From an uncultured bacterium (GTDB taxonomy: Bacteria; Acidobacteriota; Thermoanaerobaculia; Multivoradales; JAHZIX01): DNA of 64,000 bases. Positions 1 through 64,000 of the stretch are shown piece by piece (the stretch's first letter is position 1; each line of letters starts with the position of its first letter). The notes under the pieces are model-generated. The model was given only the letters and a program-made list of their open reading frames with translations, ran no database searches and was not told the DNA's origin. The translations under genes and the position numbers were made by a program. Where the stretch lies: the NCBI GenBank assembly GCA_965368975.1, contig CBDUPA010000008.1:160001-224000 (forward strand), written 5' to 3'.

Positions 1-2
1 TC

Positions 3-110
3 CATCCCATGGACGGCAAGAACTGGAATCCTCCAGTCCTGGTGGGAGACATCCTGCTGCTGCGCAACGATCGCGAAGCGGCGGCGTTCCGACTGCCGCT
101 AGAGAAGTGA
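3..110 (+). CDS. 3' end of a PQQ-like beta-propeller repeat protein (partial, runs off the window start)
   Basis: Manual translation HPMDGKNWNPPVLVGDILLLRNDREAAAFRLPLEK*; resembles the GKxWNxPV..L..RN C-terminus of BamB/PQQ-like propeller proteins. Confidence 0.6.
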   Translation, partial: HPMDGKNWNPPVLVGDILLLRNDREAAAFRLPLEK

Positions 111-127
111 GCCGCTGCCGGGACTCG

Positions 128-1345
128 CTACGCGTCGATTCCAGAAGGAGCTGACGCCCGCAGGCCCTCGTTCAGAAAAGCCAGCTGCAGGCGCATTTGG
201 TCGTCGAGTGGCATCGGCACCACGCCGTGCGCAGCCAGGTCGGCACGGAAGGCTGCCGCGTCGGTCGCTTGGCGCCGTCGCTGGTGCAGCCAGAGCTTGA
301 AGCGTGCCATGCCCTCGGTGCCGGTCGGATCCGGCATCTCCAGGGTGGACTTGTCGGGCTCGTTGCTAGCGGGGACTGGTGCCGGCAAGAGAAAGAGCGG
401 CATCTCGCTGACCAGCGTCAAGGGATCGGGTACTGAGGTCTCAGCGCCGAGGGCGCGCACGAATTCCATCGAGCTGGGACGGAAACGCGCCGCCAGCTCG
501 GGCTCGCCGCGGGCTTCGAAGTGGGTCCGCATGGCGCGCGAATCGGGACGTGTGCAGAAGCCTTCCTCAATGCGGAAAAAGCCCTTCTCGCCGCCACGAT
601 CGACATCGTGCAGACGATAGCCGAGGTTCTCGACCGTCTCGCGCAGGCGCCGGCGCAACTCGAGGGTACGGTCGGGACCGGGTTCGTCGATCACCCGCAT
701 GCCGGCCCATGTCGCTTCGACGAGAAACCAGGGGCCGGCGGCGAAGGCCATGCCGTGGAAGCTGGCGTGCAGGGCGAAGGGGCCGTGCGCCTCCGCCGAG
801 GTACGCAGAAAGCTGGCGATCGCACGGTTCTCCGGTCGCGCGCGAGTATCGATCGCGGAGCTGGGGAAGCCGAACTCGACGTCGTCACCGGGTAGCTCGC
901 GGATGGCCCCGTCGAGGTAGGCGTTCAGATCGTAGCCGCGGCGTAGGTCGTTCTTCGCTGCAGGCAGCAATGCCTCGCGCCAAGCTGCGTTGGCCGCGTC
1001 GCCGTCTGGGTTCGCATGCGGTACCAAGCACCAACTCACCTTCGTGAGTTCGGGGGCGTCTGCCGGCAGCGACGCCAGGTAGGCAACCAGACGTTCGAGC
1101 ATTGCCGGGCCGACCGGCTCGTCGGCGTGGCAGCCGGCAATCAGACTGACGCGCAGGAGACCCGTACCGAGGTGCCAGCCGAAGATCGGACGTCCCTGCC
1201 TGGACTCGCCGAGTTGCTGCTGTCCGCGAGAAGGCAGGGCGTCGAGCGGCTGGTACAGTGGCGTCGACGCCGTGGTCGTAAGGATGCGTTCGACATCGAG
1301 TGTCGGCAGCTCCAAGTCGCTCCCGCTGGTCCCGTGTCCCTTCAT
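128..1345 (-). CDS. M14-family zinc carboxypeptidase-like protein
   Basis: HADEP (HxxE), NPDG and SFHG motifs plus a late Glu (VSEMP); ATG at 1345 overlaps the upstream stop (ATGA). Confidence 0.75.
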   Translation of the reverse strand: MKGHGTSGSDLELPTLDVERILTTTASTPLYQPLDALPSRGQQQLGESRQGRPIFGWHLGTGLLRVSLIAGCHADEPVGPAMLERLVAYLASLPADAPELTKVSWCLVPHANPDGDAANAAWREALLPAAKNDLRRGYDLNAYLDGAIRELPGDDVEFGFPSSAIDTRARPENRAIASFLRTSAEAHGPFALHASFHGMAFAAGPWFLVEATWAGMRVIDEPGPDRTLELRRRLRETVENLGYRLHDVDRGGEKGFFRIEEGFCTRPDSRAMRTHFEARGEPELAARFRPSSMEFVRALGAETSVPDPLTLVSEMPLFLLPAPVPASNEPDKSTLEMPDPTGTEGMARFKLWLHQRRRQATDAAAFRADLAAHGVVPMPLDDQMRLQLAFLNEGLRASAPSGIDA

Positions 1346-2250
1346 GAGGCTGTCTCGGCGCCGCGAGTGTGGAAGAAGTCGAGCAACTCGGCGTTGACCG
1401 CTTCGGCCTCCTCGTGCTGCAGCCAATGCGTCGCCTCCTCGAACCGGCGGGCGCTGCCATCGTCGCACAGCTGCAAGCTGGGCTCGATCATCTCGTGACC
1501 CAGAAAGCGATCCTGGACGCCCCACAGCATGCGCACAGGAACCTGAATCCGAGGGCTGCCCCCGCGTTCCGGTGGATGTCGCATCGACGCCCGATACCAG
1601 TTGATCATGCCGCGCAGGGCCCCCGGCTGCGCCCAGGCCTGACGGTACAGGTCGATCTCGTCCGTGGAGAACGTGCCCTTGCGCGAGGTGAAGCGGAGTG
1701 CCAGGTCTCCGATGCGAAAGTTCTTGCGCCGATAGTAGAATTCCGGCAGCCAGGGCAGTTGGAAGAAGAAGATGTACCAGCTCTTCTTCATCTGCGCCCA
1801 GGTCGAGAGCATGAACTTGCGCATCACGAGTGGATGCGGCACGTTGAGCACCGTTAGCCCGTGAAGGCGCTCCGGATGCCGCAGCGCCATGAACCAGGCG
1901 ATCACCGCACCCCAGTCGTGGCCGACCAGGTGGAACCGCTCGCAGCCCAGTGCGTCGACCAGGCCGAGGATGTCCATGGCGAGGAGGTCCATGTTGTAGT
2001 CGCGCGCGCGTCGCGGCTTGTCCGAAGTGTTGTAGCCCCGCTGGTCGGGTACCAGAACTCGGTATCCGGCCGCAGCCAGTGGCCCGATCTGCTTGCGCCA
2101 GCCGTACCAGAACTCGGGAAACCCGTGCAGCAGCACCACCAGCTCGCCATCCTCCGGACCGGCCTCGACAGCGTGCAGCTCGATGCCGTTGGTGGCCATG
2201 CGGCGGTGACGCAGGTCGGGGACATCGGGGAGGGTGAGGTCGTTGTTCAT
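1342..2250 (-). CDS. Alpha/beta hydrolase, epoxide hydrolase-like
   Basis: HGFPE oxyanion motif, GHDWG nucleophile Asp, Tyr motifs WYIFFFQ and NWYRA, catalytic His in ATHW. Confidence 0.9.
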   Translation of the reverse strand: MNNDLTLPDVPDLRHRRMATNGIELHAVEAGPEDGELVVLLHGFPEFWYGWRKQIGPLAAAGYRVLVPDQRGYNTSDKPRRARDYNMDLLAMDILGLVDALGCERFHLVGHDWGAVIAWFMALRHPERLHGLTVLNVPHPLVMRKFMLSTWAQMKKSWYIFFFQLPWLPEFYYRRKNFRIGDLALRFTSRKGTFSTDEIDLYRQAWAQPGALRGMINWYRASMRHPPERGGSPRIQVPVRMLWGVQDRFLGHEMIEPSLQLCDDGSARRFEEATHWLQHEEAEAVNAELLDFFHTRGAETAS

Positions 2251-2592
2251 CGGGAGCCTAGGACGCTTTGTTGAGTAGGGTGTGAAATCGGATGATACTT
2301 GGTGATATTAGCCCAGGCGAATCGAAGGTAGGGTAAGTAGATCGATGCTGTGTTTACGTTCACATTAAAGCGCGATGATGTGGGCGGCTAGCTGGAGAAG
2401 AGGTCTTAGCGATTGTAGTTCTGTTAATAGCATTCCTCCATTTCTCATGGTGGTAGTTTAGTACTAAAAGCAGCATGGGGAGCGGACCGTTCGTAGCAAC
2501 GTCTCGAACGTCAGTCCCTAGGCAGTTAACCTCTCTTGAGGGTGGCCCAATGGATCTTTCCCGGCTGAGGCCAGGACAGCCGTATGGTCGTG

Positions 2593-2601
2593 TGTTAGAA
2601 T
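2593..2601 (+). promoter_or_regulatory. Extended -10 element for tRNA-Phe
   Basis: TGtTAGAAT about 20 nt upstream of the tRNA. Confidence 0.4.
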
Positions 2602-2621
2602 CACATTCAGAATGATTCTTA

Positions 2622-2697
2622 GCCCAGGTAGCTCAGGTGGTAGAGCACCTGACTGAAAATCAGGGTGTCGGCGGTTCAACTCCGCCCCTGGGCACCA
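2622..2697 (+). tRNA. tRNA-Phe (GAA)
   Basis: 76 nt; acceptor stem GCCCAGG/CCTGGGC, anticodon arm CCTGA-CTGAAAA-TCAGG, T-loop GGTTCAACTCC, encoded CCA. Confidence 0.97.
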
Positions 2698-2775
2698 GCT
2701 TTATTCTGGGAAGTGCTTCATGCCGAAAAGGGGTCGTACGACCTAATAACCGCCAGCGCGAATGGAGTTTATTGA

Positions 2776-5154
2776 GTGCATAAGGCGATGCGTTATATCG
2801 ATAGAGTTGCCTCGGCGGAGGTTCCTCGGAGATTCCGTGATGTCCATCTATTGATCGGAGGTACAGGTGCGGTAGGTGGTGAGACTCTCATCAAGATGTT
2901 GCGAGTCTATGCGGACATGGCTCGCTATCATGGGCTCCATCCTGAAGAGCAGGGCGGCCCAGTCCTTGTGGCGACCGGTAGAGCAAAGGATAGTGCTGGC
3001 AATCCTCTCCCGGAACTGAAACGTTTCCGGAGACGCCTTGGAACTCTGGCTCAAGCTGAGTTTGGTGCATCGATATCCAGACAGGGAGATACCATAAGAA
3101 TGCCAACTGGTGCACTCGTCGTGCTCCTGGATTTCAACTTTCGAATCTTGGGCAACTTGTCGAAGGCAATTCGGCACGGTGATGAGCCCTTGGAGCAGTA
3201 CCTGGCTCATCGGAAGCAAGACGAGGGTTCTCTAGTACATGGACTCCGAGCCGACATCCGGCAAGAGGCACCTTGGATGGACCTTCTGCACACGGTGAGA
3301 AAAGTTTTGGATGGTTGGTCTTTCGAGAAGTTCCGTTCGGTTCAGATCGGTATACCTATCCCGAGCCTTTTAGCTTATCACGTGGATGCTATTGAATACC
3401 TTCTGGCCCGGGACTTGATCACTGAGCAGGATGGAGCCGACCTAAAGTCAGAAGTCCGGCGCCAATTAGTCGAGCAATTATCGAAGGTTCGAGGTGAAGC
3501 TGAAGCGGTAATCGTTGCTCACACAACGGCTGTAGGTGGTATGTATGATGTGACTCAGCAAGGAGATAAGCGGATCCGTCTCGGGTTTGCCCACGCCGCA
3601 CGAGATGAGCATCTCCAAGAGAAGCACCAGCAAGCTCAGGACATCTCATCCCTCTATGCCGAAGCTGGTATCTGGAATCTAGTTACGGCAGCAGCTATTG
3701 GAATTGATGATGTCCGCGTAGACAAGCCGTTAGCGATGGCGCAGGCGATGCGGCGAGCCCTAGGGCTTGCAGATGCAGAACCTTTCCCCGCGGCTAAGCA
3801 GGCCCGCTATCTTCACATCTATCCTCCTGCCAGACTTACGCTGACTTCGCACGGCAGTCAGATTCGACTACGATTCGACCGGATGTCGCGAGGGCGCGAG
3901 TTTAGACCAAGCTTGGCGCTGCGGAGCGGAGAGAATGGATACTTGTCACCAGCAAATGCTGAAGCATTATATAGAGTGATGAGGGTGGCATCTCCGAGTG
4001 AACTTGGTGCTGTTCTGGCGGTGGTAGGGAGCCTAGGGGATGATCCTGTGTTTCCGTGGTTTAGGTCCGACGAGATTTCCGGCTCGGCGAGTTGTTATTA
4101 CAGGGAAAGTGATAATTCAAGATTCGTTTTCGATTTTCTCGCTCAACCGCACGTTCGTTCCTTGCAACTGACCGGAATGGAGCCGCAGGCGCTTGTCGAC
4201 CTTGGTTCTGCTAAGCATCAAGCTGAACTTCATACTCTTGGATTGCTGATTCTGCTACATCGCCTGAGAACTCTCGACTTGGATGCGATTCCTTCATTGA
4301 TTTCACCAGACAAATTCGACCCCATTTCTTTCTTTGAAGAGAAATCCCGACCATTGTTGTTTGAAGATGTTCAGGGTTGGGATATAGAGAGATTGGCGGA
4401 GGATCTCAGGATTCTGGTGCTGACCGACGCACCAGCGGACTTGACCGCTCTCAAAGACTTTCGAGCTAGAGAACAAGAACGCTTAGCTCCAAAGCGTGTA
4501 AAGGTCCGAGATATTTTGTTTGAAGCAATCATTAACTCCGTTCGTGCTGTTACCTCTCTCGGTTCTCCAATCGTCCTTGAAGATCCTGCTGGAAGTGCGT
4601 TTGTTCGCTGTGGCTGGTGGATTGGCCCACTATCAATTATTGCTGAAACTGAAGATTCGATCAGATCGTGGTTTCAGCGTCGTGTGGAGCAACTGAAAGT
4701 AGAAGGAAACGAAGTTCTCTACGAGGAAGTGATGGCACATCATTTTGCGGTCAATGGCTTCATAGACCTTAGACCGCACGGTATTGTCGCTTGTTCGCGG
4801 GATGATCGGGGAGCTAGAGATAACGTTCGAAGCACCAAAGACGCACGGGAGTTCCGTAGACTGGTGAATAACTTTTTACCTTATCAGGCTTTCTCGACTT
4901 GCGGTCTGCTGGCGGTGCTTGAGCGGCTTAAGGGTTTGGCAGACTACTTGCAGATGGCTCAGCTGAAGCTCGGGACGCACTTCGATAGCGCTTGGTCGAT
5001 GCCTCGAGATAAGCATGGTCATGCCTTAGTTGTTCCTGGAATCGTGGAGGCATTCCGTATGGTATCTGAGGGTCTGGAGAAGTCTACGGGGACAGAAATG
5101 CTTGATGGCTATTGGGGGTACCATTCGTTGGGTAGGTACCCGAAGAATGGTTAG
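2776..5154 (+). CDS. Large hypothetical protein with an N-terminal Rossmann-like motif
   Basis: 792-aa ORF; HLLIGGTGAVGG glycine-rich loop after a beta strand; GGAG upstream of the GTG. Confidence 0.75.
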   Translation: MHKAMRYIDRVASAEVPRRFRDVHLLIGGTGAVGGETLIKMLRVYADMARYHGLHPEEQGGPVLVATGRAKDSAGNPLPELKRFRRRLGTLAQAEFGASISRQGDTIRMPTGALVVLLDFNFRILGNLSKAIRHGDEPLEQYLAHRKQDEGSLVHGLRADIRQEAPWMDLLHTVRKVLDGWSFEKFRSVQIGIPIPSLLAYHVDAIEYLLARDLITEQDGADLKSEVRRQLVEQLSKVRGEAEAVIVAHTTAVGGMYDVTQQGDKRIRLGFAHAARDEHLQEKHQQAQDISSLYAEAGIWNLVTAAAIGIDDVRVDKPLAMAQAMRRALGLADAEPFPAAKQARYLHIYPPARLTLTSHGSQIRLRFDRMSRGREFRPSLALRSGENGYLSPANAEALYRVMRVASPSELGAVLAVVGSLGDDPVFPWFRSDEISGSASCYYRESDNSRFVFDFLAQPHVRSLQLTGMEPQALVDLGSAKHQAELHTLGLLILLHRLRTLDLDAIPSLISPDKFDPISFFEEKSRPLLFEDVQGWDIERLAEDLRILVLTDAPADLTALKDFRAREQERLAPKRVKVRDILFEAIINSVRAVTSLGSPIVLEDPAGSAFVRCGWWIGPLSIIAETEDSIRSWFQRRVEQLKVEGNEVLYEEVMAHHFAVNGFIDLRPHGIVACSRDDRGARDNVRSTKDAREFRRLVNNFLPYQAFSTCGLLAVLERLKGLADYLQMAQLKLGTHFDSAWSMPRDKHGHALVVPGIVEAFRMVSEGLEKSTGTEMLDGYWGYHSLGRYPKNG

Positions 5155-5328
5155 AAGGACATTCTCAGTACTTTCTGGCGAGACCTGCGAGGGCCAGTAG
5201 TAATCGAGGGAGTGATATGGTAGGATTAAGAGAATGCTTTGCGAGCTGTGCCGCTCGTTCAATGATTTAATGCCTTGCTGTTGCCCGGAGATGATGGCCT
5301 TGGTCTGTTAAAGGAAATTGAGGTAATT

Positions 5329-6174
5329 ATGTCTAAAGAAAGAGCATGGAAAGAGCGAGCTGATAATGTGCCCGCAGTCCTGATGGTGATTGCAGCTGCT
5401 GCCGCATTAGTGTATCAATTATTTGAGAAGACAGGTTGGTTGCCCGTGTTTGGACAGCCAATTGATGTCCTACTATTCCTGGTTGCCTTGCTTACAGCTG
5501 CAACTGGCCTCCAGAAGATCTTCCATCTTCAGTATATAAGTGATTCAATTGAAAATATTGAATCCAACTCGCGCAATGCTTCAAGTGAGGCTGCATCGAG
5601 TCGTGAGAATATCCTAAGAGCATTGGAAAAAATTGAAGGGCTCGAAGAGAAGCTAGTATCAGATGTTAAAAAAATTACACATGCTGAGATATTGCTTGAC
5701 AAGCAGAGGATTGAGGATGCCGCCATAGAAATTATTAAAAACTGTGCCAACTCAGATAATATTAAGGCGACGGCTCAATACTTGGCGCCTTCGACCGGGG
5801 CTGGTTCTGGCGGCCTCTCAGAAAGATACTACCGGGCTATTGCAAAGAAGATTTCACTCGCCCAACAGGCAGGAGTTGAGATGATTTACAAAGTGATACT
5901 GCCTGCATCGCCGCAAGATAGGCGTGAGTCTGCAGTTGGAAAAAGGAAAGATATTTTTGAGCAATTTAATGTATCCGATAAGATGAATATAAGATTTTCA
6001 AATGTCAGCTGGCCGATTGAAATTCTCATTGCTGGAGAATGTATGATTTTAGCATTTTCGGGTCGGGACGGGTTGAAATATAATGTGGGTCTGCGAGTTT
6101 CTGATTCGAAATTTATAGAGCACATGAGGGATTGGTACCTAGAGACGGCTTGGAATGACGCGTCCAGCGAGTAG
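5329..6174 (+). CDS. Hypothetical membrane protein (2 TM, coiled coil, alpha/beta C-terminal domain)
   Basis: GAGGT RBS before ATG 5329; two hydrophobic segments, a heptad-rich linker, and a C-terminal region ending in FIEHMRDWYLETAW. Confidence 0.75.
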   Translation: MSKERAWKERADNVPAVLMVIAAAAALVYQLFEKTGWLPVFGQPIDVLLFLVALLTAATGLQKIFHLQYISDSIENIESNSRNASSEAASSRENILRALEKIEGLEEKLVSDVKKITHAEILLDKQRIEDAAIEIIKNCANSDNIKATAQYLAPSTGAGSGGLSERYYRAIAKKISLAQQAGVEMIYKVILPASPQDRRESAVGKRKDIFEQFNVSDKMNIRFSNVSWPIEILIAGECMILAFSGRDGLKYNVGLRVSDSKFIEHMRDWYLETAWNDASSE

Positions 6175-6228
6175 GTATGCAGGTTTACAAGCGGCAGGCA
6201 GGAGCTGTCTCTGTCTGTACCGGACTAT

Positions 6229-7086
6229 TCAGTTCCGTGGCCACCGTGGAAAGAATGTGCTCGTTTTCTGGATGTACTTCCTGTACGCCGGCCGACGCTC
6301 TCCAATGTCTTTCTCTAGCATCGAGACGCCGGAGACCTTGAGTAGGAACAGGGACATGACGATCGGGCTGAGGATTGTCTGCCAGCCTCCAGGGGTACCG
6401 CAGGCGATGAGGAAGAAGCCCCACCAGACGCAGAAGTCACCGAAGTAGTTGGGGTGGCGGGTGTAGCGCCAGAGGCCGGTGTCGAGAACTTGACCCTTGT
6501 TCGCCGGATCGGCCTTGAAACGTGCCAGTTGCCAGTCGCCAACGGTTTCGAAGAACAGGCCGACGGCGAACAGGGCGATGCCGGCCCAATCTAGCCAGTC
6601 GAGGGCCAGCCAGTCCAGGGCTAGCCAGCCCGGCTCTATTCCTGCTGCGTTCTGCTGGCCGAACTGCAGCGGGAACGATATGAACCACAACAGGACGGCC
6701 TGGAACCAGAAGATCACGAAGAGAGACTTCCACTGGAAGCTCTTGCCGCGTTTGGCGCGCATGCGCGCGTAGCGGTAGTCCTCCTCGTTTTCCTTCAGGT
6801 TGCGCCACAGCAGGTAGCCGCCCAAGCGCAGGCCCCAAACGACCGGCAGGACGAGCAGGAGCAGGCGCCGCGCTGGAAGCTCGTCTTCGAAGCCTCCGAG
6901 ATAGAAGAAGCTGACGCTGGCGACGAGGACGAAGCCGAGGCCCCAGAAGGGGTCGACGATCGAGACGTCGGTGCGCACCAGGCTGACCAGCCAGACCAGG
7001 GTCATCATGCCCAGGATGGCGGCCAGGGTGGTCAGCAGGAGGGTAGTGGTCGGATTGAAGGTAACGGCGGTGAGGTAGCTGAGCAT
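6229..7086 (-). CDS. DUF1295 / steroid 5-alpha-reductase-like membrane protein
   Basis: SIVDPFWG, EDYRY and GLWRYTRHPNYFGD motifs; multiple TM segments. Confidence 0.88.
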   Translation of the reverse strand: MLSYLTAVTFNPTTTLLLTTLAAILGMMTLVWLVSLVRTDVSIVDPFWGLGFVLVASVSFFYLGGFEDELPARRLLLLVLPVVWGLRLGGYLLWRNLKENEEDYRYARMRAKRGKSFQWKSLFVIFWFQAVLLWFISFPLQFGQQNAAGIEPGWLALDWLALDWLDWAGIALFAVGLFFETVGDWQLARFKADPANKGQVLDTGLWRYTRHPNYFGDFCVWWGFFLIACGTPGGWQTILSPIVMSLFLLKVSGVSMLEKDIGERRPAYRKYIQKTSTFFPRWPRN

Positions 7087-7091
7087 CCTGC

Positions 7092-7736
7092 TCAGGGTTT
7101 TCGTTGCCAGCTGCCGTCCGGTTTCTGAATCCAGTCACCGGAGCGAGCTTTCTCGCGCAGGGTCTCGGCATAGGTGGTGCGGATCTGCGGCAGGGTGGAG
7201 GGATCGGCGCCGGTGGCGGCGGCGATCTCCTTGAACATTTGCTCGCGATCCTTGTTCTCCGCCTTGACCAGGCGCTGGACCTCGGCGCGACGTGGCAGTG
7301 GCAGCTGGTCGAGAGAGCGGATGTCCAGCAGCGCCTTGTTGTTCTCTCCCAGCACGCCTTGGGCCTTGAGTTCGTTGATCTCCCGCAAGCGCTGGCCGCG
7401 CGACTCGATGATCTTGCGAATCGCAGGGTTGGAGATCTCAGGGTTGGCGACCTGCTCCTGGGCTTGGCTCTGTGCCTGGATTGGGGTGCTGACCAGCGGC
7501 ATGGTGCTCAGGTGGTGCAGCAGCCAGCCGACGGTGGAGACATCGCCCTCCTCGGCCGCCTCGGTTTCCGGCATGGCACCGTCGTCGCTCGCCGCCTCTT
7601 CGGCGACCGCGTCTTCGATACGCTGGCTGAGGTCTTTGACCTGGGCTTCCGGGAAGTAGACGTTGATGGTGACGCAGGCCAGCAGGCCGAGAACGGCGCA
7701 GCTGGCGATCAGGGCGAAGAGGGAAGATCGGCGCAT
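7092..7736 (-). CDS. YdbL/DUF1318 family lipoprotein with YnbE-like N-terminus
   Basis: Lipobox-like LLAC followed by VTINVYFPEA; GVLGENNKALL, ENKDR and GDWIQ..DGSW motifs; AGGAG RBS. Confidence 0.8.
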   Translation of the reverse strand: MRRSSLFALIASCAVLGLLACVTINVYFPEAQVKDLSQRIEDAVAEEAASDDGAMPETEAAEEGDVSTVGWLLHHLSTMPLVSTPIQAQSQAQEQVANPEISNPAIRKIIESRGQRLREINELKAQGVLGENNKALLDIRSLDQLPLPRRAEVQRLVKAENKDREQMFKEIAAATGADPSTLPQIRTTYAETLREKARSGDWIQKPDGSWQRKP

Positions 7737-7856
7737 GGGGAAGGCTCCTGTGAGGTTCGAGTCTGTGGGCACGAGCGAAGGCGGGCACGTGCCGCCTCAG
7801 TCTAGCAGCACGCTCTGCCGACTGGCCCTGCGGTGGGCGGCGGATCTCGGCGAGTT

Positions 7857-10800
7857 TCAGTCTGTGCGGACGGTGCTGAAGTCGAGGTTCTCGAGTCGTC
7901 GCAGCATGGCCAGGAACGAGACGGTGCGGCCCGGCTGGGCATTGACGACGTCGATTGGCAACGGCAGGCGGCCGCGTAGGAAGAGTTCCTTGTCGCCGCG
8001 CCGTTCCAGGCCGCGCAGCAGGAAGACATCGTTGTCCAGCTCCATCTCGACGCCCAGGCTGGAATAGGTATAGCGGTCGAACAAGCGTTGCAGACCGCGG
8101 TCGAGCAAGGTGGCGCTCTGGGCACCGGTCCCGAGGATGGTGAGGTTGCGCACTGCTTTGACGCTGACGGTGCGCGACACGCGGTTTTCGTCGACGCTGC
8201 GCAGGCGCGCTCGGAAGCGTATTGGTGTGCCGCGGAATAGCTCGCAGTCGCGCAGCTGCCCCTCGACGCTGCCGGTCATCTCGCCGAAGTCGAGTCGGCG
8301 GGTGAATTGCAGCAGGTCGATGTCGCTGAAGTCGGCGGAGAAGACGAAGCGCGGGTAGCCGGTGAGGATGTCGCGACCGGAGATGTCGCCGATGCGTACG
8401 CTGCCACCAAACACCGAGATCTCGCCACCGCCCTCGACCGTCAGCTCGCCGCCGCCATCGCCCTCGAAGCTGTGCAAAGTGATGTGTGGCAGCTGACCGT
8501 CGATGTTGCCTTCGAGCGGGAACAGGCCGAGCGTTGTGGCGACGCGCTCGAGCTGCAACTGATGCAACTGGATCGCGGTCTCGATGCGGCGGGCCTCGGC
8601 ATCCAGGAGATCGTGCAGGGCCAGCTGGCGCAGCTCGACGTGGCCGTCGAAGAGGGGCAGCACCAGCGGCTCGGTGACGCGCACACTGTCTCGCTCGCTG
8701 CGCAGCGACGTGCGCGTCCCTTGCACTTCGAGGCCGCGGAAACGGAAACGCTGGAAGGCGAGACTGCCCTGGCTTGTTGGATTCGGAGGCCCTGTACTCG
8801 CCGATGCGTCACGGCGCAGGTCGAAGGGCAGGTCGAGCGCGACGCCGACGATGCGCGTCTCCTGGTCCGCTGAGGTGACCGACACGTCTTCCAGGCGCAG
8901 CTGGCCGTGAAGTTGTTCGTAGAGCTGTTCCTGCAGCTGCCCGATGAGCTGCCCGATGACTTGTGCGTCCGGCTGCTCGATCGGTTTCTCGGATTGCGAG
9001 GCGGGCAAGCGGGCCGCGGCGCTGAGGTGTAGCCGGCCGTCGAGGTCGAGGTCGCCGAGGACGTCCGGGAAGGTGGGTTGCAGGTAGCGTCGGTGACCGG
9101 GACCGAGACGTGGCCAGTCGATCTCGGTCTGGAGCTGCAGCGGCTCTTTGCTGCCGCTGCTGTGCTGGAGGTTCAACTGCACCGTCGGTCCTTCGTGCAG
9201 GGTCAGACGCGAGGTGAGGTTGGCGCCGAGCTCGGGCAGGGAAGTCGTGCCGAGACCGTCGATGTGGCCGGTGATATCGAGGCGCGGGGCGGCGCCGCTG
9301 AGGTTGGCGTAGACGGTGCCCCACAGCACTTGCAGGCCGCGGCCGGTCGCCGCTTCGGCGCTCGTCGAGTGCAGTGCGAGCCGGAGCTGGTCGTCGATCT
9401 CGGTGCTGGCGGCCTCGACCTGCACGTCGAGGTCGAGACCGTCGACGACGCGCGAGTAGTCGGCCGAAGTGTAGGCGCCGCCGCGCACTTCCAGCGGACC
9501 GGTGAGGCTCCAGGTGGGGGCTGCCAGGCCGAGCGCGTCGAGCTGTACGTGCACGCCGTGGGCGCGCAGGCTTCCTCCGTAGCTGGCCTGAGCGCTGCTC
9601 TCCGGGTCGAGCGACAGCTCGGCGAGCAGATTCGGGTGCAGCAGCGCGCGCACGCTCTCGAGGGTGAAGGCCTCGCTGTCGAGCTGGGCTTCGAGGTGTA
9701 GGGGCTGCTCGCGATCGCTGTGCCAGTCGCCCTCGGCGCGCAGTTCTCCGATCCCCGGCAGCCGCAGGTGTGCCTGCCGGAAGCGAGCCTCGAGAGCTTG
9801 TCCGAGCGGGCCACCGAGGCCCTCGATGTTTCCGTGTACCGTCAGCTCGACCGGCTGCGCTGCCGCCAGCTGGGGCACGAGGACATTCCCCCGAAAGTCG
9901 AGCTGATGGATGCGCACGGGTGCCGCCAGCAGGGAGGTCTCCACGGACGGCGACCAGGACACCTGAGCTTGCAGGCTGCCCTGCCGCAGCATCCAGGGGG
10001 TGGGCGAGACGCTGGTGAGCAGCCGTGCCGTCAGGCGGCTGCCGCTGACGGCAGCGTGCAGCTCGGGCGCCGTCCAGGTGCCTGCCAAACTACCGGTGGC
10101 CGAGACCGGGCCGACGACCTGCAAGTCGGTGCCACCGTCTGCCGCGGTGTAGCGCAGCGGTGCCAACGACAGGTTGAGCACACCTGTCTGCCAGGCGAGT
10201 TCAGCTGGCTCGTGCAGGTTGAGCGGCCAGCGGCCGTCAGCGGTCATGAGCGGTAGGTGCGGGCCGGGTTCGACGCTGAGCTGGCCATGTAGGCTGAGCG
10301 GTAAGGGCGGCAGAAGCTGCTGGGAGGCCGAGGTGCTGTCCCGCTCTGCGGGTGGATCAAAGCGGCCGGTGAGCTGCAGACTGAGCGGGAAGGGCGTGGG
10401 CCAGGCTGGCCCGAGGACGGGCTCGGCACCGCCACCATCGAGGCTGAGCGCCACGTCGACTTGCGTGGGCTGACCGTCTGCCAGGTGCACCTCGGCACGC
10501 ACGGGGCCGAGGCGGTGTCCTGCCAGCCGGAGGAGAGCTTGCGTCGAGTCCACGGGCAGCTCGACGATCTCGAACAACGGTCCCAGCGGGACGCTCGGTG
10601 CGTCAGGTAGCGTCGTGAGGGTCAATCGTCCGCGGAGCGCGGCGGAGCCGATGTCGAACAGGCTGCCTTCGACGTAGAAGTCGGCACGCTGCGCCTCCGA
10701 GCGCAGGGTCAGGCGCACGCCGTCGAGTTGGAGTTCCCCGACCTGCGGCAGGGGTTCCGGCGCGGCTTCGGGAGGCGCGGTGGCTGTGGCCGGTGCAGGT

Positions 10801-11189
10801 TCCGTTGCGGCTTGCGACGGTGGCTGCAGCCGCGCTCGCGCGTCGTGCGCGTGCAGACGGTCGAAGCGGCCGGCGCGTGCGTCGTCGAGCTGGGCTTCGA
10901 CGTCCAGGCGGCCGATGCACAGCTGTTCCAGATGCGGCAGCCCCGGCAACCGGCGCAAGCAGAGTTCGTGCAGGCGGAAAGAGTGCGTGCCCAGGATCTG
11001 CAAGCGTCCCAAGGATACGTCGCCGCCCAGCCGCTCGGCGATGGCCTGGCGCACCAGCCGTCGGGGCAGGTCGCGATGCCACCAGACCGCGGCACCGGCG
11101 ATGACGAAGCCGAGCAGAAGCAGGGCTAGACTCCAGCGTAGCCAGCGGGCTGCGAACCAGCGGCGGGAGTGGGTAGAAAGTCGAGTCAT
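7857..11189 (-). CDS. YdbH/AsmA-like intermembrane bridge protein
   Basis: N-terminal TM anchor, long beta-rich body, YdbH-like C-terminus; directly upstream of the YdbL-like gene; start uncertain. Confidence 0.7.
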   Translation of the reverse strand: MTRLSTHSRRWFAARWLRWSLALLLLGFVIAGAAVWWHRDLPRRLVRQAIAERLGGDVSLGRLQILGTHSFRLHELCLRRLPGLPHLEQLCIGRLDVEAQLDDARAGRFDRLHAHDARARLQPPSQAATEPAPATATAPPEAAPEPLPQVGELQLDGVRLTLRSEAQRADFYVEGSLFDIGSAALRGRLTLTTLPDAPSVPLGPLFEIVELPVDSTQALLRLAGHRLGPVRAEVHLADGQPTQVDVALSLDGGGAEPVLGPAWPTPFPLSLQLTGRFDPPAERDSTSASQQLLPPLPLSLHGQLSVEPGPHLPLMTADGRWPLNLHEPAELAWQTGVLNLSLAPLRYTAADGGTDLQVVGPVSATGSLAGTWTAPELHAAVSGSRLTARLLTSVSPTPWMLRQGSLQAQVSWSPSVETSLLAAPVRIHQLDFRGNVLVPQLAAAQPVELTVHGNIEGLGGPLGQALEARFRQAHLRLPGIGELRAEGDWHSDREQPLHLEAQLDSEAFTLESVRALLHPNLLAELSLDPESSAQASYGGSLRAHGVHVQLDALGLAAPTWSLTGPLEVRGGAYTSADYSRVVDGLDLDVQVEAASTEIDDQLRLALHSTSAEAATGRGLQVLWGTVYANLSGAAPRLDITGHIDGLGTTSLPELGANLTSRLTLHEGPTVQLNLQHSSGSKEPLQLQTEIDWPRLGPGHRRYLQPTFPDVLGDLDLDGRLHLSAAARLPASQSEKPIEQPDAQVIGQLIGQLQEQLYEQLHGQLRLEDVSVTSADQETRIVGVALDLPFDLRRDASASTGPPNPTSQGSLAFQRFRFRGLEVQGTRTSLRSERDSVRVTEPLVLPLFDGHVELRQLALHDLLDAEARRIETAIQLHQLQLERVATTLGLFPLEGNIDGQLPHITLHSFEGDGGGELTVEGGGEISVFGGSVRIGDISGRDILTGYPRFVFSADFSDIDLLQFTRRLDFGEMTGSVEGQLRDCELFRGTPIRFRARLRSVDENRVSRTVSVKAVRNLTILGTGAQSATLLDRGLQRLFDRYTYSSLGVEMELDNDVFLLRGLERRGDKELFLRGRLPLPIDVVNAQPGRTVSFLAMLRRLENLDFSTVRTD

Positions 11190-11270
11190 CACTCTGCCAG
11201 TGTATTCGACGACTCCTTCCAACGGGCTCTTCTAGCGGGCGCCTCCAACTGGCTGTCCTGGCTAAAGAGC

Positions 11271-11316
11271 AAAAATGCCCGGTGTGGTCGGGAGCTGGAC
11301 TCCTCTCCACACCGGG
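11271..11316 (-). terminator. Intrinsic terminator-like hairpin
   Basis: CCCGGTGTGG..CCACACCGGG stem followed on the minus strand by CATTTTT. Confidence 0.55.
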
Positions 11317-11552
11317 TCCTCCTTCTACTCACCTCCCTCCGCAGAGGAAAGGTCAATTGGACCTCTGCGGCCGTGCGCACATTCCCAAGCTACTTCCAAA
11401 CTCGCGCTACTTGCGATTGGCTCTACTCTCGTGCAGAGCCTACCTGAGTAGGTCCCGAACTCGGAGGCGCGCCGGGAATACTGGCGCTCCGTCGGACGTT
11501 TTCGAATGGTTGGAGTGTAGCGCGGAGCAGGATCGGGATGCAAGTCCCGCCA

Positions 11553-11631
11553 ATTCATAGCGCCCTCTTCTGCGTGGCGGCCTCTTGTTCGTAGCGCCCT
11601 CTTATTCGTAGCGCCCTCCTATTCGTAGCGC
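11553..11631. repeat. 17-bp tandem repeat (3 copies plus 1 spaced copy) including the permease stop codon
   Basis: cctcttgttcgtagcgc / cctcttattcgtagcgc / cctcctattcgtagcgc at 11581-11631; related copy attcatagcgccctctt at 11553. Confidence 0.85.
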
Positions 11632-14075
11632 AGAGCGACCAAGGGATCGACCGATGCCGCTCGTCGTGCTGGCAGAAGGGTCGCCAGGGTCGCGACCGTG
11701 AGCAGCACGATGCTGACGGTCAGGAAGGTGACCGGATCGCGCGCTTCGACCTGGAAGATCTGGCTCTCTAGGCCCATGGCGATCAGGAAGCCGAGCGGCA
11801 AGCCGAAAAGCAGGCCGACAACTGTCTGGCGTAGCCCTTGTCGCAGGACCAGCTGCAGCACGTCTCGCTGACCGGCGCCGAAAGCCATGCGTACCCCCAT
11901 CTCCTGGGTACGTTGTGCCACCGCAAAGGCCATGACGCCGTAGAGGCCGACGCAGGCCAGCAGCAGAGCACCGATGCCGAAGGAGGAGAAGATCGTCGAG
12001 ATGAGGTTGGGAAAGTAGAGCGTCGAGGCCAGCACCTGATCCATGGAGCGTACGAAGTAGAGCGGAAGGTCAGCGTCGAGGCGCAGCACGGCCTGGCGCA
12101 AACCGTGGGTGTAAGCCAGCGGGTCGCCATGTGTCTTGGCGATGATCCAGGCGAAGCGGGGTGGATTCTGGGCTAGTGGCACGTAGATCGCCTGCTGGTC
12201 TGCGGCGTTGTCGAATTCGGCGAAGCGCAGGTCTGGCACCAGCCCGACGACCTGGACCACTCCGGCCTCGGCGTCTTGGGCTTCCAACGCCTCGCCCATC
12301 CACAGGTCGAGGCGCTTGCCGAGTGGGCTCTCATCTGGCCATTCGCGCTCGGCGAAGCTCTGGTTCACCAGCACCACTCGCGGCGCGCCGTCACGGTCGG
12401 CGACGGAGAAGTCGCGGCCGGCGAGTAACTGCAGGCCGAACGTCTCGAAATAGCCAGGGCCGACTACCGTGAGGCGGGACAAGGGCATCTGGTCCGGCCG
12501 CTCGTAGCTCTCGCCGGGACGTTCGAAGTAGGTGCTACCGCCGCCACCAATCTCGGTGTCGACCGGGATCACCGTGCCGATGGCTGCGCTGGCGACCTCG
12601 GGCGAGGAAGCGACTTCCTACTGTAGCCGCTCGAAGAAGTCGGTCCAGTTGGCGGGATCCGGATAGTCTCCCTCGAACAAACCGACGCGCGCGGTCAGTA
12701 TATTGTCGCCGTCGAGCCGAAGGTCGTAGCTGTTGGCGGCCAGAACGCCGCGAACGGTCAGCACAGCTCCTACCAGGAGGGCGCAGGAGAGTGCCACCTC
12801 TGCGACCACCAGGGCACGACTGGCAAGGCCGACACGAGAGCCGGTTGTGCCGCGGCTGGAGTCCTGGAGGATCAGGTTGACGTTCGGCCGCATCACCTGC
12901 AGAGCCGGTAGCAGGGCGGCGGCCAGCGCGGCGATGAGGGTAGTTGCCACAACGAAGAGCAGCACGCGCTGGTTGATATCGAACTGGAACCAGAAAAGCC
13001 GGTCATCGCCCTTCAGGGACACGTCGAAAGCGCGCACGGCAAAGTGGGCTCCTATGGTGCCCAAGATGGCTCCAATAGATGCCAACAAGGCCGATTCGGC
13101 GACGACCTGCGCCACCAAGTGGCCGCGCCCAGAACCGAGGGCGGCGCGGATGGCCAGCTCTCGGCCGCGCAGGGTGGCGCGCCCGGCCAGGATGTTGGCA
13201 ACGTTGGCGCAGGCGATGAGCAAGACGAGGAGCACTGCGGTCATCATGATCCCGAGCATCCGTCGTTCGCCCTCACCAATGAACTCGTGGATGTAGGGCT
13301 GGACTACTGCTCCGACGCCGGCATTGGACTCAGGGTAGGCTTCGGCGAGCCGCTCGGCGATCAGCTGCATCTCCAGAGCCGCCTGCTCGAGACCGACGCC
13401 ATCCTTGAGCCGACCGAAGACCTCGACCGTGTAGTCCGCCTGGCCGCGCGGTTCACTGGTAACGTCGATTGCGCGCGGGATCCAGACGCTTTGGTTGATC
13501 GGGAACTCAAAATCTGGCGGCATCACACCGATCACAGTCGTTGGCTGCGAGTTGGCTCGGATCACACTGCCGACGATTGTGGGGTCGCCGCCGAAGCGCT
13601 TCTGCCAGATGTCATGGCCGAGCAGGATCGTGGCTGCAGCGTCGGGAGCGACGTCCTCTTGCTGGAAGTCGCGGCCAAGGGTCGGCTGCAGGTCCAGGAT
13701 GTCGAGAAAGTTGTAGGTGACGAAGGCGCCGTCATAGCGTTCCGGCAGTTCGCCGGCACCCGAGAGATTGACGGTACCGGTGCTGAAGCCGGCCAGTCCT
13801 TCGAAGCTGGTCTGCTGGGCCTGCCAATCGGCCAGGTCGTGGTACGGAACTTCCATGCTGGAGACGCCGCGCTCGAGGTTGTTGCGCTCCAGGTGCACGA
13901 GTTCGTGTGCCTGCTCGAAGGGCAGGCCTCGCAGCAGAATTCCGTCGACGATGGCGTACATGCTGGCGGTCAGGCCGATGCCGAGAGCCATGGCGAAGAT
14001 GGCGATGGCCGTCGAGGCTGGCTTCTTGCGCAGCATGCGGAAGGCGAAGCGGAGGGTACTGAGGATGGAATCCAT
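11619..14075 (-). pseudogene. ADOP-type duplicated MacB/FtsX ABC permease with one in-frame TAG at 12618-12620
   Basis: Frame continues FFERLQ*EVASSPEVASAAIGTVIPVDT into the 11619-12572 ORF; IACANVAN, RELAIRAALG, RTQEMGVRMAFGA and DPLVALRYE motifs. Confidence 0.8.
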
Positions 14076-14174
14076 GACGGCTGCTCCTGTCGGGATCTCG
14101 GGGAAGACGCTGGGCGCGTCCGGGTAGTGTCTCTTGACCAGCTTTACGCCAGCAGGCCGAAGAATGTTTCCCCG

Positions 14175-14591
14175 CTAGAGGGTTGCCAGGCGCTGGCCGC
14201 ACCAGGCGCCGAGCAGTCCCAACAGCGGACTGCCCAGGCCGTAGACCGCCGCCGCGGTGAAGCGCTGGGCTTGTAGCAAGTAGAGCGCTTCCAGGCTGAA
14301 GGTGGAGAAGGTCGTGTAGCTGCCGAGCAAGCCGATCAGGAGCAGGGAGCGCACGTCCGGATGCACAGTCAGTCGGTCGGCGAAGAGACCGGCGAGTAGG
14401 CCGAGCAGCAGGCAACCGGAGAGGTTGACCGCAAAGGTTCCCCAGGGGAACTGCCAGTCGGGTCGTGCCCGCAACACCCAAGTCTGGACCCAGCCGGCGA
14501 CCTGGTAGCGCAGCAGTGCTCCGGCTGCGCCGCCGCTGGCGACGGCGAGGTAGGGCAGGTAGGCGGGCGGCACGTGGGCGGTGACGGACAT
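14175..14591 (-). CDS. crcB: Fluoride efflux channel FluC/CrcB
   Basis: GGAAGALLRY, FPWGTFAVNLSG and GLLGSYTTFSTF motifs. Confidence 0.93.
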   Translation of the reverse strand: MSVTAHVPPAYLPYLAVASGGAAGALLRYQVAGWVQTWVLRARPDWQFPWGTFAVNLSGCLLLGLLAGLFADRLTVHPDVRSLLLIGLLGSYTTFSTFSLEALYLLQAQRFTAAAVYGLGSPLLGLLGAWCGQRLATL

Positions 14592-14638
14592 GGCCGGGGA
14601 TTGTACCCGACCGCCAGTGAGGACGCTTCCCAGACCGG

Positions 14639-15337
14639 CTAGCCGACGAACTTGTACCCCATACGGTGTACCGTTACCAGGAAACGTGGATCGGACGGCC
14701 GGTCCTCGATCTTCTTGCGCAGCTTGGCGATGTGGGTGTCGACGGTGCGGGTGAAGGGGATGTGTTCGTAGCCCCACACCTCGTCGAGCAGCTGCTCGCG
14801 GCTCACCACTTCGCCGTGATGGCGGACGAAGTACTGCAGCAGGTGGAACTCGCGCGGCGACAGCTCCAGCGGTTCGCCGCCCTTGCTGGCCTCGTGGCGG
14901 CGGAAGTCCAGCACCACATCGCCAAAGGCGAAACGGTCCGGTGCCAGCATGCTGCTCCCGGATCCGTTGACCCGCCGCAGGATGGCCTCGGCGCGGGCCG
15001 TCAACTCCATGAAGCTGAACGGCTTGGTGACGTAGTCGTCGGCGCCCAGTTTGAGGCCGAGGACCTTGTCGATTTCCTGCCCGCGCGCGGTGAGCATGAT
15101 GATCGGTACGTCGTTGCCGTCGTTGCGCAGCCGCTTGCACACATCCAGGCCGGTCATGCGCGGCAACATGACGTCGAGGATCACGATGTCGGGGCTGGTC
15201 TCACTGGCCAGGCGTAGTCCAGCGGCGCCGTCGCGCGCCAGGATGACTTCGTAACCTTCATAGTGGAAGCCATCCCGTAGAGCTACGGCCATGGCTTCGT
15301 CGTCTTCTACGATCAGAGCGCGGCGTGCGGTACTCAA
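14639..15337 (-). CDS. OmpR/PhoB-family response regulator
   Basis: [23 protein letters not shown], winged-helix [13 protein letters not shown]; TTG start with GGAGG RBS. Confidence 0.93.
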
Positions 15338-15457
15338 GACAAGAACCTCCCGAAGGTGGTTGAAACGGACTGCGGGGCCCCAGAAACTTGCATCTCTGGA
15401 GTCCATATACTCCGCCCGTGTTCGGAGGTTGCACGCCGAGTGGGAATTCCTCGCGTT

Positions 15458-17320
15458 CTAACTTGGGGAACCAGCGGTTTGCGCCGGCAGGGGGTGGACG
15501 TCGGGGAGGGAGCGAGCTTCCGGCAGCGGCAGTAGGATCGAGAAGGTGCTGCCTTTGCCCAATTCACTGTCGACGCGGATCTCGCCGCCGTGCGCCTCGA
15601 CGATGTGGCGCACGATCGACAGGCCAAGACCGCTGCCGCGCACGTCGTGTACCAGACCCGTGCCGACGCGGTGGAAGCGATCGAAGATCTTGCCTTGCTC
15701 GGCACGCGAGATGCCGATTCCGTGATCCCGTACCGACAGCACGGCCTGCTTGCCCTGACGCCGCAGCCGCACCTCGATACGCTCCTGTTGGTTGCCGGAC
15801 TTCGCAACCCCAAGCTCGGCGTTACCAGCCGAGTCAAGCGTCGAGTCTTTGAGCACTGAGTATTTGAGAGCATTGTCGAGCAAGTTGTAGATCGCCTGCG
15901 CGATGGCCCCGCTGTCGAGTTGCAGCTCGGGCAACGGTGCCACCGGCCGCTCGACCTGCAGCTCGAAGCCCTGGCGCTGCAGCCGCACGGTGCACGTCTT
16001 GAGCGTGTCGTCCAGCACACCCTCGAGGCTCGCTGGCTCGAAGCTGTACTCCTTGCGCCCGGACTCGATGCGCGAGAAGTCCAGGATGTTGCAGATCAGC
16101 TGGGTCAGGCGCCGGCTTTCACCCTCGATGTACTCGCCGTATTCGCGCACCTTGGCGGCTTCGGTCACCCGCCCCAGGCGCATCAGCTCGCCGAAGGCGC
16201 GGATCGACGCCAGCGGTGTGCGCAGTTCGTGCGAGACGTTGGAGACGAAATCGTTCTTCATCTCGGACAGATGCATCGCTTTGGACGCCGCGCGCAGCGC
16301 CAGCGCGATGCCGCCGATCAGCACCAACCCGAGGCCGAGCGACAGCGTCAGGTTGAAGGCGAAGTTGGTGCGCGCCCACTCGGCTGGTGAGGTCGAGAGG
16401 TTGCGTAGCACGATCTTCCAATCCTTGAACAGGAAGGTGAAGTTGGCCTCGACCGCCTGTTCTCGGGCCTCTTCGTCGGCGCGGAGGGCTGTGAGCTGTG
16501 CGGGCGACGGATCCAGAGGCCACACCAGATTGCTGGCACTGTCGAACACCGCGACCCGGAATTCCTCGCGGTAGCTGGATTCCGGCAATGCCGTCTCGAC
16601 GGCGTGCGCCAGCACCTCACGGCGGAAGTAGTCCTGGTCGACGATCAGCCCGACGAGGCCCTGGAGATAACCGTCGTCGTCGGTGATGGTGTGCAACATG
16701 ATGCGGGTCGACGGATCCCGTTCGTCCGTCGAGTAGATGTCGGTCTCCAGTGGCTGGCGTTCCTTGAAGCGCCGGGTCCAGGGAGCCAGCGTGGCGTAGA
16801 TCGTTTGCGTCTCGCGCCAAGGTGGCTGTGCCAGCACCTCCCCGGAGTGTGGATCGTAGAGGGTCAACCAGGCGTCGCGCGGCTGGCTGTAGTCGACGGT
16901 GAACAGGCGCTGTACGCCTTGGACCTGGTTCTTGCGAAAGAAGTAGGGGATCTTGTAGGGGTACTCGCGCAGCATCGAAGCCGTCACGCCCAGGGCGTCC
17001 TGCGCGCCCTGGCGGTAGGAGTAGTAGGACTCCTTGACCACGGACTCGGCGTAGCTCTGCAACTCGGCCCGGCGCGCGATGGCTGACGTCTGCTCCAGGT
17101 CGGTCAGCCAGCGGTACTGCAGCAAGAGCATCACCAGTAAGGGGAGGATGACCACCGGCAGCATGCCCCACAAGGCACGCTGGCGTTGCCGCAGCTGTCC
17201 GGGTACGTGCAGGCGTTCAGGTCGGGATGGGCTAGAGGTGTTCATCTTCAGTTCGTTCTTGTCCTGACCGTTCATGTCCTGACCGTTCATGTCCAGGCCG
17301 TTCATGTCCAGGCCGTTCAT
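15458..17320 (-). CDS. Membrane sensor histidine kinase
   Basis: Two TM segments around a periplasmic domain; SHELRTPL, NLLDNALKY, DHGIGI and GSGLGL boxes; start ambiguous between 17245 and 17320. Confidence 0.9.
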   Translation of the reverse strand: MNGLDMNGLDMNGQDMNGQDKNELKMNTSSPSRPERLHVPGQLRQRQRALWGMLPVVILPLLVMLLLQYRWLTDLEQTSAIARRAELQSYAESVVKESYYSYRQGAQDALGVTASMLREYPYKIPYFFRKNQVQGVQRLFTVDYSQPRDAWLTLYDPHSGEVLAQPPWRETQTIYATLAPWTRRFKERQPLETDIYSTDERDPSTRIMLHTITDDDGYLQGLVGLIVDQDYFRREVLAHAVETALPESSYREEFRVAVFDSASNLVWPLDPSPAQLTALRADEEAREQAVEANFTFLFKDWKIVLRNLSTSPAEWARTNFAFNLTLSLGLGLVLIGGIALALRAASKAMHLSEMKNDFVSNVSHELRTPLASIRAFGELMRLGRVTEAAKVREYGEYIEGESRRLTQLICNILDFSRIESGRKEYSFEPASLEGVLDDTLKTCTVRLQRQGFELQVERPVAPLPELQLDSGAIAQAIYNLLDNALKYSVLKDSTLDSAGNAELGVAKSGNQQERIEVRLRRQGKQAVLSVRDHGIGISRAEQGKIFDRFHRVGTGLVHDVRGSGLGLSIVRHIVEAHGGEIRVDSELGKGSTFSILLPLPEARSLPDVHPLPAQTAGSPS

Positions 17321-17326
17321 GTCCAG
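17245..17326. repeat. 15-bp tandem repeat at the kinase 5' end (MNGLD/MNGQD)
   Basis: ccgttcatgtcc(tga/agg) units, about 4 copies plus degenerate ones. Confidence 0.9.
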
Positions 17327-17360
17327 ACAGTACGGCGCGCGAGCGTCGGTTGCTGCCGTC

Positions 17361-17389
17361 TTTACAACTCGTTGACATCTGGTACTACA
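17361..17389. promoter_or_regulatory. Candidate OmpR-type direct-repeat site or promoter in the divergent region
   Basis: TTTACA and TTGACA 11 bp apart, then ACTACA. Confidence 0.3.
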
Positions 17390-17499
17390 TATTACCTCTC
17401 CTTGATCACCTTCACATCGGGCCTGCGTACCACTTCTCATGAACGACGCGCCAGCCGGCGCATGACCATCGTCAAAGAAACCCTCAAGGAGATTGAACC

Positions 17500-17985
17500 A
17501 TGAAGCGCATTTCCCTCGTTGCCCTCGCCCTGGCCCTGATCGCCCTCGCTCCGTTCGCCGTGGCTGGCGACAAGAAAGCCGGCCACGACTGCGAGCAGAA
17601 CGCTCAGGACTGCCTGAACGCGATGCACGCCAAGCTGCAGAACCGGGGTTGGGTGGGGATCGAGACCGACAAGACCGACAGCGGTTACTACAAGATCGTG
17701 CGCGTCGAGCCGCACAGCCCGGCCGCCGAAGCCGGTCTGCGTGCTGGTGATGTGTTGGTGGCGCTCAACGGCATCTATCTGAGCGACGACAATCGCGAGC
17801 AGCTGGCCGAGGCCAAGCGTGCGCTCGCCCCGGGTGTCGAAGCCACGTACACCGTCAAGCGCGAAGGTGGCAAGCGGCAGATCGCGGTCACGCTGAGCCA
17901 CGTTCCGGCGACCGTGATGGCCGAGTGGGTAGGCCAGCACATGCTGCAGCACCACAGCCAGACCCAGATCGCCGCCGCCTATTGA
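17500..17985 (+). CDS. Secreted PDZ-domain protein
   Basis: Signal peptide; GWVGI, SPAAEAGLRAGDVLVALNG; AAGGAG RBS. Confidence 0.88.
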   Translation: MKRISLVALALALIALAPFAVAGDKKAGHDCEQNAQDCLNAMHAKLQNRGWVGIETDKTDSGYYKIVRVEPHSPAAEAGLRAGDVLVALNGIYLSDDNREQLAEAKRALAPGVEATYTVKREGGKRQIAVTLSHVPATVMAEWVGQHMLQHHSQTQIAAAY

Positions 17986-18020
17986 CGCCGAGCCTTCACT
18001 CCCTGCCTCCTTCCTTCCTC

Positions 18021-18068
18021 CCGGGGAGGAACCGGTTCACCGGTTCTTCCTCGGTCTTTTTCTGTTTT
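18021..18068 (+). terminator. Intrinsic terminator
   Basis: CCGGGGAGGAACCGG-TTCA-CCGGTTCTTCCTCGG followed by a T-rich tract. Confidence 0.8.
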
Positions 18069-18084
18069 CAGGAAGATCTGTGGG

Positions 18085-18675
18085 TCAGGGAGAGCAGTGA
18101 TCATAGAGCTCACGCAGGGCCAGCCGCAGATTGCCACCGTGCCGCGCGTAGAGCTCCGTCGCATCGGGTAGGCGCTGGCGCAGGCGTGCGGCCTGGGATG
18201 CCGGCAACGGACGCAGCAATACGTCGATCAAGTGTTGCAGCAGCACGGGGCTCGTCGACGTAGTCAGCAGGGTCGGTAACCGTCCAGGCCTGTGCATCGT
18301 GATCAGCAGGCCTGCGGCGTTGCGACTACGGCGCCGCAGGTGCCACCAGGCCAGGGGGCCGAGTTGCTCGGCGCCGTCGAGCACCAGGACGGTGCGAAGG
18401 TCGAGCTCCGCGAGCCAGGTGCCTTCGATCTCCGGCGGCAGGCGTCGCAGGCCGTCGTGCAGGCGCAGGCCGCGCACCTGCAGCCCGGCAGCCTCCAGTC
18501 GTAGCGTCAGCTTGCTGAGCAGAGTCGTCTTGCCACTGCCGTGGGGTCCGACGATGGCACCTCGATAGTTCGCCGCTTGCAGGTTCTGCAACAAGTCGTC
18601 CCAGTCCCAGCCCTGGGGCTGCAGGGGCAGGTGGTCGATGCATTGTGCGCGGAACGGATTGTCTGCGGGGCGCAC
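18085..18675 (-). CDS. Small P-loop NTPase (AAA-like)
   Basis: DNPF start motif, Walker A GPHGSGKT, Walker B VLVLDG, GNLR..LYD end; GTG start inferred. Confidence 0.75.
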   Translation of the reverse strand: MRPADNPFRAQCIDHLPLQPQGWDWDDLLQNLQAANYRGAIVGPHGSGKTTLLSKLTLRLEAAGLQVRGLRLHDGLRRLPPEIEGTWLAELDLRTVLVLDGAEQLGPLAWWHLRRRSRNAAGLLITMHRPGRLPTLLTTSTSPVLLQHLIDVLLRPLPASQAARLRQRLPDATELYARHGGNLRLALRELYDHCSP

Positions 18676-18686
18676 GGCCGGGGCGG

Positions 18687-19082
18687 TCAGGCTTCGTCTG
18701 CCACGGCAGTACCGAGCTGGATCTCTTGACCCGTGGGGGAGAGGACGAATTTCACCAGCTGTGCCTCGTGCTGCGGCTCGGCGATCAGCTCGACGCCCCA
18801 ATGCAAGGTGATCAGCTTGCCCGAAAAGCTGTAGGGCCCTTCCGGTAGCCAGAACTGGAAGCGTTCACTGCCCGACTGGCTGTTGGCCAGGACCAAGGAA
18901 TCGACCACCCCGACGTCCTCGTCACCCTTGCCCTCGGTGTACCAGAAGAGGCGCACTTCCAGCCGGTCCGGCATCTCGTCGAGCTGCCAGCGAGCTTCGC
19001 CTTCGAGCGAGTCTCCGGGGCGGTAACTCTGGTCTTCACCGGCGAGCTGGTCACCGGCCAAGGCAATGTGCAGCGAGTTCAT
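18687..19082 (-). CDS. Hypothetical protein (beta-sandwich-like)
   Basis: 131-aa ORF coupled to the upstream gene (ATGA overlap); LFWYTEGKG and PYSFSGKLI. Confidence 0.7.
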   Translation of the reverse strand: MNSLHIALAGDQLAGEDQSYRPGDSLEGEARWQLDEMPDRLEVRLFWYTEGKGDEDVGVVDSLVLANSQSGSERFQFWLPEGPYSFSGKLITLHWGVELIAEPQHEAQLVKFVLSPTGQEIQLGTAVADEA

Positions 19083-20401
19083 CGAAAGCCTCCCGTGACG
19101 GCGGCCGGCTGCACAATGAAGGGATACTCGTGCGTGATGTCCGGCCAGTTCGGGATGTCACCCACGGCTTTCAGCTTCCACACGATCTTGTTGCGATTCG
19201 CCTCGAAGGAGTGCATCAGGTGGGGCGGCAGCTGCAGGCTCGCCGAGCCGGTCATCTCGTTGCGCCGCGGCGTCTGGTCGACGACTGGGATCTCGGCGAA
19301 GACTTCTTTGGCCGTGTGCGTCGACGTACCCCGACGATATGTCGCCTCCTCGCGTCCTTCGAGCACGATCTTGAAGCGGCGCACCCGGTTCGGAGGTCGG
19401 TTGAAGGTCCAGCTCACCTGGATCATTTCTCCGGGCCGCGCCTGGCCAGAGGAGATGTGCAGCGACAGGCGTGGGTTGAACAGGGCCAGGAAGGTGTGGA
19501 CGATCCCGCCGATCAGGGCCAGGCCGACGAGCACGAAGGGAATCAGGAAGAGCGTGAGGAACCAGTCGGCGGAACCGCTGGTCCAGCTCTTGTAGGCCTG
19601 GTACACGAAGATACTGACGATGCCGTTCCAGAACAGCGAGATGAGGATCATGATGATCAGCTGGCCCAAGGGCGAGCTGTCGGCCTCCAGTTCCTGCGCT
19701 CCGCTGCTACCCACGGGTATGGGGGCGTCAGTGCCTGCGGCGCTGGCCAGGAAGCTGTGTCCCGCGGCACCAGGCGGCGGACCACCGACCAGGCCGGCGA
19801 TCCCCGGGCGCGCTTCTTGTGCCGTGCGCACTTGCTCGGCTAGCGAAGGCTTCGGCCGCCAGCTGGAGGTCTCGACGTTGGCGGGGCCACCACGGTTACG
19901 CCAGGTTGAGATTGACCAGACAATCCCGCCGGCTCCGACCGCGACGAAGATCATCGGCAACAATCCGAAGAGCAATTCCCAGTGCAAGCCGCGGTGGATG
20001 ACCGCTTCTGCTGGCGCGGTCGGGTCGACGTAGCAGGTGATTTTCGATCCCGGCGGATGTGCTTCGACGACTGCGGCCTTGCCGTCGTAGCCACTGCTCG
20101 ACCCGGTCATGAATTGGTAACGATCCGAAGTGAACTCACCTCCACCCCAGGCGTAGCCATAGGTGATGTCGACGCTGTACGTCGATCCGCCTTCGTCACT
20201 CGGGTGCACCCCGACGTCGCTCGAGATCACCGTAGCCTCGACTGGCTCCCAGTTGCGTGCGTCCAGAATGCTGAGCACCGGCTCGAGGAAGATGAACCAC
20301 AGGAAGATCAGGCCGAAGACGAGGAAGACGCCGAAGAACAAGACCATGCAGCCGGGGTGGTTGCTCTCTCTCTTGTTGCTGGACTTGGGTTTCTGGGCCA
20401 T
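19079..20401 (-). CDS. DUF3592-domain membrane protein
   Basis: TM, then W..VEATVISS..Y.Y..G.EF..CYVDP..P.EAV, further TMs and a soluble C-terminal domain. Confidence 0.8.
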   Translation of the reverse strand: MAQKPKSSNKRESNHPGCMVLFFGVFLVFGLIFLWFIFLEPVLSILDARNWEPVEATVISSDVGVHPSDEGGSTYSVDITYGYAWGGGEFTSDRYQFMTGSSSGYDGKAAVVEAHPPGSKITCYVDPTAPAEAVIHRGLHWELLFGLLPMIFVAVGAGGIVWSISTWRNRGGPANVETSSWRPKPSLAEQVRTAQEARPGIAGLVGGPPPGAAGHSFLASAAGTDAPIPVGSSGAQELEADSSPLGQLIIMILISLFWNGIVSIFVYQAYKSWTSGSADWFLTLFLIPFVLVGLALIGGIVHTFLALFNPRLSLHISSGQARPGEMIQVSWTFNRPPNRVRRFKIVLEGREEATYRRGTSTHTAKEVFAEIPVVDQTPRRNEMTGSASLQLPPHLMHSFEANRNKIVWKLKAVGDIPNWPDITHEYPFIVQPAAVTGGFR

Positions 20402-20560
20402 TTGTAGCAGATTCTAGCATCCGAGCTAGCTCTCATCGCGGACGGGGTGTCTGGAAGGCTCCAGTTGGATCGATGGTTGCTGCAGCGGCCCAGCCTGATT
20501 AAGGTAAGAGCTGTACCCTGATAGCGCGTCCGGCACTGGACCGCAGGAGGCTTCTCACGC

Positions 20561-21946
20561 ATGCCCATGCACCCTTCCTCGCCCCACTACCCAGGCTCAG
20601 TTCGCGGTACTACCGAGCTGGCCGATGAGCCCCTGGACGAGTTTCACTTGAGCCAGGTTGGCGACAGCTGGGCACCGGTGAGCCGGGTCACCAATCCGGA
20701 CTTCGACCAGCCAAGCGGCACGCCGCTGCATGCCTGTCTGGCTGGCAAGGTAGCCGTGGATGTCATCCACGGCGGCAATATCGTGCCGGCGGACCTGACC
20801 GTGGAGTTGCCACCGCGGCTTCGACCAACCGTGGCAGCTGGCTTCGACCGGGAGAAGGACTGGGGCGCTGATCACTTCGCGGGTGAGCTGGCACGGTTAC
20901 TCAACCTCAGTGGCTTTCTGCGGGTCGATCTCGCTCGGGTGGTGCTCGACTTCAATCGCTTCCCAGGTGTGACGCGAGGTAGCTTGGCGTATTTGCAGCG
21001 AGCCGCGATCAACCACCCGTTCTCGGAACTGTCGTTCGATGCCAAGAAGACCTTGCTCAATGATGGCTACGATTCGATTTCGTCCGCCTTCGACCAGCAT
21101 CTGGAAGGTGCAGTTCTGAAGCTGGCGGTCCACACCTACGACCGCTACAACGCCGGTGGCCCCTACGAAGCGCACGGCACGGTGCGGCCGGATGTCAGTC
21201 TGCTGTACACCTCGCTTTCTTACGATCAGCATCAGCGCCTGATCGAGGGGGTGTTCGATCCTTTGTACCCGGACGCCCTGGGCTACTTCACCTGCGATCG
21301 TCGCTTGGCCGCTCGGGTGACGCTGGAGTTGGAGAAGCGCGGCATCACGGTGGCGCACAATCATCCCTACAAACTGCCAGATGGCAGTGTCGAAATACGC
21401 TCCCAGGTCTGGCATTTCTTCCTCTTCCTGCGCCAACGCTTCGAAGAAGCCCGGCCAGACACGGTCGAGCAGTATCCCTACCAGCTGGTCTGGAACATGC
21501 TGCTCGACACCACCCAGCGATCCGCGTCCAGCAGCCTCTTGCGCAGCTATATCCACGGGCACCGTCGCCTGGCCCGGTCCGAGCTACTCGGTCACGTGGC
21601 TGAGAGTCGACTGGGAGATTTGCAGAGCGGACTCCGCGAGGAGCTGCAACGGGCTCAGCGTGCCTACGAAGACATCGGCACTTATCTCGAGGACCACCGG
21701 CGCAGCGTGATTCAGGACTACCGACGCCATCCCCTGCGCCTCGGGGCGATGGCGCTCGAGGTGCGCAAGGACTTGCTGTGGCAGTTCGAAGACGAAGAGG
21801 AAGAGATCTATCAGAAGCCCGTGCACGGCCGAGGCGGACTCAAGACCGACAACCTGCGTGTGCTGGCTGACGCGCTCAGCGAGGCGCTGGTGACCTACAG
21901 TCACGAGGATCGGTGCGAGACGGTCGAGCGGCAGCGCTGGAGCTAG
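20561..21946 (+). CDS. N-formylglutamate amidohydrolase-like protein, extended
   Basis: HGG, DWGA, R..LDFNR, VHTY, RPDV, HNHPY and LEVRKDL motifs. Confidence 0.65.
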   Translation: MPMHPSSPHYPGSVRGTTELADEPLDEFHLSQVGDSWAPVSRVTNPDFDQPSGTPLHACLAGKVAVDVIHGGNIVPADLTVELPPRLRPTVAAGFDREKDWGADHFAGELARLLNLSGFLRVDLARVVLDFNRFPGVTRGSLAYLQRAAINHPFSELSFDAKKTLLNDGYDSISSAFDQHLEGAVLKLAVHTYDRYNAGGPYEAHGTVRPDVSLLYTSLSYDQHQRLIEGVFDPLYPDALGYFTCDRRLAARVTLELEKRGITVAHNHPYKLPDGSVEIRSQVWHFFLFLRQRFEEARPDTVEQYPYQLVWNMLLDTTQRSASSSLLRSYIHGHRRLARSELLGHVAESRLGDLQSGLREELQRAQRAYEDIGTYLEDHRRSVIQDYRRHPLRLGAMALEVRKDLLWQFEDEEEEIYQKPVHGRGGLKTDNLRVLADALSEALVTYSHEDRCETVERQRWS

Positions 21947-24900
21947 AGCGGGCCGCCAGTCGCCAGCTGCAGCTGCACCCAGGCGCGCAGGATGTCTAGC
22001 TTGGCCAGCTCGTGACGCGTGCGCTGGTCACGCAGGGCGGCTTCGGCGTCGAGCTGATCGTTGGTGGTGGCACGACCGGCGCGGTAGCGTTCGGTCTCGA
22101 CGCGTAGGGTTTCGGTCGCCAGCTCGACGCCGCGTTCGCGCACCTCCAGGGACTTGCGCGCGACGACCAGGCGCGACAGGGCTTGGCGAATCTCGAGATC
22201 GATGCCTCTGCGCAGGGCTTGCAGATCCGCTAGCAGAGCATCGCGCTGAGCTTCGAGCGCCGCCTTTCGGGGGGCGCGGGTGCCGGCGGCGAAGGGGGTC
22301 CAGGTGACGTCGAGGCTGCCGCGCAGGATGCCGTCGGGCTGGAAGGCGTCGCCATCGACGGTTTGCCAGGATGCGGTAGCGTCGAGGCGGGGGAGGCGTT
22401 CGGCGTGGACGGCCTGGGCGCGCAGACCGAGCGCGGCGGCGCGGGTTTCCAGGGCGGCCATGTCGGAACGGTGAGCTTGGGCGGCAGCGGCCAGGGTCGC
22501 GGGCGTGGGGTCGCGGGCTCGATCGTAGACGCCGTCGTACTCGGGTTGCACCGGGCCGACCAGGCCGACGGTTCGCCCCAGGTCGTGCACAGCAACCTGG
22601 CGCAGCTCCGCGAGCCGGAGCCCGTCGAGTTGGGCTGATTCGAGATCGAGACGTACCTTGAGCGCGTCAGCTTCCAGGCTGCGCCCGGCCTGGACGCGTT
22701 CTTCAGTCTCGGCGAGGCGCGCCTGCAGGCTGTCGATGAAAGCGTCCGTCGTCCGGCGCGCCGCATCGATCTCGAGCACGGCGAGGAAGGCCTCGGCGGC
22801 TTCGGCGGCCAGCCGTTGGCGCAGGCGTTCGGCGTCGAGCGTGGCTGCTGCGGCTTCACCATGGGCTGCTTGGGTGGCGTAGCGCTGGCCAGCGATGTCG
22901 ACCAGCGGTTGCCGGATGCGGATGCCGGCGACCTGGCTGTCGCGCTCGCTGAGGGTGAAGCTGCCGATCGGCGTGTCGAGGGCGAAGGCGTCGTCGTTCC
23001 ACACGGCGCTGGCGAAGGCGCTCACCGAGGGGCGGCGGAAGGCACGGCTCTCGGCCTCGGCGGCCTGGCTTGCGGCCTGTTGACGAAACTCGGCGGCCAG
23101 CGCACCGGGGCGCGCGGCGGCACGCTGCATGGCTTCTTGCAGGGTCAGCGCGGGAATCTCTTCAGGCGTTTCTGCCTGTGCCAGGGCAGATCCGGGACCC
23201 AGCAGCGCCGCCAGGAGCAGGAGGCCCGCGACAGACGGGTTAGCGGCTGCGGAGCCAACTGCCGGACGTCGGCGCAGCCAGCGCAGTGGGTTCCAGCGTG
23301 CCACGGCGCCGGAGAAGCGGTCGAAGTGGCTGTCGAACAGGAGCTTGTAGAGCGCGGGGACCACCAGCAGGGTGAGTAGGGTCGAGCTGATCAGGCCCGA
23401 GATCATCGCCCACGCCAGCGGTGGCCACAGCGTGGCGCCGGAGAAGGCGAGTGGCGACAGACCGGCGACGGTGGTGGCCATGGTCAGCAGGATGGGGCGC
23501 GTGCGCCGCTGCACGGCCTCGGCCAAGGCCAGGTCGATCGAGTCGCCGCCGGCGCGGCGAGTCTCGATCACCTCCATCAACACGATGGCGTTGTTGACCA
23601 CGATGCCGACCAGCGCCAGGATGCCGAGCAGTGACATGAAGCCGAACGGCTGCCCGGACAGCAGCAGCCCGGGAATGACCCCGACGACGGCCAGCGGCAC
23701 GGTGATCAGCACGATGCCGATGCGGCGGAAGGAGTTGAACTCGGCGAGCAGGAAGAAGAGCAGCAGCAGGGCACCGATCGGCATGACGCGCAGGATGGCG
23801 GCGTTGGCGGCGCCGCTTTCTTCGCCCTCGCCGCCGTATTCCAGGCGCACGCCGTCTGGCAGTTGCAGAGCGTCGAGACGCGGCTGCAGTTCGCGGAGGA
23901 CGCCGCTGGCGGTGACGTCGTCGGCGACTTGCGCCAGCACGCTGACCACGCGCTGCCGGTCGCGGTGGTGGATCGCCGCCGGGCGCCACTCGACGTCGAG
24001 GCGGGCGACCTGGCCTAGGGGCACCGGCTGGCCACCCGGCGTCGCGATGTCGAGGCTCTGCAGGTCGGCGGCAGGGAAGGTCTCGCCGGCGCTCGAACGC
24101 ACCAGGATCGGCACTGGGTCTTCGCCGACGCGGAACTGTCCGACCTCGGTGCCGAGAGTGCGGCCGAGCAAGGCCAGGGCGACGTCGGCACGGGTGATGC
24201 CGTGGCGCGCGGCCTCAGCGTCGTTGATCTCGAAGACGACGGTCGGGGAACCCTGGCTGAGGTCGTGACGCTCGTCACGCGTGCCGGGCACGGCGCGCAC
24301 TTCGGCCAGCACCGCATCGCTGGCGCGCTCCAGGGCTTCCAGGTCGTGGCCGAAGAGCCGCAGCTCGACCGGTGCGGCGACCGGTGGTCCTTGCTCCAGG
24401 CGCCGGGCTACGGCGCTGATTTGCGGATACTCGCGGTGCACCAACTCACGGCTCCAGCGGGTGAGTTCTTCGACCGCCGGCAGGGTGGTTGTCTCGATCA
24501 CTAGCTGTGCACGGTGCGGACTGCTCGGCTTGTCGAGCAGGTTGTAGTAGAAGTGCGGCGCGGCGCGGCCGATGAAGGCGGCCACCGAGCGGACCTGCGG
24601 GTGTTGCTCGAGGTCGGTTTCAATCTGGCGCGACACCGAATCGGTCTCTTCGAGGTGGGTTCCCTCGGGCATCTCGAGATCGAGTACCAGCGTGGTGCGA
24701 TCGGCGGCGGGGAAGAACTGCTTCTTGACCAGGGGGGCCAGCGACAGGGTAGCGCCGAGCAGCAGGCTAGTGGCGACCAGCACCAGCACGGGGTGGCGTA
24801 CGGCGAGCCCGGCCAGTCGGCGCGGCAGCAAGGCCGCGGCACGGTCGGGTTGGCTCTTGGTGCGCGGCCGCAGCACCATCTCGGCCATCACTGGCGTCGC

Positions 24901-26373
24901 GACGACGGCGAAGAAGTAGCTGATCGACAGCGTCATCATGATCAGCGTCGGGATCGAGCGCGTGAAGTCACCGGTGCCACCCTCGGCGAGCAACATGGGG
25001 ATGAAGGCGGCGAGCGTCGTGCCGGTGGCGGTGCCGAGCGGCAGGATCAATTCGCGGATCGACTCCAGCACCGCTTGGCGCCGCGGCTCACCGAGGTCGA
25101 GTCGATACTGGATCGCCTCCACCATGACGATCGCGTTGTCGACCAGCATGCCGAGGGCGATGACCAGGGCGGCGATCGAGATCTGGTGGATGATGCCGCC
25201 AGTGGCGGCAAAGATGCCGATGGCGCTGAAGGTGACCAGCGGCACCACCAGGGCGACCAGCAAGCCGAGGCGCGGGCCCATGGATGCGAACAGAACCGCG
25301 GCGACGATCAGGATGCCGAGCAGCAGAGACTTGCTCAGCTGGTCGAGGCGGGTTTCGACCTGGTCGGGCTGGAAGACTACTTCTTCGATCTGCAGCGGAG
25401 CGACTGTGGGTGCCAGCTCGGCCAGCTGCTCGCGCAGGTCATCTCCCCACACCAGGCGGTCGATGCCGTTGCGCGGTACGACGCCCAGGCCGACTGCCGG
25501 CTCACCGCGCCAGCGCATCCGCTCGGTGGCCGGTTCCTGCGGACTCAGGCGCACGCGCGCGAGGGTCTCGAGCGGCACGCTGGAGCCCGACGGCAGCAGG
25601 ATCGGCGTGGCGGCGATCTCGTCGACCGACGCGAAGTCGGTGCGCGGTCGTAGGTTGGCGGTCTTGGCACCGAGGTGCAGCAGGCCACCGGGCACGATCT
25701 CGCTGCGCTGCGCCAGCTGCAGGCCGAGGGTGCGCGGGTCGAGGCCGAGCCGGCGCGCCATGGCGTCGTCGTATTCGATAGTGATCTGTTCCTGCGGGTC
25801 GGCGATCAGCTTGACGCGACGCGTGCCCGGGACGGTGAGCAATCGCCGTTTGATCCGCTCGGCCGCTGCCGCCAGGCGTAGCGGATCGCCTGAGCCGGTG
25901 ATCGCCAGCACCACGGCTTCCTGTTCGACCAGGTCGTCGTCCAGGGTCGGCTCACCGACGCCGCGGGGAAAGTCCGGGCGCGCCAGCGCCAGCGCGTCCT
26001 CGACTTCGTCCCAGGCGTCCCCGGTCTCGTAGATCGTCTCCAGCAACTCGACGCGCACGATGCCGACGCCGGCACGCGCGGTGGAGTAGAGGTGCCACAC
26101 TTCTTCGACCTCGGCCAGGCGTTCCTCGATCGGCTCGAGGACCAGCCGCTCGACGGTCTCGGCGTCGGCGCCGGGGAAGGGCACGACGATCAGGCCGTTG
26201 CGCTCCGGGAAGTGGGGATCCTCTTCACGCGGCATGGTCAGCCAGGAGGCCGTGCCGGCGAGCGCCAGTAGGGCGACCACGGCCAGCACCAGGCGTCGGC
26301 GCCCCAGGACCAGGCACATCAGCCTGTCTTTGACTTGATCGTTGTGGCGCGGGCCTTCCTGCTGCGTCGTCAT
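21943..26373 (-). CDS. RND efflux permease fused to a TolC-family outer-membrane factor
   Basis: GMLVDNAIV, GIVVNNAIV and RTRPILLT motifs in the first ~1010 aa; C-terminal ~410 aa has LTLQEAMQRA and ERYRAGRAT..QLDAE OEP features. Confidence 0.9.
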   Translation of the reverse strand: MTTQQEGPRHNDQVKDRLMCLVLGRRRLVLAVVALLALAGTASWLTMPREEDPHFPERNGLIVVPFPGADAETVERLVLEPIEERLAEVEEVWHLYSTARAGVGIVRVELLETIYETGDAWDEVEDALALARPDFPRGVGEPTLDDDLVEQEAVVLAITGSGDPLRLAAAAERIKRRLLTVPGTRRVKLIADPQEQITIEYDDAMARRLGLDPRTLGLQLAQRSEIVPGGLLHLGAKTANLRPRTDFASVDEIAATPILLPSGSSVPLETLARVRLSPQEPATERMRWRGEPAVGLGVVPRNGIDRLVWGDDLREQLAELAPTVAPLQIEEVVFQPDQVETRLDQLSKSLLLGILIVAAVLFASMGPRLGLLVALVVPLVTFSAIGIFAATGGIIHQISIAALVIALGMLVDNAIVMVEAIQYRLDLGEPRRQAVLESIRELILPLGTATGTTLAAFIPMLLAEGGTGDFTRSIPTLIMMTLSISYFFAVVATPVMAEMVLRPRTKSQPDRAAALLPRRLAGLAVRHPVLVLVATSLLLGATLSLAPLVKKQFFPAADRTTLVLDLEMPEGTHLEETDSVSRQIETDLEQHPQVRSVAAFIGRAAPHFYYNLLDKPSSPHRAQLVIETTTLPAVEELTRWSRELVHREYPQISAVARRLEQGPPVAAPVELRLFGHDLEALERASDAVLAEVRAVPGTRDERHDLSQGSPTVVFEINDAEAARHGITRADVALALLGRTLGTEVGQFRVGEDPVPILVRSSAGETFPAADLQSLDIATPGGQPVPLGQVARLDVEWRPAAIHHRDRQRVVSVLAQVADDVTASGVLRELQPRLDALQLPDGVRLEYGGEGEESGAANAAILRVMPIGALLLLFFLLAEFNSFRRIGIVLITVPLAVVGVIPGLLLSGQPFGFMSLLGILALVGIVVNNAIVLMEVIETRRAGGDSIDLALAEAVQRRTRPILLTMATTVAGLSPLAFSGATLWPPLAWAMISGLISSTLLTLLVVPALYKLLFDSHFDRFSGAVARWNPLRWLRRRPAVGSAAANPSVAGLLLLAALLGPGSALAQAETPEEIPALTLQEAMQRAAARPGALAAEFRQQAASQAAEAESRAFRRPSVSAFASAVWNDDAFALDTPIGSFTLSERDSQVAGIRIRQPLVDIAGQRYATQAAHGEAAAATLDAERLRQRLAAEAAEAFLAVLEIDAARRTTDAFIDSLQARLAETEERVQAGRSLEADALKVRLDLESAQLDGLRLAELRQVAVHDLGRTVGLVGPVQPEYDGVYDRARDPTPATLAAAAQAHRSDMAALETRAAALGLRAQAVHAERLPRLDATASWQTVDGDAFQPDGILRGSLDVTWTPFAAGTRAPRKAALEAQRDALLADLQALRRGIDLEIRQALSRLVVARKSLEVRERGVELATETLRVETERYRAGRATTNDQLDAEAALRDQRTRHELAKLDILRAWVQLQLATGGPL

Positions 26374-27485
26374 CGCCCGTCTCCAGGTGCTGGGACCGTC
26401 AGGACGCGTTCGCCATCAAGGAGGCCCCGCTGGCCCCCGACCACGACTTCGTCGCCGACCTCGAGATCACCCTGCACCGAGACACGTTCGCCGAGCAGGC
26501 GACCGACCTGCACCTCGACGCGTCGCACGGTGCCGTCCGCGCGTACCTGGAACACGGCCGGTTGCCGGCCACCGGGGTTGATCACCGCTTCCACGGGCAG
26601 TGTCAAGCCGAATGGGGACGCGAGCTCGAGGGTCAGTTCGGCGGTCATGCCCGGACGCAAGGTTGGTTCTTCCGCAGTGGTCGCTTCGAATTGCACTACG
26701 ACCGGGAACAGCTGCCCAGGGCCTGGTGCCGCACGGCCGAGAGACGTGATGCGAGCCGTGCGCGACGTGCCGAGAGCCGGTACGTGGACCTGCACCTGAG
26801 CGCCGAGCGCCAACTGGGGGACCACGGACTCGGGTACCTCGACTTCCAGTTCCACCGAGTCCTGGCCGCTGAGGGTCAGCACCGTGCGCCCCGGCTGCAC
26901 AAACTCGCCCGGCTGCGCGTGTACCGCCATCACCGCGCCAGCGTATGGGGCGGTCAGCGTCGTTTCGCCGAGCTGACGCCGGGCTTCCTTGAGACGCACG
27001 CGCGCCGAGTCCTGGGCGGCGGACAGGGCGTCGAGCCCGGCGCGCACCTGCTCCAGCTCTTCACGGGTAGCGGCTTTGGTGTCGACCAAGGTCTGGACCC
27101 GCTCGACGTCACGGCGCGCTTGCGCGTGCCTGGCTTCCAACTCCGCGACCTGTGCCACGGCGGCGTCGACCACGTTGCGCACCTCGCGTGCGTCGAGGCG
27201 GGCGAGTACCTGGCCGGCGCGCACCGTGTCCCCGACCTCGACCGGCCGCGCCTCGAGGCGGCCGCCGAGCAGGAAAGAAAGCTGGGCTCGCCGCGCCGCT
27301 CGCGTGACCCCGGCGAAGCGCAGCTTGCGCTGGCTGTCCATCGCCTCGACGCGAGCGGTGTGCACGCGCTTGACGTCGTCGCCCGAGTCCTCCTCGAGTG
27401 TAGAAGTAGCCGGTACGGCCAGGTACAGCGCTGCCGTCAGGGGTACGGCAGCCAGCAACAGGTGTCCTCTGCGTCGCTTGCTCAC
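26370..27485 (-). CDS. RND efflux periplasmic adaptor (MFP)
   Basis: VEVGDTVRAGQVLARLD, LTAPYAG, LRPGM and LPVEAV motifs. Confidence 0.92.
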   Translation of the reverse strand: MSKRRRGHLLLAAVPLTAALYLAVPATSTLEEDSGDDVKRVHTARVEAMDSQRKLRFAGVTRAARRAQLSFLLGGRLEARPVEVGDTVRAGQVLARLDAREVRNVVDAAVAQVAELEARHAQARRDVERVQTLVDTKAATREELEQVRAGLDALSAAQDSARVRLKEARRQLGETTLTAPYAGAVMAVHAQPGEFVQPGRTVLTLSGQDSVELEVEVPESVVPQLALGAQVQVHVPALGTSRTARITSLGRAAPGPGQLFPVVVQFEATTAEEPTLRPGMTAELTLELASPFGLTLPVEAVINPGGRQPAVFQVRADGTVRRVEVQVGRLLGERVSVQGDLEVGDEVVVGGQRGLLDGERVLTVPAPGDGR

Positions 27486-27549
27486 GGTCGCATCCTCATG
27501 GGGTCTTCGTGGCGTGGGGCCGGTCGGGGGGTATTGGGCTTGGTTTGGC

Positions 27550-28215
27550 TTATTGGATCGGTGTATTGGGGGCCATCGCGCAGGGGCACAGGCTCTGCAG
27601 CATCTCTTGGGCCCGCGCGACCGCCTTGGCGGTGCGTTCTTGATCGAAGATCGGCATGCGAATGCCCAGCGCCAGTACGCCGTGAGTGAGGCCCCACAGC
27701 GCGTCGGCGGTGCTCTCGGGATCGCCCGGCGGCAACAGGCCCGCTTCGATGGCGCCCGCCACCGCTTCCTGCCAGATGCGCAAGATGGCGATGCGCGGTT
27801 CCTTGTCCACGTCTTCCTCGTCCATCAGGTAGTCGCAGCGCTGGATGAACATCAGCTGGTAGTAGACCGGATGTTCCATGCCGAAGCGGACGTAGGCGTC
27901 CGCCACCGCGTGCAAGCGGTCGTGCGGGTCGTTCGTGCTGGCCGCCGCGGCTTCGACCTGCTCACCGAAGAGGCGGAACCCCTCGTCGGCGATGCTGAAC
28001 AGGACGTCGTCTTTGTCCTTGAAGTAGAGGTAGATCGTGCCGGGGGAGTAGCCGATCTCTTCGGCGATCTGGCGCAAGGAGAAGCCCTCGTAGCCACGCT
28101 CCAGGAAGAGCTCGCCAGCGGCTTTGAGGATCGCTTCCTTGAGCTGTTCCTTCTCTTGCTCACGACGTTCCTGGGTCGCCTTGCGCAGGCGTTCGGTGCG
28201 GGTGGCTGGGGGCAT
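27550..28215 (-). CDS. TetR/AcrR family regulator
   Basis: ILKAAGELFLERGYEGFSLRQIAEEIGYSPGTIYLYFKDK HTH. Confidence 0.93.
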   Translation of the reverse strand: MPPATRTERLRKATQERREQEKEQLKEAILKAAGELFLERGYEGFSLRQIAEEIGYSPGTIYLYFKDKDDVLFSIADEGFRLFGEQVEAAAASTNDPHDRLHAVADAYVRFGMEHPVYYQLMFIQRCDYLMDEEDVDKEPRIAILRIWQEAVAGAIEAGLLPPGDPESTADALWGLTHGVLALGIRMPIFDQERTAKAVARAQEMLQSLCPCAMAPNTPIQ

Positions 28216-28272
28216 GGTGGCTCTTGGTCTCGGTGGGTCAAGGTGGTGTGCGATCAGGTCTCGCTCTCTTTG

Positions 28273-28323
28273 CTGAACGCCGTTCAGTGAATGAATGCTA
28301 GTCGTTCCATGATGGCCAGTCAA
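28273..28323 (-). promoter_or_regulatory. Sigma70-type promoter and palindromic operator of the tetR-efflux operon
   Basis: TTGACT (28323-28318), 17 nt, TAGCAT (28300-28295); palindrome CTGAAC-GCC-GTTCAG at 28273-28287. Confidence 0.75.
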
Positions 28324-28482
28324 GATCTCTCAGGGTCTCAGGCCACGGGGCTACGGTGGGCTCGGGCCGCACCGTGGTTGCTCGTGGCGCGGGGGCCTTG
28401 CAGCGACGGTGTACAGCCGTAGAATGGTGACCATGTTGCCGCGTCGTATTTGGGCTTGCACGGAATTGAGGGACTGGTACTG

Positions 28483-30003
28483 ATGCGCCACGGTGTCCGC
28501 AAGCGATCCTGGCGCGGTCTGCGTCGCACCCCGCCCAACGAGCGTTACGACGCCGTCATCATTGGCGCTGGTATCGGCGGCCTGTTCTGCGCCAACCTCC
28601 TGGCGCGCGAAGGGCTGAAGGTGCTGCTGATCGAGCAGCACTACATGGTCGGCGGTTATTGCAGTACTTTCCGCCGTGCTGGCTATACCTTCGACGCCGC
28701 GTCACACTTCTATCCGCTGCTCGGCAATCCGGACACCATCACCGGCAAGTTGCTGCGTGCATTGGGTGCCGAGGTCGAGTGGGTCAAGATGGATCCGGTC
28801 GACACCTTCCACTTCCCGGACGGCAGCCGCTTCGAAGTGCCCGCTGACTACGACGACTACCGCCGCCGTCTCGACGCAGAGTTTCCGCACCAGCGCGAGA
28901 ACCTACAGCGCTTCTTCGAGCAGGTGCGAGAGACATACCTGGCCGGCCTGCTGGAATACTTCCGTGGTCGGCGAACCTCGCGTCTCGACGCCTACCGAGA
29001 CCTGACGCTCGGTGAGGTCTTGCACCGACAGTTTGATGATCGCAAACTCGAGTTGCTGCTCACCGCCGACTGTCCACACTGGGGTTCACCACCGAGCCGT
29101 ACGTCATTCGTCTTCGACTCGATGCTGCGCTTGTCGTACTTCCTCGGCAACTACTACCCGGTAGGTGGCTCGCAGGCGTTCTCGGACGGGCTGGCGTCGC
29201 GCTTCGAGGAGCAGGGGGGGCATATCTTGATGAGCACGGAGGTCGAGGAAATCCTGGTCGAGACGCGGGACGGTCGACCGCGTGCCGTGGGGGTCCAGAC
29301 GGCGATCCGCCGCGGACAGCAGGTCGAACAGCGCCGGGTCCAGGCGGATATCGTTGTCTCCAACGCCGACTATCGCCTCACCATGGAGCGCCTTCTCGAT
29401 GCGCGTTGGGTTCCCCCCGAGGACCTAGCCGCGATGCGCCAGCTCAAGCCGAGCTTTCCGTGCTTCCTGACCTACATCGGCCTGCGGGGCATCGAACCGA
29501 AGGTGCTGGAACAGGTCCAAGGCTACTACTGGAACGACTGGAATTTCGACCGCGTCGGGCGCAATGGTCTACGCTGCAAGATCTTCGCTCCGACCCTCTA
29601 CGAGCCGCACATGGCGCCGCCCGGCGGTCAGATCGTGATCCTGCAGAAAGTGCTGGAACTGGACTACCAGGCGGTCCAGAACTGGGAGCAGCACAAGCAA
29701 GAGGTCGAGGACTACGTCGTCGCTCACCTGGAGAGCGTGATTCCCGGCGTGCGCGACAAGATCGTCACGCAGACTAGCGCCTCCGCGGCGACCTCCTGGC
29801 GCTTCACGCGCAACCAGGATGGAGCCATGCTGGGCTGGGAGATGTCGCCGGAACAGCTCGGCGAGGCGAGGCCCGACATCGAAGGTCCCATCGACGGCCT
29901 GTGGCTGGTCGGCCACTGGACGCGTCCTGGTGGTGGCATCACCCCGGTGATCGTGTCGGCGATGCGGGCAGCGGAGGGGATTCTGAAAACGAAGCCGCCG
30001 TGA
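28483..30003 (+). CDS. FAD-dependent oxidoreductase, phytoene desaturase/retinol saturase-like
   Basis: IIGAGIGG, VGGYCSTF, YYPVGG, VVSNAD and GLWLVGHWTRPGGG motifs. Confidence 0.88.
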   Translation: MRHGVRKRSWRGLRRTPPNERYDAVIIGAGIGGLFCANLLAREGLKVLLIEQHYMVGGYCSTFRRAGYTFDAASHFYPLLGNPDTITGKLLRALGAEVEWVKMDPVDTFHFPDGSRFEVPADYDDYRRRLDAEFPHQRENLQRFFEQVRETYLAGLLEYFRGRRTSRLDAYRDLTLGEVLHRQFDDRKLELLLTADCPHWGSPPSRTSFVFDSMLRLSYFLGNYYPVGGSQAFSDGLASRFEEQGGHILMSTEVEEILVETRDGRPRAVGVQTAIRRGQQVEQRRVQADIVVSNADYRLTMERLLDARWVPPEDLAAMRQLKPSFPCFLTYIGLRGIEPKVLEQVQGYYWNDWNFDRVGRNGLRCKIFAPTLYEPHMAPPGGQIVILQKVLELDYQAVQNWEQHKQEVEDYVVAHLESVIPGVRDKIVTQTSASAATSWRFTRNQDGAMLGWEMSPEQLGEARPDIEGPIDGLWLVGHWTRPGGGITPVIVSAMRAAEGILKTKPP

Positions 30004-30007
30004 GAGG

Positions 30008-32185
30008 TCAGCGGACGAAGAACGGGCTTGTCCACGCGAGCCCACCGTCCTGCTGGACGAGCCGCAGGTAGACGTACTCGCCCGAGGCTAGACCCTTGAT
30101 CGGCAGGGTCATGTCGAGTTCTGAGACACCGCCCACCGGCAGGGTCTCGACCACCTGGCCAGCGCGAATCAGGTCGACGCGCTCGAAGGTGTTCGTGCCG
30201 AAGGCTTGCACGGTGAGCTGGTAGTCGCCTGCAGGGACGTCGGCACCGATGGGGTAGGAGGTCGTGGCGGCGTCGACGGTACCGGTGAGGTGGCTGGTGA
30301 GCAGGATGCGGGGACCGTTGGTGGCGTAGGCGCGGCGGGACTTGAGGACGTCATAGACGGCATCGCGACTCTTCTCGCCGGTGAGCAGAGCGACCAGGCC
30401 GCCGCTGGGGGAGGCGATGTGGGACAGGCCGGGATGGCCGTCGTGGCTGTCACCGCTGCCGATGAAGCCGAGGTCGTAGCCGAGGTCGAGGGCATCGCGC
30501 ACGAAGTGGCCGACGATCGGGCGGTAGATGCCGCGCGGAGAGTCGATGGCCTCGGAGCTGCCGTGGACGGAGACGAGCTCGGCGATCGGTTCGAGCTGCG
30601 GGTCGGGCTCGAAGCTCCAGTCGGTCTCGATCGGGCCACCGGCACAGTGGTGGGGCACGGTGATCGTCTTGGTGCCGGCGAGCGCGGCCCACAGTTCGTC
30701 GGGTGTGTCGGTGGCGGGGTCGAGGTAGGTCACAAGGGGCGTCTGAGGACCGAAGTAGAGCACCTGGCGGTGGCCATAGACCCAGTTGGTCCACTCGATG
30801 CCGGGCACGGTGACGAAGCGGCCGGGATCGTGGTATTCGACGTTGAGGTTCAGGATGTGGTTCCACGTCTGTGGATTTTCGTCCAGGAAGGGGCGCCCCC
30901 AGTGGTCGTGATCGGTCAAAGAAATGACGTCGAGGCCGGCGATGTCGCGCGCGTAGCGGAAGAAGTCTTCGGGGGTACCGGTGCCGTCGGAGGCGGCGGA
31001 GTGGCCTTGCAGGTCGGCCCAGATCACCGGCTCGACGTCCGTGCCGACCCGCAGCGGAGCGCTGAGGCTTTCGAGCACGGTCGATGCTCCCCTGTCGGAG
31101 CTGGCCTGCTCGGAGCTGGCCTCTTCGGAGTTGGTCTCTTCGGAGTTAGGCATCTCGAAGCGAGCCCGCAGGCGGTACAGGCCCGGGCGGGTGACGCGGA
31201 ACTCGCTGCTGACGTGGCCCTGGTCTTCGGGCTTCAGCGTCATGGGCGCCGGCAGCTCCAAGCCTTCCATGGCCTGCAGCGTCAACGTGCCCTGCACCGG
31301 ATTCCAGGCGTTGCCCATGCGGTCGAGGACGGCCGCGGTCAGGCGCAGCGTGTCGCCGGGGGCGGCGGTGCTGGGGACGGTGAGCTCGAGGCGGGTCGGT
31401 GGGCCGGCGACGGTGTCGATGCGCGGCGGATCGGGCACCAGGTGGTGGTGGCCATCGCCGTCGCCGTCGACGCCGAACCAGAAGGCGGAGCCCTGCTCGG
31501 CAAAGACGTCGGCCTGCGCTCCGGCCGGTCCGGCGCCGTAGACGATGCGTAGCTGTTCGCCGGCTTCGAGCGCCCGACCCTGGATCTCAATGCGCAGCGT
31601 GCGTCGGCGCGGCTGCACGGAGAGGCCGAGTTGCAGCTCGTCGCCGTAGGCGAAGACCTGGGTGTACCCTCCCATGCGCGCGGCGGTGATCTGTGGCGGC
31701 GTCCACTTCCAGAACATCGGAACGTGGAAGCGGATCGAGCCGCCGGGCTGCACGCCTTGCGGCCCGGCCTCGTAGACGAACGCCCAGCGGCTGGCAGTGC
31801 CGGCGACCACTTCCTGGGGGCCGTCCGCCAGCCAGGCGCGACCGGCACCGTCGGCGGGGTGGTGCGGCGCGTTGGCTTGCTGGCGCAGGATCTGGAGTTC
31901 GCGCAGGCGCTGGGCCAGGACTTGCTGGCGATCCTGCTGGACGATCAGGCCCTGGGCCTGGACCGGGGTCTGTCCCGCGTCCGTGTTGGCGTTCGTGTCG
32001 ATGTCAGAGTGGGCCGGGTTGCTTTCTTCCAGGCCGCTTCCCTGCAGGCCGCTCTTCTCGAAGCTGTGATCGGCAGTGAAGGAGCTGGTGGCCGCGGGGT
32101 CCGGCTGCGCTGCCAGCATGGCGAGGGTGACGACGGGTAGAAGGAGGCATCCTAGCACCGGTGTCCACCAGGAGCGAAGTCTCAT
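30008..32185 (-). CDS. Secreted PHP-like metallohydrolase (DUF3604/CehA-McbA-like)
   Basis: Signal peptide; WADLQGHS..SDG, LTDHD, GIEWT..GH, GSGDSHDGHPG and YATNGPRI motifs. Confidence 0.8.
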   Translation of the reverse strand: MRLRSWWTPVLGCLLLPVVTLAMLAAQPDPAATSSFTADHSFEKSGLQGSGLEESNPAHSDIDTNANTDAGQTPVQAQGLIVQQDRQQVLAQRLRELQILRQQANAPHHPADGAGRAWLADGPQEVVAGTASRWAFVYEAGPQGVQPGGSIRFHVPMFWKWTPPQITAARMGGYTQVFAYGDELQLGLSVQPRRRTLRIEIQGRALEAGEQLRIVYGAGPAGAQADVFAEQGSAFWFGVDGDGDGHHHLVPDPPRIDTVAGPPTRLELTVPSTAAPGDTLRLTAAVLDRMGNAWNPVQGTLTLQAMEGLELPAPMTLKPEDQGHVSSEFRVTRPGLYRLRARFEMPNSEETNSEEASSEQASSDRGASTVLESLSAPLRVGTDVEPVIWADLQGHSAASDGTGTPEDFFRYARDIAGLDVISLTDHDHWGRPFLDENPQTWNHILNLNVEYHDPGRFVTVPGIEWTNWVYGHRQVLYFGPQTPLVTYLDPATDTPDELWAALAGTKTITVPHHCAGGPIETDWSFEPDPQLEPIAELVSVHGSSEAIDSPRGIYRPIVGHFVRDALDLGYDLGFIGSGDSHDGHPGLSHIASPSGGLVALLTGEKSRDAVYDVLKSRRAYATNGPRILLTSHLTGTVDAATTSYPIGADVPAGDYQLTVQAFGTNTFERVDLIRAGQVVETLPVGGVSELDMTLPIKGLASGEYVYLRLVQQDGGLAWTSPFFVR

Positions 32186-34602
32186 CAAGATTCCTCGGGC
32201 AGGATGCGGTCTTCGCGCGACAGCTGGGCGGCGACCAGGCGGCTGTAGTGACCGTCTCCGCGCTCCAGCAATTCTTCGTGCGTGCCTTGCTCGACGACCT
32301 CGCCCTCGTGCATGACCAGAATCAGGTCGGCCCGGCGCACGGTGCTGAGCCGGTGGGCGATGACGATGCGAGTGCAGCGCAGGGCCTGGAGTTCGGCGTG
32401 GATGGAGGCCTCGGTGACGGCATCGAGTGCCGAGGTGGCTTCGTCGAGCAGTAGGATGGCCGGCTTGTGGACCAGCGCGCGGGCCAGCGCGATGCGTTGC
32501 CGCTGACCACCGGAGAGCGAGGTACCGCCGTCGGCGAGTAGCGTCTCGTAGCCCATCGGCAGCGCCATGATGTCGTCGTGGATGTAGGCCAGTCGAGCGG
32601 CATCCATGACCCGGTCGAGGGGCAGAGTCGGGTCGGCCATGGCGATGTTGGCGCGGATCGAGGTGCCGAAGAGGTAAGGCTGCTGCGACACGATGCCGAG
32701 TTGGCTACGCACCGAGCGGAACTCCAAGCGTTCGAGGTCGACGCCATCGTAGTAGATCTTGCCGGAGGTGGGGATGAACAGGCCGAGCAGCAGGTTGGCC
32801 AGGGTCGACTTGCCCGAGCCCGAGCGGCCGACGATGGCGACAAAGTCGCCGGGTTCGATCTTCAGGGCGACGTCGCGCACCACCATGGGTGCCATCGGGT
32901 TGTAGCGGAAGCTGACACCTTCGAGACGGATCTGCCCGGCGACCTTGCCGGCGGGGGTGACCTCTTCGCGATCCTGTTCCTTGGGCGTGTCCAGGACGTC
33001 GTTGATACGGTCCAGGTAGCTTCCCATCAGCTGCAGCTGTGTGGCAGTGCCGACCAGCGTTGTCAACGGTGCCAGGAAGGAGCCGGCGAGGGCATTGGCG
33101 GCCAGCATGGTGCCCAGGGTCAGTTCGCCGTTGAGTACCAGGAAACCGCCGACGACGAGGATCAGCAGCGGTGAACCGGTGGCGAGGGCGGAGAGCGAAG
33201 AGTCGATCAGCGCGTTCAATCGACCGCGGTCGATGATCACGTTCAGCTCGTCGACGAAGAGGTTGGACCACAACTCGACGGAGCGCTTTTCGGTGCCGCT
33301 GGCCTTCAGCGTCTCGATGCCGGTGAGCAGTTGCACTTGGTAGCCACGTGACTTGGCCTCGGCTTGCAGCGCTTCGCTCATCAGGTCGCGCTGCTTTCTG
33401 CGCGTGAGCAGGAAGATGATCACGCGTAGCAGGCCCAGGCCGAGCACGACGGTCGCCATGGTGGTGCTGGTGATGTAGAGCACTACCAGGTAGAGGACGA
33501 CCATGAAGCCGTCGAGGATGCCGGAGATGGTGCCGGTGGTCAGGATCTCGCGGATCGTCGAGTTGCTGTTGAGGCGCATCAGCAGGTCACCGGCTGAGCG
33601 CTGCTGGAAGTAGGCGTAGGGCAGGTCGACGAGGTGGTCGAGGAAATCGAGGGTCAAGCGCGCGTCGAGCTGGGTACGCAGCTGTAGCAGCAGGTAGGAG
33701 CGGATCAGCGAGGTGACGAACTGGAAGCCGACGATGCCCACCAGGCCGGCGGCGATCACCAGCAGCAACTGCGTATCGCCGCGTGGAACCACGCGGTCGA
33801 CCAGCAGGCCGGTGAGAATGGGCAGGGCGAGCGCGAACAACTGCACCAGCACCGAGGTGACGATCACCCGTGACAGCACGCCGCTCTGCGCCAGGATCTG
33901 GCTCAGATAGCGCCACAGCCCTTTCTTGCGCGTGTCTTCGGGTTCGAAGTCGTCGCTCGGGTCGAAGACCAGGGCGACGCCGGTGAACTGGCGGCGTAGC
34001 GTTTCCTTGCTCACCTTACGGCGGCCGCCGGAGGGGTCGACGATCGTGGCCTTCTCGCCGTCCCAAGCCTCGAAGACCACGAAGTGCTGGAAGCCCCAAT
34101 GCAGGATCGACGCGCGGTCGAGGTACTGCAGGTCGTCGATCTCTTCGACCTTGACGCCACGGCCGCGCAGGCCGTACCAGCGGCCCACCCGCAGTAGCGT
34201 CAGGGCGTCGGCGCCGCGACTGCCGACGCCGGCCAGATTGCGCACTTCGTCGAGGTTGATCTGCTTGCCGTAGTAGGCCAGGACCATGGTCAGGCAGGCC
34301 GGACCGCAGTCGGCGGCGGCGGTCTGCTGCACGTACGGTACGCGCCGCTGGCTGCCCAGGCGCTTGACGTTGAGCAGGGCCGGGAAGCGGGCCAGCAAGG
34401 ACGCGGGCTTGGCCGCAGTGCTCGCGTCTGGATCGTTCAGGCCTACTTCGTCGTCTCCGTCGTCGTCGCGGTAGGCATTGCCGTGCGGGTCGGAGTCGGC
34501 GTCGAAGGTACCGCCCGGCACCATGCGGTTCGGCGCTTCGGTGTCGGCGCTGTTGCCGGTGCCGTCGTTCGGGGCCCGGTCGTGCGGGTTGCGCTCGCTC
34601 AT
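32185..34602 (-). CDS. C39 peptidase-containing ABC transporter (PCAT)
   Basis: QQTAAADCGPACL, HFVV and VDP catalytic residues; ABC TM domain; GRSGSGKS, LSGGQRQR and LLLDEAT. Confidence 0.93.
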   Translation of the reverse strand: MSERNPHDRAPNDGTGNSADTEAPNRMVPGGTFDADSDPHGNAYRDDDGDDEVGLNDPDASTAAKPASLLARFPALLNVKRLGSQRRVPYVQQTAAADCGPACLTMVLAYYGKQINLDEVRNLAGVGSRGADALTLLRVGRWYGLRGRGVKVEEIDDLQYLDRASILHWGFQHFVVFEAWDGEKATIVDPSGGRRKVSKETLRRQFTGVALVFDPSDDFEPEDTRKKGLWRYLSQILAQSGVLSRVIVTSVLVQLFALALPILTGLLVDRVVPRGDTQLLLVIAAGLVGIVGFQFVTSLIRSYLLLQLRTQLDARLTLDFLDHLVDLPYAYFQQRSAGDLLMRLNSNSTIREILTTGTISGILDGFMVVLYLVVLYITSTTMATVVLGLGLLRVIIFLLTRRKQRDLMSEALQAEAKSRGYQVQLLTGIETLKASGTEKRSVELWSNLFVDELNVIIDRGRLNALIDSSLSALATGSPLLILVVGGFLVLNGELTLGTMLAANALAGSFLAPLTTLVGTATQLQLMGSYLDRINDVLDTPKEQDREEVTPAGKVAGQIRLEGVSFRYNPMAPMVVRDVALKIEPGDFVAIVGRSGSGKSTLANLLLGLFIPTSGKIYYDGVDLERLEFRSVRSQLGIVSQQPYLFGTSIRANIAMADPTLPLDRVMDAARLAYIHDDIMALPMGYETLLADGGTSLSGGQRQRIALARALVHKPAILLLDEATSALDAVTEASIHAELQALRCTRIVIAHRLSTVRRADLILVMHEGEVVEQGTHEELLERGDGHYSRLVAAQLSREDRILPEES

Positions 34603-34617
34603 GCGTCTACCGGGCCT

Positions 34618-36618
34618 TCAGTTCTGCCGCAGGGCCTTGAGGCCCGGGACGAGGGTGAGCAGGATGGGTTCGGAACGCACACGTACCTCGGCGGTGCCGT
34701 GCATGCCGTCGTGGAACTCGTAGATCTCACCGTCACTCTCGAACTGCGTCGACTCCAGCCGTGCTTCGACCAGGATGACTGGGCCCAGGATCGGCAGCGC
34801 CTCGGCGATTGCCGGTCCGAGCGCGCGCCGCGCCTCGGAAGGACCGATGACCTGCTCGCTGACCGTCTCGACGACCAGGTGCTGGTAGGTGTAGGCGTAG
34901 CCGGACAGTTCCATGCGCAGCGGTTGGCCGGGACGGATCAACGGGCGGTACTGGCCGGGCAGCAGCGCCGTCAGGTAGAGCTGCTGCGCGTGGCGGCGCA
35001 GCGATAGCAGGAGCTGGCCCGGGCTGACGAACTGGCTGGCACGGATGCGAACGTCGCTGACCACGCCGTCGTGCGGCGCGCGCACGGAGCGATCGGCGAG
35101 GCGGGATTGAGCCAGGTCGAGCTGTGACTGCAAGGCCAGCAGGCTGCGCTCGGTGGACACGTCGGCCGGGTTGCGCAGCCGGTTGAGCAGTTGCAGGCGG
35201 ATTTCCTTCTCGATGCGTTCGAGATCCGCCAGCTCTTGTGAGCTGTAGAAGGTCACCAGCAGATCGCCGGCGCGCACGGCCTGGCCGGCTTCGACCTCGA
35301 CGGAAGTGACGGTGCCGGAAATCGGCGCGGTGAGCTCGGCCTGACCGGCGGCGCGGATCACGGCCGGCCCCGAAGCGTACTCGTTGATGCGCCCGATCAG
35401 GCTGTAGGCGAAGGCGACGACCAGCACGGCGAGCAGGACCCAGTAGACCCAGCGTGTCCACGACGGCGAGATGCGCAGCAGGTCGCCCTGGTCGCGCAGG
35501 CCAGCCTGGTGGTGGGCTAGGGCTTCTTCGCGGAAGACGCTGTCGCTGCCCGAACGCAGGCGAGCCTTGCGGGCCAGTCCGACCATGCGCGGTGCGAACT
35601 GGTCGGCGAGAAGCTCCAGGCGGCGCTGCTCGCTGGCGGTGAACACGGGGCGCGAGGCGTGGCGCACCGCTACCAAGACGGCGAGTACGTGGACGTCGTC
35701 GGCGCCGGGACTGCCGATCTCGGTGTTGCCGGTCTGGGGCGCCAGGATCGGCACCGCCAGGAAGTGCTCGTCTGGCTTGCCGTCCGGGTTGTCGGCTTCT
35801 TCGTCGAAGCGCGGATCGTCGCCCACTTGCTCGCGACGGATCGCGTTTCCGGTGCGCGCCACGAAGCTGACCAGGCCGGCGGCGGCGCTCTCGCGTTCGT
35901 CGCTGTCGGCGCGTAGCGGCGACCACAAGCTCTCGCTGGCGGCGTCGTAGAACAGCAACCAGGCGCGCTGTGCCTCGACCAGTTCCTCGATCGCCTCGAC
36001 CGCCAGGCCTTCGGCGCCCTTGAGGTCGCTCTCGGCGGCCATCAGCTGACTGTGGTGCAGGATACGGTCGAGATAGCGGTCGTCAGCGCTGACCACGATC
36101 TGTTCCCGCGGGCCGCTGCCGGTCGCCAGCTTGCGTCGATGGTGTGCCAGGGCACTGGTCAGCAGCGGCGCAAGCTCGTCGAGGGCGAGCGTACGGCGGC
36201 TGAGGTAGAAGAGCTGGTCCTGGTCGATGAACTCCTGGAAGCGTTCGAGGTGCTCGCCGGCTTCCAGCACCAGTTGGCTGCGCGCCGCGTCCGGATACTT
36301 CTCGACCGCCTCGCTGAGCGCCCTGTGGGCCGTCTCGTTGGCGGCGCCGGGGCCCAGGCACAGCACGGATGCCGGTGCACGGGCCAATTCGGCGAGCATG
36401 GCCGGGACGTCCTCGACGCAGCGTAGCCAGTCTTGCGGCGCTGCATGCTGGGCTGCCTTGTAGGCCGCATTGCTCGGCAGAATTTCGCTCAGCTGAGCTA
36501 CCGTTGCGCTGTCGAATCCGACCAGCAGCAGGGACGGTGTGGGCAAGGCGGCGGTGTCGAGGTCGGCGACCTGAGGTAGAGCCATGAGTTTGGGCTGGGT
36601 TTCGAGCCGTGCGGTCAA
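34618..36618 (-). CDS. HlyD-family adaptor fused to receiver-like and GAF domains
   Basis: GAF features (DDPRFDEEAD, FLAVPI, FTASEQRRLELLA); VFREEAL, TM, APISGTV and APHDGVV HlyD motifs; alternative ATG at 36585. Confidence 0.82.
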   Translation of the reverse strand: MTARLETQPKLMALPQVADLDTAALPTPSLLLVGFDSATVAQLSEILPSNAAYKAAQHAAPQDWLRCVEDVPAMLAELARAPASVLCLGPGAANETAHRALSEAVEKYPDAARSQLVLEAGEHLERFQEFIDQDQLFYLSRRTLALDELAPLLTSALAHHRRKLATGSGPREQIVVSADDRYLDRILHHSQLMAAESDLKGAEGLAVEAIEELVEAQRAWLLFYDAASESLWSPLRADSDERESAAAGLVSFVARTGNAIRREQVGDDPRFDEEADNPDGKPDEHFLAVPILAPQTGNTEIGSPGADDVHVLAVLVAVRHASRPVFTASEQRRLELLADQFAPRMVGLARKARLRSGSDSVFREEALAHHQAGLRDQGDLLRISPSWTRWVYWVLLAVLVVAFAYSLIGRINEYASGPAVIRAAGQAELTAPISGTVTSVEVEAGQAVRAGDLLVTFYSSQELADLERIEKEIRLQLLNRLRNPADVSTERSLLALQSQLDLAQSRLADRSVRAPHDGVVSDVRIRASQFVSPGQLLLSLRRHAQQLYLTALLPGQYRPLIRPGQPLRMELSGYAYTYQHLVVETVSEQVIGPSEARRALGPAIAEALPILGPVILVEARLESTQFESDGEIYEFHDGMHGTAEVRVRSEPILLTLVPGLKALRQN

Positions 36619-36717
36619 GAGAATGAAAGTAGCAATGGAGGTGGTCCGCGGTCAAGGTGGCACATGCTTGGCAACTTACGTTGCGCGGGCGCGTAGGTTC
36701 CCTCTAATCTAACCACC

Positions 36718-37653
36718 ATGAGAATCACTTCGCGTCCCACTGTGCATCGTCTCCTCTGGCTTGGCGGCGGTATCTTGATCGCCTGGGCTGGCCTTTCCAT
36801 CTGGACCTGGGTCTTCGAGCCGCGCACCGACCTGCCACCGCAGCCGGATGAAGCGCAGGCGGAGAGCCTCGCCGAGGCCGTGCCGCAGCAGGAATCCGTT
36901 GCCGGGGGCGGGCCGTATGTCGGCGTGGTGCTGGCGCGCCAGGAGGTCGAGGTGGCGGCGGAGAGCCAGGGGCAGCTCGAACGCGTGTACGTGCGCGTCG
37001 GCGACGTCGTGACCAGCGGCCAGCGGCTGGCGTCCCTCGATACGCGCGAGCTGCAGCATCAGTTGGCGATCGAGCGGGCCAATCTGCAAGCCGCACAGGC
37101 CGAGCAGCGACGTTTGTCGCTCAGTGTGTCGCAGGCCGAGGGTGAATACGCGCGGCGTCAGCAGCTCAGGGATGTGGTGTCGGCGGAGGAGATCGAAGCC
37201 GCCGCCTTTGCTCGTGACACCGCCATCGCGGCGCGCGAAGCGGCCGAAGCGCGCGAGACGGAGGTCCAGGCGCGCATCAGCCAGCTGCAGGAGCGTCTGG
37301 CGCGTTCCGAGATCCGAGCGCCCTACGCCGGGACCATTGCCCTGCGTCTCCTGGACGAGGGGTCCTTGGTCGGTCCCGGGACGCCGGTGGTGCGGCTGAT
37401 CAGCTCCGGTGACTTGCTGCTGCGCTTTGCCGTCCCGCCGGAAGAAGCGGACGCACTGAAGCTTGGTACGCGGGTCGAAGCACGGCTGGACGGCCTGCCG
37501 CTGACGCTGCACGGTACCGTCGAGCACTTGGCGCCGGAGATCGACCTGGCGTCGCAGCTGGTGTTCGTCGAGGCACGGGTCGAGGAGACGTTGGACGGGC
37601 AGCGCTTCCCGGCCGGCGCCGCGGCCGAAGTGCGCATCGTGGACGCGGGGTGA
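36718..37653 (+). CDS. Efflux periplasmic adaptor subunit (MFP)
   Basis: TM anchor, VRVGDVVTSGQRLASLD, coiled coil, IRAPYAG. Confidence 0.85.
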   Translation: MRITSRPTVHRLLWLGGGILIAWAGLSIWTWVFEPRTDLPPQPDEAQAESLAEAVPQQESVAGGGPYVGVVLARQEVEVAAESQGQLERVYVRVGDVVTSGQRLASLDTRELQHQLAIERANLQAAQAEQRRLSLSVSQAEGEYARRQQLRDVVSAEEIEAAAFARDTAIAAREAAEARETEVQARISQLQERLARSEIRAPYAGTIALRLLDEGSLVGPGTPVVRLISSGDLLLRFAVPPEEADALKLGTRVEARLDGLPLTLHGTVEHLAPEIDLASQLVFVEARVEETLDGQRFPAGAAAEVRIVDAG

Positions 37654-38508
37654 CTAGAAGTTGACTACCAGCGATGCGGTGGTCGTGGTGTCGCGCTTCT
37701 CGGCCTGGTCCGCCGGGTGGTTGTCGTAACGCAGCTGGTAGCCGAGCTTGAGTGCCAGGCGCTGGGTCAGGCTAGTGGTCAAGGCAGTTTCGGCGGTCAG
37801 GCGCCAGTCGTCGCTGTTGTCGAAGTTGGGGTGGTAGACCGCGCGTTGGATGAACTTGGTCCCTTCGTTGACGTGCCACACGTAGGCGAAGCCGGCGAGA
37901 GCACCTAGATAGCTGGTTTCAGTGCGGTCGACGAAGTCTTCTTCGGTGAAGGTCGCACCCAGTTCGAAGATCAGCTCGTGCACCGGGCCGGTGAGCAGCT
38001 TGTACAGGCTGCCGGCCTCGACGACGCTGCGCAGGTCGAAGCCGGCGTACTCGTCGCGCTCGGCATTGACGCCAGCGAACAGCGACCAAGGCTCGGAAAG
38101 GCTGCGCTCGCCGCGCAGGCTGGTGAAGTAACGCTCAGCGGTCTCCTCGCCGTTCTCTTCCGTGCGTTGGAACCGTGCCCTGAGGACTAAGCCCCAGGGT
38201 TCAGGTCGACGCTGTAGGTCGAACTCCAGGCCCAGGCTCTCGGTCTCGGAGTTGCCGCTCACCGACAGGTACGAGAGTCCGAGCTCACCCTTCCAATCGG
38301 GTTCTGCGGGTTCTTCCTCGGCAGCGGTCGGGTCGGTCAAGGCTTCTTCAGCCAACGCCTCTGCGGCATCAGCAGGGAGCGCCGGTTCCTGCGCGATCGC
38401 TACAGGACTGGCCGCTACAGGGCTGGCCGCTACAGGACTGGCCAAGGACACCGCCAGCAGGGTGCTGAGGAGGGAAGGGAAGATGAGATGGGGGAGTGAG
38501 TTTCGCAT
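37654..38508 (-). CDS. DUF481/YdiY-like outer-membrane beta-barrel
   Basis: Signal peptide, W.G..GLSY..SGNSET, amphipathic strands, C-terminal Phe. Confidence 0.85.
   Translation of the reverse strand: MRNSLPHLIFPSLLSTLLAVSLASPVAASPVAASPVAIAQEPALPADAAEALAEEALTDPTAAEEEPAEPDWKGELGLSYLSVSGNSETESLGLEFDLQRRPEPWGLVLRARFQRTEENGEETAERYFTSLRGERSLSEPWSLFAGVNAERDEYAGFDLRSVVEAGSLYKLLTGPVHELIFELGATFTEEDFVDRTETSYLGALAGFAYVWHVNEGTKFIQRAVYHPNFDNSDDWRLTAETALTTSLTQRLALKLGYQLRYDNHPADQAEKRDTTTTASLVVNF
38398..38445. repeat. 15-bp in-frame repeat (ASPVA x3)
   Basis: gctacagg(a/g)ctggcc x3. Confidence 0.85.
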
Positions 38509-38668
38509 GGCGCGCATTGTAAGAGACTCGAAGGTCAAAGCAAGCTCTCGAGGAGGGAGTGGTTGCACCCGTTGCCGAGGTCGGCTAGGGTCGACTCGCC
38601 GTCCCGTTGACAGCCGTTGAGAGTCGGTGCTTTCGCCGCGGGCGGGATCTTACCTGGAGGAGAAGAGC

Positions 38669-39154
38669 ATGCCAGTTTCTGCTGATCACTTTCGTGACGC
38701 CCTGCGCTTGTTCGCCGCCGGGGTGACCCTTGTCACCACCCGCCGTGGCGAGCGCATTCACGGTCTGACCGTTTCGGCCTTCGCGTCGGTGTCGACCGAT
38801 CCGCCGCTGATCTCGGTGATGATCGACCACAAGCACACCATGCACCCGTTGCTCGAAGATGGCACCGCACCCTTCGCGGTCAACATCCTGGGCCACGAGC
38901 AGGAAGAGCTGTCCAACCGCTTCGCGTTCAAGCCCGAGGCCGAGCGCTTCCAGGAAGGAAACTGGGGGCAGGCGGTCACTGGTGCGCCGATCCTGGAAGA
39001 TGCCCTGGCCTGGCTCGACTGTACGGTCTTCGCGCGCCACCCGGCGGGCAGCCACTCGATGTACATCGGTGAAGTTCAGGCTGCTCATTCGGCCGATCCC
39101 GAGCGCAATCCGCTCATCTACTGGAATCGCGGGTATCGCCAGCTCTCGAGCTAG
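38669..39154 (+). CDS. Flavin reductase (DIM6/NTAB family)
   Basis: FRDALRLFAAGVTLVT, SVSTDPPL, FAVNIL, GSH and PLIYWNRGY motifs; GGAGG RBS. Confidence 0.92.
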   Translation: MPVSADHFRDALRLFAAGVTLVTTRRGERIHGLTVSAFASVSTDPPLISVMIDHKHTMHPLLEDGTAPFAVNILGHEQEELSNRFAFKPEAERFQEGNWGQAVTGAPILEDALAWLDCTVFARHPAGSHSMYIGEVQAAHSADPERNPLIYWNRGYRQLSS

Positions 39155-39202
39155 TTCCGCGAGCCTTCCGTAGCAACTCGCGGGTGGACGGACGGGCTCA
39201 GC

Positions 39203-40753
<1,551 letters not shown>

Positions 40754-40800
40754 GCGTTGGTTTCCGGGATAGGGGGTCCAGGGTGGAGGGGTACGGCGCT

Positions 40801-40905
40801 CGGGAAGACGGTGCTTCGGGAAGACGGTGCTTCGGGAAGACGGTGCTTCGGGAAGACGGTGCTTCGGGAAGACGGTGCTACGGGAAGACGTGTTTCAGGA
40901 AGAGG
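40801..40905. repeat. 16-bp VNTR (5 copies plus degenerate copies) upstream of guaA
   Basis: cgggaagacggtgctt x4, cgggaagacggtgcta, then degenerate units overlapping the kinase stop codon. Confidence 0.95.
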
Positions 40906-42901
40906 GGACGGAGCCCGTCCCGGCCCTTGTCTGCGCCAGACCTGGCAGTTCGGAGATGGTCGTCAGTAGGTCTTGGGCGGAGTAGGGCTTGGTCAGGATG
41001 GGGTGGCCATCCTGGCGGATCGAGACGATCTCGCGGCCGTCGGCGTAGCCCGTGCTGACCACGACTGGCAGGCCTGGACGGGCTTTCTGCAACTCGCGGT
41101 ATAGCTGACCCCCCTCGGCGTCGGGCAGGATCATGTCGAGCACCACCAGCTGTGGCCACCCCGGTTCCGCTTGCAGCAAGCGCCGCATCTCCTCGCCGGT
41201 GGCTGCCAGGCGCGTCTCGAAGCCGCTACGCTGCAGTATCCGGTGCAGCCATTCGAGCGTCAGGTCTTCGTCTTCGACCACCAGCACTCGTCCCTTCGAC
41301 GCGGTCTCGGGTTCGGTGACCTGGCGTGGCTGCGGCACATCGACTTCGGTGGCCGGCAAGCGTAGCTCGACCGTCGTGCCCTGGCCGATGGCCGACTCGA
41401 TGTGCAGGCTACCACCAGCCGCCGTGGCGATGCTCTTGGCGACCGCCAGCCCGAGCCCGACGCCGAGGCCTCTGGGTTTGGTGGTGACAAAGGGCTCCGT
41501 GGCTCGGTGCAGCACGTCGCCGGTCATGCCGACGCCGGTGTCGCGCACCGCCAGCACGGTGTCTCGACCGCCACCTCGATGGTCATCGTCTCGACGGGTG
41601 CCCAGCCGCACCTGGATACCCTGCCCGGGGTGACTGGCATCTCGGGCGTTGAGCAGGAGGTTGATCAGAGCCAGGCGCAGCTGTTCGGGATCGGCGACGA
41701 CCGGTGCGCACGGTTCGAGGGCCAGCTCCAACGGGCGGTCGCGTCCGACGGTACTCTCGAGCAGTGGCCACCAGGCGACGATCCGCTGGCGCAAGTCGAA
41801 GCGTCTCGGCTCGGTCGGCTGGGCCTGGGCGAAGGTCAGCAGCTGCCGTGCCAGCTTGGAGCCGCGGTCGAGGGCATCCGCGGCGGCCGCACGTGCCCGC
41901 TCGCATGTTGACTCGTCGGAGTCACCGGTGAGGCTCTCGAGACTGGCAGAGAGGATCTGCATCAGATTGTTGTACTCGTGTGCCACCGACGCGGAGATGC
42001 GCCCCAGCGCCTCGGTCTGGCGCACGTCTTCGAGTATCTGGCGGGCCTGCAGGCTCGACTCGAGGTTGCCGCAGCTGACGGCGATGGCACGCACCGGACC
42101 GCCATCGCTGGGGGGAATCGGCCGCAGGTCGATGCGCCAGAACTGGTGGTCGAGTTCGGTCAGGCCGGCAAAGGACGGGCGCAGTCCCTCGAAGATGTCG
42201 ACCATGGCCAGGCACAGATCCTTGGCTCGGCTGGAACGTTGCAGCAAGTCGAACAACCAAGCCTGGTGATCTCGGTCGGCGAGTTCGACCAAGGTGGAGT
42301 TGCTGTCGAAGACCATCAGGCTGCGGTCGACCGCCAGCAACAGGCCTGGAGCAGCATCGAGCATGGTGCGCAGTCTTGGCTCGGCTGCGGAGGCTTGGGA
42401 CGGCCAGGCCGCTTCCGAAGTGTCCGGCAGCAGGCTGACACACTCATCGGTCAGGGCCTTGGCGGCCGCTTGCTCATCGGCGCTCCAGGTGTGCGGCTGT
42501 TGGAAGCTGAAGATGGTCACACCGACGCCGCGACCGTCGACCACCAGCGGCGTATAGAGGCAGGCGCTGAGCCCATAGCGCTCGCGGGCGACGCGGGCGA
42601 CACGCTCGTCGTCCAACGCGTTGTCGACCGCCACCGTCTTCTGGTCGCGGATCGCATGGAAGGCACCTGGCGCGGCGGTCACGTCGAGGCCGTAAGCCAG
42701 GTGCGTGGCTCGGAAGCCGTGCGAAATCGCCTGGCAGATCAGGCGTCGACGATCCGCGGACAGGAGGTGGATGCAGACGTTGTCGCAACCGAGACTGCGC
42801 TGGGCCTCCTGAGTCCAGTGCAGCAGTCGCTCGACCGCCGAGTTGGTGAGCAACGGTTGCGGATCAGGGGGATGAGAACGCTTCGAAACCATGTCAGGCA
42901 T
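40895..42901 (-). CDS. Cytoplasmic hybrid histidine kinase (GAF-HisKA-HATPase-REC)
   Basis: GAF N-terminus, VAHEYNN, NLLLNARDA, DTGVGM, GLGL, receiver VVEDE/LDMILP/KPY. Confidence 0.9.
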   Translation of the reverse strand: MPDMVSKRSHPPDPQPLLTNSAVERLLHWTQEAQRSLGCDNVCIHLLSADRRRLICQAISHGFRATHLAYGLDVTAAPGAFHAIRDQKTVAVDNALDDERVARVARERYGLSACLYTPLVVDGRGVGVTIFSFQQPHTWSADEQAAAKALTDECVSLLPDTSEAAWPSQASAAEPRLRTMLDAAPGLLLAVDRSLMVFDSNSTLVELADRDHQAWLFDLLQRSSRAKDLCLAMVDIFEGLRPSFAGLTELDHQFWRIDLRPIPPSDGGPVRAIAVSCGNLESSLQARQILEDVRQTEALGRISASVAHEYNNLMQILSASLESLTGDSDESTCERARAAAADALDRGSKLARQLLTFAQAQPTEPRRFDLRQRIVAWWPLLESTVGRDRPLELALEPCAPVVADPEQLRLALINLLLNARDASHPGQGIQVRLGTRRDDDHRGGGRDTVLAVRDTGVGMTGDVLHRATEPFVTTKPRGLGVGLGLAVAKSIATAAGGSLHIESAIGQGTTVELRLPATEVDVPQPRQVTEPETASKGRVLVVEDEDLTLEWLHRILQRSGFETRLAATGEEMRRLLQAEPGWPQLVVLDMILPDAEGGQLYRELQKARPGLPVVVSTGYADGREIVSIRQDGHPILTKPYSAQDLLTTISELPGLAQTRAGTGSVPSS

Positions 42902-42908
42902 CCCGCGG

Positions 42909-43928
42909 CTAGAGGGCCGCCTCCGCTTTCAACTCTCGGGTCATCAACTCGTTGATCGTGTCGCGCGGTGCCTTGCCGTGGTAGAGCACGGCGACCATTT
43001 GTTCGGTGATGGGCATCTCGACGCGCAACTCGTGCGCCAGCTGAGACACCGCGAGGGCATTGCGTACACCTTCGGCGACCATGCGCGTGCCACCGGTGAT
43101 TTCCTCCAACGTCTTACCTTCCGCCAGCTGCAGCCCGACCTTGCGGTTGCGCGACAGGCCCCCGGTGCAGGTCAGAACCAGGTCACCGAGCCCGGCCAAC
43201 CCGTAGAAAGTGGCGGCGTCACCACCGCACTTGACGCCCAGCCGGGTGATCTCATGCAGACCACGGGTGATCAGGGCCGCTTCGGTATTCTGTCCCAGGC
43301 CCAGGCCGCTGAGCACGCCGGCGGCGATGGCGATCACGTTCTTGGTCGTCCCGGCCAGCTCGACACCGATCACGTCGTCGGTGCGGTAGAGGCGGAAGCT
43401 GCTCGACGAGAGCATCTCCTGCAGCTCCCGCGCCAGCTCCGGATCCTCGGACGCGATGACGCCAGCAGAGGGTACACCGCGGGCCAGCTCGGCGGCGAAG
43501 GTGGGCCCGCCGAGCACTGCGAAGGGGAGCTTGCGGCCCGCGGCGGCGGCTTCTTCGGCGCAGACCTTGCTCATGCGCAAGGTCGACTCGGGTTCCAGGC
43601 CCTTGGTGGCCGATACCAGCGCCGGTTTGGCGTCCGCCGGTAACGCCGCCAGGAGCTCGCGCACGGCATGGCGCAGACCGTGCGATGGCACGACCAGGAG
43701 GACTGCCTTGCACGCAGCGAGGTCTTGCAGGCGATGCGTCGGATGGACTGAGTCCGGTAGCTCGACACCCGGCAGATACACCTCGTTGCGCCGTTTCTGC
43801 TGCAGCTCGGCGGCAAAGTCTTCACGCCGAGCCCAGAGATGTACTTTGTGCTCCTGGTTGCAGCCGGCAGTATGGATGGCCAGTGCGGTGCCCCAGGAGC
43901 CGGCGCCAAGAATTCCTATTTCCGTCAC
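42909..43928 (-). CDS. gpsA: NAD(P)H-dependent glycerol-3-phosphate dehydrogenase
   Basis: GAGSWGTALA, ATKGLE, GPTFA, KNVIAIA and GLGDLVLTC..SRN motifs. Confidence 0.97.
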   Translation of the reverse strand: MTEIGILGAGSWGTALAIHTAGCNQEHKVHLWARREDFAAELQQKRRNEVYLPGVELPDSVHPTHRLQDLAACKAVLLVVPSHGLRHAVRELLAALPADAKPALVSATKGLEPESTLRMSKVCAEEAAAAGRKLPFAVLGGPTFAAELARGVPSAGVIASEDPELARELQEMLSSSSFRLYRTDDVIGVELAGTTKNVIAIAAGVLSGLGLGQNTEAALITRGLHEITRLGVKCGGDAATFYGLAGLGDLVLTCTGGLSRNRKVGLQLAEGKTLEEITGGTRMVAEGVRNALAVSQLAHELRVEMPITEQMVAVLYHGKAPRDTINELMTRELKAEAAL

Positions 43929-44054
43929 GCTGGAGATCCTACCTCGCCAGCGCCGCCATCGCTAGCATCTGTGCCGGTCGGTGTTCGGGGCTGGTTGTTC
44001 GCCGGCTCGGCAGCGGGATGTCGAGGTCCAGGAATCCGTTGCACGTGGCCGAGC

Positions 44055-45365
44055 TCAGACCAGGCGGAGCAGGGAAGAAGTAGTCATGCCGGCGGCGCGC
44101 AGGAGCTGCCGACGTAGCATCTCGAGGGCGATCTGGCTGCTCTGCCAGCGGATCCGCTCGCGATCACCGGGTAGCTGCACGCGCCGGTGGCGCACCGGAT
44201 CACCGTCGCCGTCGGGGGGACCGGCGACCGCAATGTGCACGGTACCCACCGGTTTGTCGTCAGTGCCACCGCCGGGACCGGCGATGCCGGTGACGCCGAT
44301 GCCGTAGTCGGTGCCGAGCACGCGTCGAGCACCTTCGGCGAGCGCGCGCGCCACCGGTTCGCTGACGGCTCCGTGCTGCGCCAGCATGCTCTCAGGTACA
44401 TCCGCCAAACGTGTCTTGAGGTCGTTGCTGTAGGTGACCAGGGCACCCTGGAAATACTGACTGCTGCCGGCGACGCGGGTCAGGCGCTCGGCGACCAGAC
44501 CGCCTGTGCAGCTCTCGGCGGTACCGACGCTGGCTTTCTGCTCGCGCAGCAGACGTCCCACCACAGCCTCCAACGAGTCACCCAACTCGAAGCTGAACAC
44601 GGCCTTGCCGATCAACTCGACCAGGCGGCGACGGATCGCCTGCAGGCGCTGCTGGCGCGCCTCTTCGGCGCCGGTGGCCCAGAAGCGCAGGGTGATCTCG
44701 GCCGGTTTGGCCAGGATCGTGATGGCCTCGCGGCCGAACTCCTCGTAGGCCGGCTTGATCCGCTGCTCGACTTCGGATTCCGGCAGACAGGCGACCTTGA
44801 CCACCCCCATCTCGTGTGCAACGCCGGTGCCGTGTTCCTGCAGCCAGGGCTCCAGGTGCAGCTGCAGGATGGCATCGAATTCTCCAGGTACCCCAGGTGC
44901 CAGCACCAGCGTGCGAGGATCGCCCCCGGGTAGGGGGCCGGCAGCTTCGAGTAACAGACCGGGAGCGGTGCCGCGCGGGTTGTCGAGAACACGGGCTCCG
45001 CGTGGGACGTTCGCTTGCCGCCGGTTGATCTCCGGCATCTCGCGGTTCATGAAGGCGAACTTGGCACGGATGGCGTCGACGATACTCGGGTCTTCAACCA
45101 GCTCTAGATCGAAGTGTGCCGCCACCGACTCGCGCGTGATGTCGTCGGCCGTCGGACCGAGACCGCCGCTGATCAGTACCAGCTCGGCGCGTTCCAAAAA
45201 CTGGCTCAGGACGCGCCGGATGTCGTCCTCGTGATCGCCGACCACGGCCTTGGCCACCAGTTCGACACCGTAGCGGTGGAGCAGCTCGGCGGCGCGCAGG
45301 GAGTTGGTATCTAGACGGTCGGTGCCCAGCAGCTCCGACCCGACGGCAAGGATTGCGGCTCGCAT
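44055..45365 (-). CDS. cinA: Competence/damage-inducible protein CinA (MocF plus PncC domains)
   Basis: VGSELL..DTN, GGLGPTADD, GTAPG, AESCTGG and TGIAGPGG motifs. Confidence 0.95.
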   Translation of the reverse strand: MRAAILAVGSELLGTDRLDTNSLRAAELLHRYGVELVAKAVVGDHEDDIRRVLSQFLERAELVLISGGLGPTADDITRESVAAHFDLELVEDPSIVDAIRAKFAFMNREMPEINRRQANVPRGARVLDNPRGTAPGLLLEAAGPLPGGDPRTLVLAPGVPGEFDAILQLHLEPWLQEHGTGVAHEMGVVKVACLPESEVEQRIKPAYEEFGREAITILAKPAEITLRFWATGAEEARQQRLQAIRRRLVELIGKAVFSFELGDSLEAVVGRLLREQKASVGTAESCTGGLVAERLTRVAGSSQYFQGALVTYSNDLKTRLADVPESMLAQHGAVSEPVARALAEGARRVLGTDYGIGVTGIAGPGGGTDDKPVGTVHIAVAGPPDGDGDPVRHRRVQLPGDRERIRWQSSQIALEMLRRQLLRAAGMTTSSLLRLV

Positions 45366-45393
45366 TCCGCGATTCTAGCCTACGTACCGGTTT

Positions 45394-46560
45394 TCAGCGC
45401 ATCGGTCCGAGCCAGCCGAAACCATCGCTCGGTGCCGACCTCTCTCGGCGCGCGAGATCGTCGTGGATGCGCTGGAAATCAGAGTGGCAGGCGAAGAAGG
45501 CGTCGACCAGCAGCGGGTCGAAATGGTGGCCGCGGTCGATCGAGATGCGCTCGACCGCTGTGTCGTGGCTGAGGGCTGGTTTGTAGGGACGCCGATTGGT
45601 GATCGTGTCGTAGGCGTCGACCAGGGCGACGATGCGCGCTGCCAGCGGGATCAGCCGGCCGGCCAGGCGCCGTGGATAGCCGGTGCCGTCCCAGCGCTCG
45701 TGGTGGTGATAGGCAATCTGCATCGCCATGGTCAGGAAGCTGTGGCCCTCGAAGCGGCGAATCACCGAGCGCAGCGTATCGCCGCCGATGCTGGTGTGCG
45801 TACGCATGATGTCCATCTCGTCGGCGGTCAGAGGGCCCGGTTTGCGCAGGATGGCGTCCGGGATACCGACCTTGCCGATGTCGTGCAGAGGGCTGGACTT
45901 GGTCAGCTGCTCGATAAAGCCGTCGGTCGTCAGGTGGTTGTACGGCCCCTGGCGCAGTTGTTCGGCCAAGCGCCGACTGTAGGCCGAGATGCGCTCCAGG
46001 TGCAGGCCGGTCTCGACATCGCGCGATTCTGCCAGCCGCGCGAGCGTCAACAGCGCGATGTCGCGGGTCTGGCGCAACTCGTGCGTGCGCTCGGTGACCT
46101 GGTGTTCCAGTTCTTGACGGTAGCGGTCGTGGCTGCGCAGCAGGCGGCTGCGTTCGAGCGCATGTTTGAGGGTACTTTCCAGGTCTTCCGCGTCGTACGG
46201 CTTGATCAGGTAGTCGTAGGCGCCGTTGCGCAGGCAGCGACGGACGGTGTCGACGTCCTGGGCGGCCGAGATCATCACCACCTGTATGTACTCGTCGAGT
46301 TGTTTGAGCTGTTCGAGCAGGTCGATCCCCGAGATTCCGGGCAGACGGACATCCACCAGCGCCACTTGCGGGGCGGGCGTCTGGCGCGCGGCCATGAAGC
46401 CAGCTTCAGCGCTCGACGCGGTGCGGCAGTCGAACCCGAGCTGTTCCAGCTGGCGGCCGAGCAGGTGCGCGACCTGTTCGTCATCCTCGACGATCAGGGC
46501 CATTGGACGCCGGACGGTGGGCGGTAGCACACCGCTGAGATGCTCGGTTGCAAGATCCAT
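45394..46560 (-). CDS. Response regulator with HD-GYP phosphodiesterase domain
   Basis: Receiver domain; ETGLH, LHDIGK and HHERWDGTGYP motifs. Confidence 0.93.
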   Translation of the reverse strand: MDLATEHLSGVLPPTVRRPMALIVEDDEQVAHLLGRQLEQLGFDCRTASSAEAGFMAARQTPAPQVALVDVRLPGISGIDLLEQLKQLDEYIQVVMISAAQDVDTVRRCLRNGAYDYLIKPYDAEDLESTLKHALERSRLLRSHDRYRQELEHQVTERTHELRQTRDIALLTLARLAESRDVETGLHLERISAYSRRLAEQLRQGPYNHLTTDGFIEQLTKSSPLHDIGKVGIPDAILRKPGPLTADEMDIMRTHTSIGGDTLRSVIRRFEGHSFLTMAMQIAYHHHERWDGTGYPRRLAGRLIPLAARIVALVDAYDTITNRRPYKPALSHDTAVERISIDRGHHFDPLLVDAFFACHSDFQRIHDDLARRERSAPSDGFGWLGPMR

Positions 46561-46809
46561 AGCTTCACCTAGAACTTAGAAATAAAGGCTAGCGTAGCGG
46601 GAGTCCCGGGTCAAGGTTGTTTCGAGTCGTAGTGTTCTGAGTTTATGAAGTCTTGGAGATCGCGAAAGCAGGCAGCCAGCGTCACGCTTTGGCGCCTGAG
46701 GTGCACGTTCATGGAGAAGTTAGAGTCTGCCGCCGTGCTCATGTGTTCTCTGGGTATAGAGACATGGCCACGGGGGCACTTATTCAACATGCATGTAGGG
46801 AGATCGTCG

Positions 46810-47343
46810 ATGAATCGACAGTCATGTCGGACGTGGGACCGGTACGCAGCCTCGCTGCTGCTGGTCACCACACTCGTAGTCGGAGCTGGCGCCGCGCAAG
46901 CCGCGGACCAGCCGACCCCAACCGTGGATGCGAACACGCCGGACGGCGAAGCCGCACCGGCCTGGGCGCAGGTCCAGGTTCTCACCCCGTCGCCGGAGCT
47001 GATTCCGTCGGTGACCGCTCGTGCCGCGATGGGGGAGCCGGATGCTCTGCGCGTCGCAGTCGACCCCGAAACCGGTGCACTGCGGGCGCCGACGCGCGAA
47101 GAACGCGCGCAGCTGAACGAAGCCTTGCAGCCGCGGCTCAACCGCTCCAGCGTCGGTCTGCAGGCTGTGACGCTGGTCAATGGTACGCAACTGCTCAACT
47201 TGCAGGGTCGCTTCCTGAGCGCCGCGCAGGTCGAGGTGCTGCCCGACGGCAGCCACCAGTTCCAGTGCCTGATGGAGACCGAGGAAGAAACCGCCGTCCG
47301 CCAGCAGCGCCAGACGCAGAAGGGGGCGGCCGATGTCCAGTAA
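46810..47343 (+). CDS. Small secreted protein partnering the PA-domain peptidase
   Basis: Signal peptide (AQA); LRVAVDPETGALRAPT..E and DGS..FQC; overlaps the start of the peptidase gene. Confidence 0.75.
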   Translation: MNRQSCRTWDRYAASLLLVTTLVVGAGAAQAADQPTPTVDANTPDGEAAPAWAQVQVLTPSPELIPSVTARAAMGEPDALRVAVDPETGALRAPTREERAQLNEALQPRLNRSSVGLQAVTLVNGTQLLNLQGRFLSAAQVEVLPDGSHQFQCLMETEEETAVRQQRQTQKGAADVQ

Positions 47344-49261
47344 CAGTCTCACCCTCGCTAGCCGCCGCTGTCTCTTCGGCGTGCTCGCTCTGAGCTTCCT
47401 TCTGACCGCGGCCCCGGTGTTTGCCGTCAACATCTTCATCGTCAACATGGACGGCCCCGGCGAAGGCTTCAACGATCCGACGGTAGTCGCTCCTGTGGGC
47501 GGGAACCCGGGGACCACACTCGGCCAGCAACGCCTGATCGTCTTCCAGCAGGCGGCGGCGATCTGGGGCGGCACGCTCGACAGCGCGGTCGACATCTACG
47601 TCCAGGCCAGCCTGGATCCGCTGCCCTGCTCGCCGACCTCGGCGACGCTGGGGCAGGCCGGTACCCTCCAGGTCTCGGCCAACTTCGGCGGTGCGCCCTT
47701 GTCCAACACCTGGTACCACATCGCGCTGGCCAACAAGCTTGCCGGTGTCGACCTGATTCCAGGTGCTCCAGGGACCGCGGCCGACGACATTGGTGCCACC
47801 TTCAACAGCTCGATCGACAACAACCCGGCCTGCTTGCCGGGCAACTGGTACTACGGTCTCGATCACAACGAGGGCGCTAATGACATCGACTTCCTGGCCG
47901 TGCTGCTGCACGAGTTCAACCACGGTTTGGGTATGGCCAACTTCACCAACGAGGCGACCGGTGCATTGCTCGGTCCTCCCTTCTATCCCGGTATCTTCGA
48001 CGTCTTCACCCTGGATACCGACCAGGGCTTGACCTGGGATCTGATGACCAACGCTCAGCGTGCCACCTCGGCCGTCAACTGCGGCGGCGTGGTGTGGAAT
48101 GGTCCCAATGTCACGGCCTTTGCACCGTTGATCCTGGATAGCGGTGTGTCGGAACTGTCCGTCAACAGCCCGGTGGCGATCGCCGGTGACTACCAGGTCG
48201 GGGAGGCCTTGTTCGGTCCCGTGTTGACCTCACCGGGAGTGACTGGTGATCTGGAGCTGGTCAATGATGGTGTCGGCACCGTCACAGATGGTTGCGAGCC
48301 GCTAGTTGGCTTCACCAGTGGCAATGTCGCCCTGATCGACCGGGGCAGCTGTACCTTCGTCCAGAAAGTACAGAATGCCGAGGCCGCGGGCGCCACCGCC
48401 GTCGTGGTTGCCGACAATGTTGCTGGCTGTCCGCCCGACCAGCTGGGGGGTACCGGCATCACCAACGTTCCCGCGGTTCGCATCAGCTTGGCTGATGGCA
48501 ACACGATCAAGGCCCAGTTGCCGGGAGTCAACGTCACCTTGGGAGTCGACGACAACCAGCTACAGGGCGCCAACGATGCGGGGCAGGTACTGATCTATAG
48601 CCCGGATCCTCTGGAGCCCGGCTCCACCCTCTCTCATTGGGACGTCAGCGCATCGCCGGACCTTCTGATGGAGCCCTTCTTCACCTCGGGCCTGACTGAT
48701 GATCTGGATCTGAGTCCGATGCAACTGGCCGACATCGGCTGGATGCTGCAGCAGACCTGTGGCAACAACACACGTGAAGGCCTGGAAGTTTGTGATGGCA
48801 CCGACCTGTTCGGCCAGACCTGCATCAGTCAGGGCTTCGACGGTGGCACTTTGGCCTGTGACGGAACCTGTACTGGTTTCGACACGTCGGCCTGCGTCAC
48901 CTGCGTTGACGGCAAGACCGACGGTAGTTGGAACCTGCCGGATCTGACGCACCTCGGTGAGCTGTTCGGCTACCTCTACGACCCCAGTGGCACCGCGATC
49001 TACAAGATCTGGGGCACGCTGGTGGAGACCTCGCCGGCCGGCGGTATCGCCCACGGAGTTGTGTACGACGGTAGCCTGCCGCACCCGTTCTACTTCACGG
49101 GCACGTGGAGTTACGTGCAGGCTGACAACGGTGGCTTCAACTTCACGGTCTTCGAGTATGGCACTGGCGCCAACGTCGGCTTCATCCAGGGCCGCTGGAG
49201 GGACGACCCGCTGTTCAGCAGCGTCGGCCAGTTCGGAGGAACCTGGCAGATCTGCCAATAG
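47333..49261 (+). CDS. Secreted PA-domain zinc metallopeptidase with Cys-rich repeat and C-terminal beta domain
   Basis: Signal peptide, HEFNHGLG, PA motif DRGSCTFVQK, SHWD..LMEP, CGN..EG.E.CDG. Confidence 0.85.
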   Translation: MSSNSLTLASRRCLFGVLALSFLLTAAPVFAVNIFIVNMDGPGEGFNDPTVVAPVGGNPGTTLGQQRLIVFQQAAAIWGGTLDSAVDIYVQASLDPLPCSPTSATLGQAGTLQVSANFGGAPLSNTWYHIALANKLAGVDLIPGAPGTAADDIGATFNSSIDNNPACLPGNWYYGLDHNEGANDIDFLAVLLHEFNHGLGMANFTNEATGALLGPPFYPGIFDVFTLDTDQGLTWDLMTNAQRATSAVNCGGVVWNGPNVTAFAPLILDSGVSELSVNSPVAIAGDYQVGEALFGPVLTSPGVTGDLELVNDGVGTVTDGCEPLVGFTSGNVALIDRGSCTFVQKVQNAEAAGATAVVVADNVAGCPPDQLGGTGITNVPAVRISLADGNTIKAQLPGVNVTLGVDDNQLQGANDAGQVLIYSPDPLEPGSTLSHWDVSASPDLLMEPFFTSGLTDDLDLSPMQLADIGWMLQQTCGNNTREGLEVCDGTDLFGQTCISQGFDGGTLACDGTCTGFDTSACVTCVDGKTDGSWNLPDLTHLGELFGYLYDPSGTAIYKIWGTLVETSPAGGIAHGVVYDGSLPHPFYFTGTWSYVQADNGGFNFTVFEYGTGANVGFIQGRWRDDPLFSSVGQFGGTWQICQ

Positions 49262-49319
49262 CGTGCCGAAGCACTGAATCCGGTCTCGACTTCTGAGGTC
49301 GCTTGCTCCGTCCGGAGCT

Positions 49320-49358
49320 GGCCGGTTTCCCGCTGCCCCGGGAAACCGGCCATTTTTT
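49320..49358 (+). terminator. Intrinsic terminator
   Basis: GGCCGGTTTCCCG-CTGCCC-CGGGAAACCGGCC then ATTTTTT. Confidence 0.88.
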
Positions 49359-49510
49359 GTCGATTCACACGTTCAGTGTCCCGTTTGTCTAGGTGAACTG
49401 CACGTGCATCGAGAAGCTCACGTGTGCTCGAAGGCTCTCCGTGTAGGCCCTGCCTTGCATGCGTGGGAGCGGCAACATCGCCCAGAATTCTGACTCCAGA
49501 GGACGACTCG

Positions 49511-51196
49511 ATGAAGCGAGAACCCCGATCGAACTGGCTGTGCCGTCTGCAGCAGCTGAGCCAGGACACCGCCCTGACCGCGACCCTCGCCCTACTGCCG
49601 ATCTTCGCCTTGCTGTCGACACCGGCGGTCATGGCACAGGACGAGGACTCATCGTCGGTTCCCGCGTGGAGCCAGGTCGATGTGGTGGATCGTTCTCCCT
49701 TCTCGGCGAACTTCATTCTGGTCAATATGGACGAGCCTGGTGAAGGTCTGAACGACCCGACGCCGGCCGAACCCGTGGCTGGCAATCCCGGTACAACGCT
49801 CGGGGAACAGCGCCTGAACGCCTTCCGCGCTGCCGCCGCGGTGTGGGCACAGACGATCGTCAGTCCGGTCGACATCTACGTCCAGGTGGGCTTCGATCCC
49901 CTGCCGTGCAACGCGGTCTCCGCCACCATTGGCTCAGCCGGGACGTTGACCAGTGAGCGGGATTTCCCCGACGCACCGCAGGCGGGCACCTTGTACGTCG
50001 TCTCGCTGGCCAATGCCCTCGCGGGCCGCGACCTGCATCCCGGTCCGCCAGGTGCGGGTGGTGACGACATCTCGATTCGCTTCAATAGCTCGATCGACAA
50101 CAATCCCAATTGCCTTGCGGGTAGCTGGTATTACGGCTTTGATCACAACGAGCCCATGGGCCACGTCGACATGTTGGCGGCAGCGGTCCACGATCTCCAC
50201 CACGGCCTGGGCATGTTCAACTTTGTGCACGAGCCGAACGGCACCATGATCGATGGTCCAGAGCATCCGGGGATTTTCGAACGGATGCTGCTCGATACCG
50301 ACCTCGGCTTGACGTACGCCGAGATGACCGATGAGCAGCGTGCCACCTCCGCCACCAACTGCGGCAAAGTAGTGTGGACCGGACCCAACGTCACGCGCTT
50401 CGCACCGTTCTTCCTGCGGCGTGAGGCGCCGCAGTTGCGTGTCGAGAGCAGGGGCGCCGAGGCCGTGTACGAGGTGGGTACCGCGCAGTTCGGCCCGAGG
50501 CTGACTGCCGAAGGGGTCCAGGGAGTTCTGCAGGTGGTGGACGATGGAGTCGACAACGGGACCGATGGGTGTACGCCGCTGGCGGGTTTCACCGCCGGGA
50601 ATATTGCCGTCATCGACCGGGGAGTTTGCGGATTCACCACCAAGACGCAGAACGCCGCGGCGGCTGGTGCCAGCGCTGTCGTGGTCATCGACAGCCAGCC
50701 GTCCGAGTGCGCGCCCGGTTCTCTGGGCGGCACTATCATCGTGGACATCCCCACCTTCAAATTGAGCCAGAAGGACGGTGTCCAGCTCAAAGAAGCCCTG
50801 GCCGCCGGCAACGTCCGGGCGAGCCTCGAGTTCGGTCGGATCGAAACCCTGGCCGGTGCCGACGCCGAGGGCCGGGTGCGGCTCTACAATCCACGGCCGC
50901 TGAGTTCCTTCACCAACTGGCACTGGGACGTCGATGCCAACCCCGACCTGCTGATGGAGCCGTTTCTGACCCCGGGCCTGACGGTCGCGAACCTCGACCT
51001 GAGCCCGATGCAGTTGGCCGACATCGGCTGGACCCTGCGTCAGTGGTGCGGGAACAACGTGCGCGAAGGGATCGAGATGTGCGACGGAGAGGACCTGTTC
51101 GGGCAGAGCTGTGAGAGCCTCGGCTTCAGCACAGGTACGTTGGCGTGCGCACAGGGATGCGAGGAGTTCGACACCTCGGCCTGCACTGCGGAGTGA
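49511..51196 (+). CDS. Paralogous PA-domain metallopeptidase with HDxxH variant
   Basis: Colinear with 47333-49261; HDLHHGLG, DRGVCGF, WHWDV..LMEP and Cys-rich tail. Confidence 0.85.
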   Translation: MKREPRSNWLCRLQQLSQDTALTATLALLPIFALLSTPAVMAQDEDSSSVPAWSQVDVVDRSPFSANFILVNMDEPGEGLNDPTPAEPVAGNPGTTLGEQRLNAFRAAAAVWAQTIVSPVDIYVQVGFDPLPCNAVSATIGSAGTLTSERDFPDAPQAGTLYVVSLANALAGRDLHPGPPGAGGDDISIRFNSSIDNNPNCLAGSWYYGFDHNEPMGHVDMLAAAVHDLHHGLGMFNFVHEPNGTMIDGPEHPGIFERMLLDTDLGLTYAEMTDEQRATSATNCGKVVWTGPNVTRFAPFFLRREAPQLRVESRGAEAVYEVGTAQFGPRLTAEGVQGVLQVVDDGVDNGTDGCTPLAGFTAGNIAVIDRGVCGFTTKTQNAAAAGASAVVVIDSQPSECAPGSLGGTIIVDIPTFKLSQKDGVQLKEALAAGNVRASLEFGRIETLAGADAEGRVRLYNPRPLSSFTNWHWDVDANPDLLMEPFLTPGLTVANLDLSPMQLADIGWTLRQWCGNNVREGIEMCDGEDLFGQSCESLGFSTGTLACAQGCEEFDTSACTAE

Positions 51197-51801
51197 CCGT
51201 GGGCGCTGCTCTGGGGCACCGCTCAGTGCCAAGCCGAGTCTGGAGTGCCCTGGTCGCGGCCGGGGTTCTCTGGGCCCTGCCGCCTGTAGTGCTGCCGACG
51301 TTCGCGGTACCCGCCGATGAGGCGCGTGCCGAAGCCAAGGCTGAAGAGACCCAACCCGCCGAAGCTCGCCCAGTTACAACCAACCGCGTCGAAGCTGACC
51401 GCGTCGAGGCTGACCGCGTCGAGGCTGACCGCGAGCCTGACCAGGGCACAGCTGGGCCGCAGGCTCTTCCTGCCTGGATGCGGATTCCCGTCATCCAGGC
51501 CCCGGCTCGGGCAGCAGGTGTCGACGCGGCTTCCGGATCGACCGGTGCGGCGCTACCCGGCGGTCCCGACACGCGGCCGGTGACGCGGTCGTCGAGAGCG
51601 GCGGTGCGGGCAGACGGCAGCCTGCATGTGGTCTGTGGTTTCGGCGGTGAGGAGCATGTGCACGCTTCGGCCGAACAAGCCCGCACCGCGCATGCGGAAG
51701 TTGGGGGTGAGGAACCGGCGGTCAGCTCCTCAGCAGGTTCCACTTCTTCGGAATTGGCTGACCCGGAAGCCACCAACAGTAGCGAGACGCCTCCGCGCTG
51801 A
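51193..51801 (+). CDS. Putative secreted protein, diverged relative of 46810-47343
   Basis: GTGA overlap with the upstream stop; hydrophobic N-terminus; PAW and AVRADGSLHVVC resemble PAW and VLPDGSHQFQC. Confidence 0.55.
   Translation: MTVGAALGHRSVPSRVWSALVAAGVLWALPPVVLPTFAVPADEARAEAKAEETQPAEARPVTTNRVEADRVEADRVEADREPDQGTAGPQALPAWMRIPVIQAPARAAGVDAASGSTGAALPGGPDTRPVTRSSRAAVRADGSLHVVCGFGGEEHVHASAEQARTAHAEVGGEEPAVSSSAGSTSSELADPEATNSSETPPR
51383..51442. repeat. 15-bp in-frame repeat (RVEAD x3 plus partial)
   Basis: accgcgtcga(a/g)gctg x3. Confidence 0.85.
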
Positions 51802-51814
51802 CGTCCTGCGGCCT

Positions 51815-53347
51815 TCAACCGCCGGGGAGGTATTCGTCGAGTAGCGGCGCGAGCTTACGGTTGTTGAGGAAGAATATCCGGGCTTCGCTTGGCGTGACGG
51901 AATTGAGGTAGCCGAGCAAGTCGTCGACGCCGCGGCCACCGCTGGCGGCTCGGAACTCGCGGTCCAGGTGCTCGCGGAACGGACGGATGCGTCGCCGTAC
52001 CTTGCCGATCCACTCTTCCAGAACTATGCGCCGCTGCTCGCTGTCTTCGAGCTTACGGAGTTCTTCCACCAGCTGCTGGAAGCTCGCCCGCGGCCGGGCA
52101 ACCACCGGTGCGACAGTGGCGTAGGGCGACAGCGCGCGGGTCAGGCCCAGCGCGTCCAAGACGTGGAAGACCTGCTTGTCCTGCCCGGGGCCGTACAGGT
52201 CCGGGTAGGGGCGGGCGGCCAGGCCGAGCATGCGATCGTACTGGCTGCGGCTGTAGACGGGGCGCAGAAACACCAGGCGATCGACCGCAGGTAGGTTGAC
52301 GCCGTGCGCCAGGCTGTCACCGCTGACCGCGACCCGAGTGCCCTCGCCCGCCGCTCGCAACTGGCGAACGGCCTCCGGCGCCGTCAGTTCTGTGACCGGC
52401 AGGACGACCTCTGAGCCACGGTCGTGTGCTGGCGGGAAGAAGGCGCGCAGGATCTCGGTCACCTGCATAGCGTGGGTATCGTCGAGACAGTAGAGCAGAG
52501 TCGTACCGGGTACCCGTGGGTCCAACTGCTCGACGAGCTGTGAGCAGACCTTGCGCAGAAAACCCGCGTCGCGCAGTTGCTCCAGATGCGCCTGGCAAGC
52601 CGCTTCGATCCGCTCCGTGTCCACGCGGTCGGTCGAGGCCTGGTCGGCAGCTTGGGTGCCCCTGGCCTGCGCTGCGGCCGCTGGGGCTGCGTCTGCAGCG
52701 GGCCCTAGGGCGCGTGGTGGATCGTAATCGACCAGGACGCCGTCGAGCACGGCGCGCCGGTAGCTGTACTGAAAGACGGGCTGTCCGAGGCTATCGATCC
52801 GCTCCTGCGTCGCGGTGCTGGCGAAGACGACATGTGTCGTTACGGGTTCGTTGCCTGCTGCCTCGGTGTTGGTCGCTTCGATGCCGCGGACGACTTCGTC
52901 ATGGAGCACGTCGTCATAGACGACGAAGTTGGCTGGCGATGCGGTCGCGGCCCGGTCCCGGCTCTCGCTGACCTGGATACGCAACCGACCTGTGACCCTC
53001 AGCTGACCCGTCGAATCCGGTTCCTCGCTACCGTAGAAGCTGGCGAGTGCGCGACCAGGCTCGATCTCCATCTGGGCGTAGTCCGTTACCGCTTGCTGTC
53101 GCAGCAATTCGGTGCCGACGAACAAGCAACCAGAGGCCACGGGGTGGGCACTGAGCAGTCGATGCAGCACCAAAAGAGCGAGGCGAGTCTTGCCGGTGCC
53201 GGGCGCGAGCACGACCAGGAGTCGTCGCTGGCCCGACTCGATTCTGTGCTCGAGGTTGCGCAGTGCCTGGCGCTGGAAAGGCCAGAGCAACGTCTCGGGA
53301 AGCGCCGTAGAGCGAGATCTACGGTCGGAGGGCATATCGCTGGTCAC
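51815..53347 (-). CDS. Degenerate HsdR-like SF2 helicase homologue (no nuclease domain)
   Basis: FQRQAL, APGTGKT, YSYRRAVLDGVLVDY, LVFLRPVYSRSQYDRMLG and PVVARPRASFQQLVEEL; VVYDDVLH where DExH is expected. Confidence 0.7.
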   Translation of the reverse strand: MTSDMPSDRRSRSTALPETLLWPFQRQALRNLEHRIESGQRRLLVVLAPGTGKTRLALLVLHRLLSAHPVASGCLFVGTELLRQQAVTDYAQMEIEPGRALASFYGSEEPDSTGQLRVTGRLRIQVSESRDRAATASPANFVVYDDVLHDEVVRGIEATNTEAAGNEPVTTHVVFASTATQERIDSLGQPVFQYSYRRAVLDGVLVDYDPPRALGPAADAAPAAAAQARGTQAADQASTDRVDTERIEAACQAHLEQLRDAGFLRKVCSQLVEQLDPRVPGTTLLYCLDDTHAMQVTEILRAFFPPAHDRGSEVVLPVTELTAPEAVRQLRAAGEGTRVAVSGDSLAHGVNLPAVDRLVFLRPVYSRSQYDRMLGLAARPYPDLYGPGQDKQVFHVLDALGLTRALSPYATVAPVVARPRASFQQLVEELRKLEDSEQRRIVLEEWIGKVRRRIRPFREHLDREFRAASGGRGVDDLLGYLNSVTPSEARIFFLNNRKLAPLLDEYLPGG

Positions 53348-53497
53348 AAGGCTGGATTATAGCCCGAGGAATCCGGGCCAGAGCGGCGAGGGGGAGATGG
53401 CGGTGCCGGGAGGACGGCACACTGGCAGCCCATTCCCGGCACCCGCGACTCTGGTAGGCAAAGCTCGCAAGACGAGCCCTGGAGACCATCACCTCGA

Positions 53498-54283
53498 TCA
53501 GGCTGCGCCTTCGCCGCCAGCAGCGTCACCACTAGGTGCACCTCCACCGGTCGCCGCGCCGCTAGCTGCCTGTTCGCCGGCAGTCAGCCCCATACGCTTT
53601 TTCAGCTCGGCCAGGGAGTCTTGCGCCTTGGCGGCACTCGGCGAGCCGATGGCCTTGTCGATCTCCTCGTCGATCGAGGTTGCGCCGTCGGCCATGTCAC
53701 CGTAAGCCTCGGCCAGCGCTTCCTGCTCGGTGACTTTCTCTTTCATCTTCTCGAGCATGGCGATGGTACCGGAGGTATCGACATTGGCCAGTTGACGGTT
53801 GATCTTCTCCATCGAGTCGGCAGTCTTGGAGCGCGCGCGTAGCGTGGTCAGCTCGGCCTCGTAGTGGCCGATCTGGTTCTTCAGCTTCTTGACCTTGCTC
53901 TCCAGCTGGTTGGCCAGCTGCTCCTGCTTGGTGAAGTCGCTGCTCAGGCTGGTCGCGCGCTGTACTGCTTCTTCTTTCTTCTCCAGGGCAGCGGTCGCCA
54001 GGCGGTCGGCCTCCTCGCCGACAACTTCGCCGCGCTGCCCCTGCTGCAGCAGCAGCATTGCCTTGCGCTCGTAGTCGCCGGCCAGCTTCTTCTGGTCTTC
54101 GGCGTCCTTGCGCTGGCGAATCGCGATGGCCTTGACCTGCGCCAAGCTGGCCATCGATTCTTGCAGATCCTTCTTCAGGTCACGGATACCTTGCTCTGTG
54201 AGCTTGATCGGGTCTTCGAATTTGTCTACCGCCGAGTGCGCCTCGGACTGGAAGATTCTGAACAGTCTTTGAAAGATCGACAT
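53498..54283 (-). CDS. pspA: PspA/IM30 family protein
   Basis: MSIFQRL amphipathic N-terminus, EDP motif, long coiled coil, LAELKKRM. Confidence 0.9.
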   Translation of the reverse strand: MSIFQRLFRIFQSEAHSAVDKFEDPIKLTEQGIRDLKKDLQESMASLAQVKAIAIRQRKDAEDQKKLAGDYERKAMLLLQQGQRGEVVGEEADRLATAALEKKEEAVQRATSLSSDFTKQEQLANQLESKVKKLKNQIGHYEAELTTLRARSKTADSMEKINRQLANVDTSGTIAMLEKMKEKVTEQEALAEAYGDMADGATSIDEEIDKAIGSPSAAKAQDSLAELKKRMGLTAGEQAASGAATGGGAPSGDAAGGEGAA

Positions 54284-54322
54284 CGTCTCTGTCTCCGTGG
54301 GTAGTGCTTCGAGGGTAGGACT

Positions 54323-54727
54323 TCAGGCCGCTGCCTGCACGTGGTCGAGCAGTTCGCTCGCGTGCTCGGCGAGGGCCAGGGACAGGGCGCTGATCGAGCC
54401 TTCCAGCTCGCCCAGGTCGAGGGTAGAGAGGCGCAGCGTGTCGCGCCAGAACAGACGCTGGCTGTTCGAGTCGAGCACAAAGGCACCGTGCACCAGGGTC
54501 CGGTTCATCTGTAGCAGGCGGCGGTAGAAGCCGCTGTCGACGTCTTCGGGCAGGTCCAGGATCAGCTGCTCCAGGACCAGGATGGGATCTTCGCAGTCGA
54601 TCACCAAGTTCTTGATGCCGTTGGCTTCGTCTTCGACGATGAGCAGTTCTTCGGCGGCGTCGGTATGAACGATCTTGAGGTCGAGCTCCAGGACATATTC
54701 CTGCACTCGTGGCCAGTGTTCGGACAT
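54323..54727 (-). CDS. CesT/YbjN-like chaperone-fold protein
   Basis: 134 aa, acidic; LLQMNRTLVHGAFVLD and DTL....LD..EL. Confidence 0.75.
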   Translation of the reverse strand: MSEHWPRVQEYVLELDLKIVHTDAAEELLIVEDEANGIKNLVIDCEDPILVLEQLILDLPEDVDSGFYRRLLQMNRTLVHGAFVLDSNSQRLFWRDTLRLSTLDLGELEGSISALSLALAEHASELLDHVQAAA

Positions 54728-54817
54728 TCTGTGATCCTCCTGTGGGGGTCGATTCTTGCGCGCACCAGGTGGAAGCGTGCGCTGCAGTATATCAGTCAGT
54801 GGTGAGTTGTCAGAGCG

Positions 54818-55219
54818 TCAAGCCCGGCGTTCCAGGTGACGTTTCAGTTGCTCGTAGGCGTGGTTGAGGCCCTTGACCAGTTCGGTGGCGGTGTGCAGCT
54901 GTTCTGGGTCGCCGGAGTGCAGGTCGGGATGATACTTGCGCATCAGCCGTTTCCAGGCGTCGCGTACTGTTGCCAGGTCGGAGCCGTAAGGAACTTCGAG
55001 GTTGCGGTAGTAGCGGGCCAGCTCCGGATCTTCACCGGGCTTGCCCTCGGACGGCTGTGCCTCCTGAGATCGACCCGTTCCATCCGCACCGGTTCGAGCC
55101 TGGCCGCGGCGCATCTCTTCCCAGGCGGCCCGCTCAGCGTCGCTCAACTTGGGACGGCCTCCGAGGCGGTTGCCGACCTCGGCCTCGACGATGCGCCACA
55201 GGCGGCGGAGCAGACTCAT
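54818..55219 (-). CDS. Small protein with C-terminal J domain
   Basis: YYRNLEV..AWKRLMRKYHPD..LNHAYEQL; GGAAGGA RBS-like sequence. Confidence 0.88.
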   Translation of the reverse strand: MSLLRRLWRIVEAEVGNRLGGRPKLSDAERAAWEEMRRGQARTGADGTGRSQEAQPSEGKPGEDPELARYYRNLEVPYGSDLATVRDAWKRLMRKYHPDLHSGDPEQLHTATELVKGLNHAYEQLKRHLERRA

Positions 55220-55268
55220 GACGACTTCTTCCTTCCGGCGAACCCGGACAGCTGTGGGAAAGGCGGCA

Positions 55269-56831
55269 TCAGTACAGATCCCAGGCACCGTCGCGGTAGT
55301 AGTAGAAGACGGCCAGATCTCGCTCGTTGCTGATCCGGATGGTGTCGCGGTCGTCGAGCAAGCCCTTGCCGAAGTGCAGCATACTGACCATGGCATCGCG
55401 GTTCAAGAAGCGGGTCTTCAGCCCCTCGAACCGCTCTTCGGCGAGGTGTCGGCGTAGCGCCTCGACCTCGATCACGCGACTCGCGGGTGGCTTGACGCCT
55501 AGCACCCAACCCCATTCGCCCATGGTCGGCACGTGGTTGTGGTAGGGCAGTGCGGTCAGGCCCGCGGCCTCGATGGTGTTGAGGATGCAGACGAAGGCGT
55601 CGCGCGCGAAGAACGGACTAGTCGCCTGTGTCACCAGCACACCACCGGCGCGCAGATGCCCGGCCGCCAGGCGGTAGAAGCCGAGCGAGTAGAGGCGAGC
55701 CAGGGACACCGTCTTGGGGTCTGGCAGGTCGACCAGGATGATGTCGAAGAGGCCGTGTGCTGCGTCGAGGGGGCGGCGCTGCAAGTAGGCATAGGCATCG
55801 GCGTTGACCACCTCGACGCGTGGATCGTCGAGGCTGCCGCCGTTGAGCGCGGTGAGAATCGGGTGCGTGCGCCCCAGCTCCGTCATTGTCGGATCGAGGT
55901 CGACCAGCGTCACTGTCTCGACCGGGTGCTGGAGGATCTCGCGTACCGCGAGGCCGTCACCACCGCCCAGCACCAGCACGCGGCGGGCGTCCGGCACGAC
56001 GGCAAAGGCTGGGTGGACCAACGGCTCATGGTAGCGGTGTTCGTCGTAGCTACTGAACTGCTCGCTGCCGTCGAGGAACAGCCAGTGATGATTCTTCCAG
56101 CGTGTCATGACGATACGCTGGTACGGCGTCTGCTGACTGTAGACGATGCGGTCGCGGTACTTCTTCTGCTCGCCGAACAGCACCATCGGCTCGGCCAGCA
56201 GCGCGATGGCGACCAGGGCGACGCCGGTCGCGGCGAAGGCGGCGGTGAGCCGGCGCGGCCAGCGACACGTGGCGCGGAAACGGCCGAAGAGCAGCGCCGC
56301 GACGATGAAGTTGACCGCGCCGAGGATGATCGGGGTGTAGGTCAGGCCTAGGTGAGGCAGAGCTACGAAGGCGAACAGCAGGCCGCCGAGCAGTGCCCCG
56401 TAGTAGTCCTTTTCCATCACCGAGCTGAGGTTGACGCGCAGATCCTCGAACACCTCGTTGAGGCGCGCGGCCAGCGGGATTTCGAGGCCGATCAGCAGGC
56501 CGATCGCGAAGGCGGTGAGGTAGATCCAGAAGCCCACCGGCTCGATCCAGGCACCGAGCGCATAGATCAACGGCGCTGACAGCGCGCACAGCAGCGACAG
56601 CGCCAGTTCGACGGTGATGAAGGCGTCTAGCAGGTCGCGCCGTACCCAGCGCGACAGACGGCTACCAACGCCCATGGCGAAGAGCATTAGCGACACGGTC
56701 AGCGTCCACTGGCGCACGGCGTCGCCGAGCAGATAGCTGGCCAGCGTCGACATCACGTACTCCGCTACGATGCCGGAGAGGCCGGTAGCGAAGACGCAGG
56801 CCTTGAGGATGCCGCTACGGGAGGAGTGCAA
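55269..56831 (-). CDS. speE: Membrane-fused polyamine aminopropyltransferase (SpeE-like)
   Basis: About 7 TM segments, then QTPYQ, YHEPLVH, VLGGGDG, VDLD and DLPDP motifs. Confidence 0.85.
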   Translation of the reverse strand: MHSSRSGILKACVFATGLSGIVAEYVMSTLASYLLGDAVRQWTLTVSLMLFAMGVGSRLSRWVRRDLLDAFITVELALSLLCALSAPLIYALGAWIEPVGFWIYLTAFAIGLLIGLEIPLAARLNEVFEDLRVNLSSVMEKDYYGALLGGLLFAFVALPHLGLTYTPIILGAVNFIVAALLFGRFRATCRWPRRLTAAFAATGVALVAIALLAEPMVLFGEQKKYRDRIVYSQQTPYQRIVMTRWKNHHWLFLDGSEQFSSYDEHRYHEPLVHPAFAVVPDARRVLVLGGGDGLAVREILQHPVETVTLVDLDPTMTELGRTHPILTALNGGSLDDPRVEVVNADAYAYLQRRPLDAAHGLFDIILVDLPDPKTVSLARLYSLGFYRLAAGHLRAGGVLVTQATSPFFARDAFVCILNTIEAAGLTALPYHNHVPTMGEWGWVLGVKPPASRVIEVEALRRHLAEERFEGLKTRFLNRDAMVSMLHFGKGLLDDRDTIRISNERDLAVFYYYRDGAWDLY

Positions 56832-56856
56832 GCAGGAGAGTCCGCAGTCCGGGCGG

Positions 56857-57702
56857 CTAGAGCAGCCAGCCGATCAGCATCGAGGCGGCGATGTAGGAGA
56901 AGGCTTCCAGCAGACCGGCGCCGACGTTCGCTTCCTCCTGGTTCACCAGCTCGTCGGTCAGCTTGGCGCCCGGCACCAGCAGGCGGTCGGTCAGCCAGCG
57001 CACCGCCGGTAGCATGAGCAGCGCAACCAGCAGGAACCAGCCGTACTCCAGCAGGTTCTCGCGCCAGCTCAGGAAGTCACCTCCGACCGAGATGCGCGAA
57101 ATGTTACCGAGCGCGATCAGCACACCGCTGAAGGCGACGCCGACGGCGACGTTGTCCTTCTCGATCTCGTCGTGGAGGTCGAAGGGCAGGATGAAGTCGT
57201 AGACGCGGCTGGCCAGGATCAGCACGCCCTGGCCCAGCGCCCAGAACGCGACCGCCGTCACCAGGTCGCCCTCGCCGGACAACGCACCGCTGAGGATCAA
57301 GCCGTTGGCAATGTGGTTACCGGCTTCGACCGCACCGGTGCCGGCGTTGCGATCCTCGAAGATCTCTTTGTAGTTGTCGAAGTGACGCAGGATCAGCTTG
57401 TCGTTGAGCCAGGCCGAGACGTTGAGCAGCAGGATCGCTACCAGACCGTAGAAGCCAATGTCCAGCAGGTCGTCGACCAGTCCCTTGTTCGGCCCGAGCA
57501 GCACGCCGGAGAGCGCGATCACCAGCCCGGCGTAGTAGCCGACGACGGCCAGAGCGAAGGCGAAGTTGTCGCGCTGGAACAGTTCGTCGGCGACGTTCAC
57601 CCGCGGTCGCAACCGGTCGTAGATTAGCTTGCCGAGCAGGAACAGCACGAAGACGGCCAGCAGGTAAACGAGGCCGGTCACAGTCTGGTCGATCGAGATC
57701 AT
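56857..57702 (-). CDS. DUF350 (YjfL-like) duplicated membrane protein
   Basis: Repeated E..(D)N.A.(G/A) motifs between TM segments; GGAGG RBS. Confidence 0.85.
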   Translation of the reverse strand: MISIDQTVTGLVYLLAVFVLFLLGKLIYDRLRPRVNVADELFQRDNFAFALAVVGYYAGLVIALSGVLLGPNKGLVDDLLDIGFYGLVAILLLNVSAWLNDKLILRHFDNYKEIFEDRNAGTGAVEAGNHIANGLILSGALSGEGDLVTAVAFWALGQGVLILASRVYDFILPFDLHDEIEKDNVAVGVAFSGVLIALGNISRISVGGDFLSWRENLLEYGWFLLVALLMLPAVRWLTDRLLVPGAKLTDELVNQEEANVGAGLLEAFSYIAASMLIGWLL

Positions 57703-57766
57703 CGGGCGTCCTCCGGAATCAAACGAATGTGGTCACTTGCTGCCAAATTCACCAGTCCCCTCACGA

Positions 57767-58570
57767 CTACTTGCCACCGCGCCGGCCGCGCGAGCGGGCA
57801 CCGCTAGAACGGCTGCGCGAAACGCGGTCGCGCACCTTGTTGGAGAAGCGACTGCGGCTGGAGGCCTGGCGCGCCTGTTGGCGCTGGAAGAACGTCGGGT
57901 TGGTGCGTTGCGTCACCGTGCCACGGGTGCCGTATTGCCGGTTGCTACCGAAGTAGCCGCGGATCGGTCCACTGCTGGTGCGCCGGTCCGCGCGACCCCA
58001 GCCTGCTTGACGATACTGTCGCCGGTAGTCACGGTAGCCGTCCCAGTCACCGCGGTAGACGGGGCCCTGCAGTGCTCCAAAGAGGTGCGACATGAGTGCG
58101 TACTTGCCATAGAAGGACCAGAACGAGTTGCCGCTGTTGTCCGTGCGCCACTCACCGTAGCGGGTGTCACCGACGTATTGGTACCCTGGCGGAAAGTGTG
58201 CCGAGCTGATCTCATCGTCGGCCTGTTTGGACAGTAGCGTCATGCCCAAGAAGGGCTCGTAGCGACCGTAGACGGTCTCGGGCACCTGGATCCACTCGGT
58301 CGTCCGATCCTGCAGGCTCAGTTCGCCGCCCGCTTCGTCGGGCAGGGATTCGGCCCACACCAGCTTGTAGCGATGGAAGTACTCGGTGAAGAAATTGCCG
58401 TCCTCGCGCATGTCGTCCAGGATGATCGAGAACTCCGGGTAGACGTCGAGCTGGCGCTGCAGGTCGTCGAGCGGATTCGACGGTTCGTCGCAGCCGGAGA
58501 GCACCAACACCAGTGCGAAGACCGGTAACGCGCGCCAACCTGGGCCGGCAGCAGATCGTGAGTGTTCCAT
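57767..58570 (-). CDS. Lipoprotein with Arg/Ser-rich tail ending GGK
   Basis: Lipobox LSGC; SFWSFYGKYALM; low-complexity basic tail. Confidence 0.78.
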   Translation of the reverse strand: MEHSRSAAGPGWRALPVFALVLVLSGCDEPSNPLDDLQRQLDVYPEFSIILDDMREDGNFFTEYFHRYKLVWAESLPDEAGGELSLQDRTTEWIQVPETVYGRYEPFLGMTLLSKQADDEISSAHFPPGYQYVGDTRYGEWRTDNSGNSFWSFYGKYALMSHLFGALQGPVYRGDWDGYRDYRRQYRQAGWGRADRRTSSGPIRGYFGSNRQYGTRGTVTQRTNPTFFQRQQARQASSRSRFSNKVRDRVSRSRSSGARSRGRRGGK

Positions 58571-58577
58571 GCGCCTC

Positions 58578-59138
58578 TCAGTCCTGCTTGTAGGGCAGGA
58601 TATTGGTGAACTGATATTCCTCGACATAGCGGCCCTCGGCGGCTTCGAATTCGGTTTCTCCCCACTGCTCGATGGTCACGAAGTGCTCTTCGTCCTCGTG
58701 CTCGAACTCCCACTTGATCAACTCCTGCGGCGCCCGGTTGCCGTCCTTGTAGAAGTACCCGGCAACGCTCTCGTCGAGGTAGTAGGTCGTGCCCTTGTAC
58801 GTGATGCGGTCGGGCGGATCGTCGTGGTCGATGATGTGCTGGCGTAGATTGCCGTCCAGCGCACCGATAGGGATCTTCTGGCTCCAACTCCAATCGTCGT
58901 CGTCTTCGCCTCCACGTTCCAGGTACCGCTTCACGCGGCCGTGCGTCAGCTCCCACTCGTCGACGAACTGTTGGTCGAATTCATAGCGGTGGTACGCCGT
59001 CACTTCCCACGTCTTGTCGTCGAAGTCGAGCATGAAACCGACGCGCAGCTTGGGTAAGATCAGGTCGTGCAGAGGATCGATGGCCAGCTCTTCGTCATTG
59101 GCTGGCTTGGGGCGACGGAAGAAATCGAACAGACCCAT
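58578..59138 (-). CDS. DUF4178-like protein
   Basis: MGLFDFF start; L.VG..L....W.V, EWEL, ITYKGTTY and IEQWG; operon context. Confidence 0.72.
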   Translation of the reverse strand: MGLFDFFRRPKPANDEELAIDPLHDLILPKLRVGFMLDFDDKTWEVTAYHRYEFDQQFVDEWELTHGRVKRYLERGGEDDDDWSWSQKIPIGALDGNLRQHIIDHDDPPDRITYKGTTYYLDESVAGYFYKDGNRAPQELIKWEFEHEDEEHFVTIEQWGETEFEAAEGRYVEEYQFTNILPYKQD

Positions 59139-59295
59139 GATTGAGTTGTACGGTAGCACAGGCGCTGGGTTTGAGAATTCGGATACCCGCGACCCTCGGA
59201 TACCACTCGTCTCGACGGTGACCTGTCGATTGAGGAATCGCGCCCGACTGCGTGGTAGGCTTCGAACAGTTCCATAGCTGATTTTCGGAGGGACC

Positions 59296-61656
59296 ATGCC
59301 TACTGCTATCGTCTCGACACTGCGCCGTTGGGCTAACTTGCTCGACGTTCTCAAGTATGCGGTGTTTCTTGCTCTGCTGCTGGCCTGGTTGCCCCTGACC
59401 GCCTACCGCTGGGTACCGGGGCATTCGTTGCTGGGTGGCCTGTTCGCGCAACTGGACGGCTGGGGGATCTTCTGGGTGACCTTCGGGCTCTTTGCCAGTA
59501 GTTGGAGCCTCATGTCGTGCGTCGGCTTGCTGATCGACGGTGCGCAGGTGCGTGAGCGGGCCGATGCGACGTTCGAAGATTCCGTGACGTATGAGTTTCT
59601 GCCGGAGTTAGCGGTACGATTCTTGAGCTTGCCGGTGACGCGGGGCTGGTTGCGCGCGGCGACGCTTTTCGCGGTGTTGTTGTCGCTGGTCGTGGTCCAC
59701 GTGGGTTTGCTCGGTTGGAAAGGGCTCGTGCCGGCGGCAATGGGGTGGCTGTGCAGCTACTTGCTGATGGTAGCTCTGACGGTACCAGCGCAGCTGGTCG
59801 ACCCGGAGTTTTCATTGCTGCCACGCTCGCTGCTGGCGCAGCGCCTGCGCAGTGTGGCCGACGTGGAAGGCATGCGGCGCGTGGCGCGCGCTCTGCGACG
59901 GGCAGCGTCTTGGTTCTCATGGCGGGTGCTGCGCATGCATTACGTGCTCACCGACGGCAAGGGCGCGGACGCGGGGCGAAGGGTGCTCCAGACCGGGCAC
60001 TTCTTGGCGTTGATGAACTTGCTGGGACTGAGCTTGTTGCTGGTGGCCGTCGGTGTCTCGTTCTTCCCGCCAACACCGTGGATCATCGACACCGAGCCGC
60101 CAGCGGCGGCGTATCTCTACTTGCTCTTGACGCTCAACACCTGGTTGATTCTCGGCCTCGACGCGCACTTGGCACGGCTGCACATCTCGCCGGTGCTGGT
60201 GCTCGTTCTCGTGCTGCTGCTGCGGCCGGACGCCGACCACTACTTCGACGTCCACGAGCAACTCGCTCCCGAGTCGCCGTTGACACCGGTGACGGTCGCT
60301 GAGTCGAGCCGTGCAGCGCGAAATCTGGTGGTCGTTGCGTCGTCCGGCGGCGGCATTCTGTCGGCCGGCTGGACAACCCTGGCGTTGCGCAACCTGATTT
60401 CGGAGCGGCCCCAGCTGGCCGAAGAGATCCGGCTTCTCAGCACGATCTCCGGAGGCTCGACGGGAGCCGCCTTCTTTCTCGACGGCGTCGAACAAGCGGG
60501 GGGTGACCTGAGTGCACTGCAAGAAAGCGAGCGGCGCCGAGTGCTCGAGAACGTCTACTGCCGGGCGACGCATGGGAGCTTGAGCCCGGTCGCCTACGGC
60601 TTCGCGCTGGTCGACTTCTGGCGCGTCTTTACCGGCCGTGGTCTGGACTTGCTGTTCACCGAGCGCTGGCATGGACTGGATCGTGCTCGACTGCAGGAGG
60701 ACGCTTGGGGACGCATCGCCGCCTACCAGTGGCAGAGCGCTGCAGGCGAAACGAGCCAGGCAGAGTGGGGGTGCCGACCCGCGGACGTCGAGGGACCGCC
60801 GCGCCGTCCACGATTGTCCAGCCTGCGTGCGGGTATTCGCGAGGGGCGCTTGCCGGCGCCGATCTTCAGCACGACGGTGATGGAGAATGGACACCGCATC
60901 ATGCTGACGCCGATGGCGTTCGAGGAGCCTGTGCCGGGCCAGGGGGAGCCGCTGCAGCGGGCCCGTACTCTCAGTGGTTTTCTCGGCTACCACAGCGAGC
61001 CGACGCCAACTCGCGAGGCGGATCTGGACTTGTGGAGCGCGGCCCGTTTGTCAGCGACTTTTCCCTACGTCTCGCCAGCGGCGCGCGCACGGGTTTACGA
61101 CGGAAAGGACGTCCGGGTACCCGAAGGGCAGCATGGCCTGCATTTCCTCGATGGTGGCTACTACGACAACTCGGGGCTGACGTCGACGCTGGACTGGCTC
61201 CAACCCGTGCTCGAAGATTTACTGCGTCGGGCTCGTGCCGGTGAAGCGGTCGAGCGTCGGGTGCTGCTGCTCGAGCTGACGCCGTTCAGCGCCACGGATT
61301 CCGAGAAGGTTCAGCCGGTGACCGGCGGCGTCGCCGCTTTGTTCGGCCCGCTGATCGGTGACCTCAAACTGCGCGAGGGCATCACCACCACGCGCAACGT
61401 CATCGAGCGAGACCGCTTCCTGGCCAACTGGAACCGTGAGTTCGCCCAGGCAGGGGTCGAGGTCTGCCTGCAGACGGTCACATTCCGTCCGCCGCCCGGT
61501 GCCGAGCAGCCGTTGTCCTGGCGCCTGACGCCGGAACAGATCGAGCAGCAGATCGCCACCTGGCCGGACATGGAGGGAGCGTCGGAAGAGATTCGCCGGT
61601 CGTGGCGTTCGGCGCTCGACTTCCTGAATGCGAACACCTGCCCCCTCGCTGGGTAA
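59296..61656 (+). CDS. Multi-TM patatin-like phospholipase
   Basis: SSGGG, STISGGSTG, SATFPYVSP and DGGYYDNSG motifs after about 8 TM segments. Confidence 0.85.
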   Translation: MPTAIVSTLRRWANLLDVLKYAVFLALLLAWLPLTAYRWVPGHSLLGGLFAQLDGWGIFWVTFGLFASSWSLMSCVGLLIDGAQVRERADATFEDSVTYEFLPELAVRFLSLPVTRGWLRAATLFAVLLSLVVVHVGLLGWKGLVPAAMGWLCSYLLMVALTVPAQLVDPEFSLLPRSLLAQRLRSVADVEGMRRVARALRRAASWFSWRVLRMHYVLTDGKGADAGRRVLQTGHFLALMNLLGLSLLLVAVGVSFFPPTPWIIDTEPPAAAYLYLLLTLNTWLILGLDAHLARLHISPVLVLVLVLLLRPDADHYFDVHEQLAPESPLTPVTVAESSRAARNLVVVASSGGGILSAGWTTLALRNLISERPQLAEEIRLLSTISGGSTGAAFFLDGVEQAGGDLSALQESERRRVLENVYCRATHGSLSPVAYGFALVDFWRVFTGRGLDLLFTERWHGLDRARLQEDAWGRIAAYQWQSAAGETSQAEWGCRPADVEGPPRRPRLSSLRAGIREGRLPAPIFSTTVMENGHRIMLTPMAFEEPVPGQGEPLQRARTLSGFLGYHSEPTPTREADLDLWSAARLSATFPYVSPAARARVYDGKDVRVPEGQHGLHFLDGGYYDNSGLTSTLDWLQPVLEDLLRRARAGEAVERRVLLLELTPFSATDSEKVQPVTGGVAALFGPLIGDLKLREGITTTRNVIERDRFLANWNREFAQAGVEVCLQTVTFRPPPGAEQPLSWRLTPEQIEQQIATWPDMEGASEEIRRSWRSALDFLNANTCPLAG

Positions 61657-61676
61657 CGTCGGCGCACGAGGTGGTG

Positions 61677-63338
61677 ATGCAGGCCGGCCAGCCTGACGTT
61701 GGGTCGCAGGTCGGACTCTCCAGAGCCGACGGGCTGCCGAGTTGGCAGAGCTGGCTGTTCGCCCTGTGCGGCGCCGGATTCGCCGTTGCCGGGATACATG
61801 TCCTGCGCGCCAACGATCTGGCCGGCGTCCTGACGCTGTTGATCCCACCAACGGCGGCGCTGGCGTGGGGCGCCGAACGGCACCCCGGTGGCAGGTCGCT
61901 GGGGCGCCTCCTGGGTGGGCTCGGGGTTGCACTCGCCCTCCTGGTGCTGGTGGGCACTCGCTCGCGGGGCGGCCTGCTGAGCCTGGTCGTGGCCTTCGTC
62001 GTGTTCGCGGTCCTGCGGCTGGTCTGGACGCGTCGGCGCGGGCTCTTGGCCTTGCTGGCGACGGTGGGTGGAGGCGCACTGCTGCTGCTGCCAGTGTCGC
62101 GGCGCTGGTTGCTGGTGCCGTGGCTCGATGGCGTGCAGGGCCTGTCCTGGAACAGTCTGCTCACCGGGAGACCCGCGATCTGGTACCGGGCTGGCCAGGC
62201 GGCAGTCGACTTCTCGCTCACCGGCTTGCCGGACTTTGGCCGCCGGGTGCCTCGGCTCTACCCCTGGCCGGCATACCTGCAGCCTGGAGGAGGTGTGCGC
62301 CCGCCGGTCGAAGATACGCACAACCTGGCGCTGCAGCTGGTTCTGGACTTCGGCCTGCTCGGTCTGCTCGCTGGCGTCCTGCTGACCGTGGGCGCGGTGT
62401 GGCGCTTGCTGCGAGCGCGCCGGGCGGCGTGTTGTGCCCGAGACGGCAAACAAGATGAGCAGCTGAGACTGTGGACGGAGGGGCTGCTGGCGGCGATCGC
62501 GGGGCATCTGGTCTACGGGCTGTTCGATGTGCTGGCGTTCGGGACCTTGGGCTTCTGGGTGCCTGTGCTGATCCTCGGCCTGGCCTGGACAGTGCCGGTA
62601 CCAGAAAGGGCGCGGCAGCGAAGGCGCAGTCACCGACCCGTACTGGTGACCGCGACCGTCCTTGGGCTGGCGGTGGGGTGGTGGGCGAGCGTCGACCTGG
62701 CACGGCAGCGGGCGCAGCTGCGGGTAGTCGAGTCGCTGGACGGGGGGGCCGTTCCAGACGAGCTGGCGCGGCTCGACGGGATGTTCGACCGTCGAGCCCT
62801 TCGCGCGTCACCGTTGGCCTGCCGGGCTGACTGGTGGCGTGGGTTGGCGGCGCAAGCGGCGGGGCAGTGGGCACAGCGGGACGCAAGCTGGATCGACCTG
62901 GCGCGGTGTGTGCCGTCGATGCTGCCGCTGCTGCGTGCCGGTGCCGTCACGCCGTCGGGTGTCGCGCCCTCGGCAGCGCTGGCGCGGCGGGTGCGAAGGC
63001 ATGTCGCTGAGACCGCGACTCCGGCAGCCCTGGCGCAGGTCGACCTCTGGTTGGCGGATGCCTTGGCGCTGCGTGACGAGATTCCGTCGGCGGCCCACCG
63101 CTACCGGCAGGTGCTGCGCGAGCGGCCCCGCGACGGCCAGATCTGGTTGCGGTTGGCTGGGCTGTCTGCCGAGACCGATCCTCGGGCAGCCCTCGACGCC
63201 TTCGAGCTGGCCTGTCGTTTCGGCGATCCCGGAGCCAATGCGTGCGTCGGTGGTGCCGAGCTGGCGAAGGACCTCGGGTTGTTCGAACGGGCCGGCCGGC
63301 TCCGGGCACGGTCGCGCTGGCAGTCGACTCGGCGGTAG
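61677..63338 (+). CDS. O-antigen ligase-like (Wzy_C) protein with TPR-like tail
   Basis: TRSRGG, GRPAIW and HNLALQLVLDFGLLG motifs; helical repeat C-terminus; start uncertain. Confidence 0.72.
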   Translation: MQAGQPDVGSQVGLSRADGLPSWQSWLFALCGAGFAVAGIHVLRANDLAGVLTLLIPPTAALAWGAERHPGGRSLGRLLGGLGVALALLVLVGTRSRGGLLSLVVAFVVFAVLRLVWTRRRGLLALLATVGGGALLLLPVSRRWLLVPWLDGVQGLSWNSLLTGRPAIWYRAGQAAVDFSLTGLPDFGRRVPRLYPWPAYLQPGGGVRPPVEDTHNLALQLVLDFGLLGLLAGVLLTVGAVWRLLRARRAACCARDGKQDEQLRLWTEGLLAAIAGHLVYGLFDVLAFGTLGFWVPVLILGLAWTVPVPERARQRRRSHRPVLVTATVLGLAVGWWASVDLARQRAQLRVVESLDGGAVPDELARLDGMFDRRALRASPLACRADWWRGLAAQAAGQWAQRDASWIDLARCVPSMLPLLRAGAVTPSGVAPSAALARRVRRHVAETATPAALAQVDLWLADALALRDEIPSAAHRYRQVLRERPRDGQIWLRLAGLSAETDPRAALDAFELACRFGDPGANACVGGAELAKDLGLFERAGRLRARSRWQSTRR

Positions 63339-63359
63339 CGCTCTGCGACGGGTGCTAGC

Positions 63360-64000
63360 ATGCTCCCGATGCGCCCTTCGAAGACCCCCCTGTGCTTGGC
63401 TCTGCTCGTGGTTTCGCTGACTGCCGGAGCGGTGGCGTCAACATCGCCGGTGGCCGCTGGTGAGTGGATTCTCGACGCTGAGGCGGAGGCCCGTTATGCC
63501 CGCTTCCAGGATCTCGGTGACAAGGTCCACGGCGGTGAGCTCGTGGCCCACTGGCTGCCGGACGGTGAGCGCTTCTGGTTCGCCACCGGGGCGCCGCAGG
63601 CAACGGAGATCCTGCTGGTTGACCCGCGCGAGACGCCGGTGCGTCCGCGTCCGTTCTTCGACGTCGAGCGCCTGCGCCAGGTGATCGGTGCCGCAGTGGG
63701 CCATGAACCTCCGGGGCGCGGTGTGCCCTTCCGCGACTTCGTGATGGAAGGGCGCGGCGAGGACGCGAGTGTGCGGTTCCAGGTCGAGGGGCGCACCTTT
63801 CGGCTCCGGCTGGCAGACTACCGATGGACTCGGGTGCCGGCACTCTCCGCGGCCGAGGCCGCTCGCACGACACCCCGCATCGCGCGCGCACCGCGTTATG
63901 CGGGGGAGCCGCCGGTGTTCGAGATCCTGTCGCCGAAGGGACACTGGTGGGCCAGCCTGACAGCAGACGGCGTGAGCGCCGGTACGGGGGCCAGCGGCTC
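63360..64000 (+). CDS. S9B/DPP-IV-like peptidase N-terminus (partial, runs off the window end)
   Basis: Manual translation: signal peptide, HWLPDGERFWF, LVDP, PFFDVERL, VPF and SPKG; catalytic domain outside the window. Confidence 0.65.
   Translation, partial: MLPMRPSKTPLCLALLVVSLTAGAVASTSPVAAGEWILDAEAEARYARFQDLGDKVHGGELVAHWLPDGERFWFATGAPQATEILLVDPRETPVRPRPFFDVERLRQVIGAAVGHEPPGRGVPFRDFVMEGRGEDASVRFQVEGRTFRLRLADYRWTRVPALSAAEAARTTPRIARAPRYAGEPPVFEILSPKGHWWASLTADGVSAGTGASG

Follow-up and report, generated by a model that had tools for sequence, protein, structure and literature searches.

The window, a stretch of 64,000 nucleotides from the host genome G000, carries a low-GC islet that holds a tRNA-Phe gene and two genes in the same orientation, ORF1 and ORF2 (Table 1). 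A fit with two change points gave a GC content of 0.498 inside and 0.664 outside the islet, which confirmed the two-gene compositional islet beside tRNA-Phe that a preliminary description of the sequence had reported. The same description placed the onset of the shift directly after the tRNA and called the islet A/T-rich. The block is indeed low in GC, but it begins at ~2265, so that the tRNA lies ~350 bp inside it, and A/T-rich holds only relative to the host, as ORF1 still has 52% GC (GC3 0.49) and ORF2 44% GC (GC3 0.42). The median GC3 of the host was 0.82, with values of 0.49 or lower in only 2/501 called genes (four contigs, including contig C8 that bears ORF1 and ORF2). The composition of the islet is foreign, and the islet was likely acquired horizontally.

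Table 1 Features of the islet, with positions counted from the first nucleotide of the window.
Feature	Position	Strand	Remarks
Low-GC islet	2265..6380	none	GC 0.50 vs 0.66; sharply bounded on the left, uncertain on the right (~6200-6380)
Sigma-70-like promoter match, extended -10 (TG-n-TAGAAT)	2573..2601	+	just 5' of the tRNA; consensus match only
tRNA-Phe(GAA)	2622..2697	+	second genomic copy; 75/76 nt identical to the contig C26 copy
ORF1, 788 aa (ATG 2788, as in the database record; alternative GTG 2776 gives 792 aa)	2788..5154	+	unnamed family; predicted NAD(P)-dependent oxidoreductase-like
ORF1 SDR-type Rossmann domain with inserts, residues ~7-442	2806..4113	+	motifs and predicted fold
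ORF1 C-terminal region, residues ~445-788	4120..5151	+	mostly helical; alignment and predicted model
ORF2, 281 aa (ATG 5329, GAGG RBS-like motif upstream)	5329..6174	+	two predicted TM helices, coiled coil, TrmB/PLD-fold domain
ORF2, two predicted TM helices, residues ~14-32 and 47-65	5368..5523	+	hydrophobic segments
ORF2 TrmB effector-binding / minimal PLD fold, residues 116-281	5674..6171	+	predicted fold

The preliminary description had regarded the tRNA-Phe as an insertion hotspot. However, no duplicate of its 3' end was detected nearby, no terminal or att repeats were found for the islet, and no integrase ORF occurs within 2265-6380; the combination that marks tRNA-integrated islands (a tRNA at the border, a 3' duplication at the far border, and an integrase) is absent here. 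Because it sits inside the islet, is a second copy, and comes with neither an att repeat nor an integrase, the tRNA-Phe looks like cargo and is likely not a landing site. G000 was the sole genome of 41 with two full-length tRNA-Phe matches at a minimum identity of 84%. Neither copy occupies the purH-side position at which three relatives of the same family carry tRNA-Phe, and we infer from composition only which copy is ancestral and which was added. A search for the empty site using the left-flank gene of the islet gave no match in 5 same-family genomes. Promoter-type sites in the region numbered 2, against 4.1 expected by chance. No known defence genes adjoin the islet in the window, and Rfam returned nothing but tRNAs above cut-off at nine loci.

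ORF1, an atypical Rossmann protein

ORF1 had been described as a large enzyme-like ORF of 792 aa (the length from GTG 2776) that could not be assigned to a family, and this holds: neither ORF1 nor ORF2 reached a family cut-off or a meaningful E-value in Pfam, NCBIfam, or PADLOC, with full-length ORF1 showing no TIR, CD-NTase, or nucleotide cyclase match in these collections. The best E-value of the ORF1 profile against PDB sequences was 0.73, and the ESM Atlas gave no usable match. ORF1 nonetheless belongs to a family of 708 homologues that carries no name. Its predicted structure (pLDDT 88.9, pTM 0.91) was used as a whole in the fold searches, where the best matches were all SDR-type (Z 13.7, rmsd 3.7, 233 aligned; Foldseek E 6e-4); these matches filled the lists, and the C-terminal region was barely probed. 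The predicted dinucleotide-binding fold is in line with the earlier suggestion of a nucleotide-binding enzyme.

The N-terminal motifs comprise GGTGAVGG (24-31), HTT-VGGM (245-252), H269, K279, and RSGENG (379-384), and G24, G25, T26, G27, A28, V29, and G31 are invariant in 119 aligned rows; H269 and Cys436 are invariant as well. The C-terminal region has the near-invariant stretches LGS-KHQ-E-H, GFIDLR, and PG-VE--R---EG-EK-TG. Like members of the SDR superfamily (e.g., MalC, AerF, YwfH, GalE), ORF1 would possess a Rossmann core with GxxGxxG after strand 1 and, in the helix that follows strand 5, a Lys; by our own reading of the secondary structure, the invariant K279 may be the equivalent of the SDR Lys. 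It differs from them in its ~10% identity, three times greater length, large conserved C-terminal region, lack of a Pfam SDR match, and lack of YxxxK, position 275 being H, Y, F, Q, K, R, or A. When ORF1 was compared with host SDRs using hhalign, only the glycine-rich strand aligned. ORF1 is thus likely an atypical SDR-type Rossmann protein and is predicted to be an NAD(P)-dependent enzyme, but redox catalysis is not certain since the catalytic Tyr of SDRs is missing.

ORF2, a predicted membrane-anchored sensor

The second gene had been reported to encode a 2TM/coiled-coil/globular protein, and the hydrophobic segments and the predicted structure agree on this layout, with a long helix that runs up to residue 116 and is followed by the globular domain. 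Two TM-type segments were present in 37/47 aligned homologues. The globular domain (residues 116-281) resembled TrmBL2 (Z 15.2, rmsd 2.8, 140 aligned), the sugar-binding domain of TrmB (Z 14.4), NucT (Z 14.9, rmsd 2.5, 136 aligned), and Nuc (Z 13.5), and Foldseek gave a TrmB-type match at E 3.6e-9; weak TrmB and FilR1_middle Pfam matches were also obtained for two ORF2 homologues. In the ESM Atlas, the domain met only unnamed clusters at 0.90, with leads to DUF6879/DUF5919 under 0.9. The fold predicted for ORF2 is therefore that of TrmB/TrmBL2 and of the HKD nucleases (Nuc, NucT, Zucchini; Z 14-15). Unlike these proteins, however, ORF2 has no HTH and no HxKxxxxD (HKD) motif, with no HxK anywhere in its sequence, and instead has two TM helices and a coiled coil as an anchor; no HTH family matched its N-terminus, which consists of these hydrophobic helices and the coiled coil. 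T148, R206, F210, W228, E/D231, and W269 are conserved in the domain, and in our own reading of the model W228-P-x-E/D231 may lie at the strand that matches the HKD site.

Among 62 homologues, 53 were scanned for fusions of the ORF2 domain, and these included TIR (P0135, P0175), NDT-like (P0161), and deaminase (P0183) domains but no HTH (0 of 53); two further TIR fusions were found in the loci L105 and L147. TIR, NDT-like, deaminase, and 2TM domains are typical killing outputs. Fusion to such effectors, and never to an HTH, makes conflict signalling a better fit than gene regulation. We predict that ORF2 is a membrane-anchored ligand sensor, which is consistent with its earlier casting as a membrane effector partner. 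A 625-aa gene of L105 that resembles TrmB by eye did not align to the ORF2 profile and was rejected as TrmB-like.

Distribution and linkage to phenylalanine decoding

The ORF1 family was detected in 46/401 genomes of the class, mostly as a lone and host-like gene, which implies that its usual job needs neither a sensor nor a spare tRNA. The expectation of a defence setting and of co-occurrence failed for the family at large, in which most homologues are lone, lineage-stable, and free of defence neighbours. The host has its own ORF1 paralogue (798 aa) at 17 kb from the islet copy; the closest relatives of ORF1 were P0004-P0007. We also rejected the idea that ORF1 substitutes for prephenate dehydratase: the latter is missing in 7/28 ORF1-positive and 7/32 ORF1-negative genomes, so the two show no complementarity. 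The ORF2 profile matched 2/401 genomes of the phylum, 5/401 of the class (one a weak TM-only match), 1/124 of family f14, and 0/50 ORF1-carrying genomes. Viral contigs and plasmids contained no ORF1, viral contigs contained no ORF2, and scanning metagenome contigs with the single ORF1 protein gave no confirmed match.

Twelve ORF2-family loci were available with DNA. ORF1 was present in 5/12 (the window, L104, L105, L106, L107), so that the suggested co-occurrence of the two genes was borne out in four loci besides the window, and Phe machinery (tRNA-Phe or pheS/pheT) was present in 6/12. The window combines tRNA-Phe with ORF1 and ORF2; L104 has ORF1 with an archaeal-type pheST, which a PLP decarboxylase adjoins; L105 has tRNA-Phe, a variant pheST, and ORF1, with its ORF2 domain in a TIR fusion; L107 has a variant pheS and ORF1, with the canonical pheS apparently broken at the locus edge; and L108 and L111 contain the end of a variant pheT. 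In contrast, pheS, pheT, tRNA-Phe, and ORF2 matches were all absent (0/87) from ORF1-only loci, where 50/87 had at least 3 kb on both sides and the flanks totalled 1.17 Mb. The Phe-linked ORF1s do not form one clade (p-AU 1.2e-5), and three separate ORF1 clades meet three different Phe elements. The Phe-linked loci are few and partly related, and several come from one lineage; the pheT end is near-identical in L108, L111, and genome G628, all of which also have cinA as a neighbour. At some loci ORF2 is accompanied by neither ORF1 nor Phe genes; this is clear for L145 and L147 and was also seen on the short contigs L096, L109, and L110. G667 has ORF2 with no ORF1 match. The preliminary description had missed this recurring link of the gene pair to Phe decoding through tRNA-Phe, variant or archaeal-type PheRS, and AlaX.

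Variant pheS was present in 1/124 genomes (G628) and in 1/151 genomes (G713). In G628, the variant pheS starts right at the ORF1 stop or overlaps it, and this gene is the sole PF01409 match in a complete genome in which canonical pheS was not found. In G713, an integrase-flanked cluster encodes a cupin, a class-V aminotransferase, AlaX, a 599-aa Rossmann protein, a second AlaX, and PheST. Ten motifs, picked by eye, follow in the same order in ORF1 and in the 599-aa protein, and this protein scored z 7.3 against an ORF1 profile, a value equalled by 0/300 shuffles, 0/64 host proteins, and 0/25 SDRs, but its hhalign probability was 6-13% and not significant; it may be a distant ORF1 relative. No ORF2 was found near variant pheS in G628 or G713, G713 has no recognisable sensor-effector gene, and no ORF1 match lies in the 10 kb upstream of a third variant pheS (L150). 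The variant PheS pocket is bulkier than the canonical one, with GFYINIG/GFYVNVG in place of GFAFG and MPGG in place of LGCG; a conserved Ala of this pocket helps to set specificity for Phe over Tyr (PMC7373986). The archaeal-type PheS of L104 has an ordinary pocket, and the host has one canonical pheS and no extra PheRS in the window. Archaeal-type pheS was found in 0/166 genomes in a search run without a positive control.

A candidate module and its alternatives

Bringing together the foreign composition, the effector swaps, the repeated linkage of the two genes with each other and with tRNA-Phe, PheRS, or AlaX, and the two predicted folds, we propose, with a probability of roughly 40%, that the islet is a three-part module linked to Phe decoding. 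ORF1 would be an NAD(P)-dependent enzyme that produces a phenylalanine-like or phenylalanine-derived small molecule, and the catalytically dead TrmB/PLD-fold domain of ORF2 would bind this molecule and relay the signal to the membrane helix pair. Translation would be shielded by the spare tRNA-Phe, which would allow Phe codons to be read in the presence of the molecule. During a conflict, of which phage infection is one example, the output would be arrested growth or death of the cell. The protective role of the extra tRNA would in relatives be taken over or shared by a PheRS of variant or archaeal type, to which AlaX editing proteins are sometimes added. We infer the identity of the ligand, its making rather than destruction by ORF1, its binding by ORF2, and the arrest or death output. 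The preliminary description had already read the pair as a sensor or enzyme coupled to a membrane effector; the predicted enzyme, the sensor build, and the co-occurrence support this, but the tRNA hotspot was not borne out, and most ORF1 homologues have no defence neighbours.

Thoeris, CBASS, and Pycsar are immune systems that pair a signal synthase (TIR, CD-NTase, or cyclase) with a receptor-effector, and sensors of this type include SAVED, STING, Macro, and SLOG. The likeness to our islet is one of architecture only, namely an enzyme beside a ligand-binding domain with interchangeable 2TM, TIR, NDT-like, and deaminase effectors. PADLOC had no match for either window protein, and the present enzyme is SDR-type Rossmann, the sensor has the TrmB/PLD fold, and the module carries tRNA-Phe or PheRS. 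A second comparison concerns producers of synthetase inhibitors, which carry self-immunity synthetase genes (PMC7916415). Their clusters resemble L104, L105, L107, G628, and G713 in combining a non-native synthetase with small-molecule enzymes, but differ in that the loci here have no recognised biosynthetic core, include a membrane sensor, and in the window have a tRNA instead of a synthetase. No self-immunity PheRS cluster of such kind was found in the literature searched.

The same gene set would be fitted equally well by a resistance cassette against a Phe mimic from outside, in which ORF1 would break down this toxic compound, ORF2 would only sense it, and its entry into proteins would be prevented by the spare tRNA together with AlaX and the variant PheRS. 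We consider such detoxification unlikely, if worth serious attention. The aminotransferase, cupin, two AlaX genes, and variant PheRS of G713 speak for it, as do the PLP decarboxylase next to pheST in L104, the bulkier variant pocket, and a canonical pheS that is not found in G628 and seems broken at the edge of L107. There is also a parallel in CtdA, which protects against canavanine (bioRxiv 10.1101/2025.05.04.652006): both would set translation quality-control genes (AlaX in G713) against a non-proteinogenic amino acid, although the excerpt of that source concerns another amino acid and another enzyme fold and describes no sensor-effector protein. Detoxification sits less well with a sensor domain that is joined to TIR, NDT-like, deaminase, or 2TM parts and never to an HTH (53 scanned), or with the window itself, where the near-host tRNA and canonical PheRS would not exclude a mimic. 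Alternatively, ORF1 could act on Phe-tRNA(Phe), for instance as an aminoacyl-tRNA reductase, of which glutamyl-tRNA reductase is a precedent, with the extra tRNA or PheRS restoring supply. The tRNA-Phe is common to all protective forms (tRNA, archaeal-type PheRS, variant PheRS), the window adds a tRNA alone, and ORF1 offers the invariant Cys436 along with an extra C-terminal region that is large. This is improbable, however: supply alone would need neither a remodelled pocket nor AlaX, Cys436 may be structural, lying as it does in the strand aligned to the final strand of SDRs, and the whole-ORF1 searches matched no RNA-binding fold.

It is very improbable that Phe-tRNA is made indirectly, the variant PheRS loading a precursor on tRNA-Phe that ORF1 then converts on the tRNA. 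The coupling of ORF1 and the sole pheS in one operon of G628, the remodelled pocket, and the lack of a prephenate dehydratase match in G000 would suit this scheme, but G628 has two such matches, the pocket of the L104 enzyme is an ordinary one, and an extra PheRS is missing from the window. Finally, the islet could be an ordinary accessory one, with two unrelated genes at a tRNA and a Phe link that reflects the insertion site or one old event. Each gene is also found alone, and the linked loci are few with several from one lineage; nevertheless this reading is already weakened and quite improbable, as there is no att repeat or integrase, the extra tRNA is inside the low-GC block, the Phe elements met by three separate ORF1 clades are of three kinds, and insertions do not target AlaX genes.

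Implications

To return to the proposed module, we found no description of ORF1, ORF2, and Phe genes combined in this manner in the literature searched. It is possible, if somewhat doubtful, that they represent a new class of immune or conflict system in which an amino-acid mimic would act as second messenger, with an SDR-fold synthase of a phenylalanine-derived ligand, a TrmB/PLD-fold receptor from an undescribed family firing membrane, TIR, NDT-like, or deaminase effectors, and its own tRNA-Phe or pocket-remodelled PheRS, which would let the host go on translating Phe codons; in one genome this PheRS would have taken the place of the canonical enzyme. The linkage offers a first way into the function of an unnamed enzyme family of 700 members and of a sensor domain, likewise unnamed, whose effectors can be swapped. 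It also brings to light a naturally occurring PheRS whose amino-acid pocket is rebuilt; this variant is the sole pheS match in one complete genome and is of direct interest to work on synthetase specificity. If the three-part module is the true reading, signalling or toxin chemistry would derive from an amino-acid mimic and not from a nucleotide; if detoxification is true, there would be an unknown natural phenylalanine antimetabolite along with a route of resistance to it.

Origin of the islet and its tRNA-Phe

The islet is of foreign origin. A change-point fit delimits a low-GC block (0.498 inside vs. 0.664 outside; 0.654 across the whole genome), and GC3 is 0.49 in ORF1 and 0.42 in ORF2 against a host median of 0.82. 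The preliminary description had the composition shift immediately after tRNA-Phe; the low GC is real, but the fitted block begins upstream of the tRNA, which therefore lies within the foreign DNA. The tRNA is indeed followed by two co-oriented genes without a family, as had been described. Its 3' end had also been regarded as an insertion site, a view that finds no support here: the tRNA is inside the block, and no 3'-end duplicate, terminal repeat or integrase was found at the islet. We read this tRNA-Phe as islet cargo.

A second tRNA-Phe of the host genome (G000), identical at 75/76 nt, lies on contig C26 in host-like surroundings. Among 41 genomes, two full-length tRNA-Phe matches (at least 84% identity) occurred only in G000, with anticodons checked at 29 other loci in this comparison. 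Neither G000 copy occupies the purH-side position used by relatives. A second low-GC patch (0.56–0.58), 22 kb left of the islet, includes a 1039-aa ORF as well as a small Cys-rich one whose product is secreted.

Locations of the islet features and of related loci (window positions unless a contig or locus is named)
Feature	Location	Strand	Remark
Low-GC block	~2265-6380		
tRNA-Phe(GAA)	2622-2697	+	sole tRNA of the window
ORF1	2788-5154	+	788 aa; 792 aa if GTG 2776 is the start
ORF2	5329-6174	+	281 aa
ORF1 paralogue of host	G000:C8:143591-145987		798 aa
Second low-GC patch	G000:C8:137457-140965		
ORF1 homologue-variant pheS-pheT	L169:910-6658 = G628:C82:22910-28658		
Integrase-flanked cluster	L183:4183-13653 (G713:C4)		
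Third variant pheS-pheT	L150:9992-11596		viral contig edge
625-aa protein gene	L105:9126-11003	-	
Canonical pheS fragment	L107:1-148	-	internal part
Region of TIR-fused ORF2 homologue, ATPase and radical SAM gene	L147:6198-11466 (G625:C853)		
342-aa protein gene	L109:1070-2098	-	cut at contig end

ORF1 and ORF2 families

By its predicted structure (pLDDT 88.9, pTM 0.91; 119-sequence alignment), ORF1 is an atypical SDR-fold protein. The fold of residues ~7–442 resembles that of SDR-type Rossmann enzymes, with many tied matches; the best has Z 13.7 and rmsd 3.7 over 233 aligned residues. Little or no variation occurs at GGTGAVGG, H245-T246-T247, H269, K279 and RSGENG, the Tyr four residues ahead of K279 is absent, and further invariant motifs lie within the C-terminal 340 residues. 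No family was found in Pfam, NCBIfam or PADLOC. The 708 homologues among 7996 scored candidates are nearly all unnamed and mostly single host-like genes whose neighbourhoods are stable within lineages and show no defence context. ORF1 was found in 0/5 same-family genomes. The host's own paralogue, 17 kb left of the window, has normal codon use (GC3 0.80) and belongs to a distant subfamily common to family f6; several of its motifs differ, for example THQ for KHQ and GK for EK, and CYY is retained in frame.

ORF2 is predicted to be a non-catalytic TrmB/PLD-fold protein. In its model (pLDDT 86.9), two helices at the N-terminus and a further, long helix lead to a domain that resembles TrmBL2 (Z 15.2, rmsd 2.8, 140 aligned) as well as NucT, TrmB and other PLD-fold proteins; the HKD motif is absent. 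Conserved among 47 homologues are T148 (45), R206 (44), F210 (46), W228 (40), E/D231 (44) and W269 (47); with an acidic residue next to an aromatic one, the domain would be suited to an aromatic ligand that bears an amine. The family has 62 members in the 50%-clustered library and is rare across genomes, with named members from Thermoanaerobaculia, Chloroflexota and Nanoarchaeota. Two TM segments occur in 37/47 homologues; among 53 scanned, the TM part is swapped for TIR in two, an NDT-like domain in one and a deaminase in one, and loci L105 and L147 add two TIR fusions. None of these other outputs is a DNA-binding domain. The L147 fusion lies close to a radical SAM gene and a ParA/MinD-like ATPase (PADLOC PDC-M28B match, E 2.5e-25). 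At L109, a 342-aa protein is encoded convergently with a TIR-fused ORF2 homologue, and its weak ACT-domain matches (E 0.018) suggest amino-acid sensing.

Linkage to phenylalanine decoding

ORF1-type enzymes, ORF2-type sensors and Phe decoding genes are recurrently linked, in varying combinations. DNA was available for 12 ORF2-family loci: eight from an ORF2-profile scan of metagenomes, three from genome searches (L096, L145, L147) and the window. ORF1 is present in five (window, L104, L105, L106, L107; the L106 DNA stops inside ORF1). It precedes ORF2 in the window, follows it in L104, L106 and L107, and is convergent with it in L105, where a 625-aa gene and tRNA-Phe lie between. Phe machinery (tRNA-Phe, pheS or pheT) occurs in 6/12: tRNA-Phe in the window; archaeal-type pheS-pheT with a PLP decarboxylase in L104; tRNA-Phe and variant pheS-pheT in L105; variant pheS directly 3' of ORF1 in L107; and a variant pheT end immediately 5' of ORF2 in L108 and L111. 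ORF1 and Phe genes are clearly absent at L145 and L147; L096, L109 and L110 are also negative, on contigs of 1–3 kb. None of 87 ORF1-only control loci (80 ORF1 loci plus seven further ones drawn from related genomes and the paralogue of the host; 1.17 Mb of flank) matched pheS, pheT, tRNA-Phe or ORF2; the set was retrieved by ORF1 and contains no linked locus.

The L105 625-aa protein has N-terminal hydrophobic helices and is encoded in line with ORF1 and tRNA-Phe; it showed no family match and no alignment with the ORF2 profile. A broken canonical pheS at the L107 edge, lacking an intact 5' part, adjoins the ORF2-ORF1-variant pheS cassette and could be what is left of a replaced native gene.

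The tree splits the Phe-linked ORF1s three ways: the window, L106, L107 and genome G628 form a clade on a long stem, L104 is placed on the Pyrinomonadaceae side, and L105 has a third position. Their single grouping with the nearest unplaced kin was rejected (p-AU 1.2e-5; 30 rows), for a group picked after a first tree had been inspected. L108, L111 and G628, being closely related, were counted as one event. ORF1 occurs in 3/4 ORF2-positive class genomes (G000 counted) vs. 46/401 overall (unpublished G563 counted), kin not being independent. Where ORF2 stands alone, the ligand that it reads may come from an ORF1 of the host itself, an idea that genome G667 runs against.

Variant PheRS

Aligned to T. 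thermophilus PheS, variant PheS keeps the motif-2 and motif-3 Arg, the Gln/Glu and the FPFVEP loop, and the pocket floor is altered (GFAFG to GFYINIG; LGGAG to MPGGP). The conserved Ala of this pocket floor is described as helping to determine Phe-over-Tyr specificity (PMC7373986). Searches independent of ORF1 and ORF2 recovered variant pheS in 1/124 genomes (G628; the tally counts unpublished G560, G563 and G839) and in 1/151 (G713), with no ORF2 nearby in either. In G628, which is 100% complete, variant pheS starts at the ORF1 stop codon and pheT follows, the three genes making up one operon. No other gene of G628 matches PF01409, and two congeners carry canonical pheS while lacking an ORF1 match, so this enzyme probably charges Phe.

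The G713 variant is a second copy within an integrase-flanked cluster (cupin, class-V aminotransferase, 317-aa protein, AlaX, 599-aa Rossmann protein, AlaX, pheS, pheT) that appears to be dedicated to a non-proteinogenic amino acid. Ten motifs of the 599-aa protein, chosen by eye, are colinear with invariant ones of ORF1, and its score on the ORF1 profile (z 7.3) was reached by none of 300 shuffles, 64 host proteins or 25 SDRs; hhalign alone was not significant. A third variant pheS-pheT, alongside phage replication genes, is probably host flank; its enzyme is 65% identical to that of L105, and no ORF1 match lies upstream of its pheS. A further non-canonical PheS type (ILGSGMIHP, GIAFGIGTTRI) follows lysS, not rplT, at L155 (G625:C733). 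In genus g276, commonly with a lone ORF1 homologue, 34/35 genomes share this type's low score range.

Possible function of the module

From the editing proteins, remodelled pocket, aminotransferase and decarboxylase, the likely threat to Phe decoding is an amino-acid-like small molecule. Our tentative reading (probability about 0.4) is that ORF1 makes this molecule, ORF2 reads it, and the spare tRNA-Phe or PheRS gives self-protection. What speaks for making and reading is the set of alternative outputs of the sensor: TIR, NDT-like and deaminase domains serve as effectors in conflict systems, and a DNA-binding domain is not among them. Among inhibitor producers, self-immunity synthetases are described as protecting the producer (PMC7916415). 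The same genes could work in the opposite direction, detoxifying an outside Phe mimic, for which CtdA is a precedent (bioRxiv 10.1101/2025.05.04.652006); we consider this rather unlikely, if less so than the weaker readings. Phe-tRNA as the ORF1 substrate is improbable, chance cargo slightly more so, and indirect Phe-tRNA synthesis, which shows no complementarity with prephenate dehydratase, is the least credible. As a separate observation, G000 (99% complete) has no prephenate dehydratase (PF00800) match, and 2/2 same-family genomes tested have one.

The proposed pairing of an enzyme with a membrane effector holds as a layout, which is like the synthase plus receptor-effector arrangement of Thoeris, CBASS and Pycsar; the module nevertheless falls outside all three on both enzyme and sensor. 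A full-text literature search, covering few subscription papers, found no description of a Phe-linked module. Comparative support from these few loci is good, and the phenylalanine-linked cassette is real and, so far, apparently undescribed.
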